NCBI GenBank assembly: GCA_963977845.1
Contig: CAXBPZ010000001.1
Location: forward strand, 45,028-109,027
Source of the DNA: an uncultured Methylophilaceae bacterium
GTDB taxonomy: Bacteria > Pseudomonadota > Gammaproteobacteria > Burkholderiales > Methylophilaceae
Length of the DNA: 64,000 nucleotides
Reading direction: 5' to 3'
Shown here: positions 1 to 64,000 of the stretch, piece by piece
How the letters are laid out: each line of letters starts with the position of its first letter
Position numbering within the stretch: position 1 is the stretch's first letter
Notes under the pieces: model-generated
What the model was told of the DNA's origin: nothing
The model's database searches: none
What the model saw: the letters and a program-made list of their open reading frames with translations, nothing else
Position numbers and translations under genes: made by a program

Positions 1-511
1 GGCACTCGCACTCTGCGAACCCTTTAATGTTTCCAATAACGCCATTAAAAAAGTCTTAGCCGAATTTGAAGCGCCACCTCATCGTATGGAATATGTAGAT
101 TCATTTTCAGGAATTGATTTTTATAACGATTCAAAGGGAACCAATGTAGGCGCTACAATTGCTGCGATAAAAAGTATGACTAAGCCAATTTTATTGGTCG
201 CAGGCGGGGATGGAAAAAATCAAAATTTTAGCCCTTTAATGCATGTGACTAAAGATAAAATCAAGCATGTAGCCTTGATTGGTGCAGATGCTGAGATTAT
301 GCAAAAAGCTTTTAGTGCTGCCGCTATTCCGAATCATATTGAAAAAAGTCTTGAAGATGCTATACATAAATCTTTTGAGTTAGCAAATAAGGGCGATGTA
401 GTTTTATTATCACCGGCTTGCGCAAGTACTGATATGTTTAAAAATTATGTAGAGCGAGGCAATCTTTTTAAAGCTTGTGTAAAGAAATTAAAAGAAAGTC
501 ATGTTAGATAA
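1..511 (+). CDS. murD: UDP-N-acetylmuramoyl-L-alanine--D-glutamate ligase, 3' part (5'-truncated by window edge)
   Basis: Frame is open from position 2 (ALALCE...FEAPPHRME). MurD motifs NDSKGTN and LLSPACASTDMFKNY..RG; first gene of the dcw run. Confidence 0.95.
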   Translation, partial: ALALCEPFNVSNNAIKKVLAEFEAPPHRMEYVDSFSGIDFYNDSKGTNVGATIAAIKSMTKPILLVAGGDGKNQNFSPLMHVTKDKIKHVALIGADAEIMQKAFSAAAIPNHIEKSLEDAIHKSFELANKGDVVLLSPACASTDMFKNYVERGNLFKACVKKLKESHVR

Positions 512-1655
512 ATTTTCCAATAAATCTCTTATTGACAAGCCCTCATTTGACTACGGTTTATTCTGGGTGTCTATGATATTAATTGGTATAGGGCTTGTGA
601 TGGTTTACTCTTCATCAATAGCTTTGGCTGAGACCGCTAAAAAATTTGGAAATTCTTCTTCATATTTTTTGATTAGACAAACCTTATTTATTTGTATTGG
701 GGCAGCCGCAGGATTTATCACTTTTTTAATTCCTATTCGTTGGTGGCAAAGGGTTTCACCTTATTTATTTTTAGGAGGCTTATTTTTACTTTTGTTAGTT
801 TTGATTCCTGGCATAGGCCATAAAGTCAACGGCAGTCGTCGCTGGCTATCACTCATAGTATTTAATTTACAGCCCTCAGAATTCATGAAGTTATTTGTTG
901 CGATGTATGCATCTGATTATGTACTTAGAAAGTCCAAAGAAATTGGTACTTTTTTAAAGGGATTTTTGCCCATGGCTTCTGCAATTATTTTAGTAGGCCT
1001 TTTGTTAATTAAAGAACCAGATTTCGGAGCGCTTGCTGTTATTTCTGTAATTGCAGCCTTAATTTTAATTTTAGGCGGCATTAATAAAAATATTTTATTT
1101 GGACTTCTTCTAGTATCTCCTGCTGCCATTTGGGCGATTATCCATGCAGCGACTTATCGTACGAGTCGGCTAAGCTTTTTAGATCCTTGGTCAGACTCTC
1201 TAACAAAAAACTATCAATTACAACATTCATTAATGGCTTTTGGTCGGGGGGAAATGTTTGGCGTAGGATTGGGCGGAAGTGTTGAGAAATTACTATACTT
1301 ACCTGAGCCTCACACTGATTTTATTTTGGCAGTATTAGCTGAGGAGCTTGGTTTTGTTGGGGTGCTTATAGTCATTGGCTTATTTTCTTGGCTAGTGATC
1401 CGCGCTTTTGGAATCGCTAAAGAAGCCATTATTAACGAAAATTATTATTCCGCACTTTTATCGCAAGGCATTGGTATTTGGTTTGGGGTTCAAGGCATTA
1501 TGAATATGGGAGTGAATATGGGACTTCTTCCTACCAAAGGTTTAACTCTGCCACTTTTATCATATGGTGGAAGTGGCATATTAGCCAACATGATTGCGCT
1601 TGCCATATTACTCAGAATTGACTGGGAAAATCGAAGAGGCTTAAGAGGAATCTAA
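501..1655 (+). CDS. ftsW: SEDS peptidoglycan polymerase FtsW
   Basis: Multi-TM protein with NGSRRWL, LQPSEFMKL, EPDFG, LPEPHTDFI, GLTLPLLSYGGS; lies between murD and murG. Confidence 0.96.
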   Translation: MLDKFSNKSLIDKPSFDYGLFWVSMILIGIGLVMVYSSSIALAETAKKFGNSSSYFLIRQTLFICIGAAAGFITFLIPIRWWQRVSPYLFLGGLFLLLLVLIPGIGHKVNGSRRWLSLIVFNLQPSEFMKLFVAMYASDYVLRKSKEIGTFLKGFLPMASAIILVGLLLIKEPDFGALAVISVIAALILILGGINKNILFGLLLVSPAAIWAIIHAATYRTSRLSFLDPWSDSLTKNYQLQHSLMAFGRGEMFGVGLGGSVEKLLYLPEPHTDFILAVLAEELGFVGVLIVIGLFSWLVIRAFGIAKEAIINENYYSALLSQGIGIWFGVQGIMNMGVNMGLLPTKGLTLPLLSYGGSGILANMIALAILLRIDWENRRGLRGI

Positions 1656-1659
1656 CTCT

Positions 1660-2733
1660 GTGAATTCGCATAAAAAAATATTAATAATTGCAGGAGGAAC
1701 TGGAGGACACATCTATCCTGGTATTGCAATTGCGGATTATTTAAAAGTTAAAGGCTGGTTGATTACTTGGCTTGGAACTTCCCATGGCATGGAAAATAAG
1801 TTAATCGAAAAAAAACTCTATGAAAAGGCAAATATTGATATTACTGGCATTCGAGGTAAAGGCCTTTTAAGTTGGATAAAACTACCATTTATGCTTTTAA
1901 TGGCATTAATACAATGTGCAAAAGTAATTAAAAAAGAAAAACCAGATATCGTGATTGCTATGGGAGGTTATGTGTCATTTCCCGGTGGACTTATGGCTAG
2001 ACTTATGGGGAAGCCACTTATTGTGCACGAACAAAATTCGATTCCAGGCCTTACTAATAAATTATTAGCAATAGTTGCAACAGAAATATATTCTGCTTTT
2101 CCAATTAAATTATTACGCGTCTCTCAAAAGATTGGTAATCCAGTCAGAGATTCTATTAGGCAAATCAAAACACCAATTCAAAGATTTAAAAATAGAAAAG
2201 GCCCATTGAGATTGCTTGTTGTAGGAGGAAGTTTGGGGGCCAAATTTTTTAACGATACGATTCCTTTAAGTATTAAAAAAATTCATCCTAAAAATAGACC
2301 AACTATTATTCATCAATCAGGTGAAAAACATTTTGAAGAATTAAAAACAAACTATAAGAAATATGGCATTAAGGCGGACTGCAGAGCCTATTTGGATCGA
2401 ATTGAAAAAGTGTACGAATGGGCTGATCTAGTTATCGCTAGAGCTGGGGCTCTTACGATATCAGAGTTTTCTGCTGCAGGAATTGCTAGCATCTTGGTAC
2501 CATTTCCTTTTGCTGTAGATAACCATCAATTTTATAATGCAAAATACTTAAGTGATAAGAAGGCTGCGCGACTTATAATTCAAGAGAACCTTTCACCCAA
2601 ATTATTAAGCCATCTCATAAATAGCATTTCAAGAAATGAATGTTTAAGAATGTCAAAAGCCGCATTAGAAAATAAAACAAAAAAACCTGAAGAGCTTATT
2701 CATCAAGCATGTGAGCGATTAATTAAAAAATGA
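1660..2733 (+). CDS. murG: Undecaprenyl-PP-MurNAc-pentapeptide GlcNAc transferase
   Basis: GGTGGHIYPG, GGYVS, HEQN, GNPVR, GGSLGA, RAGALT motifs. Confidence 0.97.
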   Translation: MNSHKKILIIAGGTGGHIYPGIAIADYLKVKGWLITWLGTSHGMENKLIEKKLYEKANIDITGIRGKGLLSWIKLPFMLLMALIQCAKVIKKEKPDIVIAMGGYVSFPGGLMARLMGKPLIVHEQNSIPGLTNKLLAIVATEIYSAFPIKLLRVSQKIGNPVRDSIRQIKTPIQRFKNRKGPLRLLVVGGSLGAKFFNDTIPLSIKKIHPKNRPTIIHQSGEKHFEELKTNYKKYGIKADCRAYLDRIEKVYEWADLVIARAGALTISEFSAAGIASILVPFPFAVDNHQFYNAKYLSDKKAARLIIQENLSPKLLSHLINSISRNECLRMSKAALENKTKKPEELIHQACERLIKK

Positions 2734-4121
2734 AACACAATATCAATCGAATTCACTTTATAGGTATTGGCGGCTCAGGTATGAGTGGTATTGCTGAGGT
2801 GATGCATAATTTAGGCTATTTTGTTTCTGGTTCCGATATTCAGGATTCGCCAGTCACAGCAAGATTAAAAGATCTTGGCCTTAAGATCTTTATTAATCAT
2901 GCCGCAGATAATATTAAAGATGTTGATGTCATTGTTATTTCTTCTGCAATCGATAAAGACAACCCGGAATTAATAGCCGCTATAAAAAATAAAATCCCTA
3001 TTATGCCAAGAGCAGAAATGCTCTCAGAATTGATGCGCTTTAAAAAAGGCATTGCTGTAGCCGGAACCCATGGCAAAACTACAACAACGAGTTTAATAGC
3101 TTCTATCTTGGCAGAGGCCTCAATGGATCCAACTTATGTGATCGGCGGAAGACTCTCTTCTTTGAATGCAAATGCCAAGTTAGGTAATGGAGAATATATA
3201 GTCGTTGAAGCAGATGAGTCCGATGCATCATTCTTACATTTAACCCCAGTCTATTCTATTGTGACAAACATTGATCAAGATCATATGGAAACATATGACA
3301 ATGATTTTGATAAACTTAAAAAAACATATATCGAATTTATTCATCGACTACCTTTTTATGGTGTTGTAATTGTGTGTATTGACGATCCCGTTATTAAATC
3401 AATTCTTCCAGAAATTTCTAGACCCATCATTACTTATGGATTATCAAATGATGCAGATGTTCATGCAGAAGAGATTCAGGCAGACGCAGGTAAAATGCAT
3501 TTTAAAGTGACCATTAAACATTCAGACGTTATTAAAACATCAATCACTTTGAATCTGCCTGGAAAGCATTATGTGAGAAATGCATTAGCAGCAATCGCTT
3601 TAGCTGATGAGCTTGAGATACCTATTTCTAAAACGATAGATGCTTTAAAACATTTTAAAGGTGTGGGTCGAAGATTCGAAACTTATAAAGATTTAATGTT
3701 TAATAAAAAATCTTTTACTCTGGTAGATGATTACGGACATCATCCTGTCGAAATAGAAGCTGTTCTTGATGCAGCGCGTGATGCTTATCCTAATAAATCG
3801 ATCTATCTTGTTTTTCAGCCTCATCGTTATTCTAGAACAAGAGATTGTTTCGAAGAATTTGTAAGAGTATTACAAAAAGCAGATAAAGTACTTCTTACCG
3901 ATATTTATTCAGCTGGTGAAAAAGCAATTCCAGGAGTAAGTTCTAAAGCAATAATGGACAGCATGAATAAAATCTCTAATAAGGTTTCTTTCGAAAAAGA
4001 CTATACAAGATTAGCTCGAATAGCACTTCAAGATATTGATCAAGATTCGATCTTAATAGTTATGGGTGCAGGTTCAGTAGGAAAAGTAACGAAGGATATA
4101 TTTAATATTTTAAACGCATGA
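2730..4121 (+). CDS. murC: UDP-N-acetylmuramate--L-alanine ligase
   Basis: GIGGSGMSG, GTHGKTTTT, EADESD, DDYGHHP, FQPHRYSR motifs. Confidence 0.97.
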   Translation: MKHNINRIHFIGIGGSGMSGIAEVMHNLGYFVSGSDIQDSPVTARLKDLGLKIFINHAADNIKDVDVIVISSAIDKDNPELIAAIKNKIPIMPRAEMLSELMRFKKGIAVAGTHGKTTTTSLIASILAEASMDPTYVIGGRLSSLNANAKLGNGEYIVVEADESDASFLHLTPVYSIVTNIDQDHMETYDNDFDKLKKTYIEFIHRLPFYGVVIVCIDDPVIKSILPEISRPIITYGLSNDADVHAEEIQADAGKMHFKVTIKHSDVIKTSITLNLPGKHYVRNALAAIALADELEIPISKTIDALKHFKGVGRRFETYKDLMFNKKSFTLVDDYGHHPVEIEAVLDAARDAYPNKSIYLVFQPHRYSRTRDCFEEFVRVLQKADKVLLTDIYSAGEKAIPGVSSKAIMDSMNKISNKVSFEKDYTRLARIALQDIDQDSILIVMGAGSVGKVTKDIFNILNA

Positions 4122-4996
4122 GAAATGTATTGATTTTAAAGAATGAATCATTGAATAAATATAATAGTTGGCGCGTTGGTGGCAGTGCTGATACTTTATT
4201 CACACCTAAAAATTTAGAAGATTTAAAAAATTTTTTGAAACAAGAAAAATATTTAAAGCCTCTTACTTTTATTGGATTGGGATCAAATATTTTGGTAAGA
4301 GATGGTGGAATTCGAGGAACAGTTATTGTTATGCATGCTGCTCTTAATGAAATCCAACTAAGTGATGATGGGGTATATGCTGAAGCAGGCAACACATGTG
4401 CAAAAATTGCGAAAACTTTAGCGAAAGAGCATTATGTCGGCGCAGAGTTTTTTGCTGGTATTCCAGGCACAATTGGAGGAGCGCTTGCCATGAATGCAGG
4501 ATGCTATGGCTCTGAAACATGGAATTATGTAGCCCGAGTGAATATGATCGATCAAGCGGGCAATTTAATCACAAGATCAAAAAGTGAATTTTTGATTTCC
4601 TATCGAGAGGTAGTTAAGCCCAAAATAAATGAGTGGTTTGTAGGCGCTTGGTTTAATTTTAAAAAAGATTTGGCAGCTGATCCAGAGAGCAAGATTAAGG
4701 AATATCTTAATCATAGAAAAAATACACAACCTCTTAATTGGCCCACTGCAGGTTCAACTTTTAGAAACCCCAAAGATACTTTTGCAGCAAAACTCATAGA
4801 GGAGTGTGGATTAAAAGGTTTTAGGGTGGGTAATGCAGAAGTATCTGATAAGCACGCAAATTTTATTATCAATTTGGGTGAAGCATCTGCAAAAGACATT
4901 GAAGATATTATTGAACATATAGAGGCTGAGGTATTTAAAAGAAAAGGTATTAAGCTTGAAAGGGAAGTCAAAATTTTAGGAGACTTTCTAAATTGA
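4118..4996 (+). CDS. murB: UDP-N-acetylenolpyruvoylglucosamine reductase
   Basis: GLGSNILVRDGG, GIPGTIGGALAMNAG, AGSTFRNP, VSDKHANF motifs. Confidence 0.96.
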   Translation: MRNVLILKNESLNKYNSWRVGGSADTLFTPKNLEDLKNFLKQEKYLKPLTFIGLGSNILVRDGGIRGTVIVMHAALNEIQLSDDGVYAEAGNTCAKIAKTLAKEHYVGAEFFAGIPGTIGGALAMNAGCYGSETWNYVARVNMIDQAGNLITRSKSEFLISYREVVKPKINEWFVGAWFNFKKDLAADPESKIKEYLNHRKNTQPLNWPTAGSTFRNPKDTFAAKLIEECGLKGFRVGNAEVSDKHANFIINLGEASAKDIEDIIEHIEAEVFKRKGIKLEREVKILGDFLN

Positions 4997-5901
4997 CTAA
5001 TAGCTTCGGAAAAGTGGCAGTGTTAATGGGGGGGGACTCCAATGAAAGAGCTGTTTCACTCTTAAGTGGTGATGCTGTAGTTCATGCTTTGAAACGCTTA
5101 GGAATTCAGGCAGAGGCTTTTGACCCCTCTGAAAGAGATATTGAGGAAATTAAAAACTATAGCAGAGTCTTTATAGCTCTCCACGGACGGGGCGGTGAAG
5201 ATGGTTCAATACAAGCTTTTCTAAAATCGAAAAAAGTTGCGTATACAGGGAGTGACGCTCTAAGTTCATCGATTGGTATGGACAAACTCAAGACAAAATT
5301 ATTATGGCGGTCACTTAATATTTCAACCCCAGATTTTTTACAAGTTACTGAGAAAACCTCCTATGTAGATATTGTCAATTCAATTGGCTCACCTTTTTTT
5401 ATAAAACCAGCTAATGAGGGTTCAAGTATTGGAATTGATAAGATCAAAAACGAACAACAATATAAAGATGTTTTTTTAAAGACATCAAAAATTGATTCAA
5501 ATGTAATTGTTGAAAAATTTGTTGATGGCGATGAATACACAGTGGCCATTGTTAATGATAAAACACTTCCAGTAATTAAAATTAAACCTAGCAACGAGTT
5601 TTATGATTATGAAGCTAAATACATAAAGGATGATACGCAATATATTTGTCCTTCAGGAATAGAAAAAGATAAAGAAGTATTAATAGCGCAAGAGGCATTG
5701 GAGGCTTTCCGAGTGCTTGGCTGTTCTAGTTGGGGTCGCGTAGATTTTATGATCAATCAACAAGGCCAACATTATTTTATTGAAGTAAATACTTCACCCG
5801 GCATGACAAGTCATAGCTTGGTTCCTATGGCCGCTAAAGAGATTGGTATTAATTTTGATCAATTAGTTTTAGAGATATTAAAAACTGCAGATGTTAAATA
5901 A
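4993..5901 (+). CDS. ddl: D-alanine--D-alanine ligase
   Basis: GGDSNERAVSL, LHGRGGEDG, KPANEGSSIG, YDYEAKY, EVNTSPGMT motifs; TTG start. Confidence 0.96.
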   Translation: MTNSFGKVAVLMGGDSNERAVSLLSGDAVVHALKRLGIQAEAFDPSERDIEEIKNYSRVFIALHGRGGEDGSIQAFLKSKKVAYTGSDALSSSIGMDKLKTKLLWRSLNISTPDFLQVTEKTSYVDIVNSIGSPFFIKPANEGSSIGIDKIKNEQQYKDVFLKTSKIDSNVIVEKFVDGDEYTVAIVNDKTLPVIKIKPSNEFYDYEAKYIKDDTQYICPSGIEKDKEVLIAQEALEAFRVLGCSSWGRVDFMINQQGQHYFIEVNTSPGMTSHSLVPMAAKEIGINFDQLVLEILKTADVK

Positions 5902-6625
5902 CTATTTAAAAATTTATTGGCTAGGCAATTTAGTTCTATTACTAAATATTATTTTAATTCTCTTTTTATTAAGCTATCGATTTATGCATTTCGCAAAATT
6001 TCCCATTAGAGAAATTAAAGTGATAGGACAGTATCAACATCTTGATGAAGATCAAGTTAGTATGATTTCTGATCGATTTGTAAAGGGCAATTTTTTTTCT
6101 TTAGATTTATATAGCACTAAGGAAGCGTTTACTAAATTACCTTGGATTAGAAATGTAAGTTTAAGAAGAGTCTGGCCAGACCGATTGGAAGTTTTTGTTG
6201 AGGAACATCAAGCTATAGGAAGGTGGGGTGCGATTGCTTTAGTGAATGAAAATGGTGAAATTTTTCATGGAGCTTCAGACGAAGATTTGCCACTTTTTTT
6301 TGGTCCGGAAGGAACGGAAAGCTATATAGCATTGGAGTACAAAAAAATGCAAAGTATTTTAGATAAAAAACAATTAAAAATTGCGCAAGTTTCCTTGTCT
6401 TCTAGGTACACTTGGGACATTAGAACAACTAATAATATGAAAATCATTTTAAGTAAAGATAACATCGAAGAGAATCTCAATCGCTTTATGTCTCAGTATG
6501 ACAATATTTTAGCCTCAGTTAAAAGAATTGGTTCGGCTGACTTAAGATATCCCAACGGTTTTGCTATTAAAAAATCTACGGAACCCATTCAAAAAATAGA
6601 TAGTGGTGAGAGGCCACTTATATGA
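5891..6625 (+). CDS. ftsQ: Cell division protein FtsQ
   Basis: N-terminal TM, POTRA region (LPWIRNVSLRRVWPDRL), C-terminal DLRYPNGFA; lies between ddl and ftsA. Confidence 0.92.
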   Translation: MLNNYLKIYWLGNLVLLLNIILILFLLSYRFMHFAKFPIREIKVIGQYQHLDEDQVSMISDRFVKGNFFSLDLYSTKEAFTKLPWIRNVSLRRVWPDRLEVFVEEHQAIGRWGAIALVNENGEIFHGASDEDLPLFFGPEGTESYIALEYKKMQSILDKKQLKIAQVSLSSRYTWDIRTTNNMKIILSKDNIEENLNRFMSQYDNILASVKRIGSADLRYPNGFAIKKSTEPIQKIDSGERPLI

Positions 6626-7860
6626 TTAAACAAAAAGAAGAAAAAAATCTCATTGTTGGTCTGGATATTGGAACATCTAAGATTGTAGCTATTGTGGCCG
6701 AGTTACAACCTGATGGATTATTGAATGTCATTGGACTAGGACAGCATAGTTCGAAGGGATTAAAAAAAGGTGTTGTCATCAACATTGATTCTACTGTGGA
6801 GGCCATTCAAAGAGCCATTGAAGAAGCGGAGCTCATGGCAAATTGTAAAATCACAGATGTGTATACAGGGATTGCTGGCAGTCATATTAAAAGCATCAAT
6901 TCACATGGCATGGTGAAAATTAAAGATACCGAAGTTTCACAATTGGATGTGGATAAAGTAATTGAGACTGCTTGTGCAATAACACTCCCTAATGACCAAC
7001 AAGTCCTTCATATATTAACTCAAGAATATGTGATTGATGGTCAGGAAGATGTAAGACAGCCACTTGGTATGAGTGGTATGAAATTAGAAGTGAAAGTTCA
7101 TATTGTGACAGGAGCGATTGCGGCCGCCCAAAATATTGTGAAATGTATTAAGCGTTGTGGTCTTGAAGTATCCGAATTAGTTTTACAACCTTTAGCATCA
7201 AGTATGGCAGTTCTTACAGACGATGAAAAAGAATTGGGAGTATGTTTGGTAGATATTGGTGGTGGTACAACTGATATTGCAGTATTAAGGCATGGATCCA
7301 TTAGACATACGGCAGTAATTCCGATTGCTGGTGATCAAATTAACAATGATATTGCAGTAGCATTTAGAACACCATTGCCATCAGCTGAAGAGATAAAAAT
7401 TAAACATGGCTACGCCGCAAGAAGTTTAGCTTCAGCCTCAGAACAAATTGAAATTCCTGTGGTAGATGGAAAAGAGTCTAAAACGATCTCAACACTCTCC
7501 TTAGCTGAAGTCATTGAAGCTCGATTAGTAGAGCTTTATGAGCTTGTTGCAAGTGAGTTGAAACGAAGCGGCATGGAAGATATGATAGCTTCTGGCATTG
7601 TGATTACAGGTGGTTCATCTTTAATGAAAGGTATGGTTAATCTCGGGGAGAGTGTATTCAGAATGCCGGTTAGAGTCGGCACACCAAGAAATGTTGGTGG
7701 CTTGTCTGAAGTTGTTGATAATCCGAGATATTCGACAGGTATTGGGTTGTTGCTTATGGGAAAAGGGCAGTTAGAAAAAGAGATGATGAATCAAATTGAT
7801 GGTAATTCAATAAATCAAATTTTCATGAGAATGAAAAATTGGTTTCAAGGTAACTTTTAA
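6622..7860 (+). CDS. ftsA: Cell division protein FtsA
   Basis: GLDIGTSK, DIGGGTTD, VITGGSS motifs. Confidence 0.97.
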   Translation: MIKQKEEKNLIVGLDIGTSKIVAIVAELQPDGLLNVIGLGQHSSKGLKKGVVINIDSTVEAIQRAIEEAELMANCKITDVYTGIAGSHIKSINSHGMVKIKDTEVSQLDVDKVIETACAITLPNDQQVLHILTQEYVIDGQEDVRQPLGMSGMKLEVKVHIVTGAIAAAQNIVKCIKRCGLEVSELVLQPLASSMAVLTDDEKELGVCLVDIGGGTTDIAVLRHGSIRHTAVIPIAGDQINNDIAVAFRTPLPSAEEIKIKHGYAARSLASASEQIEIPVVDGKESKTISTLSLAEVIEARLVELYELVASELKRSGMEDMIASGIVITGGSSLMKGMVNLGESVFRMPVRVGTPRNVGGLSEVVDNPRYSTGIGLLLMGKGQLEKEMMNQIDGNSINQIFMRMKNWFQGNF

Positions 7861-7875
7861 TTCTTGGAGATAGAT

Positions 7876-9027
7876 ATGTTTGAAGTTGTTGATAGCAAAT
7901 CACAAAATGCCATCATAAAAGTCATAGGTGTAGGTGGCTGTGGTGGGAATGCTATTGATCATATGATCGATAAGAATTTAATGGGCGTTGAATTCATCTG
8001 TGCTAATACCGATATGCAGGCTTTGAAAAAAAGTCGCGCAAGTCATATCTTGCAAATTGGACAAGCAATGACAAAAGGGCTAGGTGCTGGAGCTAAACCC
8101 GAAATTGGAAAACAAGCAGCTATAGATGATAAAGAAAAAATTATTAGTGCCATTCAAGGTGCTGATATGTTATTCATAACTGCAGGGATGGGTGGCGGAA
8201 CAGGTACAGGTGCTGCACCCGTTATTGCTCAAATTGCGAAAGAATTAGGTATTTTAACGATTGCAGTTGTCACAAAACCTTTTTTATTTGAAGGTAAAAG
8301 AACAGCAATAGCTGCAGATGGTATTGATGAATTAGTTCAGCATGTAGATTCTTTAATTGTCATTCCAAATGAAAAATTAATGGAAGTATTGGGCGAACAT
8401 ATTCCGTTTTTAGAGGCCTTTAACGCAGCCAATGATGTATTACATAATGCCGTATCAGGTATTTCAGAAATTATTAATAGCCCAGGATTAGTTAACGTCG
8501 ACTTTGCTGATGTGAAGACGGTAATGGGTGAAATGGGTATGGCTATGATTGGTTCTGGCGTCGCTCAAGGTGAGCATCGCGCATATAAAGCATCCCAAGC
8601 TGCGGTAGCAAGCCCACTTTTAGAGGATGTAAATTTAGTAAATGCGCGCGGTGTATTAGTAAACATTTCTGCAAGCAGTAAATTTACGCTGAAGGAATAT
8701 CATGAGGTTATGGAGACAATTAAACAGTTTGCAGCAATTGATGCTACTGTAATTGTTGGTAACGTGATTGATGAAGCTATGGGAGATTCTATTCGAGTCA
8801 CTGTAGTAGCAACAGGGCTAGCTCAAAATATAAAGCAGAGAATGCCTCGTATCGAGCCTAAGCCAATTACGCAAAATAGAATATCTGTGACAGAAGATGA
8901 GTCTATGAACGATGATGAGCTTAATGTGTTTAGTTCAAATGAGAATAGAGCTCAGGTTGAAATTATGAAAATGTCTGGTATGGAAGAATATGATATACCT
9001 GCCTTTTTAAGAAAAAAAGGCGAATAA
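7876..9027 (+). CDS. ftsZ: Cell division protein FtsZ (ATG 7876 preferred over the ORF-track TTG 7864)
   Basis: GGGTGTG tubulin signature and C-terminal DIPAFLRK; GGAG RBS at 7866-7869 precedes ATG 7876. Confidence 0.97.
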   Translation: MFEVVDSKSQNAIIKVIGVGGCGGNAIDHMIDKNLMGVEFICANTDMQALKKSRASHILQIGQAMTKGLGAGAKPEIGKQAAIDDKEKIISAIQGADMLFITAGMGGGTGTGAAPVIAQIAKELGILTIAVVTKPFLFEGKRTAIAADGIDELVQHVDSLIVIPNEKLMEVLGEHIPFLEAFNAANDVLHNAVSGISEIINSPGLVNVDFADVKTVMGEMGMAMIGSGVAQGEHRAYKASQAAVASPLLEDVNLVNARGVLVNISASSKFTLKEYHEVMETIKQFAAIDATVIVGNVIDEAMGDSIRVTVVATGLAQNIKQRMPRIEPKPITQNRISVTEDESMNDDELNVFSSNENRAQVEIMKMSGMEEYDIPAFLRKKGE

Positions 9028-9033
9028 GAATTA

Positions 9034-9987
9034 ATGATTAAACAGAGAACTATTCAAAAATCTGTCCAGACTTCCGGAGTGGGTCTTCATAATGGTGAAA
9101 AAGTAATAATGACCCTCAAGCCTGCTGAAGTTGATCAGGGTATTATTTTTCGTAGAATTGATCAAAAGAAAAATCATGAGGTGAGAGTAAGTCCTGAAGC
9201 GGTGAAGGATACGAAGATGTGTTCAGCTATTGGGCAAGATACATCGCGAGTAGCAACAGTTGAGCATTTAATGTCGGCATTATCTGCTGCTGGTATTGAT
9301 AATATTGTGATCGAATTAAATGGCTCCGAAGTTCCAATTATGGATGGGAGTTCAATTCCTTTTATTTATCTACTTCAAACTGCAAAAATTAAAGAGCAAG
9401 ATGCTCCCAAAAAATTTTTAATAATTAATGATGTGATAGAAGTTAAAGATAAGGATAAATGGGCAAGATTCGAACCCTATGAAGGATTTAAAGTTGACTT
9501 TACGATAGACTTCCCTCATCCAGTATTTAATGAGTCAACCAATAAAGTTGCTTTAGATTTTTATGATGAATCCTATGTAACCGAAATCAGTCGAGCACGA
9601 ACGTTTGGATTTATGCAAGAAGTTGAATATTTAAGAGCGAATGGATTGGCTAGAGGTGGATCGCTTGATAATGCGATTGTTTTAGATGAGTATAAAATTA
9701 TTAACTCAGATGGACTTCGCTACAACGATGAATTTGTGCGACATAAAATACTCGACGCTGTTGGCGATCTTTATATGTTAGGTTATTCAATCATAGGCAT
9801 TTTTAAAGCATATAAATCAGGCCATGAGTTAAATAATAAATTATTACTTGCATTATTATCAAATAAAAAAAGCTGGAGTCTAACGACTTTAGATAGCAAA
9901 GATCCTAAGACTTCAAATTTGGCATCACGCTATATAAATTCTAAGAGCGAAATTTTAAATCAAGCAATAGCGGGAGTTTACCAATGA
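9034..9987 (+). CDS. lpxC: UDP-3-O-acyl-GlcNAc deacetylase
   Basis: TVEHLMSAL and HKILDAVGDL zinc motifs, KSGHELN. Confidence 0.97.
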   Translation: MIKQRTIQKSVQTSGVGLHNGEKVIMTLKPAEVDQGIIFRRIDQKKNHEVRVSPEAVKDTKMCSAIGQDTSRVATVEHLMSALSAAGIDNIVIELNGSEVPIMDGSSIPFIYLLQTAKIKEQDAPKKFLIINDVIEVKDKDKWARFEPYEGFKVDFTIDFPHPVFNESTNKVALDFYDESYVTEISRARTFGFMQEVEYLRANGLARGGSLDNAIVLDEYKIINSDGLRYNDEFVRHKILDAVGDLYMLGYSIIGIFKAYKSGHELNNKLLLALLSNKKSWSLTTLDSKDPKTSNLASRYINSKSEILNQAIAGVYQ

Positions 9988-10145
9988 ATATTTTAAGATT
10001 TTGTATCTTTTTATTGCTCGCAATATTAGTAGCTTTAACTTTTTTATATTTGAATACAAAGAATAAGAAATATATAAAGTATTTAAAGCTTACAACTAAC
10101 ATCACATTAATTTTGATTCTTATATTTATAATAAGAATGCTTTGA
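9984..10145 (+). CDS. Small two-TM membrane protein, 53 aa (not in ORF track)
   Basis: Hand-translated MNILRFCIFLLLAILVALTFLYLNTKNKKYIKYLKLTTNITLILILIFIIRML. ATGA overlap with the lpxC stop; fills the lpxC-10153 gap almost exactly. Confidence 0.7.
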   Translation: MNILRFCIFLLLAILVALTFLYLNTKNKKYIKYLKLTTNITLILILIFIIRML

Positions 10146-10152
10146 GATCATC

Positions 10153-11103
10153 GTGTTGCAATCAAAAAGAACAATTGCAATTTTTGGCGCTTCTGGCTTT
10201 TTAGGCTCTAGTATTGTTTTAGCCCTTAATCAATCTAATTACCGCCTTAAATTATTTTCACGAAACAAAGAAAAAATTAAATTTTGGACAGTGAATCCAA
10301 ATATCCAAATATTTAACTTAAACCTTGATGATCTCACGCAAATAAAAAAAGATTTAAAAAATACAGATGCTGTTATTAACCTTTTAGGGATTCTTCATCA
10401 GTCAAAAAAAGATTCTTTTGATAAGATTCATCATCTTTGGCCAAGTTACTTAGCTAAAATTCTTAAAGACATGGGGATTAAAAGGCTTATACATATTAGC
10501 GCCTTGGGCGCAGGTGCTAAAACATCTAGTTTATATCTCAGATCAAAGGCTCTTGGTGAGACAGCATTACTTAAACAAAAAGATTTAAATTTAACTGTAT
10601 TAAAACCCTCTATTATTTTTGGACCAAAAGATAGTTTTATAAATATGTTTAGGATGCTTGTGAAGTGGCTTCCTATCATTGTTCTAATATCCCCTCAATC
10701 CAAATTTCAACCGATTTATATTGAAGATGTTTCAAAAATGATTATTAAATGTCTTTGGGATAAAAAAACTTATGGGAAAGTTTACGAACTAGGTGGTCCG
10801 CAAGTTTATTCGCTTAAAGAAATTATTAGATTAATTATTAAGTCGGAAAAAATACAACGATTCATTATTCCACTTAATAAACCTCTTTCATTTATGTTTG
10901 CATTTAGTATGGAAATGTTGCCAATAAAAATACTGACTCGAGATAACTGGAGATCAATGCAAACTGATAATATTGTAAGTCCTCAGTATAAAGCCCCTTA
11001 TCAATACTCTCTTCAGCGATTAGAGCGTTATCTAGAAAATAAAAAAAGTAGAGCACCAATGCGGGCTAAATATAATTTTTACAGAAGTAAATCTGGCCGA
11101 TAA
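10153..11103 (+). CDS. Complex I NDUFA9-family atypical SDR (NAD-dependent epimerase family)
   Basis: GASGFLG Rossmann motif, HISALGA, YLRSKALGE, LKPSIIFG, FQPIYIEDV. Confidence 0.85.
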   Translation: MLQSKRTIAIFGASGFLGSSIVLALNQSNYRLKLFSRNKEKIKFWTVNPNIQIFNLNLDDLTQIKKDLKNTDAVINLLGILHQSKKDSFDKIHHLWPSYLAKILKDMGIKRLIHISALGAGAKTSSLYLRSKALGETALLKQKDLNLTVLKPSIIFGPKDSFINMFRMLVKWLPIIVLISPQSKFQPIYIEDVSKMIIKCLWDKKTYGKVYELGGPQVYSLKEIIRLIIKSEKIQRFIIPLNKPLSFMFAFSMEMLPIKILTRDNWRSMQTDNIVSPQYKAPYQYSLQRLERYLENKKSRAPMRAKYNFYRSKSGR

Positions 11104-12228
11104 ATGAAAATATACCTTGTAGGTGGTGCTGTGCGGGACCAGATCATGGGCTTATCAGTTAAAGATAAAGACTATGTGGTTGTAGGATCCACTTTTAAAG
11201 AAATGGTCAAATTAGGTTATAAGCCTATAGGTAAAGATTTTCCAGTTTTTTTACACCCCAAAACACATAATGAATACGCGCTAGCAAGAACAGAACGCAA
11301 AGTTTCGAGAGGATATAAAGGGTTTAGAATCTACGCTTCAAAAGAAGTAACTTTAGAGGAAGATCTTAAGCGTAGGGATCTCACAATTAATGCTATTGCA
11401 AAGGATGCAAGAGGTCAGTTTATTGATCCCTTTCATGGTATTAAGGATATAAAAAATAAAGTTTTACGTCATGTGAGTTCTGCTTTTGTGGAAGACCCTA
11501 TTCGTGTATTGCGTATAGCTCGATTTTCTGCCCGATTTCATCAGTTTAAAATACACCCCAAAACAGAATCGATTCTCAAGCAGATTGTAAGAAATAAAGA
11601 AATAGAAGCTGTGGCATCAGAGAGAATTTGGCACGAATTATTCGTTGGTTTTTCTGAAAAAAAATCATATCTAATGATTGAAGTTCTTCATAAATGTGGG
11701 GCGCTTAAATTATTACTTCCGGAAATGAATTATATAAAGCACAAACATTCTATAAAAAAGAGTTTTGAATATGCACTCAAATCAAAATATTCCCCTGAAA
11801 TTAAAGCAGCTTTATTCTTTATGTATCTCTACCCTTTAAGACTTAATGGTAGCCTTGAGGAAGAAATTTATACAAGACTATCTGTACCGAATGCAGTAAA
11901 AAAATTAACTCAAAAGACAATTTCAAATTTATCGGATTTAAAAGAATTTAAGAAACTTAAATCTCGCCAAATTTTAGATTTGATTTACAAAATGGATTTA
12001 TTTAGAAATCCAGATACTTTTTCAGATATGATGAAAATCTTTGAGGCTTTTATTAGCAGCCAGCCAGCCCAATTAAAAACAGCCCAAACAACTCTGAAAT
12101 CCTTAAAGAAGTATCTAAAACATCTTAATAAATTAAATCTTGCTTTAATTAGTCAGAATAAGCATGGTTTAGATATTAAAGATGCGATTTATGAGGCACG
12201 CTTGGAAGTATTAAAAAAACTTATCTAG
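11104..12228 (+). CDS. cca: CCA-adding tRNA nucleotidyltransferase, short form
   Basis: VGGAVRD, DKDYVV, EYALARTERK, EEDLKRRDLTINA, EDPIRVLR. No HD motif seen. Confidence 0.92.
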   Translation: MKIYLVGGAVRDQIMGLSVKDKDYVVVGSTFKEMVKLGYKPIGKDFPVFLHPKTHNEYALARTERKVSRGYKGFRIYASKEVTLEEDLKRRDLTINAIAKDARGQFIDPFHGIKDIKNKVLRHVSSAFVEDPIRVLRIARFSARFHQFKIHPKTESILKQIVRNKEIEAVASERIWHELFVGFSEKKSYLMIEVLHKCGALKLLLPEMNYIKHKHSIKKSFEYALKSKYSPEIKAALFFMYLYPLRLNGSLEEEIYTRLSVPNAVKKLTQKTISNLSDLKEFKKLKSRQILDLIYKMDLFRNPDTFSDMMKIFEAFISSQPAQLKTAQTTLKSLKKYLKHLNKLNLALISQNKHGLDIKDAIYEARLEVLKKLI

Positions 12229-12233
12229 CAGCT

Positions 12234-12851
12234 CTATCTCAACTGAGTAATTTTTGTAATGCGCTTGCCTACAAAAATTGTTTTTTTATTTTGCTTGGAT
12301 ACTAGAATTGTTTTCATACCAATTTTGTAAGCAGTTTTTAAATTAGCAAGATCATCTTCCACCATGACACATTGATGTGCTTTTTTCCCAAGTCGCCTTA
12401 AGATTTTCATGAATGCAAAGATTGATGGCTTAGGATTATATCGAGTTGACTCTATACTATAGACTGCAGAAAAATATTTTTGAATATTGAGTGATTTAAT
12501 AATTGCAATTGCATAGTGAAGCGGGGCATTTGTAAAAATAATTTTTTGCCCTTTAATTTTTTTTAAAGTATTTTTCAGGCTATGGGATTGTTTTACAAAT
12601 TTTGATAGCTCTTCTGCATCGTGTGTGTTAAGTAAAAATTCTTTTGGGTCAACACGGTGATTTTCCATCAAACCTTTTAAAGTTGCGCCATAAACTTTCC
12701 AATATTGATCGCGAAGTTCATGCGCATCTTGATGGCTAATTTTAAGTTTCTGCTCGACATAGGCAGTCATCGATTGATTAATACATGGAAAAATTTTTGA
12801 GCTTGCGTCGTGAAGTGTATCGTCTAAATCAAAAATCCAAATTTTAGACAA
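12234..12851 (-). CDS. HAD-family pyrimidine 5'-nucleotidase
   Basis: FDLDDTL HAD motif I, FTNAP, PKPS, MVEDDLANL; abuts argB. Confidence 0.85.
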   Translation of the reverse strand: MSKIWIFDLDDTLHDASSKIFPCINQSMTAYVEQKLKISHQDAHELRDQYWKVYGATLKGLMENHRVDPKEFLLNTHDAEELSKFVKQSHSLKNTLKKIKGQKIIFTNAPLHYAIAIIKSLNIQKYFSAVYSIESTRYNPKPSIFAFMKILRRLGKKAHQCVMVEDDLANLKTAYKIGMKTILVSKQNKKTIFVGKRITKITQLR

Positions 12852-13754
<903 letters not shown>

Positions 13755-13762
13755 TTAAGATT

Positions 13763-15316
13763 TTAAAGCTTTTTAATAAAAAATTTTGAATTTCTTTCTG
13801 GTAGGTAAGACTCTAATCTTTTTTTAGGAAGTTTTTGAATACTTTCTTCCTTAAAACCTTTTTCGATAAACCAGTGTTCAGTTCTTGTTGTAAGCGCAAA
13901 TAAATATTTATAACTTTTCTCTCGGGCCATTTCTTCACAATAGCTATAAAGTTTTGAACCAAACCCTTTTGATTGGTAGTTTTTGTTAATTGCGAAGCAT
14001 GCAAATTCAACATGATCGTTATATGGGTATAAAGCAGCACAACCGATAATTTTTTTGTCATGTTCAATGACAAAAAAATTCTCAATATCATGATCAATTC
14101 GCTCTTTACCTCTTTTAATGAGATAACCCCCTGCCTCTAATGGATTGATGAGTTTGTGAATACCTTTAACATCATTATGATTCGCCTGTCTAATTGTATC
14201 GAGAGCTTTTTCTGTAATTACAGTACCAACACCTTCATCTGTAAATAACTCCTGAAGAATAGCACCATCTATATGCCGATTAATTAAATGAATTTTATGA
14301 ATACCTGCTTCGGAAGCTTTGATAGCAATTTCCAGAAGATCGAGTTCGTTCGAATTAATGTTGATAAGATCATTTTTTTTTGGATTATTTTTTGCGATAC
14401 TTTTATAGAGGTTGACAGCTTTTTCTAAAGTCATTTCGTGAAGTAACTCATTTCTTAAATTAAAAATACCATCAGAATCTATAAGAAGAATCAGTTTATC
14501 TGCTTCAAGTGCGATTGATGTTTTGAGTGCAACATCTTCCATTGTGAGATTAAACACCTCCCCTGTCGGTGAATATCCAATAGGAGATATGACAACTAAT
14601 TCTTTGTTATCTAATTTTTTCTTAATCGCGGCACTATCAATTTTTCTTACTTCACCGGTATGTTGCATGTCAACGCCATCGATGACACCCAAAGGTTTCG
14701 CCGTAATAAAGTTTCCGCTAGAAACTTTAATGTCGCTTCCTGCCATCGGTGAGTTTAAAAGACTTGAAGAAAGTGTGGATTCAATATTAATTTTAATGAG
14801 ACCATTGGCTTCTTTAACAGCCTCCATGGCCAAATCATCAGTCACACGAACGTTTTGCACAAGCTGGGTTGAGATTTTTTTTTCTTTAAGTTTTTGATCG
14901 ATTTGAGGTCTCGCGCCATGGACAAGCACAATTTTGACGTTTAAACAGGTTAATAAATTGATGTCGTGAGAGAGTGCGGTAAATTGATCTTCATCGAGAA
15001 GCTCCCCTCCAAAAGCAATGACAAATGTTTTATTGCTAAATGTGTTGATATAGGGGGCTGCTAACCTAAACCATTTTGCAAATGTTTGGCTATCTAATTT
15101 TTGAATGGGGTTAGGGGAAGTCTTATTTTGAAAAAGACTAGATGGGGTGCAATTAAGCACTTCACATATTTTGAGTAATTGTGCTTCACTGACGTTCTGG
15201 GCACCTCTTTCTATTCTAGAGAGATTGCCAGGATCGCTTGCAATTTTTTCTGCTAATACTTGAAGGGTGAGCCCTAAAGACTTCCTTCTTTTTCTGATTG
15301 ATTCGCCAAGTGACAT
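13763..15316 (-). CDS. argA: XRE-family HTH fused to amino-acid N-acetyltransferase (N-acetylglutamate synthase)
   Basis: aa 1-62 are an HTH_3-like domain (IRKRRKSLGLTLQVLAEKI...NLSRIERG). From about aa 79 it is ArgA: FRLAAPYI, AAK domain, ELFTDEGVGT, GNAT with QSKGFG, LTTRTEHWF, RNSK. Confidence 0.93.
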   Translation of the reverse strand: MSLGESIRKRRKSLGLTLQVLAEKIASDPGNLSRIERGAQNVSEAQLLKICEVLNCTPSSLFQNKTSPNPIQKLDSQTFAKWFRLAAPYINTFSNKTFVIAFGGELLDEDQFTALSHDINLLTCLNVKIVLVHGARPQIDQKLKEKKISTQLVQNVRVTDDLAMEAVKEANGLIKINIESTLSSSLLNSPMAGSDIKVSSGNFITAKPLGVIDGVDMQHTGEVRKIDSAAIKKKLDNKELVVISPIGYSPTGEVFNLTMEDVALKTSIALEADKLILLIDSDGIFNLRNELLHEMTLEKAVNLYKSIAKNNPKKNDLININSNELDLLEIAIKASEAGIHKIHLINRHIDGAILQELFTDEGVGTVITEKALDTIRQANHNDVKGIHKLINPLEAGGYLIKRGKERIDHDIENFFVIEHDKKIIGCAALYPYNDHVEFACFAINKNYQSKGFGSKLYSYCEEMAREKSYKYLFALTTRTEHWFIEKGFKEESIQKLPKKRLESYLPERNSKFFIKKL

Positions 15317-15333
15317 AAGGTAATAATTTGCTT

Positions 15334-15358
15334 AAAATACATATTTTACATGTATTTT
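15334..15358. promoter_or_regulatory. Perfect inverted repeat AAAATACAT-N7-ATGTATTTT, candidate operator upstream of HTH-argA
   Basis: 9-bp arms at 15334-15342 and 15350-15358, 17 bp from the argA start. The spacer reads GTAAAAT on the minus strand and contains a TAAAAT -10-like hexamer. Confidence 0.5.
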
Positions 15359-15385
15359 TTACATTAATACTATAATTTTTGCGTT

Positions 15386-16126
15386 TTATGCAAAATCACC
15401 CCATAAATTTTGCAAAATAGACAGAGCTACAATAGGTGCTGTTTCCGTTCTTAATATTCTTTGGCCAAAATTGATTGGGATAAAAGCATGATTTATAGCT
15501 AGGGCCATTTCTTTTTCTGAAAAGCCGCCTTCAGGCCCCACCAGAAATACAATCGAATTAGATAGCTTATCTAAGTGGTTTATATTTTGTGCCTTAGATG
15601 GCGTGAGAATTAATTTTAAGTTATCTGTTTTAAGGTTTTCTTCGCTTAACCATTGGTTGAAATGAATGGGACTTAAGATGACTGGAATAGTGGCTCGCCC
15701 AGTTTGTTCACAAGCAGATATTGCAATAGTTTTCCAATGTTCCAGTTTTTTATCTGCTCTTTCCCGATCTAATTTAATGATAGATCTTTCCGTCAATAGG
15801 GGTTGGACAGTATGAACGCCAAGTTCAACAGCTTTTTGAATAATCCAATCCATTTTGTCCCCTGCTGCAAGACTTTGAGCTAATGTAATCTTTAAAAGGG
15901 ATTCGTGATTGACTTCATATTGATTGATAATTTCAACGAATGTTTTATGCTTCGATACTTCTGTCACTTGTGCGACATAATCAAAACCATCTCCATTAAA
16001 AAGAGCAAATTGATCGCCCACTTTTAATCTTAAAACTTTTGTGGCGTGAATATGAGTTTGTGCACCTAGCTCAACAACTTGTTTGAGCTCTAGGTTTTCA
16101 GGGTGGTAAAATCGATTTTCTTCCAT
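15386..16126 (-). CDS. rsmE: 16S rRNA m3U1498 methyltransferase
   Basis: HATKVLRL, IIQKAVELGV, EQTGR, VGPEGGFS, GQRILRTETA motifs. Confidence 0.95.
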   Translation of the reverse strand: MEENRFYHPENLELKQVVELGAQTHIHATKVLRLKVGDQFALFNGDGFDYVAQVTEVSKHKTFVEIINQYEVNHESLLKITLAQSLAAGDKMDWIIQKAVELGVHTVQPLLTERSIIKLDRERADKKLEHWKTIAISACEQTGRATIPVILSPIHFNQWLSEENLKTDNLKLILTPSKAQNINHLDKLSNSIVFLVGPEGGFSEKEMALAINHAFIPINFGQRILRTETAPIVALSILQNLWGDFA

Positions 16127-16169
16127 AGGAAATTCTATGTAATAGGTAAGCTATATTAAGGCATAAAAC

Positions 16170-16724
16170 ATGGTTAGTTTAAATACTCCACTTTGCGATT
16201 TTGGTTGGAAAGCTATTGATTTTAATTTAGAAGGGGTCGATGGGACCTTCTGGACCCTTGAAAAATCAAAAGGAGTGAATGGTTTACTTGTAATGTTTAT
16301 ATGCAATCACTGTCCATACGTGAAAGCGATATTACCCAGATTAATCAGAGATATTTGCGCTTTAAAAGATTATGGTATCAAGACGATTGCCATTCAGAGT
16401 AATGACCCTTCAAATTATCCTGAAGACTCATTTGAAAATATGAGGCACATTGCTGATCAATTTCATTTTTCTTTTCCCTACGTGATTGATAAAACACAGG
16501 AGACAGCAAGAGCATACAACGCGATTTGCACGCCTGATTTTTTTGGATTTAACCGTAATTTAGAGTTGCAATATCGTGGGCGTTTCGATGCAACAGGTCG
16601 AGGGGAGCCTCCACCAGATAATTCGCGTGATCTATATGAGGCTATGAAACTTATTGCTGAAACGCAAAAGGGACCTGTCGAACAAAAATCAAGTATTGGT
16701 TGCTCCATTAAATGGCGAGAATGA
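16170..16724 (+). CDS. Thioredoxin-fold (AhpC/TSA-like) protein
   Basis: MFICNHCPYV CxxC, AICTPDFF, YRGRFD, C-terminal SIGCSIKW. Confidence 0.85.
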   Translation: MVSLNTPLCDFGWKAIDFNLEGVDGTFWTLEKSKGVNGLLVMFICNHCPYVKAILPRLIRDICALKDYGIKTIAIQSNDPSNYPEDSFENMRHIADQFHFSFPYVIDKTQETARAYNAICTPDFFGFNRNLELQYRGRFDATGRGEPPPDNSRDLYEAMKLIAETQKGPVEQKSSIGCSIKWRE

Positions 16725-16891
16725 AAAGTATTTAGAGTAAATAATCAAGCCACAAAAAGACCCTATTCGCCTTGCTGAAAAGGGCTATTTAAGCAATAAT
16801 TTAGGTAAAAATAACATCATTTTTTAACTTTACATTTAGTACGCAAATATTTAAAAAATATTTGTAATGCTGTCAATTTCGGGAGGCAATA

Positions 16892-18883
16892 ATGGCAACA
16901 CGTCAAGATTTAGCTAACGCAATTCGAGCGTTATCAATGGATGCAGTTCAGAAAGCAAACTCAGGACACCCAGGCGCACCTATGGGTATGGCTGAAATTG
17001 CTGAGGTTTTATGGAATCATCATTTACAACATAACCCCTCTAATCCAAATTGGGCTAATCGTGATCGATTTATTCTCTCGAATGGTCATGGATCCATGTT
17101 GATTTATTCATTGCTTCATCTTACAGGTTACGACTTGCCGATGGATGAAATTAAAACTTTCCGTCAACTTCATTCAAAATGTGCAGGCCACCCCGAATAT
17201 GGTTATGCACCTGGTGTTGAGACAACTACAGGACCTTTAGGTCAGGGTATTAGCAATGCGGTAGGTTTTGCAATGGCTGAAAAATTACTCGCTAATCAAT
17301 TTAATAAACCTAACCATAAAATCGTAGATCACCACACATATGTATTTCTAGGTGACGGTTGTATGATGGAAGGTGTATCCCATGAAGCCTGTGCTCTTGC
17401 AGGGACATGGGGCCTTGGTAATTTAATTGCTTTCTGGGATGACAACGGTATTTCTATCGATGGGCATATCGAAGGTTGGTATACAGATGACACAGCAAAA
17501 CGTTTTGAGTCATATGGCTGGCATGTAATTGCAAATGTCGATGGTCATGATTTTGAAGCTGTTAATAAAGCAGTTGAAGCCGCGAAGAAAGTCACAGACA
17601 AGCCATCGTTAATTTGCTGTAAAACTATCATTGGTAAAGGCTCCCCAAATAAATCTGGATCGCATGATTGTCATGGATCAGCATTAGGTGATGCCGAAGT
17701 TGCTGCTACAAGAGAAGCAATTGGTTGGAAGCATGATCCATTTGTGATTCCTGAAGATGTTTATGCAGGATGGAGTGCTAAAGATAAAGGTGCAAAAGCC
17801 GAAGCAGCATGGAATGATAAATTCGCAGCTTACGAAAAAGAATTTCCTGATTTAGCAGCTGAATTTAAACGACGCATGAAAGGTGATCTTCCAAAAAACT
17901 GGAAATCATCGACAGATGCGATGATTAAATCAGTCAATGAAAAAGCCGAAGTATTAGCTACACGTAAAGCTTCGCAAAATGCAATTGCAGCGCTTGCACC
18001 AATTTTGCCAGAGTTTGTAGGTGGTTCAGCAGACTTGACCGGATCCAATTTAACAAGCTGCTCATCATTCCAACACGTTAGCGGCAAAACACCAGGCAAT
18101 TACATTTCTTATGGTGTTCGTGAATTTGGTATGGCAGCGATTATGAACGGCATGGCACTTCATGGAGGCGTTCTTCCATTCGGTGGCACATTCCATATGT
18201 TCTCGGATTACATGAAGAACGGTATGAGAATGGCAGCGCTTATGAAACAAAGAGTCATCTATGTGTTAACACATGACTCAATTGGTCAAGGTGAAGATGG
18301 CCCAACACATCAACCTATCGAAACTACCGCAGGGCTCCGTTATATTCCAAGAATGGACGTATGGAGACCGGCAGACTCGACTGAAACTGCAGTAGCATGG
18401 GTCGTTGCTGTGGAAAGTATTCATAATCCAACGAGCTTGGTTTTAAGTCGACAAAATACTTCATTTACAAAAAGAACTGATGCGCAAATGGACTTAATTC
18501 GCAAAGGTGCTTATGTATTAGCAGAAGCAGAGGGCGGTAAGGCAGATGTCATTCTTATTGCAACCGGATCAGAAGTGGATCTTGCATTGAAATCACAAGC
18601 TGCATTAAAAGAGCAAAACATTAAAGCGCGTGTAGTTTCTATGCCATCAACTAATGTGTTTGATCGACAAGACCAAGCATATAAAGATAGTGTATTAACC
18701 AAAGGCGTTAAACGCGTATCAATTGAAGCGGGTGTAACTGATTTCTGGAGAAAATATATTGGTCTAGATGGGGCCGCAGTAGGTATTGATACATTCGGAG
18801 AATCAGCACCTGGTGGCGCGTTATTTAAACACTTTGGATTTACCGTTGAAAATGTGGTTTCAACTGTTAAATCAATTCTGTAA
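16892..18883 (+). CDS. tkt: Transketolase
   Basis: [17 protein letters not shown] ThDP motif, [16 protein letters not shown]; GGAGG RBS. Confidence 0.98.
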
Positions 18884-18901
18884 TCATTATTGAGAAAGTT
18901 G

Positions 18902-18937
18902 AATAAGGCATCTCAAATTTGAGATGCCTTATTTTTT
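18902..18937 (+). terminator. Perfect 32-bp palindrome followed by a T run between tkt and gap
   Basis: AATAAGGCATCTCAAA/TTTGAGATGCCTTATT at 18902-18933, then TTTT. Confidence 0.7.
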
Positions 18938-18952
18938 ACCAAGGAAATTTTT

Positions 18953-19972
18953 ATGCCAATCAATGTAGCAATCACAGGATTTGGAAGAATAGGCCGTTTA
19001 ATTTTAAGAGCGATTTATGAATTAAATCGTAAAGATATTAAAGTGGTTGCTATTAATTCAAGTCGTGGCGATGCAGCCTCTAATGCGCATTTATTAAAAT
19101 ATGATAGTGCACATGGCAAATTTGCTGCCGACATTAAAACGAATGATCATGAAATAATTATTAATGGTGATGTGATTAAATTTTTCACTACAAGAAATCC
19201 AGAAGAGTTGCCTTGGGATAAATTAAATGTAGATGTTGTTATGGAATGTACGGGCGCTTTTACGAGCAAAGAAAAATCCATCGTGCATGTGAATCAGGGT
19301 GCTAAGAAAGTATTGATTTCTGCACCTGGTGGTAAAGATGTAGATGCAACAATCGTGTATGGAGTCAATCATCAAATTTTGAAAGCAACTGATACAGTTA
19401 TTTCAAATGCTTCATGCACCACTAATGGTTTGGCTCCAATGGTTAAGCCCTTGCATGATAAGTTAGGGATTGTTACAGGCCTTATGACAACGATTCACTC
19501 ATATACAAACGACCAATATTTAAATGATAATCAACACAAAGATCTTAGAAGAGCTCGCTCTGCAACAACTTCAATGATTCCAACAAAAACAGGTGCAGCA
19601 GATGCTGTGGGTTTAGTCATCCCTGAACTAAAGGGTAAGTTAGATGGGATTGCTATTCGTGTTCCAACATTAAATGTTTCATTAGTTGAGCTGACTTTTA
19701 CGCCGAAGAAAGCGACAACCAAAGATGAGGTGAACCGTATTATGAGAGAGGCGGCTGATCAAGGAAGTTTAAAGGGCATATTAATTTACAACGACGAACC
19801 ATTGGTATCAGTTGATTTCAACCACACCGAAGCTTCTTCATATTTTGATGCTAATTTAACTAAAGTGAGTGAGGATGGTTTGCTGGTGAAAGTTTTTGGT
19901 TGGTATGACAATGAATGGGGTTTTAGCTGTCGAATGATTGATACTGCTATCGCCATGATGTCAGCAAAATAA
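18953..19972 (+). CDS. gap: Type I glyceraldehyde-3-phosphate dehydrogenase, possibly NADP-preferring
   Basis: GFGRIGR, catalytic [24 protein letters not shown] motifs. Confidence 0.95.
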
Positions 19973-19983
19973 ATAGTTCTTTA

Positions 19984-21159
19984 ATGAAAATTAAAAGACT
20001 TGTTGATTTAGATCTTAAAGGTAAAAGAGTTTTTATTCGCTCAGATCTAAATGTCCCTATCCAAAATGGAAAAATTACCTCCCCAAAAAGAATTTTAGCT
20101 TCTATTCCCACGATAGAATTTGCTCTTCAAAAAGGCGCAAGCGTGATGGTGACATCCCACTTAGGCAGACCCGAAGAAGGGAAATATAATAGCGATGATT
20201 CACTTAAGCCCGTAGTCGATTTCTTAGAAAAGCATCTCAGCTATCCAGTTCATCTTATTTCAGATTGGGTTAATTCTTCTTTTGATATTGGCCCAGGTCA
20301 ATTAACAGTTTTAGAAAATTGTAGATTTAATGTGGGTGAGAAAAAAAATGATGAGCTGTTAGCAAAAAAATACGCTTCATTGACAGATATTTTTGTGATG
20401 GATGCATTTGGAACAGCTCATCGTAAAGAGGCTTCTACATACGGTATTGCAGAATATGCAGAGATTGCCTGCGCAGGTATTTTATTTGTAGCCGAACTTG
20501 AAGCGCTTGAGAAAGCATTATTAGAGCCTTCTAGACCTATGATTGCCATTGTAGGTGGTAGTAAAGTCTCTTCAAAATTAAGTATATTGGATACTTTATC
20601 TGACAGAGTAGATCAGCTTATCGTGGGTGGCGGTATTGCAAATACTTTTATCAAAGCCATGGGGTTTGAGGTCGGTAGCTCCATGTATGAAGAGGATCTT
20701 GTTCCTGCAGCTAAAAAAATAATTGATAAATTAGAAAAGCGTGGCGCTTCACTGCCAGTTATTTCAGATGTTGTTTGTGGTAAAAAGTTTGATGTCAATG
20801 AGGTTGCTATTACAAAAAATATTAATGACGTTCATAAAGATGACATGATATTTGATTTAGGTAAAAATTCAGTCAATGAAATTGTAAAATGTATTGATAA
20901 TGCTAAAACCATTATTTGGAATGGGCCTGTTGGGGTGTTTGAATTTGATCAGTTTGCAAAGGGCACTGAGACGATGTCATATGCGATTGCGAATTCTAAA
21001 GCATTCTCGCTTGCAGGTGGTGGGGATACGATTGCTGCAATAGAAAAATTTAATGTTGCAAAAGATATTTCATATATTTCTACTGCAGGCGGTGCATTTT
21101 TAGAGTTTGCAGAAGGTAAAAAACTTCCTGCTATTGAAATTTTAGAAAGAAGATTTTAA
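19984..21159 (+). CDS. pgk: Phosphoglycerate kinase
   Basis: [40 protein letters not shown] motifs. Confidence 0.97.
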
Positions 21160-22062
21160 ATGGCTTACGCTCAATTATCAGAAACATCTATCAAAAGCCT
21201 GCCTTTGCTTCATAAAGGTAAAGTGAGAGATATATATGAGGTTGATGATAAATATCTTTTGATTGTGACGACAGATCGATTATCTGCATTTGATGTTGTG
21301 ATGAATGAGCCTATTCCTTATAAGGGGTTTGTGCTGACACAAATGGCTGATTTTTGGTTTCAAAAACTTTCTTATGTGGTTGCAAATCATTTATCAGGCA
21401 TTGCTCCTGAGAGTGTTGTATCTGAAAACGAAGTAGCACAAGTGAAGAATCGTGCTATTGTCGCACGTAAATTAAAAGCACTTCCTATTGAAGCTATTGT
21501 TCGAGGTTATTTATCAGGTAGTGGTTGGAAAGATTATCAAAAAACACAAACAGTATGTGGCATTAAACTTCCGCAAGGTTTAAAAGAATCTGCAAAATTA
21601 AATGAACCTATATTTACACCTTCCAGTAAGGAAGCGGTTGGGCATCATGATGAAAACATTTCATACGAAGAATGTGAAGTTCGTATTGGAAAGGAGATGG
21701 CAACACGGGTTAAAGAAATTAGTATTAAACTGTATCAAGAAGCCTCGGCGTTTGCATTGACAAAGGGCATTATTATTGCGGATACCAAATTTGAATTTGG
21801 TGTGGATGATAAAAATAATTTAGTACTGATTGATGAAATATTAACGCCGGATTCTTCTCGTTTTTGGCCTTTAGATCAATATCGCGAAGGTGCATGTCAA
21901 CCAAGTTTTGATAAACAATTTATTAGAGATTGGTTAGAAAGTAGCGGATGGAATAAAACACCCCCACCTCCTTCATTGCCTTTAGAAGTTATTACAAAAA
22001 CAACTCAAAAATATTTAGAAGCCTTTCAAAAACTTACGGGTCAAGATATAAAAAATAATTAA
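21160..22062 (+). CDS. purC: SAICAR synthase
   Basis: GKVRDIY, DRLSAFD, ADTKFEFG, DEILTPDSSRFW, FDKQFIRDWL motifs. Confidence 0.97.
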   Translation: MAYAQLSETSIKSLPLLHKGKVRDIYEVDDKYLLIVTTDRLSAFDVVMNEPIPYKGFVLTQMADFWFQKLSYVVANHLSGIAPESVVSENEVAQVKNRAIVARKLKALPIEAIVRGYLSGSGWKDYQKTQTVCGIKLPQGLKESAKLNEPIFTPSSKEAVGHHDENISYEECEVRIGKEMATRVKEISIKLYQEASAFALTKGIIIADTKFEFGVDDKNNLVLIDEILTPDSSRFWPLDQYREGACQPSFDKQFIRDWLESSGWNKTPPPPSLPLEVITKTTQKYLEAFQKLTGQDIKNN

Positions 22063-22064
22063 AT

Positions 22065-22093
22065 AAAAAAAGCGCCTAATAGGCGCTTTTTTT
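22065..22093. terminator. Bidirectional intrinsic terminator between convergent purC and hppA
   Basis: AAAAAAA-GCGCCT-AAT-AGGCGC-TTTTTTT. Confidence 0.9.
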
Positions 22094-22104
22094 ATATATG
22101 AAAA

Positions 22105-24129
22105 TTAAAGAAGCGGCACAATAAGAAGAGCCACAATGTTAATAATTTTTATGAGTGGGTTAATTGCAGGGCCTGCAGTATCTTTATAAGGATCACCTAC
22201 AGTATCGCCAGTCACAGCTGCTTTATGAGCTTCTGAACCTTTGCCGCCGTGATTTCCATCCTCAATATATTTCTTCGCATTATCCCAAGCACCTCCCCCT
22301 GTGCACATTGAAATTGCTACAAACAATCCTGTTACAATAGTGCCCATAAGAAGACCACCTAGAGCTTTAGGCCCTAAAGATAGTCCTACTAAAATAGGAA
22401 CGGCTACAGGAAGTAATGAGGGAACAATCATTTCTTTAATGGCAGCTGTCGTTAACATATCTACAGCTTTTGCATAGTCAGGCTTACCTTTCCCTGTCAT
22501 GATGCCTTTAATAGTTTTGAATTGTCGTCTTACTTCTTCAACAACTGCACCTGCAGCTCTTCCTACTGCTTCCATTGCCATCGCAGCAAAAAGATAAGGA
22601 ATAAGACCGCCAATAATTAATCCAATAATCACAAATGGATCGCTCAAATCAAATGTGGTTGCAATACCAACAGACTCTAATTTGTGTGTGTAGTCTGCAA
22701 AAAGAACAAGCGCTGCAAGACCAGCTGATCCAATCGCATAACCTTTAGTCACTGCTTTAGTAGTATTACCAACAGCATCTAATGGATCTGTAACATCACG
22801 AACGTTCTTTGGTAATCCAGCCATTTCTGCAATACCGCCAGCGTTATCAGTAATTGGGCCGTATGCATCTAATGCCACAATAATACCAGCCATACTTAAC
22901 ATTGATGTTGCAGCAACGGCAACACCGTAAAGACCTGCGAGATGATGAGATACAAAGATCGCAATACACACAGAGATCACAGGAAGTGCGGTAGATTTCA
23001 TCGAGATGCCAATACCTGCAATAATATTTGTGGCGTGACCTGTTTTTGAAGCGCGTGCTACATGTCTTACAGGCTCGTAATCAGTGCCTGTGTAGTACTC
23101 TGTAATCCATACCAAAGCTGCTGTTAGGACTAAACCTACAATACATGCTTGGAATAAAGCCATTGAAGACACATTGATATTCTGAATTGAAACACCTTCA
23201 GGGAAAACAAAATTTGTAACATAGTAGAAAGCAACAAGTGAAAGCCCACCTGCTACAATGAGGCCTTTATATAAAGCGGGCATAACATTTTTCATTTTAG
23301 GGGTTGCTCTTACAAAGAAACATCCCACAATCGATGTCACAATAGATGCTGCACCTAATAAGAGAGGATAGATAATGCCACTTGCACCATTGTTAGTGAT
23401 CATAAGACCACCAAGAACCATGGTTGCAATTAAAGTTACCGCATAGGTTTCGAATAAATCCGCTGCCATACCTGCACAGTCACCTACGTTATCTCCCACA
23501 TTATCTGCAATTACAGCTGGATTTCTTGGGTCATCTTCCGGAATGCCTGCTTCTACTTTACCCACTAAATCAGCACCTACGTCAGCACCCTTAGTGAAGA
23601 TACCACCGCCTAAACGAGCAAAAATTGAAATAAGTGAGGAACCAAAAGCGAGTCCGATAAGAGGATTTAAATTAGTAGCTTCAGCGCCACCTAAATACAT
23701 ATAAAAACCTGTCACACCAAGAAGACCAAGCCCGACCACTAATAGTCCTGTAATAGCACCACCTTTGAAGGCTACATCAAGTGCTGGCACAATCCCTTTT
23801 GTAGCAGCTTGAGCAGTTCTCACGTTTGCTTTGACAGATACATTCATACCAATAAATCCGCAGGCACCAGAAAGAAGTGCGCCAATGACAAAGCCTAATG
23901 CTGTATCTTTTGAAATAAACATTCCAATCAGAATTGTTAAAACAATACCTACAATTGATATCGCTTTATATTGTCTTGCGAGATAAGCTTTAGCTCCTTC
24001 TTGAATAGCTAGGGCGATTGCCTGCATTTTTGAATTGCCAGCTGGTAGTTTAAATATCCATGCGCTCATAACCGCACCATAAAGAATTGCTAAGAGTGCC
24101 GCGCCAATAATAAGGTTAAGTTCTGACAT
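22105..24129 (-). CDS. hppA: Membrane-bound proton-translocating pyrophosphatase (K+-independent signature)
   Basis: [60 protein letters not shown] motifs. Confidence 0.95.
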
Positions 24130-24231
24130 ACATACTCCTAAATTTTTGAAATCTTAAAATGAAAAACTTAAGCAATAAATTATCACATTCAATAGCTTTG
24201 TTACTACTAAACTTAATATTTTAATTACAAA

Positions 24232-25035
24232 TTAGCCTGTAAAAAGCATTGACAAGCCTATTAAAATTAATAGGCAAGCAAATAATTTTTTTAATGATGA
24301 AATAGAAATTTGATGTATCCATTTTGTTGCGAGCCTTACAAAAATAAGACTCGAAGCAGTCAGAAATATAAGTCCTGGTAAATAGATATAGCCGATACTC
24401 AATGGAGGTAGTTGTTCTAGATACAAGCCATTTTTAATAAATCCAAATGAAGCGCCTAGTCCAATAAACACTCCGAGCGAACTTGAAAGTCCGACAGCGA
24501 GTCTAGGGTTAACTTTATGATAAATAAAATAAGGTACAAACATAGTCCCCCCGCCAATTCCAATAAGGGTGGAAATAGAGCCTATTGTGAATCCATAAAG
24601 ATTAGAAAAAGTAAATGATGGCAATTCAACTGAGCTTTTGATTTTAGGCGACTTAAATATTTCATATGCGGCAAGGAAAGTATAGACAATAAAAGCATGC
24701 TTAATAAATGCAATATTTAAATAAGGGATGATAAAAGCTATAGCCAAAGAACCGAAAAAAACGCCAGGGATGTAATGTGTCGCTATTGACCAATTCATAT
24801 TGTTCTGTTTTGTATGAAAAAAACTCGATACTCCCCCTGTAAAAATAATAGAAGCGAGAGAAGTTCCAATCGCCATAAGCATTGCTTGATCAAAAGCAAC
24901 TTCATGAAGATGAATTAAGACATAAGCCAGGAGAGGAACAATAATAAGGCCGCCACCAACACCAAGAAGTCCAGATAATGTTCCAACAATGCTTCCAGCA
25001 ATAATGAATATGAGGGCTTCAGTCAGTATTTGCAT
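24232..25035 (-). CDS. TSUP (TauE/SafE) family membrane protein
   Basis: GLLGVGGGLIIVP and duplicated GIGGGTMFVP motif, AIGTSLA; about 8 TM segments. Confidence 0.85.
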   Translation of the reverse strand: MQILTEALIFIIAGSIVGTLSGLLGVGGGLIIVPLLAYVLIHLHEVAFDQAMLMAIGTSLASIIFTGGVSSFFHTKQNNMNWSIATHYIPGVFFGSLAIAFIIPYLNIAFIKHAFIVYTFLAAYEIFKSPKIKSSVELPSFTFSNLYGFTIGSISTLIGIGGGTMFVPYFIYHKVNPRLAVGLSSSLGVFIGLGASFGFIKNGLYLEQLPPLSIGYIYLPGLIFLTASSLIFVRLATKWIHQISISSLKKLFACLLILIGLSMLFTG

Positions 25036-25462
25036 GGTGTTTAATCAGTTTAATAAGGCTTTGTCTTAGAGGAGAGTCCTCAAGACTGCTAAGGAGATTT
25101 TTGAAAGCTAATTTAGCCTGATTAGGAAAACTTTTAGATTGAGTAGATGCCTCTTTAGAATTTTGAATCATTAATTTAATTTTTAGCGATTTAATGGGAT
25201 TGGCATAAGGAATTTCTTTTTGAATACCATCATTTAAGTCCTTGAGAAGGGTAGATTCAATAAATTTTAATTTGCTCGCAATACCGCTATTCTTAACATA
25301 AATAGTCAAAATATCGTCTCGAATCCCGCCAACATGAGATAAAGGGGCTAATTTACTTGGGACCTTGCTAGACCATAGCTTTTGATAGCTAGAAATAGAG
25401 CGATTTTTCTCTCTAATTAGGGAAAATACTTCACTTTCCAAGAGCTTGTTGACGGGCTTCAT
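25019..25462 (-). CDS. DUF721 / DciA-like protein
   Basis: LTIYVKNSGIASKLKF KH-like segment; divergent from M23-secA, the usual DUF721 position. Confidence 0.7.
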   Translation of the reverse strand: MKPVNKLLESEVFSLIREKNRSISSYQKLWSSKVPSKLAPLSHVGGIRDDILTIYVKNSGIASKLKFIESTLLKDLNDGIQKEIPYANPIKSLKIKLMIQNSKEASTQSKSFPNQAKLAFKNLLSSLEDSPLRQSLIKLIKHHANTD

Positions 25463-25504
25463 AAGTTATAATTATCTATTATTTAAGCTAAGTTTTAGAC
25501 TTCA

Positions 25505-26395
25505 ATGCGAATTATCTTTGTAACAAATAGCACATCAAAGCCAAAAAGTATCCATTTAGTAACTTTTGTTGCCATAATCTTTTTACTTTTTATTGCGTTT
25601 ATTCAGGGTATTAACTGGATTGATTCGAAATATAACGGCGCCGATGAAGAAAAAAAATCATTAATTAATCTTAAACTTGACCTTAACTTGGGGAGTTTTC
25701 AGAAGAATTTAGATATTTATGCAGCGCAAATTGGTGAACTTCAAGCTCGATTAATTCGTATTGATAATCAATCTCAGAGACTTCAAGATTTTGCTAAAGA
25801 GAAATTAAAAACAAATGAGAAGATCCCTAAACCAGCACCCATAAAATCATCTGGTCAGGGCGGTCCTTTCGTCCCCGAAAAAAATTTGTCAGAGACTGAA
25901 CTTCAATCATTTATTGATAAGCTAACGCTTGATATTGAAAAACATGAAGAGTACTACAACAATTTAGAGGCTATTTATCTTAAACAAAGCGTTTTTAAAG
26001 ATACTCTCCCCAATGCTTCCCCTGTAAATGTGCCTTTCAATTCATCAAGCTATGGTTGGAGGGTAGACCCTTTTTTAGGAGTAAGAGCCTTTCATGAAGG
26101 TTTAGATTTTAGTGCAGATGTTGGCCAACCTATTAAAGCAACTGCAGCAGGCATTGTGATAGCAGCCGAAGTAACTCCTGAATATGGCAATGTGGTTCGT
26201 ATTTCTCATGGTTCTGGACTTGAAACTCGATATGCTCATGCATCTAAATTATTAGTTAAAGAGGGCGATCGCATTAAGAAGAATCAGGTTATAGCGCTGG
26301 TAGGTAATACTGGAAGATCAACAGGACCACATCTTCATTATGAAATCAGAATGAATGGCGAATCTCTAGATCCTCGCAAGTACCTTCAATTTTAA
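25505..26395 (+). CDS. M23 family metallopeptidase with N-terminal TM and coiled coil
   Basis: [29 protein letters not shown] motifs; upstream of secA. Confidence 0.92.
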
Positions 26396-26433
26396 TTATT
26401 TCAAATTATCTCGATATTAAGAATATTCACATT

Positions 26434-29103
26434 ATGTTAAAGACCATTGTTAAAAATTTATTTGGAAGCAGAAACGATAGACTCCTTAAAGAGTATGGAA
26501 AAAAAGTTCATCAAATAAATTTACTTGAAGAAGCAATTAAAAAATTGAGCGATGCAGCTCTAAAAGCTAAAACCTCAGAATTTAAAAAACGTCTTAACGA
26601 AGGACAAAAGTTAGATGATTTGCTGATTGAATCTTTCGCTGTCGTAAGAGAAGCAAGTCGACGTGTATTAGAAATGCGTCATTTTGATGTACAACTCATT
26701 GGTGGCATGGCACTTCATGATGGAAAAATTTCAGAAATGCGAACAGGGGAAGGTAAGACACTTGTTGCAACATTACCTTCATACCTCAATGCTCTTGAAG
26801 GAAAAGGCGTGCATGTTATTACGGTTAATGACTATCTTGCAAAACGAGATGCTGAGTGGATGGGTCAGATTTACAGATTCTTAGGTTTAGAAGTTGGCAT
26901 TAATTTATCCAATATCTCAAGCGAAGAAAAGAAAAAAGCCTATCAAGCGGATATCACCTATGGCACGAACAATGAATTTGGATTTGATTATTTAAGAGAT
27001 AACATGATCTTCTCCAAAGAAGAGCGTGTTCAGCGTAAATTGCATTATGGTTTAGTTGATGAAGTTGACTCGATATTAATTGACGAGGCAAGGACGCCCC
27101 TTATTATTTCAGGACAAGCTGAGGATAATGTTGATCTTTACACTAAGATCAATCTAGTCGTAGCCAAGCTTTCACGACAAAAAACTGAAGAAGAAAATGG
27201 TGATTACTGGGTGGATGAAAAAGCACATCAAGTAATTCTTTCAGAAAGCGGCCATGAAAATGTAGAGAAGTTATTAATTAAAGAAGGATTGTTATCTGAA
27301 CAATCGAGTTTATATGATGCAATGAATATTTCACTTGTGCATCACATTAATGCTTCTTTAAAAGCAAGAAATCTATTCAATAAAGATCAGCATTATGTTG
27401 TGCGAGATAACAGCATTATTATTGTTGATGAATTTACTGGAAGAATGATGCCAGGTCGCAGATGGTCAGAAGGCATTCATCAGGCTGTTGAAGCTAAAGA
27501 AGGTGTTGAAATTCAAAAAGAAAATCAAACGCTTGCTTCTATAACATTCCAAAATTATTTTAGGATGTATCAAAAACTATCTGGGATGACAGGTACAGCT
27601 GATACAGAAGCTTATGAATTCAGTCAAATTTACGGCTTAGAAACTATTATTATTCCCCCTCACCGAACGACACAAAGAAAAGACATGATGGATAAAGTTT
27701 ATCGCACTTCGCAAGAGCGATATGCTGCGGTCATTGAGGATATCAAATCATGTCAGAAAATTGATCAACCTGTGTTAGTAGGTACGACTTCAATTGAAAA
27801 TTCAGAGCTTATTTCAGCATTACTTACAAAAGCAAAATTAAAGCATCAAGTATTGAATGCGAAGCATCATGAAAAAGAAGCACATATTATTGCGCAAGCA
27901 GGCCGTCCAGGCATGATTACTATTGCAACAAATATGGCAGGTCGCGGAACAGATATTGTCCTTGGGGGAAGTATTGAAGCTGATATTCATGAGATTAAGT
28001 TAAACGAAAAATTAACCGAAAGTAAAAAAGAAAAAGAAATTCAGGCGCTCAAAGAAGCCTGGAAAGAACAAAATAGCCTAGTAGTCAAAGCAGGCGGACT
28101 TCATATTATTGGTACTGAAAGGCACGAATCAAGGCGTGTAGACAATCAGCTCAGAGGACGCGCAGGAAGACAAGGTGATCCAGGATCTAGTCGATTCTAT
28201 TTATCTCTAGAAGACTCATTATTAAGAATATTTGCCTCTGATCGCGTTTCAGTCATTATGGAAAAGCTAAAAATGCCAGAGGGCGAAGCGATTGAGCATT
28301 CTTGGGTAACAAAAGCTATCGAAAATGCGCAACGAAAAGTCGAAGGGCGTAATTTTGATATTAGAAAGCAGTTGCTTGAATACGATGATGTTGCAAATGA
28401 TCAAAGAAAAGTAATTTACGAACAAAGAAATGAATTGCTTGATTCTGAACAAACGGCAGAAACCATTGCAGCAATGAGAGAAGATGTCCTTCGTGATCTC
28501 TCGCAAGCTCATATTCCCCCAGGCAGCATGGAAGATATGTGGGACATTCCATCTTTAGAGAAAATTTTATTTTCCGATTATGGTTTGAGTGTTTCCATTA
28601 AGACGTGGGTTGAAAAAGAACCTCAAATTGCCATAGAAGATATTTATGAGAGAGTGATTAGCATTGCGAATAAACAATATCAAGAAAAAGAATCATTAGT
28701 GGGCAAGGATATTATTAGGCATTTTGAAAAAACGGTGATGCTACAAAGTATTGATCATCATTGGAGAGAGCATTTATCGTCACTCGATCATTTAAGACAG
28801 GGGATACATCTTCGATCTTATGCTCAAAAAAATCCTAAGCAAGAGTATAAAAAAGAGGCTTTTGAGTTATTTGGGTATCTCCTTGATACCGTTAAGACTG
28901 AGGTTACTCGCATTACTATGGTTGTAAAAATTAAGAATGAGGCCGAAGTCAATGAGATTGATGAAAAAAATAAAGATGAGGTTAAAAAATCAACCAGAAA
29001 AAAAGATGATGCAAAAAATACTTTTCCTAAAGTTGGCAGAAACGATCCATGCCCATGCGGAAGTAATAAAAAGTTTAAGCAATGTCATGGTACTTTAGAC
29101 TAA
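26434..29103 (+). CDS. secA: Preprotein translocase ATPase SecA
   Basis: [32 protein letters not shown]-terminal SEC-C motif [19 protein letters not shown]. Confidence 0.98.
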
Positions 29104-29118
29104 TGAAGAAAGTTAAGT

Positions 29119-29295
29119 ATGTTAGTTGAATCCCCATGTATTGGCGTATGCCATATTAGTAAAGAGCATCAGTTTTGTGAGGGATGCTTTCGAAGTGAAG
29201 AGGAAATTTCTAAATGGATCACATTGAGTGATGAGCAAAAAAAAGAAATTCTACAATTAGTAACTCAAAGACAAATCAATCTTATTTCGTTTTAA
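29119..29295 (+). CDS. DUF1289-like small Cys-rich protein, 58 aa (not in ORF track)
   Basis: Hand-translated MLVESPCIGVCHISKEHQFCEGCFRSEEEISKWITLSDEQKKEILQLVTQRQINLISF; the SPCIGVC...CxGCxR..EI..W pattern is typical of DUF1289. Confidence 0.85.
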   Translation: MLVESPCIGVCHISKEHQFCEGCFRSEEEISKWITLSDEQKKEILQLVTQRQINLISF

Positions 29296-29926
29296 TTAAT
29301 AATTTTTTCTTATATTCACATAAATCATTAATCACACAGCAGTTACATTTTGGAAGCTTTGCTGTACAAGTATATCTCCCATGAAGAATTAATAAATGAT
29401 GCGCATCTTTTAAAAATTCTTTTGGTGTAACTTGCATCAATTTTTTTTCTACCCGAAGTACATTATCACCAGGTGCTAAATTTATTCGATTAGCAATTCT
29501 AAATATATGAGTATCAACTGCAATCGTTGGCTCATTAAAAATTGTATTTAAAATAACGTTTGCAGTTTTTCGACCAACTCCTGGAAGTGATTCAAGTAAT
29601 AAGCGGTCATGAGGCACTTCTCCATTAAATTTGGTATGAATTATTTTTGCTGTTTCAAGTATATTTTTTGCCTTTGTTTTATAAAGTCCAATCGTTTTGA
29701 TGCATGATTCAATATCGCTCAATTTCAATTGAGAGAGTTTTTTTGCATTAGAGGCTTTATTAAAAAGTAAAAAAGTCGCTTTGTTAACTGATTTGTCAGT
29801 TGCTTGCGCCGATAAAATCACCGCGATCAGAAGTTGAAAGGGTGTTTGATAATTAAGTTCAGTTGTCGGATGAGGTGTATTTCTTGATAGCGCTTCAAAA
29901 ATTTTAAACCGCTTTTGAGGGTTCAT
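29282..29926 (-). CDS. nth: Endonuclease III
   Basis: LLIAVILSAQATD, HhH LPGVGRKTANV, AVDTH, C-X6-C-X2-C-X5-C Fe-S motif. Confidence 0.97.
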   Translation of the reverse strand: MNPQKRFKIFEALSRNTPHPTTELNYQTPFQLLIAVILSAQATDKSVNKATFLLFNKASNAKKLSQLKLSDIESCIKTIGLYKTKAKNILETAKIIHTKFNGEVPHDRLLLESLPGVGRKTANVILNTIFNEPTIAVDTHIFRIANRINLAPGDNVLRVEKKLMQVTPKEFLKDAHHLLILHGRYTCTAKLPKCNCCVINDLCEYKKKLLIKTK

Positions 29927-29935
29927 AAAAAATAA

Positions 29936-30565
29936 TTAGCGAGCTTCGATGCGATTTTTTAATGCGATAAGACAAGCGAGCCCAATAAAAGCTCCAGGTG
30001 GAAGGATTGCTAAAAGAAAGCCATGGTAATCACCAAAAAAATGAATTACTAAATTACTGGCTGAAGGACCTAAAATAAGATCAATACCAGACAATAAAGT
30101 GCCTTTTCCAAAGAACTCTCTGAATCCGCCAAGAAGAGTTAAAACCATTGCTAAACCAAGACCCATAAATAGACCATCAAAAAACGAAGCTGTAGTTTCG
30201 TTTTTTGCAGCAAAAGATTCGACGCGAGCTAAAACAATACAATTAGTGACAATCAATGGAATAAAAATACCTAACGCTTTATATAGTGGTTGTATAAAAG
30301 CATGAATACTGAAGTCAATAATAGTTACAAGCGAAGCAATTATAAGAATAAAAACTGGGACTCTAATTTCTGTCGGAATAAATTTACGAATTGGCGATAC
30401 TGAAGCATTTGAGACGGCCATCACAATGGCTGTGGCAATTCCAAGACTTAATCCATTGATCATAGAGGTTGTGACCGCTAAAGTTGGACATAGACCAAGT
30501 AATTGAACGACACCCGGATTTTGTTTCCAAAATCCATCTAATGCAATTTTTTTTATTTCACTCAT
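29936..30565 (-). CDS. rsxE: Rnf/Rsx complex subunit E
   Basis: LGLCPTLAVT, FIPLIVTNCIVLAR, LAILPPGAF motifs. Confidence 0.94.
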   Translation of the reverse strand: MSEIKKIALDGFWKQNPGVVQLLGLCPTLAVTTSMINGLSLGIATAIVMAVSNASVSPIRKFIPTEIRVPVFILIIASLVTIIDFSIHAFIQPLYKALGIFIPLIVTNCIVLARVESFAAKNETTASFFDGLFMGLGLAMVLTLLGGFREFFGKGTLLSGIDLILGPSASNLVIHFFGDYHGFLLAILPPGAFIGLACLIALKNRIEAR

Positions 30566-31203
30566 GATGTGAATAACCTTTTTTTATTTTCTTTTGCGTA
30601 AAGAAGACATTTATAGGTAGATTTAATGACCGCCCGAGGCGTGATTGTTGCTCCAGAAATATAATCAAAATCTCCCCCATCTTTTTTAACTGCCCATTTT
30701 TTTTCACTGATTTTATCTAAAGATTTAAGATCAAAATTTTTAATCCATTGACTTTTGTCAATTTCAATATAGTCGCCTAGCCCAGGAGTTTCTTTATGCG
30801 TAATGACTCTAACCCCTAATATTTTATCTTCTTGATCAATCCCCACAAGTGTCTTAATTTCACCGCTGTAGCCATCGGGAGCAACAACTTCAATTATGAC
30901 TGCAATCACTTGATTATTTTTCTTTGCTCGATAGATATCAATATTTCTTTTATTACCCAGAAGGGGGGTGGGCTCCACTGAAATGGTATCTTTCACAAGA
31001 TTATTATCGTAGAGGTCTGAAGAGATAACTTGATTTAAAAAAATACGCTTTGCCTTAGCATCACTCTCTTCAATAGGTGATTTTGTAATGAAATAAAAGG
31101 TACTTAAAGCAGCTGAGGCTATTAAGGAGAATATAATCATCGCGATTGCAGTATTAGATATTTTTTTAAAGTGATCTCTAAACATATTTTTATTTATGAC
31201 CAA
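30562..31203 (-). CDS. rsxG: Rnf/Rsx complex subunit G
   Basis: APDGYSG, HKETPGLGD, FMN-binding ISGATITPRAV. Confidence 0.93.
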   Translation of the reverse strand: MVINKNMFRDHFKKISNTAIAMIIFSLIASAALSTFYFITKSPIEESDAKAKRIFLNQVISSDLYDNNLVKDTISVEPTPLLGNKRNIDIYRAKKNNQVIAVIIEVVAPDGYSGEIKTLVGIDQEDKILGVRVITHKETPGLGDYIEIDKSQWIKNFDLKSLDKISEKKWAVKKDGGDFDYISGATITPRAVIKSTYKCLLYAKENKKRLFTS

Positions 31204-32209
31204 AGACTCTTGGTTGCGTGAGACTGTCTATCAATGGTGCGCATATATTAAAAAGTAATACCGCAAATGCAATGCCCTCTGGATAACCACCAAAAATTCG
31301 AATAATGAAAACCAATAAGGCTATTCCTGCGCCAAAATAAATTTTTCCTTTAGGTGTTGTAGGTGCGCTTACTGGATCAGTAATAATAAAAAAAGCACAA
31401 AGTATGCTTCCACCACTCATGACATGGAAAAGTGGTGACGCGAATGTCTCAGGAGATAAAACATTAAACATTAATGCTGTGATAAATAAAGTAGATAAAA
31501 AGGCAACAGGTAAATGCCATGAAATAATTTTTTCTTTAAGTAAATAGAGACCCCCGGCAAGATAACCCAAATTAATTAATTCAAGCCCATGCCCTCCAAT
31601 CAAGCCAAATATTTTATCTTGTTGAATTGAGCTAAGTGGCTGATGCAAAGTTAACTGGGTCTTAATGTAATCTAGAGGTGTGGCAGAACTCATGGCATCA
31701 ATTGTTTCTTTAGTTAATAAATTATTTTTAAAAATAATTTTAATTTGATCAAGCCAATCCATAGGGCTAGCCATAAGAGCTGACGGTGTTTGCCAATGCG
31801 TCATAATAGAAGGGAAGGAGATCAATAAGATAGCGTATCCCACCATCGCTGGATTAAATAAGTTGTAGCCTAATCCACCATAAAGATGTTTACCAAAAAT
31901 AATACAAAGTAAAGTGCCTAAGACAATAATCCACCATGGCGCTATTGATGGAATGGATAGAGCAAGAAGCCATGCAGTGACAAGTCCGCTACCATCTAAA
32001 ATGAATGGCCTTATAGGCAGTTTTCTTATGGCAAGAATTACACTTTCAGTGAGTAGGACGGTGAGGGAAGCCAAAAGAATATTAATGATGACGCCTACAC
32101 CAAATACATATACATACAAAGCTATGCCAGGAATGAGTGCAAGCAAAACTTTGAACATAATGAAACTTACTGAAGGTGCATTAACGATATAAGGTGATCT
32201 ATTTTCCAT
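31190..32209 (-). CDS. rsxD: Rnf/Rsx complex subunit D
   Basis: GKHLYGGLGYNLFNPAMVG, DAMSSATPL, FFIITDPVS, GGYPEG motifs. Confidence 0.94.
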   Translation of the reverse strand: MENRSPYIVNAPSVSFIMFKVLLALIPGIALYVYVFGVGVIINILLASLTVLLTESVILAIRKLPIRPFILDGSGLVTAWLLALSIPSIAPWWIIVLGTLLCIIFGKHLYGGLGYNLFNPAMVGYAILLISFPSIMTHWQTPSALMASPMDWLDQIKIIFKNNLLTKETIDAMSSATPLDYIKTQLTLHQPLSSIQQDKIFGLIGGHGLELINLGYLAGGLYLLKEKIISWHLPVAFLSTLFITALMFNVLSPETFASPLFHVMSGGSILCAFFIITDPVSAPTTPKGKIYFGAGIALLVFIIRIFGGYPEGIAFAVLLFNICAPLIDSLTQPRVFGHK

Positions 32210-32210
32210 A

Positions 32211-33734
32211 TTAGTTTTTTATATTTTCTTGTTGATTTTGTTTGACTCTTTCCATCGCTGCAGCAATGGTTGATTTTTTATCATCCTCAGCTTGTTTATC
32301 TTGAGCACCCAAAGCCTTTTGTGCATGCCTTTCAGCGCGCTCTTTCTTCTCTCTTTCTAATCTTGCAAGTCTAAATTCATTTCTTTCTCTTGCTGTATTG
32401 GCAGCTTCTTTGGATTTGTCTTGGGCAATAATTTCACTTTTTGCATACCTGTAAAATTGAACGAGTGGAATATTGCTAGGGCAAACATAAGTGCAGCATC
32501 CGCATTCAATACAATCAAATAAATTGTACTCCCTAGCTTTTTCAAGCTGAGAAGATTTTGAGAACCAATATAATTCTTGAGGTTGTAAGTTAACTGGACA
32601 GGCATCTGCACATCGTGCACACCGAATACAGGGCATTACAGGTTTTGGGGTCGGAAATAATTCTGGCGAACTTTCGATGACACAATTCATTGCTTTTGTG
32701 ACCGGCACATCAATTGAGGGTAGATCAAATCCCATCATAGGACCGCCCATGATGAATTTTTTTTGTTTATTTGAAGAGCCACCGGCAGCTTTAATTAATT
32801 CTGATAAAGGTGTCCCAAATAAGACCTCATAATTTTGCGGTGTTTTCACGGCGCCTGTGATTGTTACAATTCGACTGATCGATGGTTCGCCGAACTCAAG
32901 ATATCTATAAATAGCCGCTACCGTAGCTACGTTAAATACTTGAATACCAAGATCTACAGAGCGTTTTTCCTTAGGAACTTCGATTCCCATAAGGAGATAA
33001 ATAAGTCTTTTCGCGTCGCCACTTGGATAAAGTGTAGGTACGACTGTAATTTCAACTGTCGTTTTTTGAGCAGCTTTTTTTAGAGCTTCGTAGGCTTCAA
33101 TTTTATTGTCTTCGATTCCAATTACACACTTTTCTGCACCAAGAATAGTTTGCGCAATAAGTGAGCCTCGGATAATTTCATCAGCTCTTTCTCTCATTAA
33201 CATATCGTCACAGGTAATAAATGGTTCACACTCTGCCGCATTAATCACCAATGTATGGATGGTTTGTTTTTGATTAGTTTTTAATTTCATATGCGTAGGA
33301 AAAACTGCCCCACCCAAGCCGACAATTCCAGACTGTGACAATGTCTCAATTAATTGAGTTTTTTCTATTTTTTTCCAAGGGATCGGTTTTTTTTCAATCC
33401 AAGTATCTTTAAAGTCCGCTTCGAGGGTGATACAAAAATCAGGCAGACCTGACGGATGGGGTAGAATTTCCTCGCTAATTTTTAGGATTCTTCCTGATGT
33501 GGGTGCATGAATAGCGGCAGAGATATTACCATCAGCTTCGGCAATTATTTGACCTTTGAATACTTGATCGCCAGGTTTAACTTTAACTTTTGCAACATGA
33601 CCAACATGCTGTCTAAGTGGCAGCACTAATTTTTTTGGAATAGCTAGTTTTGCAATGGGAAGACGTGTAGATGCAATTTTATTTTCATCTGGATGCACTC
33701 CACCATTAAATTTAAAAATATTTTTTAATTGCAT
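32211..33734 (-). CDS. rsxC: Rnf/Rsx complex subunit C (ATG 33734 preferred over ORF-track 33812)
   Basis: FNGGVHP, GIVGLGGAVFPT, NAAECEP, two CxxCxxCxxxCP motifs; start at 33734 avoids overlap with rsxB. Confidence 0.93.
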   Translation of the reverse strand: MQLKNIFKFNGGVHPDENKIASTRLPIAKLAIPKKLVLPLRQHVGHVAKVKVKPGDQVFKGQIIAEADGNISAAIHAPTSGRILKISEEILPHPSGLPDFCITLEADFKDTWIEKKPIPWKKIEKTQLIETLSQSGIVGLGGAVFPTHMKLKTNQKQTIHTLVINAAECEPFITCDDMLMRERADEIIRGSLIAQTILGAEKCVIGIEDNKIEAYEALKKAAQKTTVEITVVPTLYPSGDAKRLIYLLMGIEVPKEKRSVDLGIQVFNVATVAAIYRYLEFGEPSISRIVTITGAVKTPQNYEVLFGTPLSELIKAAGGSSNKQKKFIMGGPMMGFDLPSIDVPVTKAMNCVIESSPELFPTPKPVMPCIRCARCADACPVNLQPQELYWFSKSSQLEKAREYNLFDCIECGCCTYVCPSNIPLVQFYRYAKSEIIAQDKSKEAANTARERNEFRLARLEREKKERAERHAQKALGAQDKQAEDDKKSTIAAAMERVKQNQQENIKN

Positions 33735-33744
33735 AATAAAAGCT

Positions 33745-34302
33745 TTAAGCCTTTTGAGCTTTTTGAATGTTATAGATTGGATATTTCCATTTCCATGATT
33801 CTGAATTTTCAAGAACAGGTTCCATGGTTATGCAATCTACTGGACATGGTGGTAAACATAATTCACAGCCTGTACACTCGCTTGCAATAATCGTATGCAT
33901 TTGTTTTGCTGCACCTAAGATAGCGTCTACAGGGCACGCTTGAATGCATAAAGTACACCCAATACACGTTGATTCATCAATTAAAGCGACTGATTTTGGT
34001 TTTTGAACGCCATGTTTTTCATTAACTGGTTTGAACTCCATGCCCATTAATTCTGCTAAAGCTTTAGCACCCGCATCACCTCCTGGCGGACATTGATTGA
34101 TATCAGCCTCACCTTTTGCAATGGCTGTAGCATAGGGTTTGCAACCGGGATAACCACATTGACCGCATTGTGTTTGTGGAAGAATGGCATCAATTCTCGC
34201 AACCATTGGATCGCCATCTACTTTAAATTTGATTGCAGAATAGCCTAAGACCAGCCCTAAAAGTATGGCAAGGAAAATCATGACAAGAAGCGCGGTAATC
34301 AT
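33745..34302 (-). CDS. rsxB: Rnf/Rsx complex subunit B
   Basis: [46 protein letters not shown]. Confidence 0.95.
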
Positions 34303-34303
34303 A

Positions 34304-34885
34304 TTAGCGATCTAGACCTGCGAATCCCATGAAGGCCAGACTCATGATTGAAGCGGTAACAAGCGCTATTGCTGTTCCTTTAAATGGCCCAGGTATCTCC
34401 GCACCTTCTAAACGTTCTCTTAAGGATGCAAATAAAATCAATACGACTGAAAAACCAATGCCACCCCCAAAACCGAATAGGGCAGATTCGAGCAGTGTGT
34501 GACTTGATTGCGCATTCAAAAGAGGAATTCCTAATACGGCACAGTTAGTGGTAATGAGAGGTAAGAAAATACCCAGCAATTGATAAAGTAGTGGAAAGTT
34601 TTTTTCCATCAACATTTCAGTAAATTGCACAACACCTGCGATCACTACAATAAATGAAAGTGTTCTTAAATATACAAGGTCATTTGGCTCAAGAAGATAA
34701 TGATTAATAGCCCAGCTTGTCATTGATCCTATAGTCAATACAAAAGCGGTAGCCGCGGACATACTGATCGATGTTTCTAATTTTTTAGATACGCCCATAA
34801 ACGGACATAACCCTAAAATTTTCACTAAAACGATATTGTTGACCAATACCGTGCTAATGATAATTAAGAAATAGTGTTGAATCAT
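34304..34885 (-). CDS. rsxA: Rnf/Rsx complex subunit A
   Basis: [28 protein letters not shown] motifs. Confidence 0.95.
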
Positions 34886-35125
34886 AAAGTTAAATTATAC
34901 GGTTAAAATTGCTGAAAATATTTCTAGCTCAAGACTCTGTCAGCGAAGTCTTTTGTAAGTTCAAGATCTTTTTTTAGAGTTGAAATATAACAATAATTCT
35001 ATATTACTTCAAAGAATAAAGTTTTATAGTAATATAACTATTTTATATATATTAAATGATCAATTTTTTTTGTGTTTCGCTATTTAAGTTAAAATAGCGA
35101 CTTTATAAGATTAATAGCCAATCTC

Positions 35126-36004
35126 ATGTCACCTCAAGGCAGTATTGTTGCAATAGTCACCCCAATGTTTCCTGACGGAAGTCTCGATATTTCTGCGCTT
35201 CATGGATTAATTGATTTTCACGTTCGTGAAGGTACGGACGGCATTGTGATTGTAGGCACAACTGGCGAATCACCCACGGTCAATTGTGAAGAGCATTGCC
35301 AGCTTATTGAAACTACCGTTAAACATGTTAACAAAAGAATTCCAGTGATAGCTGGCACGGGGGCAAACTCCACGCAAGAAGCTATTGATCTTACCAAAGA
35401 AGCCAAACGTCTAGGGGCAGATGCATGTTTATTAGTGACGCCTTATTACAATAAACCTAACCAGACGGGACTTTTCCAGCATTTTAGTAAAATTGCAAAT
35501 GAAGTTGCAATTGATCAAATTCTTTACAATGTGCCCTCTAGAACAGGTTGTGATTTAAAGAACGATACTGTATTGAAGTTAAGTGAAATCCCTAATATTG
35601 TAGGCATTAAAGATGCAACAGGAGATTTGACTCGTGGTATCGATCTTATTAAAAGATTGCCGTCTCATTTTTCAGTTTTAAGTGGTGATGATGCAACTGC
35701 TTTATCGCTTATGTTGCTCGGAGGTAAGGGTGTAATTTCTGTTACAGCAAACATTGCACCAAAATTAATGCATGAAATGTATGCTTGCGTTATTGCCAAA
35801 CAAAATGAAAAAGCGATCGAGATTAACCAACAATTATTTTCACTTCACACCAATCTATTTATAGAGGCAAATCCAATCCCTGTAAAATGGGCATTAAAGA
35901 CAATGGGCCTCATCAAAGAAGGCATTCGATTACCCTTAGTAGAACTTAGCATGGAGTTCCATAAAATTATTCAAACCGCTATGAAGGAAGCTCATATTCA
36001 ATGA
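35126..36004 (+). CDS. dapA: 4-hydroxy-tetrahydrodipicolinate synthase
   Basis: GTTGES, YNVPSRT, catalytic GIKDATG, NPIPVK motifs. Confidence 0.97.
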   Translation: MSPQGSIVAIVTPMFPDGSLDISALHGLIDFHVREGTDGIVIVGTTGESPTVNCEEHCQLIETTVKHVNKRIPVIAGTGANSTQEAIDLTKEAKRLGADACLLVTPYYNKPNQTGLFQHFSKIANEVAIDQILYNVPSRTGCDLKNDTVLKLSEIPNIVGIKDATGDLTRGIDLIKRLPSHFSVLSGDDATALSLMLLGGKGVISVTANIAPKLMHEMYACVIAKQNEKAIEINQQLFSLHTNLFIEANPIPVKWALKTMGLIKEGIRLPLVELSMEFHKIIQTAMKEAHIQ

Positions 36005-37278
36005 AATTACTAGCGCAAAGTAAATGGCTTTTTGTTTTATCTTTATTCTTCATCTTAAGTGGATGCGATAGCATTCCTTTTGTGGATCAGGTTACAGCGC
36101 CTGATTATAAGGCTACAGGTAGATCTCGCCCCTTAGAAGTGCCTCCTGATTTAACTTCGGCAACTACAAATGACACATATGCAATACCTGGGTCTACCAG
36201 TTATTCAGATTTTAAAAATGGTCAAAAACAAGAAAATGGCCAATCAAATATTTTGCCTAACCCAGAAGGCATGAAAATTGTAAAAGCAGGCGCCCAAAGA
36301 TGGCTTGTTGTTAATGCACCTCCAGAAAAAATATGGCCAGTGTTAAGAGATTTTTGGTTAGATATGGGATTCGCTGTTAAAAAGGAAAATCCAGAAACCG
36401 GCGTTATGGAAACTGAATGGATTAAAGAAGGTGATCTTAAAGCCGGAGATAACAAAGGCGCGCTTGATAAATTTGATGCTTGGCTTGATTCTTTAGCTTC
36501 AGGAACTGCCAATCGTAAAAAATTTAGAACACGACTCGATCGTGGCCTTCAAGAAGGTACCACAGAAATATATATGACGCATCGAAGTGTGGACACAGCA
36601 CCTGATGATGGTAAAGAAAAGGTTAGAACTCCATATGGGGTTGTGGATAACGGGTATAGAAATGATGCCAAGACGCAGCCGGAAACAAAAGGAGATTCAA
36701 AAGACGATGAATTAGACGCTGAGCTCTTAAGAAGACTGATGGTAAAACTTGGAGTAGCTGAAAAACGAGCAAAAGAAATTATTGCGACTCCAGTTAATCA
36801 AAAGAGAGCTGAAATTAAGAAAGAGGCTGATGGAAGTGCTTCACTCGAGATTCAAGATCCTTTTGATCGTGCTTGGCGAAGAGTTGGATTAGCTCTAGAT
36901 ATTATTGGATTTGTGATTGAAGACAAAGATAGATCAAATGGAATCTATTTTGTTAAGTATGCTGATGTCGATATTGACGATAGCCCCAAAAAGAAGAAAG
37001 GTATTTTAGATTCTCTTATGTTCTGGAGCGATGACGACAAGAAAGATAAGCAAGAAAAAGATAATAGCCAAAATAAAGATAAACCTTTATCTGAAAAACT
37101 TAAATTCTGGGGTGGAAGCGATAAAGAAAAAACTAATCCAGAGAAACAATATCGAATTAAGGTTGTTGCTTCAGATAATGGTGGCTCTCGGGTTGTCATT
37201 GAGTATCAGGATGGTAAAAGAAACACTTCTTCTACCGCAAATCGAATCATTACTCTTCTTTACGATCAATTAAAATAA
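36001..37278 (+). CDS. bamC: Outer membrane protein assembly lipoprotein BamC (NlpB/DapX)
   Basis: Lipobox LSGC, LEVPPDL, GVMETEW, FDRAWRRVGLALD; follows dapA. Confidence 0.9.
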   Translation: MKLLAQSKWLFVLSLFFILSGCDSIPFVDQVTAPDYKATGRSRPLEVPPDLTSATTNDTYAIPGSTSYSDFKNGQKQENGQSNILPNPEGMKIVKAGAQRWLVVNAPPEKIWPVLRDFWLDMGFAVKKENPETGVMETEWIKEGDLKAGDNKGALDKFDAWLDSLASGTANRKKFRTRLDRGLQEGTTEIYMTHRSVDTAPDDGKEKVRTPYGVVDNGYRNDAKTQPETKGDSKDDELDAELLRRLMVKLGVAEKRAKEIIATPVNQKRAEIKKEADGSASLEIQDPFDRAWRRVGLALDIIGFVIEDKDRSNGIYFVKYADVDIDDSPKKKKGILDSLMFWSDDDKKDKQEKDNSQNKDKPLSEKLKFWGGSDKEKTNPEKQYRIKVVASDNGGSRVVIEYQDGKRNTSSTANRIITLLYDQLK

Positions 37279-37280
37279 AG

Positions 37281-38051
37281 ATGCAGTTTGCATCTCTAGG
37301 TAGTGGGAGTGCTGGCAATTCTTTTTTGGTAAAGCAAAACAAATCACTTTTGATGGTTGATTGTGGTTTTGCAATCCAGGACATTGTGTCAAGGCTCGAT
37401 CGACTTAATGAATCCCCAGAAAACATCACAGGCATTCTCTTAACGCATGAACATGAAGATCATGTCAAAGGCGCTTTTAGATTAGCAAACAAATTCAAAA
37501 TTCCTGTATGGCTCTCTTACGGGACTTTCAAGATGTGTGAAAAACATATGATTAAATCTTATGAGATTGATTTAAATATAATTGATAGTCACAATACATT
37601 TGAAATAGAGAATTTTATAATACAACCCTTTCCGGTGCCCCATGACGCAAGAGAGCCTATTCAATTTACATTGAGTGACGGCAATCATAAATTAGGTATT
37701 TTGACGGATACGGGAAGTTCAACGCCCCATATTGAAAAAATGCTGCAGAAACTAGATGCGCTTATTATAGAATTTAATCACGATCTTAGCTTGCTTGAAT
37801 CGAGTGAGTATACATTTAGCTTAAAGAAAAGAATCAGAGGAAAATTGGGTCATTTGGATAATCAAACGGCTGCAGAAATTCTGGGTAAAATTCAATTTAA
37901 ACAATTAAAACATCTTGTTGCAGCGCATCTGAGTGAGAAAAATAATAGTGAAGATTTAGTAAAAGAAGCTATTGTGGAAAAAATAGGATGTGAGCGTGAT
38001 TGGATAAAAATTGCAACGCAAATTGGCGGAACGTCATGGCAAGTAATATAA
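37281..38051 (+). CDS. MBL-fold metallo-hydrolase (YycJ-like)
   Basis: LGSGSAGN, THEHEDH, VPHDA, GHLDN, AHLSEKNN motifs. Confidence 0.9.
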   Translation: MQFASLGSGSAGNSFLVKQNKSLLMVDCGFAIQDIVSRLDRLNESPENITGILLTHEHEDHVKGAFRLANKFKIPVWLSYGTFKMCEKHMIKSYEIDLNIIDSHNTFEIENFIIQPFPVPHDAREPIQFTLSDGNHKLGILTDTGSSTPHIEKMLQKLDALIIEFNHDLSLLESSEYTFSLKKRIRGKLGHLDNQTAAEILGKIQFKQLKHLVAAHLSEKNNSEDLVKEAIVEKIGCERDWIKIATQIGGTSWQVI

Positions 38052-38079
38052 AAAAAGCCGGTTAAAAACCGGCTTTTTT
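38051..38079. terminator. Bidirectional intrinsic terminator
   Basis: AAAAAAGCCGGTT-AAA-AACCGGCTTTTTT between the convergent MBL gene and the small lipoprotein gene. Confidence 0.9.
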
Positions 38080-38105
38080 AATTCATATAATAGATAAATT
38101 ATCTA

Positions 38106-38237
38106 TTACTTAGCTTCAGCAGCTGGAGCAGCTTCAGCAGCTGGAGCTGCATCAGCAGCAGGAGCAGCTTCTTCTTTTTTGCCGCAAGCAGTTAAACCAA
38201 TAGCTAATAATAAAGCGATAAGTAGTGAACGTGTCAT
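38106..38237 (-). CDS. Small Ala/Pro-rich lipoprotein, 43 aa (not in ORF track)
   Basis: MTRSLLIALLLAIGLTAC-GKKEEAAPAADAAPAAEAAPAAEAK; lipobox LTA-C, AAGGA RBS, downstream terminator. Confidence 0.88.
   Translation of the reverse strand: MTRSLLIALLLAIGLTACGKKEEAAPAADAAPAAEAAPAAEAK
38115..38168 (-). repeat. Three 18-nt tandem units encoding AAPAA(D/E)
   Basis: Minus strand: gctgctcctgctgctgat / gcagctccagctgctgaa / gctgctccagctgctgaa. Confidence 0.85.
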
Positions 38238-38327
38238 TTTTAATCCTTAAAATTAATGTTGATTTCGGGGCCTATGATCGGATCCCAGTCGATAATTCTA
38301 CAACAAAATTAGCTAGATAGTTAAATA

Positions 38328-39479
38328 TTATTGTATAAAATCAACAAATCCTGAGCGATACAGGGGAAGTAAGATTATCCCCAAAGCGTTTAAATCTTTT
38401 TTGTCTAAAGTTGTTTTAAAAGAGATTTTTCGATCATTTGCAAGCTGTCTTAGGTATTTGGCATATTTCTTATCAGTTTCAATAAATTCACCATTTATGT
38501 AAAAACTATTTTTTATAAAAAGCATTCTTGTTTTAGGGTTAAGTTCCAGTATTTTTTTTGAGAGATTTTTTTTAAAGATTTCAAGGGATATCGGCTTTGG
38601 TTGCTGGAAAATAGCATTCTCAATTGGATCGGTAAGCAATTGACCAATGAAAGTATGAATTGAATTTTTATTCCATCGTAATTGATTAATGATCTGTTGA
38701 ATTTTATTAATCATATTTGAATTGATTTCTGCTGGATTTTTTTGAAGTTTTAAATTTGGATCTTTATATAGATCCTTTTTGTTTGCGCTCAAGTTATCTT
38801 GAATAAAATCTAAAAATTTAGATTGGATTTCAAATGTATCAGGTGCTCTAAAACCAATAGAATATGTAAGACAATCATTACTATGTGAGATGCCCCAATG
38901 GCCTATATTAGGGGGTAAATAGAGCATATCACCAGGGTTAAGCACCCAAGAATTTTTACTTTTGAAATTGGTAATAATTTTAATGGCTGATTTTTTATCT
39001 AAATCAAATTTTTTTTGAGCGCTAATCTTCCATTCCCTTTTTCCTTTTGCTTGAAATAAAAAAACATCATAAGAGTCAAAATGAGGGCCGACACTTCCCT
39101 TCTTTGTGGCGTAACTTACCATTAAGTCATCAAGTCGTGCATATGGAATAAACTTGAAAAAATTTAGGAAAGAATTAGCAAAGGAAAAATGGTGATTAAT
39201 ATTTTGTACAAGCACCGTCCAAGGACTATTCTTTTTTCTAAGGAATTCTGATTTTTTGAATGGACCATACTTTACTTGCCACATATCGTTTCTATATTCT
39301 ATGAGGCGGGATATAGTTTCTTCATCTTGCGCTATTTTAAAAAGATCTTTTTCTGTGATGGGAGACTGAAAATTTTCAATTGCATTTCGAATTAAGAGTG
39401 GTTTTTTTTGCCAATATTTTTTTAAGAAGGTATCAACTGATATTTTTCCTAAAATGTGATTTTTACGATTTAATCGCAT
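38328..39479 (-). CDS. ycfD: JmjC/cupin ribosomal protein L16 hydroxylase (YcfD/RoxA family)
   Basis: YWQKKPLLIR, RLDDLMVSYA, GPHFDSYDVF HxD, PGDMLYLPP..HWG, YSIGFRAP. Confidence 0.88.
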   Translation of the reverse strand: MRLNRKNHILGKISVDTFLKKYWQKKPLLIRNAIENFQSPITEKDLFKIAQDEETISRLIEYRNDMWQVKYGPFKKSEFLRKKNSPWTVLVQNINHHFSFANSFLNFFKFIPYARLDDLMVSYATKKGSVGPHFDSYDVFLFQAKGKREWKISAQKKFDLDKKSAIKIITNFKSKNSWVLNPGDMLYLPPNIGHWGISHSNDCLTYSIGFRAPDTFEIQSKFLDFIQDNLSANKKDLYKDPNLKLQKNPAEINSNMINKIQQIINQLRWNKNSIHTFIGQLLTDPIENAIFQQPKPISLEIFKKNLSKKILELNPKTRMLFIKNSFYINGEFIETDKKYAKYLRQLANDRKISFKTTLDKKDLNALGIILLPLYRSGFVDFIQ

Positions 39480-39525
39480 AATATTTATTAAGCCTTATAA
39501 CTTCCTAAGTTAAAATGATAGTGTT

Positions 39526-40539
39526 ATGAGCCACCACTTAATTCGTTCATTGTTATTTAAGTTTGATGCAGAATTTTCGCACGACTTAACTCTTAAGGCA
39601 CTATCTCTTTCTAACAAAATTGGCCTACTAAGTTTTCTAAAGCCTCCTAATCCTTGCAAGCTTCGAACTGTGATGGGCATTCCTTTTCAAAATCCAGTGG
39701 GATTAGCTGCAGGACTTGATAAAAATGCAAATTACATTGATGCTTTGGGTAAATTGGGGTTTGGATTTATTGAAGTTGGAACAATTACCCCAAGAGCACA
39801 AATAGGCAATCCAAAGCCGAGACTATTCAGATTGCCAGAAGCTCAGGGCATTATTAACCGATTTGGATTTAACAATGTAGGTCTTGAAACTGCAGTAGAA
39901 AATATCAAATTGAGTAAATACAAGGGTGTGCTTGGAATTAATATTGGTAAGAATTTTGATACGCCAATAGAAAAGGCTGGAGATGATTATCTCTTGTGTA
40001 TGAAAAAGGTTTATCAATATGCAAATTATATTGCAATCAATATTTCCTCACCCAATACAAAAAACTTAAGAGATCTTCAAGAAACCAAGGCGCTAAACAT
40101 TTTATTAGCGCAGATCAAAGAAGAACAGACTAGATTAGCTGATTATTATGGGCGTTATGTCCCTATAGCATTAAAAATTTCACCTGATTTAACAGCTAAA
40201 CACTTAGATACAATATCAAAAAGTATTATTAAAAATAGGATTGACGCGGTAATTGCAACAAATACAACTATTACTAGAGAGTCGGTGAGTGATCTTATTA
40301 ATGGAAAAGAGGTTGGAGGTATGTCAGGTAAACCTCTATTTAAATTATCTAATTCAATAATTCGAGAACTTCATGCGAGACTTCAAGGCGAGATTCCGAT
40401 CATTGGCGTAGGCGGCATATTCTCTGGTGAAGACGCCTTAGAAAAAATAAATGCGGGTGCGGAGCTTGTGCAAATTTATTCAGGTCTTGTTTATCAAGGA
40501 AGAAAGCTCATTCTCGATGCTTGCCAATCTATTGGCTGA
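39526..40539 (+). CDS. pyrD: Quinone-dependent dihydroorotate dehydrogenase (class 2)
   Basis: NPVGLAAGLDKNA, NRFGFNN, NISSPNT, KISPD, GGMSG motifs. Confidence 0.96.
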   Translation: MSHHLIRSLLFKFDAEFSHDLTLKALSLSNKIGLLSFLKPPNPCKLRTVMGIPFQNPVGLAAGLDKNANYIDALGKLGFGFIEVGTITPRAQIGNPKPRLFRLPEAQGIINRFGFNNVGLETAVENIKLSKYKGVLGINIGKNFDTPIEKAGDDYLLCMKKVYQYANYIAINISSPNTKNLRDLQETKALNILLAQIKEEQTRLADYYGRYVPIALKISPDLTAKHLDTISKSIIKNRIDAVIATNTTITRESVSDLINGKEVGGMSGKPLFKLSNSIIRELHARLQGEIPIIGVGGIFSGEDALEKINAGAELVQIYSGLVYQGRKLILDACQSIG

Positions 40540-41141
40540 TGATGCTAGCTAGACCAAGGCTTTATACATACAGACGCTGTCCATACGCGATTCGGTCAAG
40601 ACTAGCTTTGTATCAAGCTAAAATTGATTATGAAACAATAGAAATTTCTCTTAAAGATAAACCTAGTGATTTTTTAGCACTTAGTCCTAAAGGAACAGTC
40701 CCAGTATTGGTAGATAATAATGGAATAGTTATCGAAGAGAGTATGGAAATAATGATGTGGGCTCTCGATAAATCCGACCCAGAAAATTGGATTTTAAATG
40801 ATAATAATCTTAGCCAAGAACTCATTAAAGAAAATGATTTTATTTTTAAAAAAAATCTAGATAAATATAAATATGCCGATCGTTTTCCTGAACATCCCAA
40901 AGAATATTATCGTTTTCAATGTGAAGTATTTTTAAATTTGTTAAATGAAAAATTAAAGTCGAAAAGTTATTTAATGACGGAAAAAGTAAGCCTTGCTGAT
41001 GTAGCAATTTTTCCTTTTGTGAGACAATTTTTTTTAGTAGACGAAGAGTGGTTTTTGAATTCTAAATATCAAGAATTGAAAAAATGGCTTCAGAGTTTTT
41101 TAGAAAGCCAAATGTTTAAAGATGTAATGAAAAAAAGTTAA
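40539..41141 (+). CDS. Glutathione S-transferase family protein (ATG 40539 overlapping the pyrD stop preferred over 40521)
   Basis: YTYRRCPYAIR, LSPKGTVPVL, IEESMEIM, LADVAIFPFVRQF motifs. Confidence 0.88.
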   Translation: MMLARPRLYTYRRCPYAIRSRLALYQAKIDYETIEISLKDKPSDFLALSPKGTVPVLVDNNGIVIEESMEIMMWALDKSDPENWILNDNNLSQELIKENDFIFKKNLDKYKYADRFPEHPKEYYRFQCEVFLNLLNEKLKSKSYLMTEKVSLADVAIFPFVRQFFLVDEEWFLNSKYQELKKWLQSFLESQMFKDVMKKS

Positions 41142-43405
41142 GACTCTTGAAGAACGGCTTTATTTTCCTCTTCAAAAATTAATTTCAATTTATCATTGCT
41201 ATCAATATCAATGGTGACATTGCCACCATTGGTAAGTTTGCCAAAAAGTAGTTCATCCGCAAGTGCTTTTCTAATTATATCCTGGATGAGGCGAGACATT
41301 GGTCTTGCTCCCATACTTGGATCAAAACCATTTTTAGCTAGATATGATTTAAGTGAATCTGTGAAAGTTGCATCTACTTTTTTCTCATGCAATTGATCTT
41401 CGAGTTGCATCAAGAATTTATCAACAACTTTTAAAATCACTTCATGACTGAGTGGCGCAAATGATACGGTTGCATCAAGCCTATTTCTAAACTCTGGTGT
41501 AAATAACCGCTTAATTTCTGCTTGTTCATCGCCTATCTTTTTAGACTGTGTAAATCCCATAGAGGTTTTTGAGAGGGATTCTGCGCCGGCATTTGTTGTC
41601 ATAATAAGAGTCACATTTCTAAAATCTGTTTTTCTGCCGTTACTATCAGTTAAAGATCCATGATCCATCACTTGCAGAAGGATATTAAAAATATCTGGAT
41701 GTGCTTTTTCAATTTCGTCAAGCAGAAGTACACAATAAGGTTGTTTATGGACAGCTTCAGTCATGAGCCCCCCTTGGTCAAATCCTACATAGCCTGGAGG
41801 AGCTCCAATGAGTCTCGACACTGTGTGTCTTTCCATATATTCACTCATATCAAAACGAATGAGTTCAATACCTAAGATATAGGCGAGTTGACGTGCTACT
41901 TCTGTTTTTCCTACTCCTGTTGGACCACTAAAGAGAAAATTTCCTATTGGTTTATTTGGTATGCCTAATCCACTTCTTGTCATTTTGATAGCGCTTGCAA
42001 GATTTTCAATCGCTTTATCTTGTCCAAAAATTACTGCTTTCAGATCTCGCTCAAGATTTTTAAGTGCATGCTTATCATCATTAGAAATATTTTTTGGAGG
42101 TATCTTAGCAATCTTCGCTACTATCTCTTCAATTTCTTTATTGGTAATAACTTTTTTCTGTTTATTTTTAGGGAGTATTCTTTGTGCAGCCCCAGCTTCG
42201 TCAATCACATCAATGGCTTTATCAGGAAGATGCCTATCATTAATATATTTTGCTGAAAGTTCTGCAGCACTATTAATTGCTGCAACTGAATATTTTACAT
42301 TGTGGTGTTTTTCAAATCTTGATTTAAGTCCTTTAAGAATATTGATCGTATCAAGAATGCTTGGCTCGTTCACATCGATTTTCTGAAATCTTCTCGTGAG
42401 TGCATGATCTTTTTCAAATACAGTTCTATATTCCTGATATGTCGTAGCACCAATACATTTAATTGATCCATTTGATAATGCAGGTTTAAGAAGATTAGAC
42501 GCATCAAGTGTTCCTCCACTTGCAGAACCTGCGCCTATAAGAGTATGAATTTCATCAATAAACAAAATAGCATCTTTATACTCATTGAGTTGCTTCATGA
42601 CTGCTTTCAGTCTTTGTTCAAAATCGCCCCGGTATTTTGTGCCTGCCAATAAAGTACCCATATCAAGTGAGAATATCGTGGTATTTTCTAGGACACTCGG
42701 AACTTCTTTGTCGACAATTCTCTTTGCGAGCCCTTCTGCAATAGCAGTTTTTCCAACACCTGCTTCACCCACTAAGAGAGGATTATTTTTTCTTCTTCTA
42801 CAGATAGTTTGAATAACACGTTCAATTTCTGAATCTCGACCAATCAATGGATCAATTTTTCCAGCCAATACCATCTTATTAAGATTGATCGTATATGCTT
42901 CTAGCGCTTTATTAGTTGCAGACTCTTGATCATTCTCTTGTTCGGGAGATGTTTTACTTGAATCACCTTCATTTAACTTGGACACGCCATGCGCAATAAA
43001 ATTAACAACATCAAGCCGGGTGACTCCTTGTTGATGAAGGAAATAAACAGCATGAGAATCTTTTTCTCCATAAATTGCGACTAAGACATTTGCACCATTC
43101 ACTTCTTTTTTACCAGAAGATTGAACATGAAGCATCGCTCTTTGAATTACTCTTTGAAATCCAAGTGTAGGTTGAGTGTCCACTTCATCTTCGCCAGTTA
43201 TGGTAGGCGTATGATCATCGATATATTGCGTTAATTCATTTCTGAGTACATCAATGTTTGAGCCGCAAGCTTTAAGTACTTCAGCTGCAGAAGGATTATC
43301 CAGCATAGCAAGAAGCAAATGTTCAACCGTAATAAGTTCATGACGCTTTTGTCTTGCGTCCATAAAGGCCATATGTAGACTTACTTCAAGTTCTTGAGCA
43401 ATCAT
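41138..43405 (-). CDS. clpA: ATP-dependent Clp protease ATPase ClpA
   Basis: Two AAA modules (GEAGVGKT, GPTGVGKT), IGAPPGYVG; follows clpS. Confidence 0.97.
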   Translation of the reverse strand: MIAQELEVSLHMAFMDARQKRHELITVEHLLLAMLDNPSAAEVLKACGSNIDVLRNELTQYIDDHTPTITGEDEVDTQPTLGFQRVIQRAMLHVQSSGKKEVNGANVLVAIYGEKDSHAVYFLHQQGVTRLDVVNFIAHGVSKLNEGDSSKTSPEQENDQESATNKALEAYTINLNKMVLAGKIDPLIGRDSEIERVIQTICRRRKNNPLLVGEAGVGKTAIAEGLAKRIVDKEVPSVLENTTIFSLDMGTLLAGTKYRGDFEQRLKAVMKQLNEYKDAILFIDEIHTLIGAGSASGGTLDASNLLKPALSNGSIKCIGATTYQEYRTVFEKDHALTRRFQKIDVNEPSILDTINILKGLKSRFEKHHNVKYSVAAINSAAELSAKYINDRHLPDKAIDVIDEAGAAQRILPKNKQKKVITNKEIEEIVAKIAKIPPKNISNDDKHALKNLERDLKAVIFGQDKAIENLASAIKMTRSGLGIPNKPIGNFLFSGPTGVGKTEVARQLAYILGIELIRFDMSEYMERHTVSRLIGAPPGYVGFDQGGLMTEAVHKQPYCVLLLDEIEKAHPDIFNILLQVMDHGSLTDSNGRKTDFRNVTLIMTTNAGAESLSKTSMGFTQSKKIGDEQAEIKRLFTPEFRNRLDATVSFAPLSHEVILKVVDKFLMQLEDQLHEKKVDATFTDSLKSYLAKNGFDPSMGARPMSRLIQDIIRKALADELLFGKLTNGGNVTIDIDSNDKLKLIFEEENKAVLQES

Positions 43406-43414
43406 AATTTAAGT

Positions 43415-43729
43415 TTAATCAATTTTTTCAATAATACATTGCAAAGGATGCTGATGTTCTTTTGCATAGTTTAGCACTTGATTCATTTTTGTTTCAGCAA
43501 TGTCAACAGGGAATATTCCACAAACACCCGACCCCTCTGTATGTATTTTTAACATTATACGTGTGGCTTCATCAACACTTTTATTAAAAAAACGTTGAAT
43601 CGTATTTACGACGAATTCCATAGGGGTATAGTCATCGTTTAGTATGATAACTTTGTACATACTGGGAAGTTTAGTCTTCGCTTTTTTTGGACTAAGCTTT
43701 GTGTCTTCAGTTGCATTTAATTTTGGCAT
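43415..43729 (-). CDS. clpS: N-end rule adaptor ClpS
   Basis: [29 protein letters not shown] motifs. Confidence 0.96.
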
Positions 43730-43757
43730 TAGCTAAACCCTATTGAATATTGTGATT

Positions 43758-43789
43758 AAAAAAAATAAAAACTCAAGTGATTCTTTGAG
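43758..43789 (-). terminator. Possible intrinsic terminator after corC
   Basis: Minus strand CTCAA-N8-TTGAG followed by a long T run; the stem is weak. Confidence 0.35.
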
Positions 43790-43804
43790 GGAATTTTTAA
43801 AAAA

Positions 43805-45082
43805 TTATGATTGAGGGTAGATTTTTATGCTCTTCACAATTCGGTCGTGAGATTGAAGAACTTCTAGGGTATGGTTGGCAATTTTGAAGCTTGTGTTCGG
43901 TTCCGGGATATCCTCAAAATATTCCAAGACCAAGCCGTTGAGTGTTTTAGGACCATCGATTGGGAATTGAAGATTTAATTTTTTATTCAATGTTCGAATT
44001 GTGACGCTACCATCTACAATCCACCCCCCGTCCTCGTCTTGATTAAATTTAGATGATTTTGATAGAAAATCTAAGTTAAATTCACCAACAATTTCTTCCA
44101 AGATATCTTCAAGACTTAATAGACCAATAAATTCGCCATGTTCGTTAACAATTAAACCAACCCTCTCTTGTTTATCCTGAAAGTGTTGCATTTGTGTATA
44201 TAAAGGGGTGCCAGAAGGAATGAAGTAGGGTTCAGAAATCAAAGCTTTCAAATCATCTTTTGTAATTTTATTGAGTGCATCATGTAAATTAAGTTGTTTA
44301 ATAATTTTTTGTGTATTAAGCAACCCTAAAATATTTTCAGGTGAATTTGTTTTTACCAATATTCTGCTATGTTGAAAAGTAAGTAGTTTCTGAATAATCT
44401 CTTCATCGGTTAAGTCAAAATCAATAGATTCTACAAAAGTATGTGGAATCATAATGTCATCAACAGTAATACGCTCGAGCTCAAATAAATTAAGTAAGAT
44501 TTTACGGTGTTGATTAGGTATGAATTGACCAGCTTCAGAAATAATACTTCTTAATTCATCCATAGATATTGCATGAAGATTGTTATTAAAATCTATTTTT
44601 ACATTAAAAATTTTTACAAAAGTTAGTACAAAAAAGTTGACTAAAATAACAATGGGATAGAGAACCTTTAAAAGAGGGTAGAGTATGTAGCTACAAAAGA
44701 AAGCAAATCGCTCTGGTTTAGAGGCTGCAATAACTTTCGGCGATACTTCACCAAAAATAAGAATCAAAAATGTTGTTACTAAAGTCCCAGCCATGAGGGC
44801 AATCTGGCCTTCTCCATAAAGCCTCACTGTAATAATAGTAACAAGCATTGCGGATGCTGCATTTGCAAATTCTTTACATAGCAGAATGACGCCTAAAAGT
44901 TTGTCAGTGGAGGAGAGTAGTTTATGTGCGAGTTTTGCTGCACGATTACCTTGTGAAACTAAATGCTGTAATCGATAGCGATTAAGTGTCATTAAGCTAG
45001 TTTCAGCAAGTGAGAAAAAAGCTGAAATAGCCACTAAGGCTATCAAAATAACAAATTGGTAACTAATAGAAAGGGCGTTCAA
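43805..45082 (-). CDS. HlyC/CorC (CNNM, DUF21-CBS-CorC) Mg2+/Co2+ transporter family
   Basis: SAFFSLAETSL, FGEVSPK, CBS pair, EDILEEIVGE, C-terminal CorC_HlyC domain. Confidence 0.9.
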   Translation of the reverse strand: MNALSISYQFVILIALVAISAFFSLAETSLMTLNRYRLQHLVSQGNRAAKLAHKLLSSTDKLLGVILLCKEFANAASAMLVTIITVRLYGEGQIALMAGTLVTTFLILIFGEVSPKVIAASKPERFAFFCSYILYPLLKVLYPIVILVNFFVLTFVKIFNVKIDFNNNLHAISMDELRSIISEAGQFIPNQHRKILLNLFELERITVDDIMIPHTFVESIDFDLTDEEIIQKLLTFQHSRILVKTNSPENILGLLNTQKIIKQLNLHDALNKITKDDLKALISEPYFIPSGTPLYTQMQHFQDKQERVGLIVNEHGEFIGLLSLEDILEEIVGEFNLDFLSKSSKFNQDEDGGWIVDGSVTIRTLNKKLNLQFPIDGPKTLNGLVLEYFEDIPEPNTSFKIANHTLEVLQSHDRIVKSIKIYPQS

Positions 45083-45095
45083 AGTTTAAAAAAAC

Positions 45096-46034
45096 TTAAG
45101 GATTAATTTCTTGTGACTGATTTTCTTTAGGTTGATCTTGACTGAGATTACGTTGAGATACACCAAGCCACATCGCAACTGGACATGCTACAAGTACTGA
45201 AGAATAGATACCAAATAAAATACCAATGGTTAATGCAAGTGAGAAATTATGTAGTGTTTCTCCGCCAAAAAACAGCATTGAACACACCATGGTTTGTGTC
45301 ATTAGATGGGTGATGACCGTGCGAGACATAGTTCTTGTAATTGCATTATCAATTACCTCAATGACACTCGCTTTTCTCATTTTTTTAAAATTTTCTCTGA
45401 CGCGATCAAAAACAACAACTGATTCATTTACCGAATAGCCTAATACAGCAAGGATAGCTGCGAGCACTGTCAGGTTAAATTCCCATTGAAAAAATGCAAA
45501 AAATCCTAAAATGATAATTACATCATGCATATTAGCAATAATCGCAGCAACCGCGAAACGCCATTCAAATCTGAGTGCCAGATAAGCAATAATTCCAAAG
45601 CATACAAGAAGTAAAGCGAGCGCACCGTTTGCATAGAGCTCTTCACCTACTTGTGAGCCCACAGACTCCACTCTTTGTATTTTTGTATCTTTATCACTTT
45701 CAATAAGAGCTTTTGATACTTTTTCTGACAATTGAGCAATCGATAAATCTTGTCGAATAGGTAAGCGAATCAATACATCTTTACTTGTACCAAAGTTTTG
45801 CACTGTTGTATCTTTAAGATCAATTGTATTCATCACTTGACGAATTTTTTCGATATCTGCTGGATGGTTATAACTTACTTCCATAAGAGTACCACCTGTA
45901 AAATCAACGCCAAGATTAAGGCCTCTGATACTTAAAAAGATAATAGCAATAATGAACGTGATGAGAGAAATGGTCGTGGTTAAACGACCATAGCTCATAA
46001 AAGGAATATCTTTTTTTATTCTGAATAATTCCAT
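45096..46034 (-). CDS. secF: Protein translocase subunit SecF
   Basis: LGVDFTGG, VGSQVG, GYSVNESVVVFDRVRE motifs. Confidence 0.96.
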   Translation of the reverse strand: MELFRIKKDIPFMSYGRLTTTISLITFIIAIIFLSIRGLNLGVDFTGGTLMEVSYNHPADIEKIRQVMNTIDLKDTTVQNFGTSKDVLIRLPIRQDLSIAQLSEKVSKALIESDKDTKIQRVESVGSQVGEELYANGALALLLVCFGIIAYLALRFEWRFAVAAIIANMHDVIIILGFFAFFQWEFNLTVLAAILAVLGYSVNESVVVFDRVRENFKKMRKASVIEVIDNAITRTMSRTVITHLMTQTMVCSMLFFGGETLHNFSLALTIGILFGIYSSVLVACPVAMWLGVSQRNLSQDQPKENQSQEINP

Positions 46035-46036
46035 AA

Positions 46037-47890
46037 TTAGTCTTGATGTGGCCTATAAATTTGACCAATCGATAATTTATCAATTTTGCGTCGATAGCCG
46101 TAAAGAATATTTACGAGAGCTCTTGATACTAAGATAGCGCTAAACATTGAAGTTAAAATGCCTAACACATGAACGACGGCAAATCCCTTAATGGGGCCTG
46201 TGCCAAACATAAATAAGGCAAGACCTGCAATCAATGTTGTGACATTGGAATCAAGAATGGTATCAAAAGCACGATCATAACCTGCATGAATACTTGCTTG
46301 TGGCGTGTTACCATTTCTTAGCTCTTCTCTGATTCTTTCGTTAATAAGAACGTTTGCATCAATCGCCATACCTAATGCTAAGGCAATTGCGGCCAAGCCA
46401 GGAAGAGTAAGCGTAGCTTGAAGAATAGATAATAAAGCAACTAATAATAATAAATTTACAGCAAGGGCAAAAATAGAAACACCACCAAAGATCATGTAAT
46501 AAATAATCATCATGACGGAAATAGCCGCAAATCCCCACAATGTAGAATGTATCCCTCGTTTGATATTTTCCTCACCCATGCTTGGACCTACGGTACGCTC
46601 CTCAATAATTTGCATAGGAGCGGCAAGAGCGCCCGCTCTTAATAGAAGAGATATATCAGTCGCTTCTTGAGGACTATTCATTCCAGAAATTTGTACTCGA
46701 CCACCACCAATTTCTTGTTGAATGACTGGTGCTGTCACAACTTCTGTTTGTCCTTTTTCTATTAGAAGAATTGCTAAACGTTTACCTACATTTTCTCGCG
46801 TAACTTGTTTAAATATATTTGAACCTCTTCCATCGAGGGTGACATGCACAACTGATCTTCCTGATTGCTGATCTACACCAGGTCCAGCATCAGTAATTCT
46901 ATCGCCCGTCAGCAATACATTTTTCTTTACAAGAATAGATCTGCCATCTCTATCTTTAAAAAGATCATCTCCAAAAGGAGCATTGCCTTTTTGGGCACTT
47001 TCTAGAGTCGCAATATCTGTTTTATCTTCGTCAACTAATCTGATTTCAAGTGTCGCTGTACGCCCAAGAATTTCTTTGGCTTTTGCCGTGTCTTGGACGC
47101 CTGGGAGTTGGACAACAATTCGATCTAAACCTTGCTGCTGGATAATTGGTTCTGCAACGCCAAGTTCATTGATTCGGTTATGAAGTGTTTGTAAATTTTG
47201 TTTGAGTGCAAATTCTTGAATTTTTTTCTTGCCTATTTCGCTCATGCCAATATCAAGAGCTTTATCTTTTCCTGATGAGGATTCGTTGAGCATTAAATCT
47301 GGATAATTCACCTTGATAATTTTTTTAGCTTTTTCTAATTCTTCTTGGCTATCAAATTGTAGTTTTACAATTTCATTTAATCTCGAGGCGCCAATATATG
47401 AAATACGCTCTTTTCTAAGCGTCATACGGAAATCATTTAAATAGCTTTCAGCCGCTTTTTCTGATGCTGCTTTCATATCAACTTGAAGAAGAAAGTGGAC
47501 GCCGCCTCTTAAATCTAGCCCCAAATACATAGGAATTGCACCAATTTTAGATAACCATGAAGGCGATTTAGAGATAAGGTTAAGTGCAATTACATAGTTT
47601 GGACCTAAAGCATTCTGAAGAATATCTTTTGCTTTGACTTGGTTGTCAGGATTTGTAAATTTAACTTTAATGCCATTAGGTTCTTGAATAATGCCATCGA
47701 ATGGAAGATTTGCTTCTTTTAAAGTACTTTCAATCGTGCCCAAGACAGATAAATCTAATTTATCTGATGTTTTGGTTGGCATGATCTGAACTGCAGGAGA
47801 CTCACCAAAGAAATTAGGAATGGAGTAAATTAGGCCAATAAAAATCGCGATTAAAACGAGACCATACTTCCATTTAGGATATTGATTCAT
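46037..47890 (-). CDS. secD: Protein translocase subunit SecD
   Basis: LGLDLRGG, RINELGVAEP, MAIDANVLINERIREE motifs. Confidence 0.97.
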   Translation of the reverse strand: MNQYPKWKYGLVLIAIFIGLIYSIPNFFGESPAVQIMPTKTSDKLDLSVLGTIESTLKEANLPFDGIIQEPNGIKVKFTNPDNQVKAKDILQNALGPNYVIALNLISKSPSWLSKIGAIPMYLGLDLRGGVHFLLQVDMKAASEKAAESYLNDFRMTLRKERISYIGASRLNEIVKLQFDSQEELEKAKKIIKVNYPDLMLNESSSGKDKALDIGMSEIGKKKIQEFALKQNLQTLHNRINELGVAEPIIQQQGLDRIVVQLPGVQDTAKAKEILGRTATLEIRLVDEDKTDIATLESAQKGNAPFGDDLFKDRDGRSILVKKNVLLTGDRITDAGPGVDQQSGRSVVHVTLDGRGSNIFKQVTRENVGKRLAILLIEKGQTEVVTAPVIQQEIGGGRVQISGMNSPQEATDISLLLRAGALAAPMQIIEERTVGPSMGEENIKRGIHSTLWGFAAISVMMIIYYMIFGGVSIFALAVNLLLLVALLSILQATLTLPGLAAIALALGMAIDANVLINERIREELRNGNTPQASIHAGYDRAFDTILDSNVTTLIAGLALFMFGTGPIKGFAVVHVLGILTSMFSAILVSRALVNILYGYRRKIDKLSIGQIYRPHQD

Positions 47891-47917
47891 TATTAAATTA
47901 AGCAGTCACTTCAGAAA

Positions 47918-48232
47918 TTAAATAGATTTAATAGTGCCCCTAGGCAATAAGGTTTGAATAGATTGCTTTTGAATATGAATTTGAGTGCCAGCTGCAATTT
48001 CAAGTGTTGCAAATTGATCTTTGATTTTAATAACCTTACCGAGAACGCCTCCGTTGGTGACAACTTCATCATCTTTTTTTAGTGACTCAATCATGAGTTT
48101 ATGCGCTTTTGCCTGTTTCATTTGTGGACGAATTAACATGAAGTAAAAAAGGACAAAAATAATGATAAATGGCAAAAAGCTCATTAAATCGGTGGGTGGG
48201 GTATCAGCGGCATATGCGTGACTTATAAACAT
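47918..48232 (-). CDS. yajC: Preprotein translocase subunit YajC
   Basis: FYFMLIRPQ.K, DEVVTNGG motifs; lies between tgt and secD. Confidence 0.95.
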   Translation of the reverse strand: MFISHAYAADTPPTDLMSFLPFIIIFVLFYFMLIRPQMKQAKAHKLMIESLKKDDEVVTNGGVLGKVIKIKDQFATLEIAAGTQIHIQKQSIQTLLPRGTIKSI

Positions 48233-48286
48233 TTATATATCCTACAGGTAATTAATTTTAAAGGGTAATTTTAACACAGCAGACAT

Positions 48287-49411
<1,125 letters not shown>

Positions 49412-49504
49412 TTACGCAGCAAGTCCATGAGTATAAATTAGAATTAATGAAATCGTTAAAGCTTTGTTATACTAAAAGGCTAAGTTTTTACTTGATAATC
49501 ACAC

Positions 49505-50284
49505 ATGAAAAAGTTTAAAAGTATCGGAAAAAATAAAGAAGATTTGCTAAGAAGTAAAATAGGCAAGCACACCTTTTATTTGCTGCCTAATTTTATTACA
49601 ACAGCTTCTTTATTTTCTGGATTCTATTCCATTGTGCAAGCGATGAATGGCAAATATGAGCTTGCAGCTATTGCTATTTTTATTGCAATTATTATGGACG
49701 GATTAGACGGACGCATTGCAAGACTCACCCATACTGAAAGTGCATTTGGAGCTGAATACGATAGTTTGTCTGATATGGTTTCATTTGGGGTTGCTCCTGC
49801 ACTTATCTTATATGTTTGGGCATTAAAGCCTTTAGGAAAACTAGGCTGGATTGCAGCCTTTGTGTATTGTTGTTGTGCAGCGTTTAGACTTGCTCGCTTT
49901 AATGTTAAATTGGATCAAGATGAAAAAAAATATTTTTTTGGATTACCGAGTCCTGCAGCCGCTGCATTACTTGTAAGTTTTGTATGGGTATCTAATGAAA
50001 ACGGTTTTAGTGGGAGCGAGATTTTTTTTAATATGATCAAAATGAAATGGGTCTCATGGTCATTGACAATATTAATTGCGCTTTCTATGGTAAGTGAAAT
50101 TAGGTTCTACAGTGGCAAAGATATCAATCTAAGAAATAGTGTTCCGTTCTTTGCGATTTTATTGGTCATATTGGCATTTGTATTAGTGTCTTATAGTCCA
50201 CCTGAAGCCATTTTTATTGTAGTGGGCTGTTACTTTTTGTCAGGCTATTTCAATTTAATTAGACATTTTAAATTTAAAAAATAA
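49505..50284 (+). CDS. pssA: CDP-diacylglycerol--serine O-phosphatidyltransferase
   Basis: DGLDGRIAR...SAFGAEYDSLSDMVSFG CDP-alcohol phosphotransferase motif, GLPSP. Confidence 0.93.
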   Translation: MKKFKSIGKNKEDLLRSKIGKHTFYLLPNFITTASLFSGFYSIVQAMNGKYELAAIAIFIAIIMDGLDGRIARLTHTESAFGAEYDSLSDMVSFGVAPALILYVWALKPLGKLGWIAAFVYCCCAAFRLARFNVKLDQDEKKYFFGLPSPAAAALLVSFVWVSNENGFSGSEIFFNMIKMKWVSWSLTILIALSMVSEIRFYSGKDINLRNSVPFFAILLVILAFVLVSYSPPEAIFIVVGCYFLSGYFNLIRHFKFKK

Positions 50285-50294
50285 GGCGCAGTAG

Positions 50295-51845
50295 ATGCAA
50301 CAAGAAATACAAAACAATAAACTCATCATCTTCGATACGACATTAAGGGATGGAGAACAAAGCCCTGGAGCTTCTATGACCCAGGAAGAGAAATTGCGCA
50401 TTGCAAGACAGCTTGAAAAACTTGGTGTTGACGTTATTGAGGCAGGATTTGCGGCAGCAAGCCCAGGTGACTTTGAGTCCGTTAGTGCTGTGGCGAAAAA
50501 CATTAAAGAATCAACCGTTTGTTCATTAGCGCGCGCTGTCGAAAATGATATTCGTAAAGCTGGTGAAGCGATTGAGCATGCAAAAAAAGGACGCATTCAT
50601 ACATTTATTGCGACTAGCAAAATTCATATGGAAAATAAACTTCGTATGACAGAAGATGAAGTGTTAGATCGCGCTGTTCAAGCTGTGAAATGGTCATTGG
50701 AATATACCGATGATGTAGAGTTTTCAGCTGAAGATGCAGTGCGGTCCGAAATTAATTTTCTTGTAAAAGTGTTTAATGCTGTTATTCAAGCTGGCGCTAA
50801 AACTATTAACGTTCCAGATACTGTTGGCTATTCTATCCCTGGAGTTTGGGGTGAACGAATGAAAACGTTAATTCACCAAGTTGAGAATGCTTCAAAAGTG
50901 ATATGGTCTACACATTGTCATAATGATCTGGGTATGGCAGTTGCAAATTCACTTGCAGCGGTTATGAATGGTGCAAGACAGGTTGAATGCACCATTAATG
51001 GTTTGGGTGAAAGAGCTGGCAATGCAAGTCTAGAAGAAATTGTAATGGCGGTCAGAACAAGGAAAGATTTATTTAATTTAACAACAAGCATTGATACGAC
51101 TCAAATTGTGCCGACTTCAAGATTAGTTTCAACAATCACCGGTTATCCCGTTCAACCTAATAAGGCTATTGTGGGAGCAAATGCTTTTGCTCATGAGTCT
51201 GGCATTCATCAAGATGGCGTTTTAAAGCACAGAGAAACTTATGAGATTATGCGCGCTCAAGATGTAGGCTGGGGTGCCAATAAGATTTCGCTTGGAAAGT
51301 TGTCAGGTCGTAATGCATTCAAAACAAGACTTCAAGAGCTGGGCATTGATATTCAATCAGAGGATATTGTGAATGCCGCATTTGCAAGATTTAAAGATTT
51401 AGCAGACAAGAAATCAGAGATTTTTGATGAAGATCTCCATGCGCTTATGAGTGAAGAATATACTTCAGAAGCGATAGAGCATTACAAATTGATTCACTTG
51501 AAAACCATGTCAGAAACAGGCACAACGCCCCATGCAGAAATTAAAATTTCTGAAAATGGAAAAGAGGTTATTGCTAAATCTTCTGGGGGTGGACCTGTAG
51601 ATGCCACATTTAAAGCGATCGAAAAAATTGCTAACTCAGGTTCAGAGCTCCAACTTTATTCCGTGAATAACATTACAAGCGGCACAGACGCTCAAGGTGA
51701 AGTGACGGTCAGATTAGCGAAGGGTGGTCGAATTGTGAATGGCCAAGGCGCTGACACAGATATTGTAATTGCCTCTGCTAAAGCTTATATCAATGGATTA
51801 AATAAACTCCATTCCAAATTAGAGCGCGCCCACCCTCAGGTTTAG
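50295..51845 (+). CDS. leuA: 2-isopropylmalate synthase
   Basis: [23 protein letters not shown]-terminal regulatory domain (GGGPVDA). Confidence 0.97.
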
Positions 51846-51853
51846 AGATTAAT

Positions 51854-52516
51854 TTGAATTTAGCACTTTTTGATTTAGATAATACTATCTTAGCTGGCGA
51901 TAGCGATTACAACTGGAGTCGATTTTTGATCCAAGAAGGTTATCTTGATGCCGCAATTCATGCCGAAAAAAATGAAAAATTTTATGCTGACTATAAAGCA
52001 GGCACGCTTGATATATACGCTTTCGTTGAGTTTCAATTTAAGCCACTTGCAAGAAATCCAAGAAGCGTTCTAAATCAGCTTTTAAAAAAGTATATTGAAG
52101 AGGTCATTAAGCCTATGATTACTGAGAAGGCATATACTTTAGTCAGAAAGCATGATGAAGAAGGGGATTTACTTATTGTGATTACTGCAACGAATAGCTT
52201 TATTACTAAACCTATTGCCGCATTGTTTGGTATAGAAAATTTAATTGGTACTGATCCAGAAGAAAAAGAAGGTGAATTTACAGGAAAAGTTTCAGGATTG
52301 CCTTCTTTTAAAGAGGGTAAAGTGACTCGCTTAGAAGCTTGGCTTAAAAATAAAAATTTATCATTAACTGATTTTAAAAAATCTTATTTCTATAGCGACT
52401 CGCATAATGATTTACCTTTAATGCAGAAAGTGACGCACCCCGTAGCTGTTGATGCTGATGCTATTTTGGCTGAATATGCCAAGTCTAGAGGTTGGCCTAC
52501 AATTTCGTTAAGATAA
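51854..52516 (+). CDS. HAD family IB hydrolase (SerB/histidinol-phosphatase-like)
   Basis: FDLDNTILAGDSD, ITATN, GKV, FYSDSHNDLPL motifs. Confidence 0.85.
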   Translation: MNLALFDLDNTILAGDSDYNWSRFLIQEGYLDAAIHAEKNEKFYADYKAGTLDIYAFVEFQFKPLARNPRSVLNQLLKKYIEEVIKPMITEKAYTLVRKHDEEGDLLIVITATNSFITKPIAALFGIENLIGTDPEEKEGEFTGKVSGLPSFKEGKVTRLEAWLKNKNLSLTDFKKSYFYSDSHNDLPLMQKVTHPVAVDADAILAEYAKSRGWPTISLR

Positions 52517-52520
52517 TGTG

Positions 52521-53324
52521 TTATCTATGTAGAATAATTTCTAAAACAAATTTGCTACCGAGATAAGACAACAATAAAAATAAAAAAGCAGTCAGTGAAA
52601 TATAAATAGATTTTCTTCCGCGCCAACCATAAAGTTTTTTGCTTGCTAGAAGAAGCCCATAAATAACCCAAGCCAAAATTGAGAAAACAGTTTTATGTTT
52701 AAATTGGAGCGGCGTTCCAAAAACTTGCTCTGAAAATAAAATGCCACTACCAAGTGTCACAGTTAATAAAATGAAGCCCACTTTATTAATGTTGAATAGA
52801 AAATTTTCCATTTCAATTAAAGGCTGTGAGCCAATCAAAAGTAGATCCATTTTCTTTTTCTGATGTAATTTTTTCTCAAAAATTAAAATAAATATGGCCA
52901 ATAACGCTGAAAAGGTAAATAGACTATAAGCTAATAAGGCGATAGCGATATGCGTCACAAATAAAGGGGATAAGTCAGTCGTTAAAAAGTGATTCGACAA
53001 AAGCAAGGGATGCATGATCAGAAGAAGTGCTGATGGGATCAGTAAAAATGGCTGCAGATAGTTATATTTTTTATTAAAATTAAGCACCCAAATAATCAAA
53101 ATACTAAAAAATGAAGTTGCACTAAGCGCATTAGAAAAACCTAGATTAATAGGGTTAAAAGAAATGCTAGCTTTGAGAATAGAAAAATGAGCTAATAAAC
53201 CAATAGCAATAAGAAGCACATTAAAATTAATTAGCTTTTTATTGGGTATTGGATTTTTAAAGATTAATAGACTTGGTGTTAGATAGCAAAAACAAGCGAT
53301 TAAAATAAGTAGCCAAATTTCCAT
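52521..53324 (-). CDS. ypjD: Inner membrane protein YpjD (cytochrome c assembly CcsA family)
   Basis: Multi-TM; HIAIALLAYSL, HKTVFSILAW, GWRG, LAYLGSKFV-like C-terminus; divergent from ffh. Confidence 0.8.
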   Translation of the reverse strand: MEIWLLILIACFCYLTPSLLIFKNPIPNKKLINFNVLLIAIGLLAHFSILKASISFNPINLGFSNALSATSFFSILIIWVLNFNKKYNYLQPFLLIPSALLLIMHPLLLSNHFLTTDLSPLFVTHIAIALLAYSLFTFSALLAIFILIFEKKLHQKKKMDLLLIGSQPLIEMENFLFNINKVGFILLTVTLGSGILFSEQVFGTPLQFKHKTVFSILAWVIYGLLLASKKLYGWRGRKSIYISLTAFLFLLLSYLGSKFVLEIILHR

Positions 53325-53399
53325 ATTTTTTTATTTGGTAATTAAAAGTTTAATATACCATGTACATAACGAAGAGTTAACTTAAAACAGGATGCATGC

Positions 53400-54755
53400 A
53401 TGTTAGAAAATCTAACAGACCGATTACAAAGTGTAATTAAAACGATCCGCGGCCAAGCAAGGTTTACTGAGCAAAATATCAGTGATGCCATGCGGGAAGT
53501 CAGAATTGCTTTAATTGAAGCAGATGTTGCTTTAGCGGTTGTTAAAGATTTTATAGATCGCGTTAAAGCTAAAGCGCTTGGTGTCGAGGTATTACAAAGT
53601 CTATCTCCAGGTCAAGCCATTATTAAAATTGTTCAAGATGAACTTACGGTTCTCATGGGGGATCAAAATGTCTCCCTAGAATTAAATGTAACTCCCCCAG
53701 CTATTATTTTAATGGCAGGTCTTCAAGGTTCAGGTAAAACAACTACCTCTGCCAAACTTGCTAAATTACTTATTGAAAAAAAGAAAAAAGTATTGCTTGC
53801 TAGCGCTGATGTTTATCGTCCTGCTGCGATTGATCAACTTAAAACACTTGCTAAAAATTTAAATATTGAATGTTTTGATTCAAATCCCAGTCAGAAGCCA
53901 TTGAAGATTGCATCAGAAACTATTGATTACGCAAAAAAACATTTTTTTGATGTAGTAATTTTTGATACAGCTGGTCGCTTAGGCATTGATGTTGAGATGA
54001 TGGATGAAATTAAAGCGCTCCATAAAAAATTAAATCCAATTGAAACTTTATTTGTTGTAGATGCAATGCAAGGTCAGGATGCGGTTAATACTGCAAAAGC
54101 TTTTGGTGAAGCATTGCCTCTAACAGGTGTTATTTTAACCAAGCTAGATAGCGATACGCGCGGGGGAGCTGCTTTATCTGTAAGACAAGTTACTGGTAAG
54201 CCCATAAAATATATCGGTACAAGTGAAAAAATTAATGGCCTTGAACCGTTTCATCCCGAAAGGATGGCATCCAGAATTCTTGGTATGGGGGACATTGTAA
54301 GTCTTGTTGAAGATGCCCAGAAAACGCTAGATGTTAAAGAAGCAGAGAAGCTTGCTGAAAAAGTTAAGTCGGGAAAAAATTTCGATTTAGAAGACTTTAA
54401 AAATCAAATAGGACAGATGAAAAAAATGGGCGGTGTCAGTGCGTTAATGGACAAGATGCCAGCGCAATTTTCAAGCGCCGCATCTAAAATTAATCCTGAA
54501 GATGGTGATAAATCACTTCGTCAAATAGAAGCCATTATTAGTTCAATGACGCCTCTCGAGAGAAGAAAGCCTGAATTGATTAAAGCTACACGAAAGAAAA
54601 GAATTGCTATGGGATCTGGCGTTCAGGTTCAAGATGTAAATCGCGTTCTTAATCAGTTTGAAGAAATGCAAAAGATGATGAAAATGTTCTCAAAAGGCGG
54701 TCTGGGCAAACTTATGCGAGGTATGGCTGGCAAAATACCCGGCTTGAGGCCTTAA
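53400..54755 (+). CDS. ffh: Signal recognition particle protein
   Basis: GLQGSGKTT, DTAGR, TKLD, Met-rich M domain. Confidence 0.97.
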   Translation: MLENLTDRLQSVIKTIRGQARFTEQNISDAMREVRIALIEADVALAVVKDFIDRVKAKALGVEVLQSLSPGQAIIKIVQDELTVLMGDQNVSLELNVTPPAIILMAGLQGSGKTTTSAKLAKLLIEKKKKVLLASADVYRPAAIDQLKTLAKNLNIECFDSNPSQKPLKIASETIDYAKKHFFDVVIFDTAGRLGIDVEMMDEIKALHKKLNPIETLFVVDAMQGQDAVNTAKAFGEALPLTGVILTKLDSDTRGGAALSVRQVTGKPIKYIGTSEKINGLEPFHPERMASRILGMGDIVSLVEDAQKTLDVKEAEKLAEKVKSGKNFDLEDFKNQIGQMKKMGGVSALMDKMPAQFSSAASKINPEDGDKSLRQIEAIISSMTPLERRKPELIKATRKKRIAMGSGVQVQDVNRVLNQFEEMQKMMKMFSKGGLGKLMRGMAGKIPGLRP

Positions 54756-54771
54756 TCTTCCACAATCATTA

Positions 54772-54800
54772 TTGACCAATCAGGCCCAATAACGGATAAT
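54772..54800 (+). promoter_or_regulatory. Sigma70-like promoter for tRNA-Lys
   Basis: TTGACC (54772-54777), 17-nt spacer, GATAAT (54795-54800). Confidence 0.6.
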
Positions 54801-54819
54801 TCCATGTTTTGTTTCTTCT

Positions 54820-54895
54820 GGGTCGGTAGCTCAGTCGGTAGAGCAGCGGACTTTTAATCCGTTGGTCGTGGGTTCGAATCCCGCCCGACCCACCA
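54820..54895 (+). tRNA. tRNA-Lys(UUU)
   Basis: Hand-folded 76-nt cloverleaf; anticodon arm GCGGA-CU-UUU-AA-UCCGU, GGUUCGAAUCC T arm, encoded CCA. Confidence 0.96.
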
Positions 54896-55777
54896 CTATA
54901 TTAACTTTTCCCCTGTCAGTCTTTGTAATACTTCAAGTGGACTTTTCTTTCTAAAATATTGTTTTGATGGGGACAGATGAAACGTTTGCTCCAACATAAA
55001 TTGTCCAGACATCACAGCATGTGCTGCTTGATCTGAAAAACAAATCCATACAGTACCTGGCTTAAAAGGCATAGTAATTTGAGGGGAATTTTTTTGATAT
55101 TGCATGTCTGATTTCATTGCGTCATGAAGTCCAAGCATCAAATGATCGTATTTACTTCGGAACGATTTAGTAATACCTAAAAAATTAATTATATTTGCTT
55201 GTAAGTATGAGTATGGTTTTATGGTGTGTAGATATCGCTTTGCAATATCTTCAAATGGTTCACCAATGCGCCATACTCTGGGTTTTTTGACTGGATTAAC
55301 GTTTATAAAAACCCTTAGAATTCTTTCCCCATAATTTGGTCTGGATGGAAAAGCATCAACATGCAGTCTTTTATCATCAGCTCGCCATGAAGTCACTCTT
55401 GATTTAACCTCTATTGGCCTGAAACTGGTTGGCGCTATTTTTAAATGGTTCTTATACTTTGGAAATGCCGAAAAAATAAGTGTTGAGGCATTGTTTTTAA
55501 ATCTTTTAATCATTGCACTTAATTCTTTAATTTCTTTTTCTGAGCCATTAGCTCCCTTTAAATTGCCTTTTGAATCAAGACTAATGTTTCGTGAATTTTT
55601 ATTAAGAATGGTCGGCGTAAAAAATTTTTTCTCATGAGTTGCAATCGAAAATTTAAGATTTTCAATATAAAGAACCTTGCCATCTTCCAGGTCTTTTGCC
55701 CATTGAGATTGAAATTTTTGTAACCTCCATGAAGAAGCTTTAATTTTTACAAGCTGAGAATTTTTTTGATTAATCAT
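54896..55777 (-). CDS. kdoO: Kdo hydroxylase family protein (Fe(II)/2-oxoglutarate dioxygenase, Kdo to Ko)
   Basis: SFRP..V..R..SWRADDKRLHVDAFPSRPN.GERILRVF.NVNP, RVWRIGEPF, YDHLML.LHD.MK.D, HAVMSGQ..LEQT. Family recognised from memory, not by search. Confidence 0.8.
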   Translation of the reverse strand: MINQKNSQLVKIKASSWRLQKFQSQWAKDLEDGKVLYIENLKFSIATHEKKFFTPTILNKNSRNISLDSKGNLKGANGSEKEIKELSAMIKRFKNNASTLIFSAFPKYKNHLKIAPTSFRPIEVKSRVTSWRADDKRLHVDAFPSRPNYGERILRVFINVNPVKKPRVWRIGEPFEDIAKRYLHTIKPYSYLQANIINFLGITKSFRSKYDHLMLGLHDAMKSDMQYQKNSPQITMPFKPGTVWICFSDQAAHAVMSGQFMLEQTFHLSPSKQYFRKKSPLEVLQRLTGEKLI

Positions 55778-55810
55778 AAAAAAGATTTATTTTTTTCATT
55801 AATAATAAAG

Positions 55811-55852
55811 ATTATATGTTCTTAAGAATACTAACAATTGATTTAAATCAAT
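55811..55852 (-). promoter_or_regulatory. FNR/CRP-family consensus box plus TATAAT -10 upstream of kdoO
   Basis: Palindrome ATTGATTTAAATCAAT at 55837-55852 (TTGAT-N4-ATCAA); minus-strand TATAAT at 55816-55811. Confidence 0.5.
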
Positions 55853-55872
55853 GTAGATATTTTTAATGAATT

Positions 55873-55949
55873 TGGCGCGCCCGAAGAGATTCGAACTCCT
55901 GACCCCTTGGTTCGAAGCCAAGTACTCTATCCAGCTGAGCTACGGGCGC
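55873..55949 (-). tRNA. tRNA-Arg(UCG)
   Basis: 77-nt cloverleaf; anticodon arm CUUGG-CU-UCG-AA-CCAAG; encoded CCA. Confidence 0.92.
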
Positions 55950-55974
55950 ATAAATAGTAGGAATGATATAAAAG

Positions 55975-56051
55975 TGGCGCGCCCGAAGAGATTCGAACTC
56001 CTGACCCCTTGGTTCGTAGCCAAGTACTCTATCCAGCTGAGCTACGGGCGC
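55975..56051 (-). tRNA. tRNA-Arg(ACG)
   Basis: 77-nt cloverleaf; anticodon arm CUUGG-CU-ACG-AA-CCAAG; encoded CCA. Confidence 0.96.
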
Positions 56052-56084
56052 GTGGTGACATTATAACTTAATGATATTGAATAA

Positions 56085-56178
56085 TGGCGGAGAGCGAGGG
56101 ATTCGAACCCTCGATACAGGTTTAAGCCCGTATGCTTCCTTAGCAGGGAAGTGCCTTCGACCACTCGGCCAGCTCTCC
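56085..56178 (-). tRNA. tRNA-Ser(GCU)
   Basis: 94 nt with long variable arm; anticodon arm CUUCC-CU-GCU-AA-GGAAG; encoded CCA. Confidence 0.95.
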
Positions 56179-56188
56179 GGAAGCGCGA

Positions 56189-56217
56189 ACGATACGCTAA
56201 ATTGCTTTAAAAATCAA
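56189..56217 (-). promoter_or_regulatory. Sigma70-like promoter for the Ser-Arg-Arg tRNA operon
   Basis: Minus strand TTGATT, 17-nt spacer, TATCGT, then a GC-rich discriminator (TCGCGC). Confidence 0.5.
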
Positions 56218-56227
56218 TTTCTAACGC

Positions 56228-57451
56228 CTAAGCGTCAAGTCCAAAAGCTTTATGAAGCGCTCTAACTGCAAGTTCTAAATATTTTTCGTCTATAAGCACT
56301 GAAATTTTTATCTCACTTGTAGAGATCATATTGATATTGATTCCCTCTTCAGACAAGGTTCTAAACATTTGGCTTGCAACACCTACATGTGAACGCATGC
56401 CAACGCCTACGATAGAGACTTTTGCAATTTTATCATTTCCATTTACCTCTTTAGCACCCACATGATTTTTAACTTTTTCATTAAGAATTGTTAGGGCTTT
56501 ATTTAAATCATTTTTATTAACGGTAAATGTAAAATCTGTTGTTCCAACAGCGCCTACGTTTTGAATAATCATATCGACGTCAATATTAGCGTCTGCAATA
56601 GGGCCTAAAATTTGATAAGCAATACCTGGTTTATCTGGCACACCAAGAACAGTGATTTTGGCTTCATCACGATTAAAAGCAATACCTGAAATAATGGGCT
56701 GTTCCATGTTATTTTTTTCCTCAAATGTAATTAAAGTGCCGTCACCTTCTTCCTCGAAACTTGATAGCACCCTTAACTTAACTTTGTATTTTCCTGCAAA
56801 TTCGACAGATCTAATTTGAAGTACTTTTGATCCTAAACTTGCCATCTCAAGCATTTCTTCAAAAGTAATTGAATCTAATTTTTTAGCCTCGGGTACAACT
56901 CTCGGATCTGTTGTATAAATACCATCTACATCTGTATAAATTTGACATTCATCGGCCTTTAGCGCAGCTGCGAGGGCAACGCCAGTAGTATCAGAGCCAC
57001 CGCGTCCAAGAGTGGTAATGTTGTCTTTTTCATCCACACCTTGAAATCCAGCAACGACCACGACATAACCCTTATCTAAATCTTCTTGAATGTTGTTATG
57101 GTCTATTTTTAAAATTCTTGCTTTAGTGTGAGCATCATCAGTGAGAATTTTTACTTGAGAACCTGTATAGCTTTTTGCTTTAATACCAAGATCAATTAAA
57201 GCAAGAGCGGTCATGCCAATACTTACTTGTTCACCCGTAGATACCATTACATCTAATTCTCGTGGATCAGGTTCTTCCATAATTTCTTTTGCTAGACCAA
57301 TCAGTCTATTCGTTTCTCCAGACATCGCAGAAACTACCACCACCACTTGGTGCCCAAGCGATTTATAGCGAGCTACGCGTCGTGCGACAGCACGAATTCT
57401 TTCAGGGGTTCCAACGGAAGTACCACCATATTTTTGTACAATTAAACTCAT
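56228..57451 (-). CDS. lysC: Aspartate kinase
   Basis: VQKYGGTSV, TLGRGGSD, DVDGIYTTDPR, two ACT domains. Confidence 0.96.
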   Translation of the reverse strand: MSLIVQKYGGTSVGTPERIRAVARRVARYKSLGHQVVVVVSAMSGETNRLIGLAKEIMEEPDPRELDVMVSTGEQVSIGMTALALIDLGIKAKSYTGSQVKILTDDAHTKARILKIDHNNIQEDLDKGYVVVVAGFQGVDEKDNITTLGRGGSDTTGVALAAALKADECQIYTDVDGIYTTDPRVVPEAKKLDSITFEEMLEMASLGSKVLQIRSVEFAGKYKVKLRVLSSFEEEGDGTLITFEEKNNMEQPIISGIAFNRDEAKITVLGVPDKPGIAYQILGPIADANIDVDMIIQNVGAVGTTDFTFTVNKNDLNKALTILNEKVKNHVGAKEVNGNDKIAKVSIVGVGMRSHVGVASQMFRTLSEEGININMISTSEIKISVLIDEKYLELAVRALHKAFGLDA

Positions 57452-57456
57452 AAATT

Positions 57457-60111
57457 TTAGTTAAGAATTATTTTCTTTATTTTAGTTAAGCAATCATTGA
57501 AAGCTTGATCAAGAAGTTCGGGTTTTGATCCACCAGCCATTGCTAAGTCAGGCTTGCCACCACCTTTGCCTCCAATTGAAATGGCTAATTCACTAGCAAT
57601 TTCACCCGCTTTTATTTTAGCTATAAGATCTTGTGTCACACCAACAGCTAAAGTGACTTTGCCTTGATCAACACCACTTAAAATTATAACTGCACTTTTA
57701 AGTTCTGATTTAAGTTTATCAATTGTCTCCCGTAAGCCTTGAGGATCGGAAGTGGCTAATTTTTCCATTACAACTTTGACTTCTCCTACGGAGATAGCTT
57801 TTTTAGATAAATTGCCACTTTCAGAAGATGTGATTTTTGATTTTAATTGCTGAATATTTTTTTCTTGTTCCTTGATCTGCTCTTGAATTTGGTCAATTTT
57901 GTTTAAAAGCTCTGAGGAAGGCACTTTAAGGCTGTGCGCTAGTCGATCAATGATTGAAACATGTTCATTTATATATTGAATAACATTAGATCCTGTTGTA
58001 GCTTCAATACGTCGAATACCAGAAGAAATGCCAGTTTCTGAGATAATTTTAAAGGCGCCAATATCGCCTGTCCTTTTTACATGTGTTCCGCCGCATAATT
58101 CTTTGCTTGATCCTATACTAAGGACTCTGACCTCATCAGAATATTTTTCACCAAAGAGCATCATGGCCCCACTTTTCTTAGCATCATCTAAATGCATCGT
58201 TTGTGCTTTGGTATCAGTATTGTTAAGAATTTCCTGATTTACGAACATTTCTACAGATTTAATTTCATCTGCACTTAGAGCATGGGGATGAGAAAAATCA
58301 AAGCGTGTTTTAGTATCATCGACAAGAGAGCCTTTTTGTTCTACATGATTGCCTAGCGTAATTTTTAAAGCTTTGTGAAGTAAATGAGTTGCCGAATGAT
58401 TACGCATAATATTTTTTCTTAAATCATTTTCAACTGTTGCTGTAACTTCATCAGAAACTTTTATACTGTTTGTTTCAACAACACCATAATGAGCAAAAAT
58501 TTTTGCTTTAATTTTTTGTGTGTCTTCAACTCTAAAAAGACCATTTGAAGTTTTAATGATACCTCTATCACCTACTTGACCCCCAGATTCTGCGTAAAAA
58601 GGAGTGGTATCAAGAATCACAATACCTAAATCGTCTTTGACAAGTTCTTTTTTAGATTCATCGCCTTTAAATAAAGCTAGCACTTTAGCTTTGCATTCTG
58701 TGACTTCATAACCTTTAAATTCTGTCGCTTCGCCGCTATAGTCGACGTTCATTTTCATTTTAAACTTATTAGAGGATCGAGCCATTGACTTTTGTGCTTC
58801 CATGGCGGCATCAAAACCTTTTTGGTCAATTGAAATATTTTTTTCTCGACAAATATCAGCGGTGAGATCAAGAGGAAATCCAAAAGTATCATGGAGTTTA
58901 AAAGCAATTTGACCATCAAAAGTTTTTTGATTTTTTTGAGTAAGTGTTTGAATAGACTCTTCTAATATATTCATGCCATTTTCAATCGTTTCGAAAAATC
59001 GTTCTTCTTCTTGCATAAGTGATAATGCAATTTTTTGTTTATTTTTTTCAATGTCAGGATAGGCTTTGCCTAACATGCGAACAACATCATCAACTAATTT
59101 ATAAAAGAAAGGCTGTCTGCAACCTAGTTTATATCCATGCCTTATAGCTCTGCGAATAATTCTTCTTAAAACATATCCTCGACCTTCATTACTTGGAATC
59201 ACACCATCTGAAATTAAAAATGTACAAGCGCGAATATGGTCTGATAACACCTTTAATGAGGGATGAGTCAGATCAGATGTTTTTGTAATTTTTGCTGCTG
59301 ATTGAATGAGCGGCACAAATAAATCTGTTTCATAATTAGCATGCACACCTTGAAGCACAGCACTGATTCGTTCCAAACCCATGCCTGTATCAACGGAAGG
59401 TTTTGGCAACGCATGCATAACACCTTTTTCATCGCGGTTATATTGCATAAAAACAATATTCCAAATTTCAATGAAACGGTCACCATCTTCATCTTTAGAC
59501 CCAGGAGGTCCCCCAGGTATATGATTTCCATGATCATAGAAAATTTCAGTACATGGACCGCATGGACCTGTATCGCCCATCATCCAAAAATTATCTGATG
59601 CATATTTAGCGCCTTTATTATCACCAATACGGATAATTTTTTCAGGTTGAATACCGATTGACTTTGCCCAGATGTCATAAGCTTCATCATCTTCACTATA
59701 GACAGTTACTAAAAGTCTTTCTTTAGGTATTTTGTATACTTCAGTGAGGAGCTCCCATGCATAATGAATGGCATCTTTTTTAAAATAATCTCCAAAACTA
59801 AAGTTTCCGAGCATTTCAAAAAAAGTGTGATGTCTTGCTGTATAGCCTACATTTTCAAGGTCGTTATGTTTACCACCGGCTCTGACACATTTCTGGCTTG
59901 AAGCTGCTCTTGAATAGTTTCGTTTATCAAAACCTAAGAATACATCTTTGAATTGATTCATACCTGCATTTGTGAATAGCAAGGTAGGATCTTCTCCGGG
60001 CACTAATGAGCTAGAAGCAACAACTTGATGTTGTTTTTTCTTAAAAAAATCTAGAAATATATTTCTAATTTCTTCGCTAGAAAGGATTGGATGATTTAAT
60101 GAAGTCGACAT
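57457..60111 (-). CDS. alaS: Alanine--tRNA ligase
   Basis: [26 protein letters not shown], editing HSATH and ELCGGTHV, C-terminal GGKGGG. Confidence 0.98.
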
Positions 60112-60118
60112 ACTTTAA

Positions 60119-60589
60119 CTATTCTTCCTTGGCATTTAGTATTTTTTTTATGAGAGAAACATCAAATCCGCGACTTTGAAGGAAGCGAGCTTGTTTTGAC
60201 CATTCCTCTTTAGAGGTCGGGAGAAATTTAAATTTTTTTTGCCAAACCTGTTTTGCATATAAAAATTCTTGGTTTTTAAGAGGCTTAAGATATTGCTCTA
60301 TCAGCGCTTCATCTATCCCTTTTTCTTCAAGTTCTCTAATAATTTTATAACGCCCAAATTTATTCTTTTTTGCATGAATAAATTGTTCGCAATACCGCTC
60401 ATTAGAAAGCCATCCTTCAGACACTAAAGATGATAAAAAAAGCACTAACGCCTCTTCATTCAATTCAAGCGTTTGAGCGTATTCACGTAATTTTAATTTT
60501 AATTCGAGATGCGAATATTCTCTTTTTGCTAGGTAATACAGCGCTCTTTTTTTAAGTAAAATTAATGGATTATTTTTTGTGTTACTCAG
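60119..60589 (-). CDS. recX: Regulatory protein RecX (start uncertain; frame extends past the ORF-track TTG 60463, candidate CTG 60589)
   Basis: In-frame upstream sequence reads [18 protein letters not shown] (RecX N-terminal motif); also [23 protein letters not shown]. Confidence 0.85.
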
Positions 60590-61616
60590 TTTCGTCAGTT
60601 TCCTGCGGCGCAGTCATGGCTTCGCTCAGAGCTGATGAGTTAGCCCTAATCTTATCTTCAATTTCTTGAGCAATTTTTGGATTTTCTTTTAAAAATTCTC
60701 TTGCGTTATCTTTGCCTTGACCAATCTTTTCACCGTTATAGCTATACCATGCGCCCGCCTTTTCGATAAATTTCAATTGAGCGCCAATTTCAATAATTTC
60801 ACCCTCTCTTGAAATGCCTTCGCCATAAAGTACATCAAATTCTGCTTGTTTAAATGGAGGGGCGACTTTATTTTTAACCACTTTAACTCTAGTTTCAGCA
60901 CCTATAACTTCATCACCTTTTTTGATTGCACCAATACGACGAATATCAAGTCTTACAGAAGCGTAAAATTTAAGCGCATTACCTCCGGTTGTTGTTTCAG
61001 GATTTCCAAACATTACGCCAATCTTCATACGAATTTGATTAATAAATATGACAAGCGTATTTGTTTTTTTAATATTACCTGTTAATTTTCTCAATGCTTG
61101 TGACATGAGTCTAGCCTGAAGGCCCATATGTGAATCACCCATTTCACCTTCAATTTCTGCACGCGGCGTTAAAGCTGCTACTGAGTCAACCACCACAATA
61201 TCAACTGAACCACTTCTTACGAGCATGTCTGCAATTTCAAGCGCTTGTTCACCTGTATCAGGCTGAGAAATAAGTAAATCTGGAACTACAACTCCTAATT
61301 TGGCTGCATATTGAGGGTCAAGTGCATGCTCAGCGTCAATAAAGGCCGCGACGCCACCTAGTTTTTGCATTTGAGCAATTACGGATAGGGTTAAAGAGGT
61401 CTTGCCTGATGATTCTGGACCATATATTTCTACAACACGTCCTCTAGGGAGGCCGCCAATGCCAAGTGCTATATCAAGACCCAAGGAGCCTGTTGAAACA
61501 GATTGAATATCTTCGATGACATCGGAATCATCCATTCGCATGACGGAGCCTTTTCCGAATTGTTTTTCGATCTGCGCTAATGCTGCAGCGAGTGCTTTAC
61601 TTTTATTGTCATCCAT
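60582..61616 (-). CDS. recA: Recombinase A
   Basis: [35 protein letters not shown] motifs. Confidence 0.99.
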
Positions 61617-61660
61617 CTATATTTGCCTTTAATTAAAGTGTTTTATCACCAATAATTATT

Positions 61661-62161
61661 TCATACTTGGGGGTTTAAAGTAAGCGCTAAGACCTGATTT
61701 AGTGCAAATAGACAAGAAGATTCACGTATGTTTTCTCTTGATCCAGAGAAGATTTTTGACGCATTAAAAACGACCTTATTTTGATAAGCAATAGCAAAGA
61801 AAACAGTGCCTACAGGCTTATCAATTGACCCTCCTGAAGGACCGGCGATGCCGGTGATTGATAAAGCTATATCAGCATGACTCGCATTAAGAGCACCTAA
61901 TGCCATTTCTGAAGCAATCTCCTTACTTACTGCGCCAAACTCTGAGAGCGTGGTTTGGTTAACTTTAAGCAATTCCATTTTTGATTCGTTGCTATAAGTT
62001 ATAAATCCTCGGTCAAACCAGGCAGAGCTTCCAGGAATATTTGTGAGTTGTTGACACACCAATCCTCCAGTGCATGATTCAGCCAGCGCAATACGCAAAT
62101 TACGCTTAATAAGGGCGCTTCCTAATTGAGCACATGTATCTTGAATTATTGTATGAGCCAT
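61661..62161 (-). CDS. cinA: CinA C-terminal domain protein (NMN deamidase PncC-like)
   Basis: AESCTGG, GSSAWF, YSNESK, GAVS, SITGIAGP motifs. Confidence 0.88.
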   Translation of the reverse strand: MAHTIIQDTCAQLGSALIKRNLRIALAESCTGGLVCQQLTNIPGSSAWFDRGFITYSNESKMELLKVNQTTLSEFGAVSKEIASEMALGALNASHADIALSITGIAGPSGGSIDKPVGTVFFAIAYQNKVVFNASKIFSGSRENIRESSCLFALNQVLALTLNPQV

Positions 62162-62625
62162 TGCATTGAAAAATAAACTATTAGCCCAAAAAAAGCGGCC
62201 ACATAATCATCGAGCATGATGCCAAATCCGCCGCCTACACGTTTGTCTAAATAGCCAATTGGAAAAGGCTTCCAAATATCAAAGATTCTAAAAAGTACAA
62301 ATAATTCAAAAATGTGAAAAATATTTAAAACAGGTTGGGCAATAATTAACATTAAAAAAAAGGCTGAAATTTCGTCCCAAACAATAGCACTCGGATCTTT
62401 AACCTTAAGTGCATTTGCTGTTTGTCCACAGACAAAAATACCCCCAACTGTAAATAGAATAGCAACCATTATCTGCATTAAAAAACTGTAGGAAAAAATA
62501 AATAAATAAAAAGGAATCCCGATAAGAGTACCTAAAGTCCCCGGTGCCTTTTTTGAAAGACCAGCTCCAAAACCAAGCGCTATAAAATGCGATGGATGTT
62601 TAAGTAGGAAATTAATATTAAGCAA
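62146..62625 (-). CDS. pgpA: Phosphatidylglycerophosphatase A (TTG 62625 preferred; ORF track starts at 62673)
   Basis: GFGAGL..KAPGT.GT, DPSAIVWDE, FRIFDIWKPFPI, GGFGIMLDD motifs. Confidence 0.92.
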   Translation of the reverse strand: MLNINFLLKHPSHFIALGFGAGLSKKAPGTLGTLIGIPFYLFIFSYSFLMQIMVAILFTVGGIFVCGQTANALKVKDPSAIVWDEISAFFLMLIIAQPVLNIFHIFELFVLFRIFDIWKPFPIGYLDKRVGGGFGIMLDDYVAAFFGLIVYFSMQWLIQ

Positions 62626-63562
62626 AATGATCAAATCCTTTAGGGTTAAATTTGATTGATTTACCTTGCTCACTTAATATATTTAGAGCCTTTTTCTTTG
62701 TGATGTTGCCGATCATAGTGACAGGCGTGTTTGTTTTTTTTGCAATTTTTTTGATAAAAGGCCTATTTTTTTTAGCTGCCGTAAATAGCAGCTCATAATC
62801 ATCGCCACCATTCAATACAAATTGATATTGTTTTGATGTGTGAATAAACTTTTCACATGGTATGTCATTTAGTAAAAGAGAGGCACCCACTTTTGATGCT
62901 TTTAAAATGTGCCTTAAATCTTGAATAAGGCCATCAGAAATATCAATACAACTATTTGCGTAGCGAGATAAATAAGAGCCCAAAAATGTTTTTGGGGTAG
63001 GTATCTCAAGCGCTCTTATGCATTTCATTTTTATACGTGGCGGGAGTTTTAATTGGCCTTGAAGATTTGCTAAACCCATAGATGCAAGACCTAATTGACC
63101 CGTTACCCAAATATCGTCATTAATTTTTGCACCAGATCTTAATAAAGCTTCATCTTTTTTGCTTTCACCCATAATAGTAATTGAAATACTAAGCGGTCCT
63201 TTCGTAGTGTCGCCACCAATAAGATCAATGCCAAATTTGTCTGCGCACTCAAAGAAGCCTTTTGAAAATTTTTTAAGCCAAGCATGATTTATTTTGGGAA
63301 GTGATATTGATAAAGTGGCCCACTTTGGAGTAGCGCCCATTGCTGCAATATCAGATAAATTAACTGCTAATGATTTCCAGCCTAAATGAGATGGGTTTGT
63401 ATTTTTTAGAAAGTGAATATTTTCAATAAGCATGTCAGAAGAAATGGCTAACTGATAATTATTTCGAACATGAATCATTGCTGCATCATCGCCAACACCT
63501 AAAGCAGTTTGTTTCATTTTTTTCTTAAAATACCGTTCAATAATTTCAAATTCAGAAGTCAT
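62618..63562 (-). CDS. thiL: Thiamine-monophosphate kinase
   Basis: EFEIIERYF, GVGDDAA, AVNLSDIAAMG, GGDT, CIDISDGL, GGDDYELLF motifs. Confidence 0.96.
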   Translation of the reverse strand: MTSEFEIIERYFKKKMKQTALGVGDDAAMIHVRNNYQLAISSDMLIENIHFLKNTNPSHLGWKSLAVNLSDIAAMGATPKWATLSISLPKINHAWLKKFSKGFFECADKFGIDLIGGDTTKGPLSISITIMGESKKDEALLRSGAKINDDIWVTGQLGLASMGLANLQGQLKLPPRIKMKCIRALEIPTPKTFLGSYLSRYANSCIDISDGLIQDLRHILKASKVGASLLLNDIPCEKFIHTSKQYQFVLNGGDDYELLFTAAKKNRPFIKKIAKKTNTPVTMIGNITKKKALNILSEQGKSIKFNPKGFDHFA

Positions 63563-63564
63563 AA

Positions 63565-64000
63565 TTATTTTGCTTTAGGCCTAAAAGCCTTCACAATATT
63601 TTCATGGGTTTCAATAGAAGGCCCATTTAAAAGATCAATGCAATAAGGTACTGCTGCAAAAATACCATGAACCATTATTTCACCTTGATCATTTTTTAAG
63701 CCTTCTAGTGTTTGGGCAATAGATTTTGGCTGACCAGGCAAATTGATGATAAGGGTATTTTTTCTAACAACTGCAACTTGTCTCGACAGAATTGCAGTTG
63801 GAACAAAATGTAAACTGATTTGACGCATTTGTTCGCCAAAGCCAGGCATCTCCCGATCTGCGATCGCTAAAGTTGCTTCAGGGGTTACATCTCTTAAAGC
63901 AGGCCCTGTGCCACCTGTTGTAAAAACCAAATCACATGATTCGATATCCACAAAATCAATTAATGTAGATTCAATTAGAGTTTTTTCATCAGGAATAATT
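63565..64000 (-). CDS. mog: Molybdopterin adenylyltransferase, 3' part (5'-truncated by window edge)
   Basis: Frame open to the window end (IIPDEKTLIE...); TTGGTGPA.RDVTPEAT, MPGFGEQMR, ILSRQVA, NLPGQPK motifs. Confidence 0.92.
   Translation of the reverse strand, partial: IIPDEKTLIESTLIDFVDIESCDLVFTTGGTGPALRDVTPEATLAIADREMPGFGEQMRQISLHFVPTAILSRQVAVVRKNTLIINLPGQPKSIAQTLEGLKNDQGEIMVHGIFAAVPYCIDLLNGPSIETHENIVKAFRPKAK

Follow-up and report, generated by a model that had tools for sequence, protein, structure and literature searches.

Few enzymes are known that double as DNA-binding transcription regulators. Among these, NadR carries a helix-turn-helix (HTH) similar to the XRE type, BirA and RbkR a winged HTH, and PutA a ribbon-helix-helix. 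BirA, NadR and PutA are listed as DNA-binding trigger enzymes in a 2017 paper that added archaeal RbkR to them; in all four, an N-terminal DNA-binding domain sits on a working metabolic enzyme, and genes of that enzyme's pathway carry the predicted operators (PMC5397151). Three other kinds of protein bear on the locus described here. Classical N-acetylglutamate synthases (NAGS), such as those of N. gonorrhoeae (PDB 2r8v/3d2p) and E. coli (ArgA), consist of an amino-acid-kinase (AA-kinase) fold and a C-terminal GNAT domain, with an N-terminal helix bearing the PYI tyrosine and an ELFTxxGxGT arginine-site motif. ArgR/AhrC is an arginine-binding hexamer with multiple phased palindromic operators at arginine genes, its ARG box being the 18-bp TGAAT-N4-ATTCA. 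XRE repressors such as P22 C2, 434 Cro/cI, SinR and ClgR have palindromic operators over their own promoters.

We analysed a 64-kb stretch of DNA (the window) from a freshwater methylotroph of the Methylophilaceae that contains a fusion gene, which we call HTH-ArgA, at 13763..15316 on the minus strand. The gene is a single open reading frame (ORF) of 517 amino acids plus stop with an ATG start, and encodes a complete classical ArgA (AA-kinase plus GNAT) preceded by an XRE/Cro-type HTH (aa 1-62) and a 16-aa linker. The initial annotation had proposed that an HTH and an intact ArgA share one polypeptide; the ORF list, the Pfam and NCBIfam matches and the full-length Methylophilaceae orthologues confirm this, and the motifs it quoted (IRKRRKSLG, DPGNLSRIERG, AAPYI, QELFTDEGVGT and YQSKGFG) are all found in the ORF. 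Its observation that the linker offers no alternative start also stands and can be widened: in-frame ATG, GTG or TTG codons occur only at aa 1 and aa 53 (a GTG within the HTH) and then at aa 130, leaving none at aa 54-129 from which a separate ArgA could be made. An internal ArgA-only isoform was ruled out in the same way, as no in-frame start for it exists in the window or in those clades that have an intragenic operator.

An XRE regulator gene and argA might have been joined wrongly by annotation or assembly. One public record lists the OM43 orthologue at 447 aa, with the HTH missing, and the frame appeared to be broken in one related locus, L036. However, the break in L036 is a masked run of 31 N, and when relatives were searched for a stop or frameshift between the HTH and ArgA, the frame was continuous in ~90 independent genomes and MAGs. 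Metatranscriptome contigs run from the HTH through the linker into the kinase domain with the frame intact, the identical protein is on record from 101 contigs, and a separate ArgA would have no usable start codon. These observations already refute an artefactual join.

The enzyme part of HTH-ArgA is best explained as a classical NAGS, which we predict to be functional and inhibitable by arginine. The ArgA N-terminal helix and AA-kinase-fold domain (aa 79-370; 14207..15082, minus strand) are followed by a GNAT acetyltransferase domain with a YQSKGFG acetyl-CoA motif (aa 371-517; 13766..14206, minus strand). Pfam matched AA_kinase at aa 96-346 (E 3.7e-28) and Acetyltransf_1 at aa 397-478 (E 1.4e-13), and the GNAT domain was additionally supported by Acetyltransf_7 and by PDB 3e0k and 2r8v. 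The NCBIfam equivalog NF003641 (amino-acid N-acetyltransferase) matched aa 74-517 with 581 bits (cut-off 344), and TIGR01890 matched with 499 bits (cut-off 203). N. gonorrhoeae NAGS (2r8v) aligned over aa 77-517. Both the domain order, AA-kinase fold then GNAT, and the curated equivalog place the protein among the classical NAGS enzymes; unlike them, it has an extra N-terminal 62-aa XRE HTH and a linker, the solved and textbook enzymes starting at the position equivalent to its aa 74-77. The arginine site is recognizable as a sequence signature only, with Y89 in AAPYI and the segment QELFTDEGVGT; P88, Y89 and I90, together with E356, L357, F358, T359, G362, G364 and T365, are invariant in a 27-sequence alignment. 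Purifying selection is strong on both domains (dN/dS 0.018 for the kinase domain and 0.033 for GNAT), which lends indirect support to the predicted catalytic activity and hexameric ring. The AF2 monomer has a mean pLDDT of 66, with low confidence in the enzyme part.

The HTH domain (15131..15316, minus strand) belongs to the XRE/Cro-C1 family: aa 7-59 match Pfam HTH_3 (E 1.2e-10; 41.7 bits, above the curated cut-off of 23), and AF2 predicts a five-helix fold (helices at 3-13, 18-24, 29-36, 44-53 and 58-62) with pLDDT 80-89. Its nearest solved relatives in the PDB, ClgR, P22 C2, SinR and 434 Cro, are dimeric operator-binding repressors. The predicted recognition helix (aa 29-36, PGNLSRIE) is invariant in the 27 aligned sequences, which are ~55% identical and whose linkers vary freely; the invariant HTH residues include G30, N31, L32, S33, R34, E36 and R37. 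The initial annotation had made its proposal depend on purifying selection acting on the HTH, and we found such selection, with a dN/dS of 0.073 as against 0.018-0.033 for the enzyme domains. HTH-ArgA thus has the composition of a trigger enzyme, with an enzyme and a DNA-binding domain in one polypeptide and both under selection. It differs from the XRE repressors in that a 440-aa enzyme, and not a small C-terminal domain, would provide for its dimerisation or oligomerisation.

The linker (aa 63-78; 15083..15130, minus strand) was delimited from the alignment, a table of linkers, OM43 sequences, pLDDT and the lack of an in-frame start. Its length ranges by lineage from about 5 to about 50 aa and its sequence is poorly conserved; in the AF2 model, aa 63-93 have pLDDT below 50 and are predicted to be disordered. 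A linker that is long, variable and predicted to be disordered in most clades speaks against close allosteric communication of the arginine site with the HTH. In OM43 proteins, however, the HTH is joined almost directly to the ArgA N-terminal helix, which in homologues is part of the arginine site, and coupling is therefore possible.

The HTH is carried by 327 species genomes. The best 80 of these 327 are all Methylophilaceae and encode full-length fusions wherever the contig permits, and all 120 of the best database relatives are full-length fusions as well. The fusion occurs in OM43, LD28, marine clades, Methylobacillus, Methylovorus and Methylophilus, and every genome inspected for the range of this architecture belongs to the Methylophilaceae. 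The suggested tie to genome streamlining fails because the fusion is family-wide, Methylobacillus, Methylovorus and Methylophilus included. The nearest ArgA clusters without an HTH are 441-470 aa long. We found no description of an HTH-NAGS fusion in the literature, and the architecture appears to be undescribed, as had been supposed. In some genome records the HTH is trimmed or the protein is called hypothetical.

Ahead of the fusion gene lie two candidate operators, to which, as to a weaker third site, no strand is assigned. The first, O1 (TTTTGCATAAAACGCAAAA; 15376..15396, core 15380-15392), contains the inverted repeat TTTTGC-N7-GCAAAA and overlaps both the rsmE stop codon and a TTGCAT -35-like hexamer. 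It is the best match in the window to a PWM of the family motif, scoring 24.7 bits, or 24.1 bits when the PWM was trained without its own clade, compared with a maximum of 20.4 bits in 100 shuffled sequences; the site is kept at -76 in loci L001-L012. The second, O2 (TGTATTTTAAGCA; 15325..15345, core 15329-15341), lies 51 bp from O1 centre to centre, 13-25 nt ahead of the ATG and directly downstream of a TAAAAT -10-like hexamer. Its score of 14.5 bits (14.4 leave-clade-out) is the second best in the window and falls within the range of the shuffled maxima; O2 is kept at -25 in the clade and reaches 21-22 bits in L008 and L010. With the leave-clade-out PWM, the top two matches in the window are the two sites ahead of the fusion gene, and no other strong site was found in its 64 kb. 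A possible third, weak site of TGT/ACA type (TGTAAAAAATACA; 15351..15363) starts 29 bp downstream of the start of O1 and is weakly supported by its presence at -47 in L001, L005 and L006. It forms part of the inverted repeat AAAATACAT-N7-ATGTATTTT at 15334-15358. That repeat was rejected as an operator, since orthologous promoters conserve TGC-N7-GCA; it is the junction of two weaker sites. A consensus promoter scan of the window gave no convincing minus-strand promoter.

Across the family, every lineage keeps the palindrome TGCrTwwwAyGCA, with a 13-bp core, immediately upstream of the fusion gene, usually in two or three copies over the -35 and transcription-start regions. The copies are spaced 29-32 bp apart in 27 pairs and 50-51 bp apart in 11 pairs, and at 54 of 71 loci, relative to the best promoter-like match, the sites either overlap its -35 hexamer or come just after its -10 hexamer. 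Of the 110 PWM matches of at least 15 bits in 1.26 Mb of Methylophilaceae DNA, 95 fell in the 200 nt preceding the fusion ATG. Eleven of 78 loci had no match of at least 9 bits, and these carry TGT-N7-ACA variants. An unbiased search for double sites in 185,579 genomes gave nine matches in Methylophilaceae, all nine at the promoter of the fusion gene; the single-site consensus TTTGCGTWWWACGCAAA gave at least 120 stretches in an all-genome scan, with no Methylophilaceae among the matches listed. Some long-linker clades have an extra intragenic palindrome in the linker-coding DNA, ~250 bp downstream.

The type of operator partly co-varies with HTH residue 40. Clades with Q40 have 186 TGC-type and 68 TGT-type half-sites, whereas two separate clades with L/I40 have 9 TGC-type and 63 TGT-type half-sites. 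A third L40 clade, marine P0128, has mixed or TGC-type sites; the prospective prediction of co-variation was thus half borne out, and residue 40 cannot be named as a specificity determinant. A CI-like repressor, unrelated but with a similar helix (QMSRIERG), adjoins the same kind of double operator. Together, the palindromes conserved at the gene's own promoter argue for DNA binding by the fused HTH.

The neighbouring genes lie on the same strand. Downstream by 26 nt is argB, encoding acetylglutamate kinase (12852..13736, minus strand; TIGR00761, 254.9 bits), an adjacency kept in many lineages. A HAD-family hydrolase gene (12234..12851, minus strand; HAD_2, E 7e-20) abuts the argB stop codon, and the order fusion-argB-HAD is syntenic. 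Metatranscriptome contig X4 record 25 spans 13000-14102; the metatranscriptome contigs give no transcription start. We consider that the fusion gene and argB probably share a transcript and that the HAD gene is probably the last gene of an argA-argB-HAD operon. Upstream lies rsmE, the gene for a 16S rRNA methyltransferase (15386..16126, minus strand; Methyltrans_RNA, E 6.5e-55), which is a conserved neighbour by synteny and whose last codons lie inside O1. In the window argB is the sole other arginine gene, and a motif search of ~90 related loci found no other arginine genes near the fusion; variable neighbours in these loci include Hsp20, formate-THF ligase, SlmA, catalase, MntH and HslU.

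HTH-ArgA is probably a previously undescribed enzyme with a second role as repressor of its own gene. In the reading that we favour, and hold with slightly more confidence than doubt, it is a bifunctional trigger enzyme whose target for repression is its own operon (here argA-argB-HAD), possibly under modulation by arginine. In the hexamer of N. gonorrhoeae NAGS, the N-terminal helices of neighbouring dimers interlock. The ArgA oligomer, taken as a hexamer by homology with that enzyme, would bring the HTH domains together in pairs, and one pair would bind one TGCrTwwwAyGCA palindrome in the promoter. Two or three operators, 29-32 or 50-51 bp apart, would lie on one face of the DNA. Because the operators lie over the -35 and start-site regions, we propose that binding represses transcription of argA and, in the source genome, of the cotranscribed argB and HAD genes. 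Arginine, bound beside the N-terminal helix of the kinase fold, would be the most plausible modulator, although that the DNA-binding function senses arginine at all is conjecture on our part.

It is highly improbable that the palindromes serve a different transcription factor, or that they act where rsmE ends as promoter or terminator-insulator elements, with the HTH vestigial or kept for a role other than DNA binding such as protein-protein contacts. The overlap of O1 with the rsmE stop codon and the imperfect co-variation with the HTH fit such an account; however, a recognition helix that is invariant family-wide in a domain with a dN/dS of 0.07 does not, nor does a motif found essentially only ahead of the gene that encodes the fused HTH. 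The palindromic geometry also fits dimeric XRE binding, and a related HTH, that of the CI-like repressor, accompanies the same operator type. The same operator evidence would also hold if the HTH provided ligand-independent negative feedback on protein amount, keeping NAGS low and steady, while arginine acted solely on catalysis. XRE-type repressors most commonly act by negative autoregulation, and the disordered, poorly conserved linker of about 5 to 50 aa makes allosteric transmission doubtful. The near-direct junction in OM43 nonetheless permits coupling, and BirA, NadR, PutA and RbkR are all ligand-modulated (PMC5397151); we regard autorepression without a ligand as unlikely.

The initial annotation had gone further, suggesting a regulator of the whole pathway in place of ArgR. 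HTH-ArgA would then sense arginine, repress many arginine genes and do the job that ArgR does in Gammaproteobacteria. The retained arginine-site signature and the probable cotranscription of argB agree with this, and the role would be vacant, as a 196-genome survey that does not name Methylophilaceae reported ArgR to be absent outside Gammaproteobacteria (PMC5343134). By the same report, there may have been nothing to replace. The distribution of the motif does not bear the suggestion out: the nine double sites all lie at the fusion's own promoter, O1 and O2 have no strong counterpart elsewhere in the window, and upstream of argB the motif is absent (best score at most 3.2 bits) in 17 of 17 loci in which argB is separated from the fusion gene by more than 400 nt. 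Of the arginine genes, this comparison covered the argA and argB promoters. We therefore think a pathway-wide role quite unlikely.

The resemblance of HTH-ArgA to ArgR/AhrC is one of functional analogy only, with an arginine-binding hexamer presumed for HTH-ArgA. Neither Pfam nor NCBIfam detects an Arg_repressor domain in it, and it is not a member of the ArgR family. Its candidate operator has a 13-bp odd core, TGC-N7-GCA, in place of the 18-bp ARG box; ARG boxes upstream of several arg genes are not what we found; the TGC-N7-GCA motif is absent upstream of unlinked argB, and at the argB loci and in the double-site scan no regulon was detected beyond its own operon. A more far-reaching proposal, to which we attach little weight, is that the ArgA ring is a convergent, ArgR-like arginine sensor. 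The three HTH pairs of a hexamer would clamp two or three phased operators, the intragenic operator of some clades would allow looping, and arginine-induced changes in the ring would set the strength of repression, and the protein would govern further arginine genes elsewhere in Methylophilaceae genomes.

Returning to the trigger-enzyme reading, HTH-ArgA would differ from the described examples in what it catalyses. To our knowledge, none of BirA, NadR, PutA and RbkR catalyses the committed step, subject to feedback inhibition, of an amino-acid biosynthesis; the enzyme of HTH-ArgA, in contrast, catalyses the first step of arginine biosynthesis, which is under allosteric control, and the sole target seen so far, predicted from sequence, is its own promoter. 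The hypothesis is directly testable, since the candidate operators are defined to the base and cultured, genetically tractable relatives share the gene, and naturally occurring variants, whose linkers run from 5 to 50 aa and whose half-sites are altered, offer ready-made comparisons. If HTH-ArgA binds these operators, one protein would join allosteric and transcriptional control of entry into arginine synthesis. This would provide a first handle on arginine regulation in the Methylophilaceae, a betaproteobacterial family in a class from which ArgR is reported missing, and one to which some of the most abundant methylotrophs of fresh waters (LD28) and coasts (OM43) belong.

The fusion gene (13763-15316, minus strand) is a single 517-aa reading frame. 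Pfam assigns aa 7-59 of its product to HTH_3 (E 1.2e-10), aa 96-346 to AA_kinase and aa 397-478 to GNAT, and the protein scores 581 bits over aa 74-517 against the NCBIfam equivalog for amino-acid N-acetyltransferase (cut-off 344). These assignments confirm the initial annotation's reading of one ORF joining an XRE HTH to a full ArgA, and every motif it quoted was found. Compared with N. gonorrhoeae NAGS (2r8v), the nearest solved structure, the protein can be aligned from aa 77 through its C-terminus, whereas its first 76 residues have no equivalent there. Because the only in-frame ATG, GTG or TTG codons are those at aa 1, 53 and 130, a separate ArgA cannot be initiated, in agreement with the earlier claim that the linker offers no start. 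Lake metatranscriptome contigs (14892-15514, 14907-15700 and 14876-15282) give unbroken RNA coverage across the HTH, linker and kinase domain, and one (13000-14102) bridges the end of argA to argB. The protein belongs both to classical NAGS and to the XRE HTH family, and is not ArgR; ArgR has been reported absent outside Gammaproteobacteria (PMC5343134).

We found the same fusion architecture in every one of the best 120 matches in a 5.8-billion-protein collection, at about 55% identity beyond the immediate clade; the taxa named were Methylotenera, Methylophilaceae, Novimethylophilus, Methylobacillus and Ca. Methylopumilus. An HTH-only query of 185,579 species genomes gave 327 positives; the best 80 of these 327 were Methylophilaceae without exception, and Ca. 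Methylopumilus was closest, at 95-97% identity, which places the window in this freshwater LD28 lineage. With aa 1-130 as the query, 1.84 billion representative proteins yielded only a handful of fusion clusters, the divergent ones belonging to marine OM43 (KB13, MBRS-H7, LSUCC strains) and a Tara clade. Thus, the fusion is common to the whole family, in large and small genomes alike, and the proposed connection with genome streamlining did not hold. Public records label the protein simply amino-acid N-acetyltransferase. In one OM43 cluster (protein entry P0238), the Methylophilales MBRS-H7, MBRSG12 and MBRSF5 records give a 447-aa hypothetical protein beginning after the HTH, and other records give 500 aa for the same orthologue; the shorter annotation is probably a start-codon mis-call that conceals the fusion.

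Relatives whose contigs permit it have full-length ORFs of 514-553 aa. A stop or frameshift between HTH and ArgA, which would have spoken against a true fusion, was sought in these relatives: the only apparent break, in locus L036, was a run of 31 N. Across 27 diverse fusion sequences the HTH is strongly conserved, with I7, R8, R11, K12, T17, L18, Q19, L21, G30, N31, L32, S33, R34, E36 and R37 invariant. The linker is free to change in both sequence and length, the latter ranging from about 5 aa (OM43) up to 50 aa. Among 12 Methylopumilus orthologues, dN/dS was lowest in the kinase fold (0.018), followed by GNAT (0.033), the HTH (0.073) and the linker (0.138), placing the HTH under purifying selection.

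Aligned DNA upstream of the fusion gene from 80 loci yielded a conserved palindrome, wwtwTGCrTwwwAyGCAwaww, usually in two copies per locus and sometimes in three. Centre-to-centre spacings were 29-32 bp (27 pairs) or, in the window's clade, 50-51 bp (11 pairs), both integral helical turns. A sigma-70-like promoter could be recognised in 71 loci; in 54 of them a palindrome either lies over the -35 hexamer, which frequently reads TTGCAT or TTGCAA and so doubles as a half-site, or begins immediately downstream of the -10 hexamer, the classical layout of an autorepressor. In the window (GC content 36%), the two best motif matches in all 64 kb are the candidate operators O1 (15376-15396, TTTTGCATAAAACGCAAAA), which overlaps the rsmE stop codon, and O2 (15325-15345), a PWM match upstream of the fusion ATG. 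They remained the top two, at 24.1 and 14.4 bits, respectively, when that clade was left out of the matrix training set; the maximum over 100 shuffles was 20.4 bits. A perfect 9-nt inverted repeat (15334-15358, AAAATACAT-N7-ATGTATTTT) surrounds a TAAAAT -10-like hexamer; it is conserved in the closest relatives only and seems to arise from two adjoining weak TGT/ACA-type half-sites.

A further, strong operator-like palindrome of 20-25 bits (e.g. AATTTGCGAATTACGCAAATT) lies within linker-coding DNA, roughly between nt +196 and +253 of the gene, in L040, L054, L056, L059, L063, L074 and L068. It encodes ..A[D/N]YA.., is weaker in L018, L057 and L078, and is symmetrically altered to TGTGGATTACACA in L062 and L072. 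No in-frame start codon was found downstream of it in these loci. This palindrome may serve as an operator in DNA looping, or may be what is left of an ancestral intergenic region that lay between a regulator gene and argA.

Of the 110 matches of at least 15 bits found in 1.26 Mb of Methylophilaceae DNA, 95 precede the fusion ATG by no more than 200 nt. When all genomes were scanned without bias for pairs of palindromes 15-20 bp apart, 36 places were found, 9 of them in Methylophilaceae, and 9/9 of those at the rsmE-fusion junction; the remainder were mostly REP-like hairpins in other phyla. Hairpin repeats with TGCGTAATACGCA-like palindromic arms and GC-rich spacers (e.g. TGCGTAATACGCACCCTAC...GGTGCGTAATACGCA), several per genome, were seen in L084, L089, L105 and L107 (one gammaproteobacterial MAG, Ww183), L094 (Methyloprofundus) and L097; they look like REP-type elements unrelated to argA.

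In many lineages argB follows the fusion gene by 16-100 nt; in the window the interval is 26 nt, and a HAD hydrolase gene comes next without a gap. Where argB is unlinked (more than 400 nt away), no palindrome precedes it in 17/17 loci (top score 3.2 bits), and no arg genes besides argB were found in the window or the related loci examined. Since the motif is essentially confined to the fusion promoter and missing at unlinked argB, the predicted sites favour autoregulation of argA together with any cotranscribed genes, and do not support a pathway-wide regulon; the suggestion that the enzyme doubles as transcription regulator of the arginine pathway was therefore not sustained. The rest of the window (1-12228 and 16170-64000), in translations read by eye, holds ordinary housekeeping genes: the dcw cluster (murD to ftsZ, lpxC), cca, tkt-gap-pgk, H+-pyrophosphatase, secA, the rnf/rsx cluster, dapA, leuA, ffh, lysC, alaS and recX-recA.

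Indirect but convergent lines of sequence evidence suggest that the fused HTH itself binds the palindromes. The motif is essentially confined to DNA preceding the gene for this HTH, whose relatives are dimeric operator-binding repressors (ClgR, P22 C2, SinR and 434 Cro). Clades with Q at HTH position 40 have 186 TGC-type (TGC-N7-GCA) versus 68 TGT-type (TGT-N7-ACA) half-sites; two separate clades with L/I40, OM43 and a Methylotenera-like clade, have TGT-N7-ACA half-sites (9 TGC-type versus 63 TGT-type). This co-variation is only partial, because a third L40 clade has mixed site types. Retrieved by DNA pattern alone was a prophage-like CI repressor from an alphaproteobacterial MAG, with a helix (TLQQVA...QMSRIERG) similar to that of the fusion. 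The HTH of this 215-aa CI-like protein (helix QMSRIERG) is 36% identical to the fusion's HTH; its gene lies in a prophage-like immunity region (L102:811-1533, MAG BC1.221), where its neighbours are two small HTH genes and a double operator of TGC-N7-GCA type, which hints that ArgA's HTH derived from a phage-type repressor of the same operator class.

Several marine clades show their own variants. OM43 loci L117-L125 nearly lack a linker before the ArgA N-terminal helix (..SIDNLVGQSSVDFISAFRSAAPYI..) and have an altered recognition helix, GNLSKIEQGK, and two TGT-N7-ACA candidate operators 42 bp apart. In L126-L139 the proximal candidate operator overlaps the fusion start codon (..TTGTATTTTATGCAAAA.., ATG within the site). 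The L129 clade has SS replacing GN at HTH positions 30-31, and a distal palindrome TTTATC-N7-GATAAA in place of TTTTGC-N7-GCAAAA.

In NAGS and arginine-sensitive NAGK hexamers, N-terminal helices of neighbouring dimers interlock beside the arginine site. By analogy, we infer that HTHs, because they are attached to this interlocking helix, would be presented as two-fold-related pairs, three per ArgA ring, an arrangement that would suit two or three phased palindromes, and that arginine may modulate DNA binding. An AF2 model confidently predicts five helices in the HTH (pLDDT 80-89) and a disordered linker (pLDDT below 50 for aa 63-93); the enzyme part was poorly modelled. The long, apparently flexible linker of most clades argues against tight coupling between arginine site and HTH; its near absence in OM43 suggests that coupling is possible there. 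The adjacent argB (12852-13736, minus strand) encodes an N-terminal extension with the PYI tyrosine (EALPYIKKF), which together with its C-terminal motif is typical of hexameric, arginine-inhibited acetylglutamate kinases; thus, judging from these signatures, the first two pathway enzymes, ArgA and ArgB, both look arginine-sensitive.

Our literature search turned up no account of a NAGS fused to an HTH, as the initial annotation had supposed. BirA, NadR, PutA and RbkR have been grouped as DNA-binding trigger enzymes (PMC5397151), and by analogy the fusion would operate likewise; it offers a specific, testable operator prediction.

What the first reader, a model, noticed from the sequence alone, without database searches (positions are those of the whole stretch)
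55873..56051. Tandem tRNA-Arg copies differing only at the wobble base (ACG vs UCG)
Seen: two 77-nt genes offset by 102 bp, identical except at 55915 vs 56017, which is anticodon position 34. Established: most Proteobacteria read CGU/CGC/CGA with TadA-edited tRNA-Arg(ICG) and CGG with CCG; I:A wobble on CGA is inefficient, and Ser(GCU)-Arg(ACG)-Arg(ACG) clusters are common. Inference: a duplicate was recruited by a single mutation into a UCG isoacceptor. This would suit an AT-rich genome in which CGA codons occur readily (not counted) and might make tRNA-Arg(CCG) dispensable.
Basis: partly seen in the sequence, partly recalled or inferred. Interest (0 to 1): 0.65.

Follow-up and report, generated by a model that had tools for sequence, protein, structure and literature searches.

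The report
Arginine tRNA duplicate with new anticodon
A tandem copy of the arginine tRNA(ACG) gene carries one changed wobble base, which makes a UCG tRNA; it is real, old and conserved in all pelagic Methylophilaceae, and it is a clean but unsurprising case of a known way tRNA sets evolve.

Summary
Window 55873-55949(-) is tRNA-Arg(UCG) and 55975-56051(-) is tRNA-Arg(ACG). They are 76/77 identical and differ only at position 34. Both lie downstream of recA-recX-alaS-lysC-tRNA-Ser(GCU), the counterpart of the E. coli serV-argVYZQ operon.

The organism is a Candidatus Methylopumilus (36% G+C). The variant is not an error or a private SNP:
- The same pair occurs in three species-level lineages that differ at 40-46% of four-fold sites in lysC.
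- It occurs in the complete Ca. M. rimovensis genome and in independent metagenomes and metatranscriptomes.
- A published tRNA table lists it in Ca. M. planktonicus and four marine OM43 strains.

Methylotenera-like relatives have only ACG at this locus, so the change dates to about the base of the pelagic clade. Near-identity reflects constraint and probably gene conversion, not recency.

That table holds no tRNA-Arg(CCG) for these genomes. CGA is 33% of CGN codons here against 7% in relatives without UCG. The likely mechanism is that ICG reads CGU/CGC and UCG reads CGA/CGG in place of CCG.

A low-G+C gammaproteobacterial clade did the same at the orthologous locus, and tRNA-Arg(UCG) is widespread in metagenomes.

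Verdict: a new member of a known kind, of modest interest.

The parts
55873..55949 (-). tRNA-Arg(UCG), 77 nt with encoded CCA. U34 corresponds to + strand base 55915 (A). Carries A20, C35, G36 and G73.
   Evidence: ARAGORN; Rfam RF00005 at 66.4 bits; alignment. Exact-match contigs occur in DNA run X3 and RNA runs X18, X19 and X50. The gene is 77/77 identical in L001, L002 and L201-L210.
55950..55974 (-). 25-nt AT-rich spacer between the two Arg genes. It varies in length (24-31 nt) and sequence among Methylopumilus lineages.
   Evidence: Sequence; spacer comparison.
55975..56051 (-). tRNA-Arg(ACG), the presumed TadA substrate that becomes ICG. A34 corresponds to + strand base 56017 (T). The body is identical to the tRNA-Arg(ACG) of several betaproteobacterial loci from other families, and differs from most of the rest by one to a few bases.
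   Evidence: ARAGORN; Rfam at 63.6 bits; comparison of 42 Arg tRNAs.
56085..56178 (-). tRNA-Ser(GCU), first gene of the tRNA cluster and the counterpart of E. coli serV.
   Evidence: ARAGORN; Rfam; E. coli serV-argVYZQ annotation.
56221..56238 (-). Terminator-like hairpin at the end of lysC, upstream of the tRNA cluster. The tRNA promoter must lie in about 56179-56220, but no consensus sigma-70 match was found there.
56228..57451 (-). lysC (aspartate kinase), the conserved upstream neighbour, used as the synteny anchor.
   Evidence: NCBIfam NF005155, 695 bits.
57457..60111 (-). alaS (alanine--tRNA ligase), part of the conserved recA-recX-alaS-...-Ser-Arg neighbourhood.
   Evidence: TIGR00344, 1047.9 bits; E. 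coli synteny.
54896..55777 (-). kdoO (Kdo hydroxylase). This is strain-variable cargo between tRNA-Arg(UCG) and tRNA-Lys(UUU), and it is not part of the tRNA function.
   Evidence: NF053719 at 398.7 bits; PF11004. Absent from L001, L002 and L202-L210, and replaced by an integrase island in L201.
54820..54895 (+). tRNA-Lys(UUU), convergent to the cluster and the far border of the variable stretch.
   Evidence: ARAGORN; Rfam at 78.2 bits.

Best explanation
The two genes are the distal part of the conserved proteobacterial serV-argV-type tRNA operon. Here it reads recA-recX-alaS-lysC | tRNA-Ser(GCU)-tRNA-Arg(ACG)-tRNA-Arg(UCG).

Origin. This operon commonly carries 1-4 tandem tRNA-Arg(ACG) copies. 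In the ancestor of the pelagic, genome-streamlined Methylophilaceae (freshwater Ca. Methylopumilus plus marine OM43), one tandem copy took an A34-to-T change. That made a new isoacceptor, tRNA-Arg(UCG). ArgRS identity elements (A20, C35, G36, G73) are untouched, so the new tRNA should still be charged with arginine. With U34 it is no longer a TadA substrate.

Division of labour (inferred). The ACG copy, edited to ICG, reads CGU and CGC. The UCG copy reads CGA and CGG. It thereby replaces tRNA-Arg(CCG), which these genomes lack, and removes the poor I:A reading of CGA. Under AT-biased drift, CGA has become a main CGN codon.

Maintenance. The pair is old. It stays nearly identical because the tRNA-Arg body is under very strong constraint and the two copies probably undergo gene conversion. 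Selection keeps position 34 different.

Shown: the genes, their identity, fixation across species, phylogenetic bracket, codon shift and absence of CCG in relatives.
Inferred: decoding roles, charging, U34 modification and TadA retention.
For: Anatomy.

Synteny with E. coli recX-alaS-csrA-serV-argVYZQ.

Organism: lysC hits are named Ca. Methylopumilus.

Fixation:
- The same ACG+UCG pair is present in L001 and L002.
- It is present in the complete Ca. M. rimovensis genome CP040985.1 and in 9 metagenome contigs.
- Both genes are exact in all 12 of these loci, although the three lineages differ at 40-46% of four-fold sites in lysC and in spacer sequence.

Independent data:
- Exact UCG contigs occur in DNA run X3 and in RNA runs X18, X19 and X50.
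- UCG-specific words occur in more than 30 DNA and RNA runs from many studies.

Bracket:
- 29 other betaproteobacterial loci have one or two ACG copies after Ser(GCU) and none has UCG. These include the Methylotenera-like loci with 82-85% lysC identity.
- Table S2 of PMC9004378 lists adjacent ArgACG+ArgTCG in Ca. M. planktonicus and in OM43 strains MBRSH7, KB13, HTCC2181 and H5P1.

CCG:
- 'ArgCCG' occurs 0 times in that file, against ArgTCG 512, ArgACG 704, ArgCCT 342 and ArgTCT 1292.
- No contig of isolate-like run X7 is at least 80% like either of two CCG references.

Codons:
- Window counts are CGT 113, CGC 81, CGA 127, CGG 26, AGA 348 and AGG 56.
- The CGA share of CGN is 0.33 with UCG and 0.07 without. 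Other boxes' A-share is 0.18-0.46 in both groups, apart from GGA (see evidence against).

Concerted evolution: in H5P1 both copies share 2 substitutions relative to the other strains, yet differ from each other only at one base.

Precedent: PMC3711424 proposes UCG gain by duplication of ACG. PMC3868979 documents anticodon switching, mostly at the first anticodon base.
Against: - No direct evidence of aminoacylation, decoding range or U34 modification. The RNA evidence consists of Logan contigs from metatranscriptomes, which can contain DNA and break at the repeat.
- CCG absence in the window's own genome rests on relatives' tables and on one run at an 80% likeness threshold. A clean positive control could not be run, because no isolate run of a CCG-bearing Methylophilaceae was found.
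- tadA was not examined.
- The rise in CGA is not specific. GGA rose similarly, from 6-8% to 23%, so AT drift or relaxed codon selection may explain much of it.
- Because the ACG body is invariant over whole families, identity of the bodies cannot by itself distinguish local duplication from homogenisation of an older gene.
Confidence: 0.78

Rival explanations
1. Assembly or sequencing error, or a private SNP of this one assembly, in what is really an ACG-ACG tandem.
For: Logan contigs of the isolate-like runs X7 and X10 show only the ACG branch. ACG-ACG tandems exist in other betaproteobacteria: L021, L027, L041, L051 and L078.
Against: The UCG base is present in 12 independent loci from three species-level lineages, including a complete genome. 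It is also present in X3, X18, X19, X27, X39 and X50 and in five published genomes. The missing branch in X7 and X10 is the expected popping of a one-base bubble by the assembler; in X27 and X39 the UCG branch is the one that was kept.
Confidence: 0.01
2. The UCG copy is a redundant or decaying duplicate with no decoding role, either not expressed or not charged.
For: There are no tRNA-seq or charging data. No consensus promoter was found.
Against: There are 0 changes in 77 nt across lineages that differ at 40-46% of four-fold sites and have diverged spacers. The gene is retained in 1.2-1.3 Mb streamlined genomes from lakes to the ocean. All ArgRS identity elements are intact. Exact full-length contigs occur in metatranscriptomes. 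With no CCG tRNA, the 26 CGG codons in the window need a reader.
Confidence: 0.04
3. The UCG gene is not a local duplicate with a point mutation. It is an older or horizontally acquired UCG gene that landed next to ACG and was later homogenised with it by gene conversion everywhere except position 34.
For: Gene conversion does seem to act on the pair (H5P1). tRNA-Arg(UCG) with a similar anticodon arm is widespread. PMC6063277 calls the ancestral bacterial state of tRNA-Arg(UCG) ambiguous. Integrase genes lie next to the UCG gene in L201 and L212.
Against: The orthologous slot in outgroups holds 0-2 ACG copies and never UCG. Tandem ACG copies are the normal raw material at this locus. No partial tRNA repeat or att-like scar exists in the window. 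One base change is the most parsimonious route.
Confidence: 0.1
4. The UCG tRNA carries an unmodified U34 and reads all four CGN codons (superwobble). The ACG copy and TadA would then be becoming dispensable, as in some Mollicutes.
For: PMC3711424 describes Mollicutes that end with UCG alone. The genomes here are streamlined and AT-rich.
Against: The ACG copy is perfectly conserved in every lineage examined. CGU and CGC still make up 60% of CGN codons. No lineage that has lost ACG was seen.
Confidence: 0.07

Closest known systems
E. coli serV-argVYZQ tRNA operon (recX-alaS-csrA-serV-argV-argY-argZ-argQ)
   Same: Same neighbourhood (recX and alaS upstream) and same order: tRNA-Ser(GCU) followed by tandem 77-nt tRNA-Arg genes.
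   Different: E. coli has four ACG copies and no UCG, and csrA sits where lysC sits here. E. coli reads CGG with a separate tRNA-Arg(CCG), argX (my own knowledge).
CGN decoding rearrangement in Mollicutes (Yokobori et al. 2013, PMC3711424)
   Same: tRNA-Arg(CCG) is lost in small AT-rich genomes and a tRNA-Arg(UCG) is gained. The authors suggest the gain arose by duplication of the ACG gene plus an A34-to-U34 change.
   Different: In Mollicutes the origin could not be resolved, and ACG and TadA are later replaced or lost. Here the parent and daughter genes still sit side by side and differ by one base, ACG is retained everywhere, the bacteria are free-living Proteobacteria, and the state of TadA is unknown.
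Anticodon switching / tRNA gene recruitment (Yona et al. 2013, PMC3868979; Saks, Sampson & Abelson 1998)
   Same: A tRNA gene is closer in sequence to genes with another anticodon than to its own kind. The change is at the first anticodon base and alters the isoacceptor supply.
   Different: That survey found switching in only 8 of 416 bacteria. Here the switch created an isoacceptor that the lineage lacked, rather than rebalancing copy numbers, and it has been stable across a whole clade.
Gain and loss of 'nontarget' tRNAs of the inosine modification (Diwan & Agashe 2018, PMC6063277)
   Same: tRNA-Arg(UCG) is treated there as a nontarget tRNA whose presence varies with GC shifts and with the status of the modification.
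   Different: That study is a presence/absence survey. It does not show the gene-level origin and does not treat Methylophilaceae specifically.
Low-G+C gammaproteobacterial clade with alaS-lysC-csrA-Ser(GCU)-Arg(ACG)-Arg(UCG) (L082, L212, L213, L215)
   Same: Same locus, same gene order and same wobble change in a 39-41% G+C genome.
   Different: The origin is independent (lysC is only 59% identical) and a 73%-identity relative, L217, has ACG only. The two copies have diverged at 3-5 further positions, including shared changes at gene positions 41 and 45.

Membership tests
Bacterial tRNA-Arg gene (RF00005), UCG isoacceptor | Cloverleaf with a 7-nt anticodon loop and a score above the Rfam gathering score | tested here: met
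   66.4 bits against a gathering score of 29; ARAGORN call.
Bacterial tRNA-Arg gene (RF00005), UCG isoacceptor | ArgRS identity elements: A20, C35, G36 (or U36) and A/G73 (my knowledge of E. coli ArgRS) | tested here: met
   Read directly from the sequence: GGAUA D-loop with A20, anticodon U-C-G, discriminator G before CCA. All are identical to the ACG copy.
Bacterial tRNA-Arg gene (RF00005), UCG isoacceptor | Expressed, processed and charged with arginine | tested here: inconclusive
   Exact 69-79-nt contigs occur in metatranscriptomes X18, X19 and X50. Contigs cannot show charging and may include DNA.
Anticodon switch after tandem duplication (isoacceptor birth) | The nearest paralogue carries a different anticodon and differs essentially only there | tested here: met
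   76/77 identity to the adjacent ACG gene.
Anticodon switch after tandem duplication (isoacceptor birth) | Outgroups carry the parental anticodon at the orthologous position | tested here: met
   29 other betaproteobacterial loci have one or two ACG copies after lysC-Ser(GCU) and none has UCG. E. coli has four ACG copies.
Anticodon switch after tandem duplication (isoacceptor birth) | The new anticodon is fixed and under selection, not a polymorphism | tested here: met
   12 loci from three diverged lineages are exact. Five published genomes, including marine OM43, also carry it.
Mollicutes-type CGN decoding rearrangement (PMC3711424) | tRNA-Arg(CCG) gene absent | tested here: met
   'ArgCCG' occurs 0 times in Table S2 of PMC9004378, which covers Ca. 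M. planktonicus and OM43. No CCG-like contig is found in X7. This is indirect for the window's own genome.
Mollicutes-type CGN decoding rearrangement (PMC3711424) | TadA degenerate or lost, with ACG replaced by GCG or lost | tested here: not met
   The ACG gene is retained intact in every lineage. 'ArgGCG' occurs 0 times. tadA itself was not examined; no deaminase motif was found in the window's ORFs.
serV-argV-type tRNA operon | recX-alaS upstream, then tRNA-Ser(GCU) followed by tandem tRNA-Arg genes on the same strand | tested here: met

The most novel reading that the evidence does not exclude
At the base of the pelagic Methylophilaceae, the standard proteobacterial ICG+CCG way of reading CGN codons was replaced by ICG+UCG. 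This happened through one wobble-base mutation in a tandem argV copy, followed by loss of the CCG gene. The pair has since evolved in concert, with selection holding only position 34 apart. The same solution arose independently at the orthologous locus in a low-G+C gammaproteobacterial clade, and UCG without CCG is also seen in SAR11. Together these would make it a repeatable signature of AT-driven genome streamlining, and a possible first step toward life without TadA in free-living bacteria.
Probability: 0.45. Interest if true: 0.45.

Novelty: new member of a known kind. Interest (0 to 1): 0.3.

Why it matters
Parent and daughter genes still lie side by side and differ by a single base. That makes this an unusually legible natural example of how a bacterium gains a new isoacceptor and drops another (CCG) while its codon usage shifts.

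It occurs in one of the most abundant groups of freshwater and coastal bacteria, for which cultures exist. Expression, charging, U34 modification and CGA/CGG decoding could therefore be measured directly.

It does not reveal a new mechanism. The tRNA-Arg(UCG) gene of these bacteria is already listed in public tRNA tables, although none of the papers my searches found discusses its origin.

Tried and rejected
Only two close relatives came back, so OM43 could not be reached that way.
- The first protein search was flooded by Methylopumilus lysC at 97-100% identity.
- Logan contigs break or pop the one-base bubble between the two copies. Absence of the UCG branch in X7 and X10, or of the ACG branch in X19, therefore means nothing, and relative expression cannot be read.
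- Marine runs hold an identical UCG tRNA. The one flank seen in X50 does not match the Ser-Arg arrangement, so it was not used as evidence for OM43.
- A positive control for detecting CCG across families could not be done, because no isolate run of Methylotenera was found.
- The supplements of PMC13092985 held no per-anticodon counts.
- The ISME J 2024 paper on genomic islands mentions other tRNAs as island borders, not this pair.
- The idea that the duplicate is an integrase att-site scar was rejected. There is no partial tRNA repeat in the window, and both copies are full length.
- No sigma-70 consensus promoter was found for the cluster.
- The rise in CGA was first read as specific relief of I:A avoidance. 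It was then tempered because GGA rose in parallel.

Full report
**1. The observation**

The window holds four tRNA genes:
- tRNA-Lys(UUU) at 54820-54895(+)
- tRNA-Arg(UCG) at 55873-55949(-)
- tRNA-Arg(ACG) at 55975-56051(-)
- tRNA-Ser(GCU) at 56085-56178(-)

All four pass the Rfam tRNA model; the two Arg genes score 66.4 and 63.6 bits against a gathering score of 29. The two Arg genes are 77 nt long and are 76/77 identical. The single difference is at position 34, which is + strand base 55915 in one gene and 56017 in the other. The offset is 102 bp.

**2. Context and organism**

The genes upstream on the same strand are recA, a small ORF, alaS and lysC. Downstream lie kdoO and a convergent tRNA-Lys.

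E. coli K-12 has recX-alaS-csrA-serV(GCU)-argV-argY-argZ-argQ, with four ACG copies. The window's cluster is therefore the counterpart of the serV-argV operon, a locus where tandem tRNA-Arg(ACG) copies are normal.

The window is 34-39% G+C. Its lysC matches proteins that NCBI names Candidatus Methylopumilus, at 97-100% identity.

**3. Is the UCG base real and fixed?**

Yes.
- The same Ser(GCU)-Arg(ACG)-Arg(UCG) order is found in L001 (a MAG) and in L002 (a complete 1.32 Mb Methylophilaceae chromosome).
- It is also found in the complete Ca. M. rimovensis genome CP040985.1 and in nine metagenome contigs from different samples.
- Both tRNA genes are exact in all twelve loci.
- The window, the rimovensis group and L002 differ from one another at 40-46% of four-fold degenerate sites in lysC, and the tRNA spacers differ in length and sequence. 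An unconstrained 77-nt stretch would have accumulated roughly 30 differences per pair; the observed number is zero.
- Exact contigs that span the UCG anticodon occur in an independent DNA metagenome (X3) and in metatranscriptomes (X18, X19 and the marine X50).
- Words specific to the UCG gene occur in dozens of runs.
- In the isolate-like runs X7 and X10 only the ACG branch survives in the contigs, while in X27 and X39 only the UCG branch survives. This is what bubble-popping assemblers do with a one-base difference inside a repeat, so it says nothing about absence.

**4. When did it arise?**

Among the 78 other betaproteobacterial loci fetched with lysC:
- 29 carry Arg(ACG) after Ser(GCU), five of them as ACG-ACG tandems.
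- Two Gallionella loci carry Arg(CCG) there instead.
- None carries UCG.

This set includes the Methylotenera-like Methylophilaceae at 82-85% lysC identity.

Table S2 of Buchholz et al. 2022 (PMC9004378) is an all-against-all table of tRNAscan-SE Arg tRNAs. It lists adjacent ArgACG and ArgTCG genes in:
- Ca. M. planktonicus (1078772-1078848 and 1078872-1078948)
- OM43 MBRSH7
- OM43 KB13
- OM43 HTCC2181
- OM43 H5P1

The change therefore predates the split between the freshwater and marine pelagic lineages and postdates their split from Methylotenera-like relatives. It is old.

**5. Why are the copies still identical?**

The ACG body is invariant or nearly so across many betaproteobacterial families, so constraint alone explains much of the identity.

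There is also a sign of concerted evolution. In OM43 H5P1 the two copies differ from each other by one base. Each, however, differs by two further bases from the ACG genes of the other strains. H5P1's UCG copy also lacks the extra difference seen in the UCG copies of HTCC2181, KB13 and MBRSH7. Gene conversion between the neighbours, with selection holding position 34 apart, is the simplest reading. This is an inference.

**6. What does it do?**

The body carries A20, C35, G36 and G73, the elements that E. coli ArgRS uses (my own knowledge), and all are unchanged. Charging with arginine is therefore expected. U34 cannot be a TadA substrate.

In the same published table 'ArgCCG' occurs 0 times, against ArgTCG 512, ArgACG 704, ArgCCT 342 and ArgTCT 1292. 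Each tRNA in that table has a self-hit, so a CCG gene would appear if one had been predicted.

Consistent with this, contigs of the isolate-like run X7 (1.19 Mb in total) contain nothing at least 80% like either of two tRNA-Arg(CCG) references. X10 shows only low-depth contaminants, at depth 2.4-2.7 against 21-39 for the main genome.

The window still uses 26 CGG codons, which then need the UCG tRNA.

Codon counts:

| Measure | UCG-bearing loci | 12 UCG-lacking Methylophilaceae loci |
|---|---|---|
| CGA share of CGN | 33% | 7% |
| A-ending share in Pro, Ala, Thr, Val, Leu and Ser boxes | 18-46% | 21-38% |
| GGA share of GGN | 23% | 6% |

CGA was strongly avoided in the relatives and is no longer avoided here. 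GGA rose in parallel, so AT drift or relaxed codon selection contributes, and cause and effect cannot be separated.

The best-supported mechanism is that ICG reads CGU and CGC, and UCG reads CGA and CGG in place of CCG. The state of U34 and of tadA was not tested. No deaminase motif occurs in the window's ORFs, which says little for a 64-kb window.

**7. How unusual is it?**

These gave about 100 distinct tRNA-Arg(UCG) sequences on contigs of 34-73% G+C.
- One match, L082, carries lysC-Ser(GCU)-Arg(ACG)-Arg(UCG), with a lysC only 59% identical to the window's.
- Its relatives are named Gammaproteobacteria.
- Three more members of that clade at 76-87% lysC identity (39-41% G+C) carry alaS-lysC-csrA-Ser-Arg(ACG)-Arg(UCG). 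A 73% relative has ACG only.
- In that clade the copies differ at 3-5 further positions. Two of these are shared by all four loci: position 41, which turns a G-U pair of the anticodon stem into G-C, and position 45.

This is an independent occurrence of the same event at the orthologous locus. SAR11 genomes in the published table also have ArgTCG and no ArgCCG.

**8. Literature**

- Yokobori et al. 2013 (PMC3711424) describe loss of CCG and gain of UCG in Mollicutes. They propose duplication of the ACG gene with an A34-to-U34 change as one origin, but could not resolve it.
- Yona et al. 2013 (PMC3868979) define anticodon switching. They found it in 8 of 416 bacteria, mostly at the first anticodon base.
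- Diwan and Agashe 2018 (PMC6063277) treat UCG as a variable 'nontarget' tRNA of the inosine modification.
- A 2026 survey (PMC13092985) notes that a high fraction of bacteria lack UCG.
- The Methylophilaceae genome papers I searched do not discuss this pair.

**9. Verdict**

The feature is an old, fixed and functional-looking isoacceptor born by a wobble-base change in a tandem argV copy. It is a clean new example of a known process, already visible in public tRNA tables, and of modest interest.

Noticed in passing
window 54896-55872; L201:4586-7224; L001:7586-7942: The stretch between tRNA-Arg(UCG) and tRNA-Lys(UUU) varies between strains. In the window it holds kdoO (Kdo hydroxylase). In the complete Ca. 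M. rimovensis genome it holds DUF6641, a hypothetical gene and a phage-type integrase. In L001, L002 and L202-L210 it is only about 250-355 bp with no gene. It looks like a small integration hot spot next to the tRNA.
   Followed up: partly
window 54820-54898: The kdoO ORF on the minus strand ends at 54896, directly abutting the 3' end of tRNA-Lys(UUU) at 54895 on the plus strand. There is no intergenic base between them.
   Followed up: no
L044:7277-7353 and L057:7280-7356: In two Gallionella MAGs, lysC is followed by a tRNA-Arg(CCG) instead of the usual Ser(GCU)-Arg(ACG).
   Followed up: no
L078:7325-7830: A Deefgea MAG has Ser(GCU)-Arg(ACG)-Glu(UUC)-Arg(ACG)-Glu(UUC). The repeated unit there is a two-gene block.
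   Followed up: no
L161:3291-5770: A metagenome contig (62% G+C) carries an array of 18 tRNA genes in about 2.5 kb, including adjacent Arg(GCG) and Arg(UCG). It could be a tRNA-array element or a phage.
   Followed up: no
L117:2286-3520: Two tRNA-Arg(UCG) genes lie in inverted orientation, each next to an odd tRNA-like call with a two-base anticodon (Arg|Lys 'ct').
   Followed up: no
L212:4629-4994 and L213:5109-5651: In the gammaproteobacterial clade, a phage-integrase fragment (L212) or a Tn3-type transposase fragment (L213) lies just downstream of the tRNA-Arg(UCG) gene.
   Followed up: no
PMC9004378 Table S2: SAR11 genomes (HTCC1062, H2P3, Fonsibacter LSUCC0530) list ArgTCG and no ArgCCG. 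OM43 KB13 and H5P1 also list low-scoring truncated extra Arg tRNAs (KB13 trna10-ArgTCT, 68 nt, score 46.6; H5P1 trna13-ArgCCT, 72 nt, score 44.4).
   Followed up: no
runs X7, X10 and X27: The isolate-like runs contain low-depth, G+C-rich contaminant contigs, including foreign tRNA-Arg(CCG) at depth 2.4-2.7. X27 holds a second organism at depth about 107.
   Followed up: partly
L082:1546-1625: In L082 the UCG copy lacks an encoded CCA end (it reads ...GCGCGCTA), while its ACG neighbour has one.
   Followed up: no
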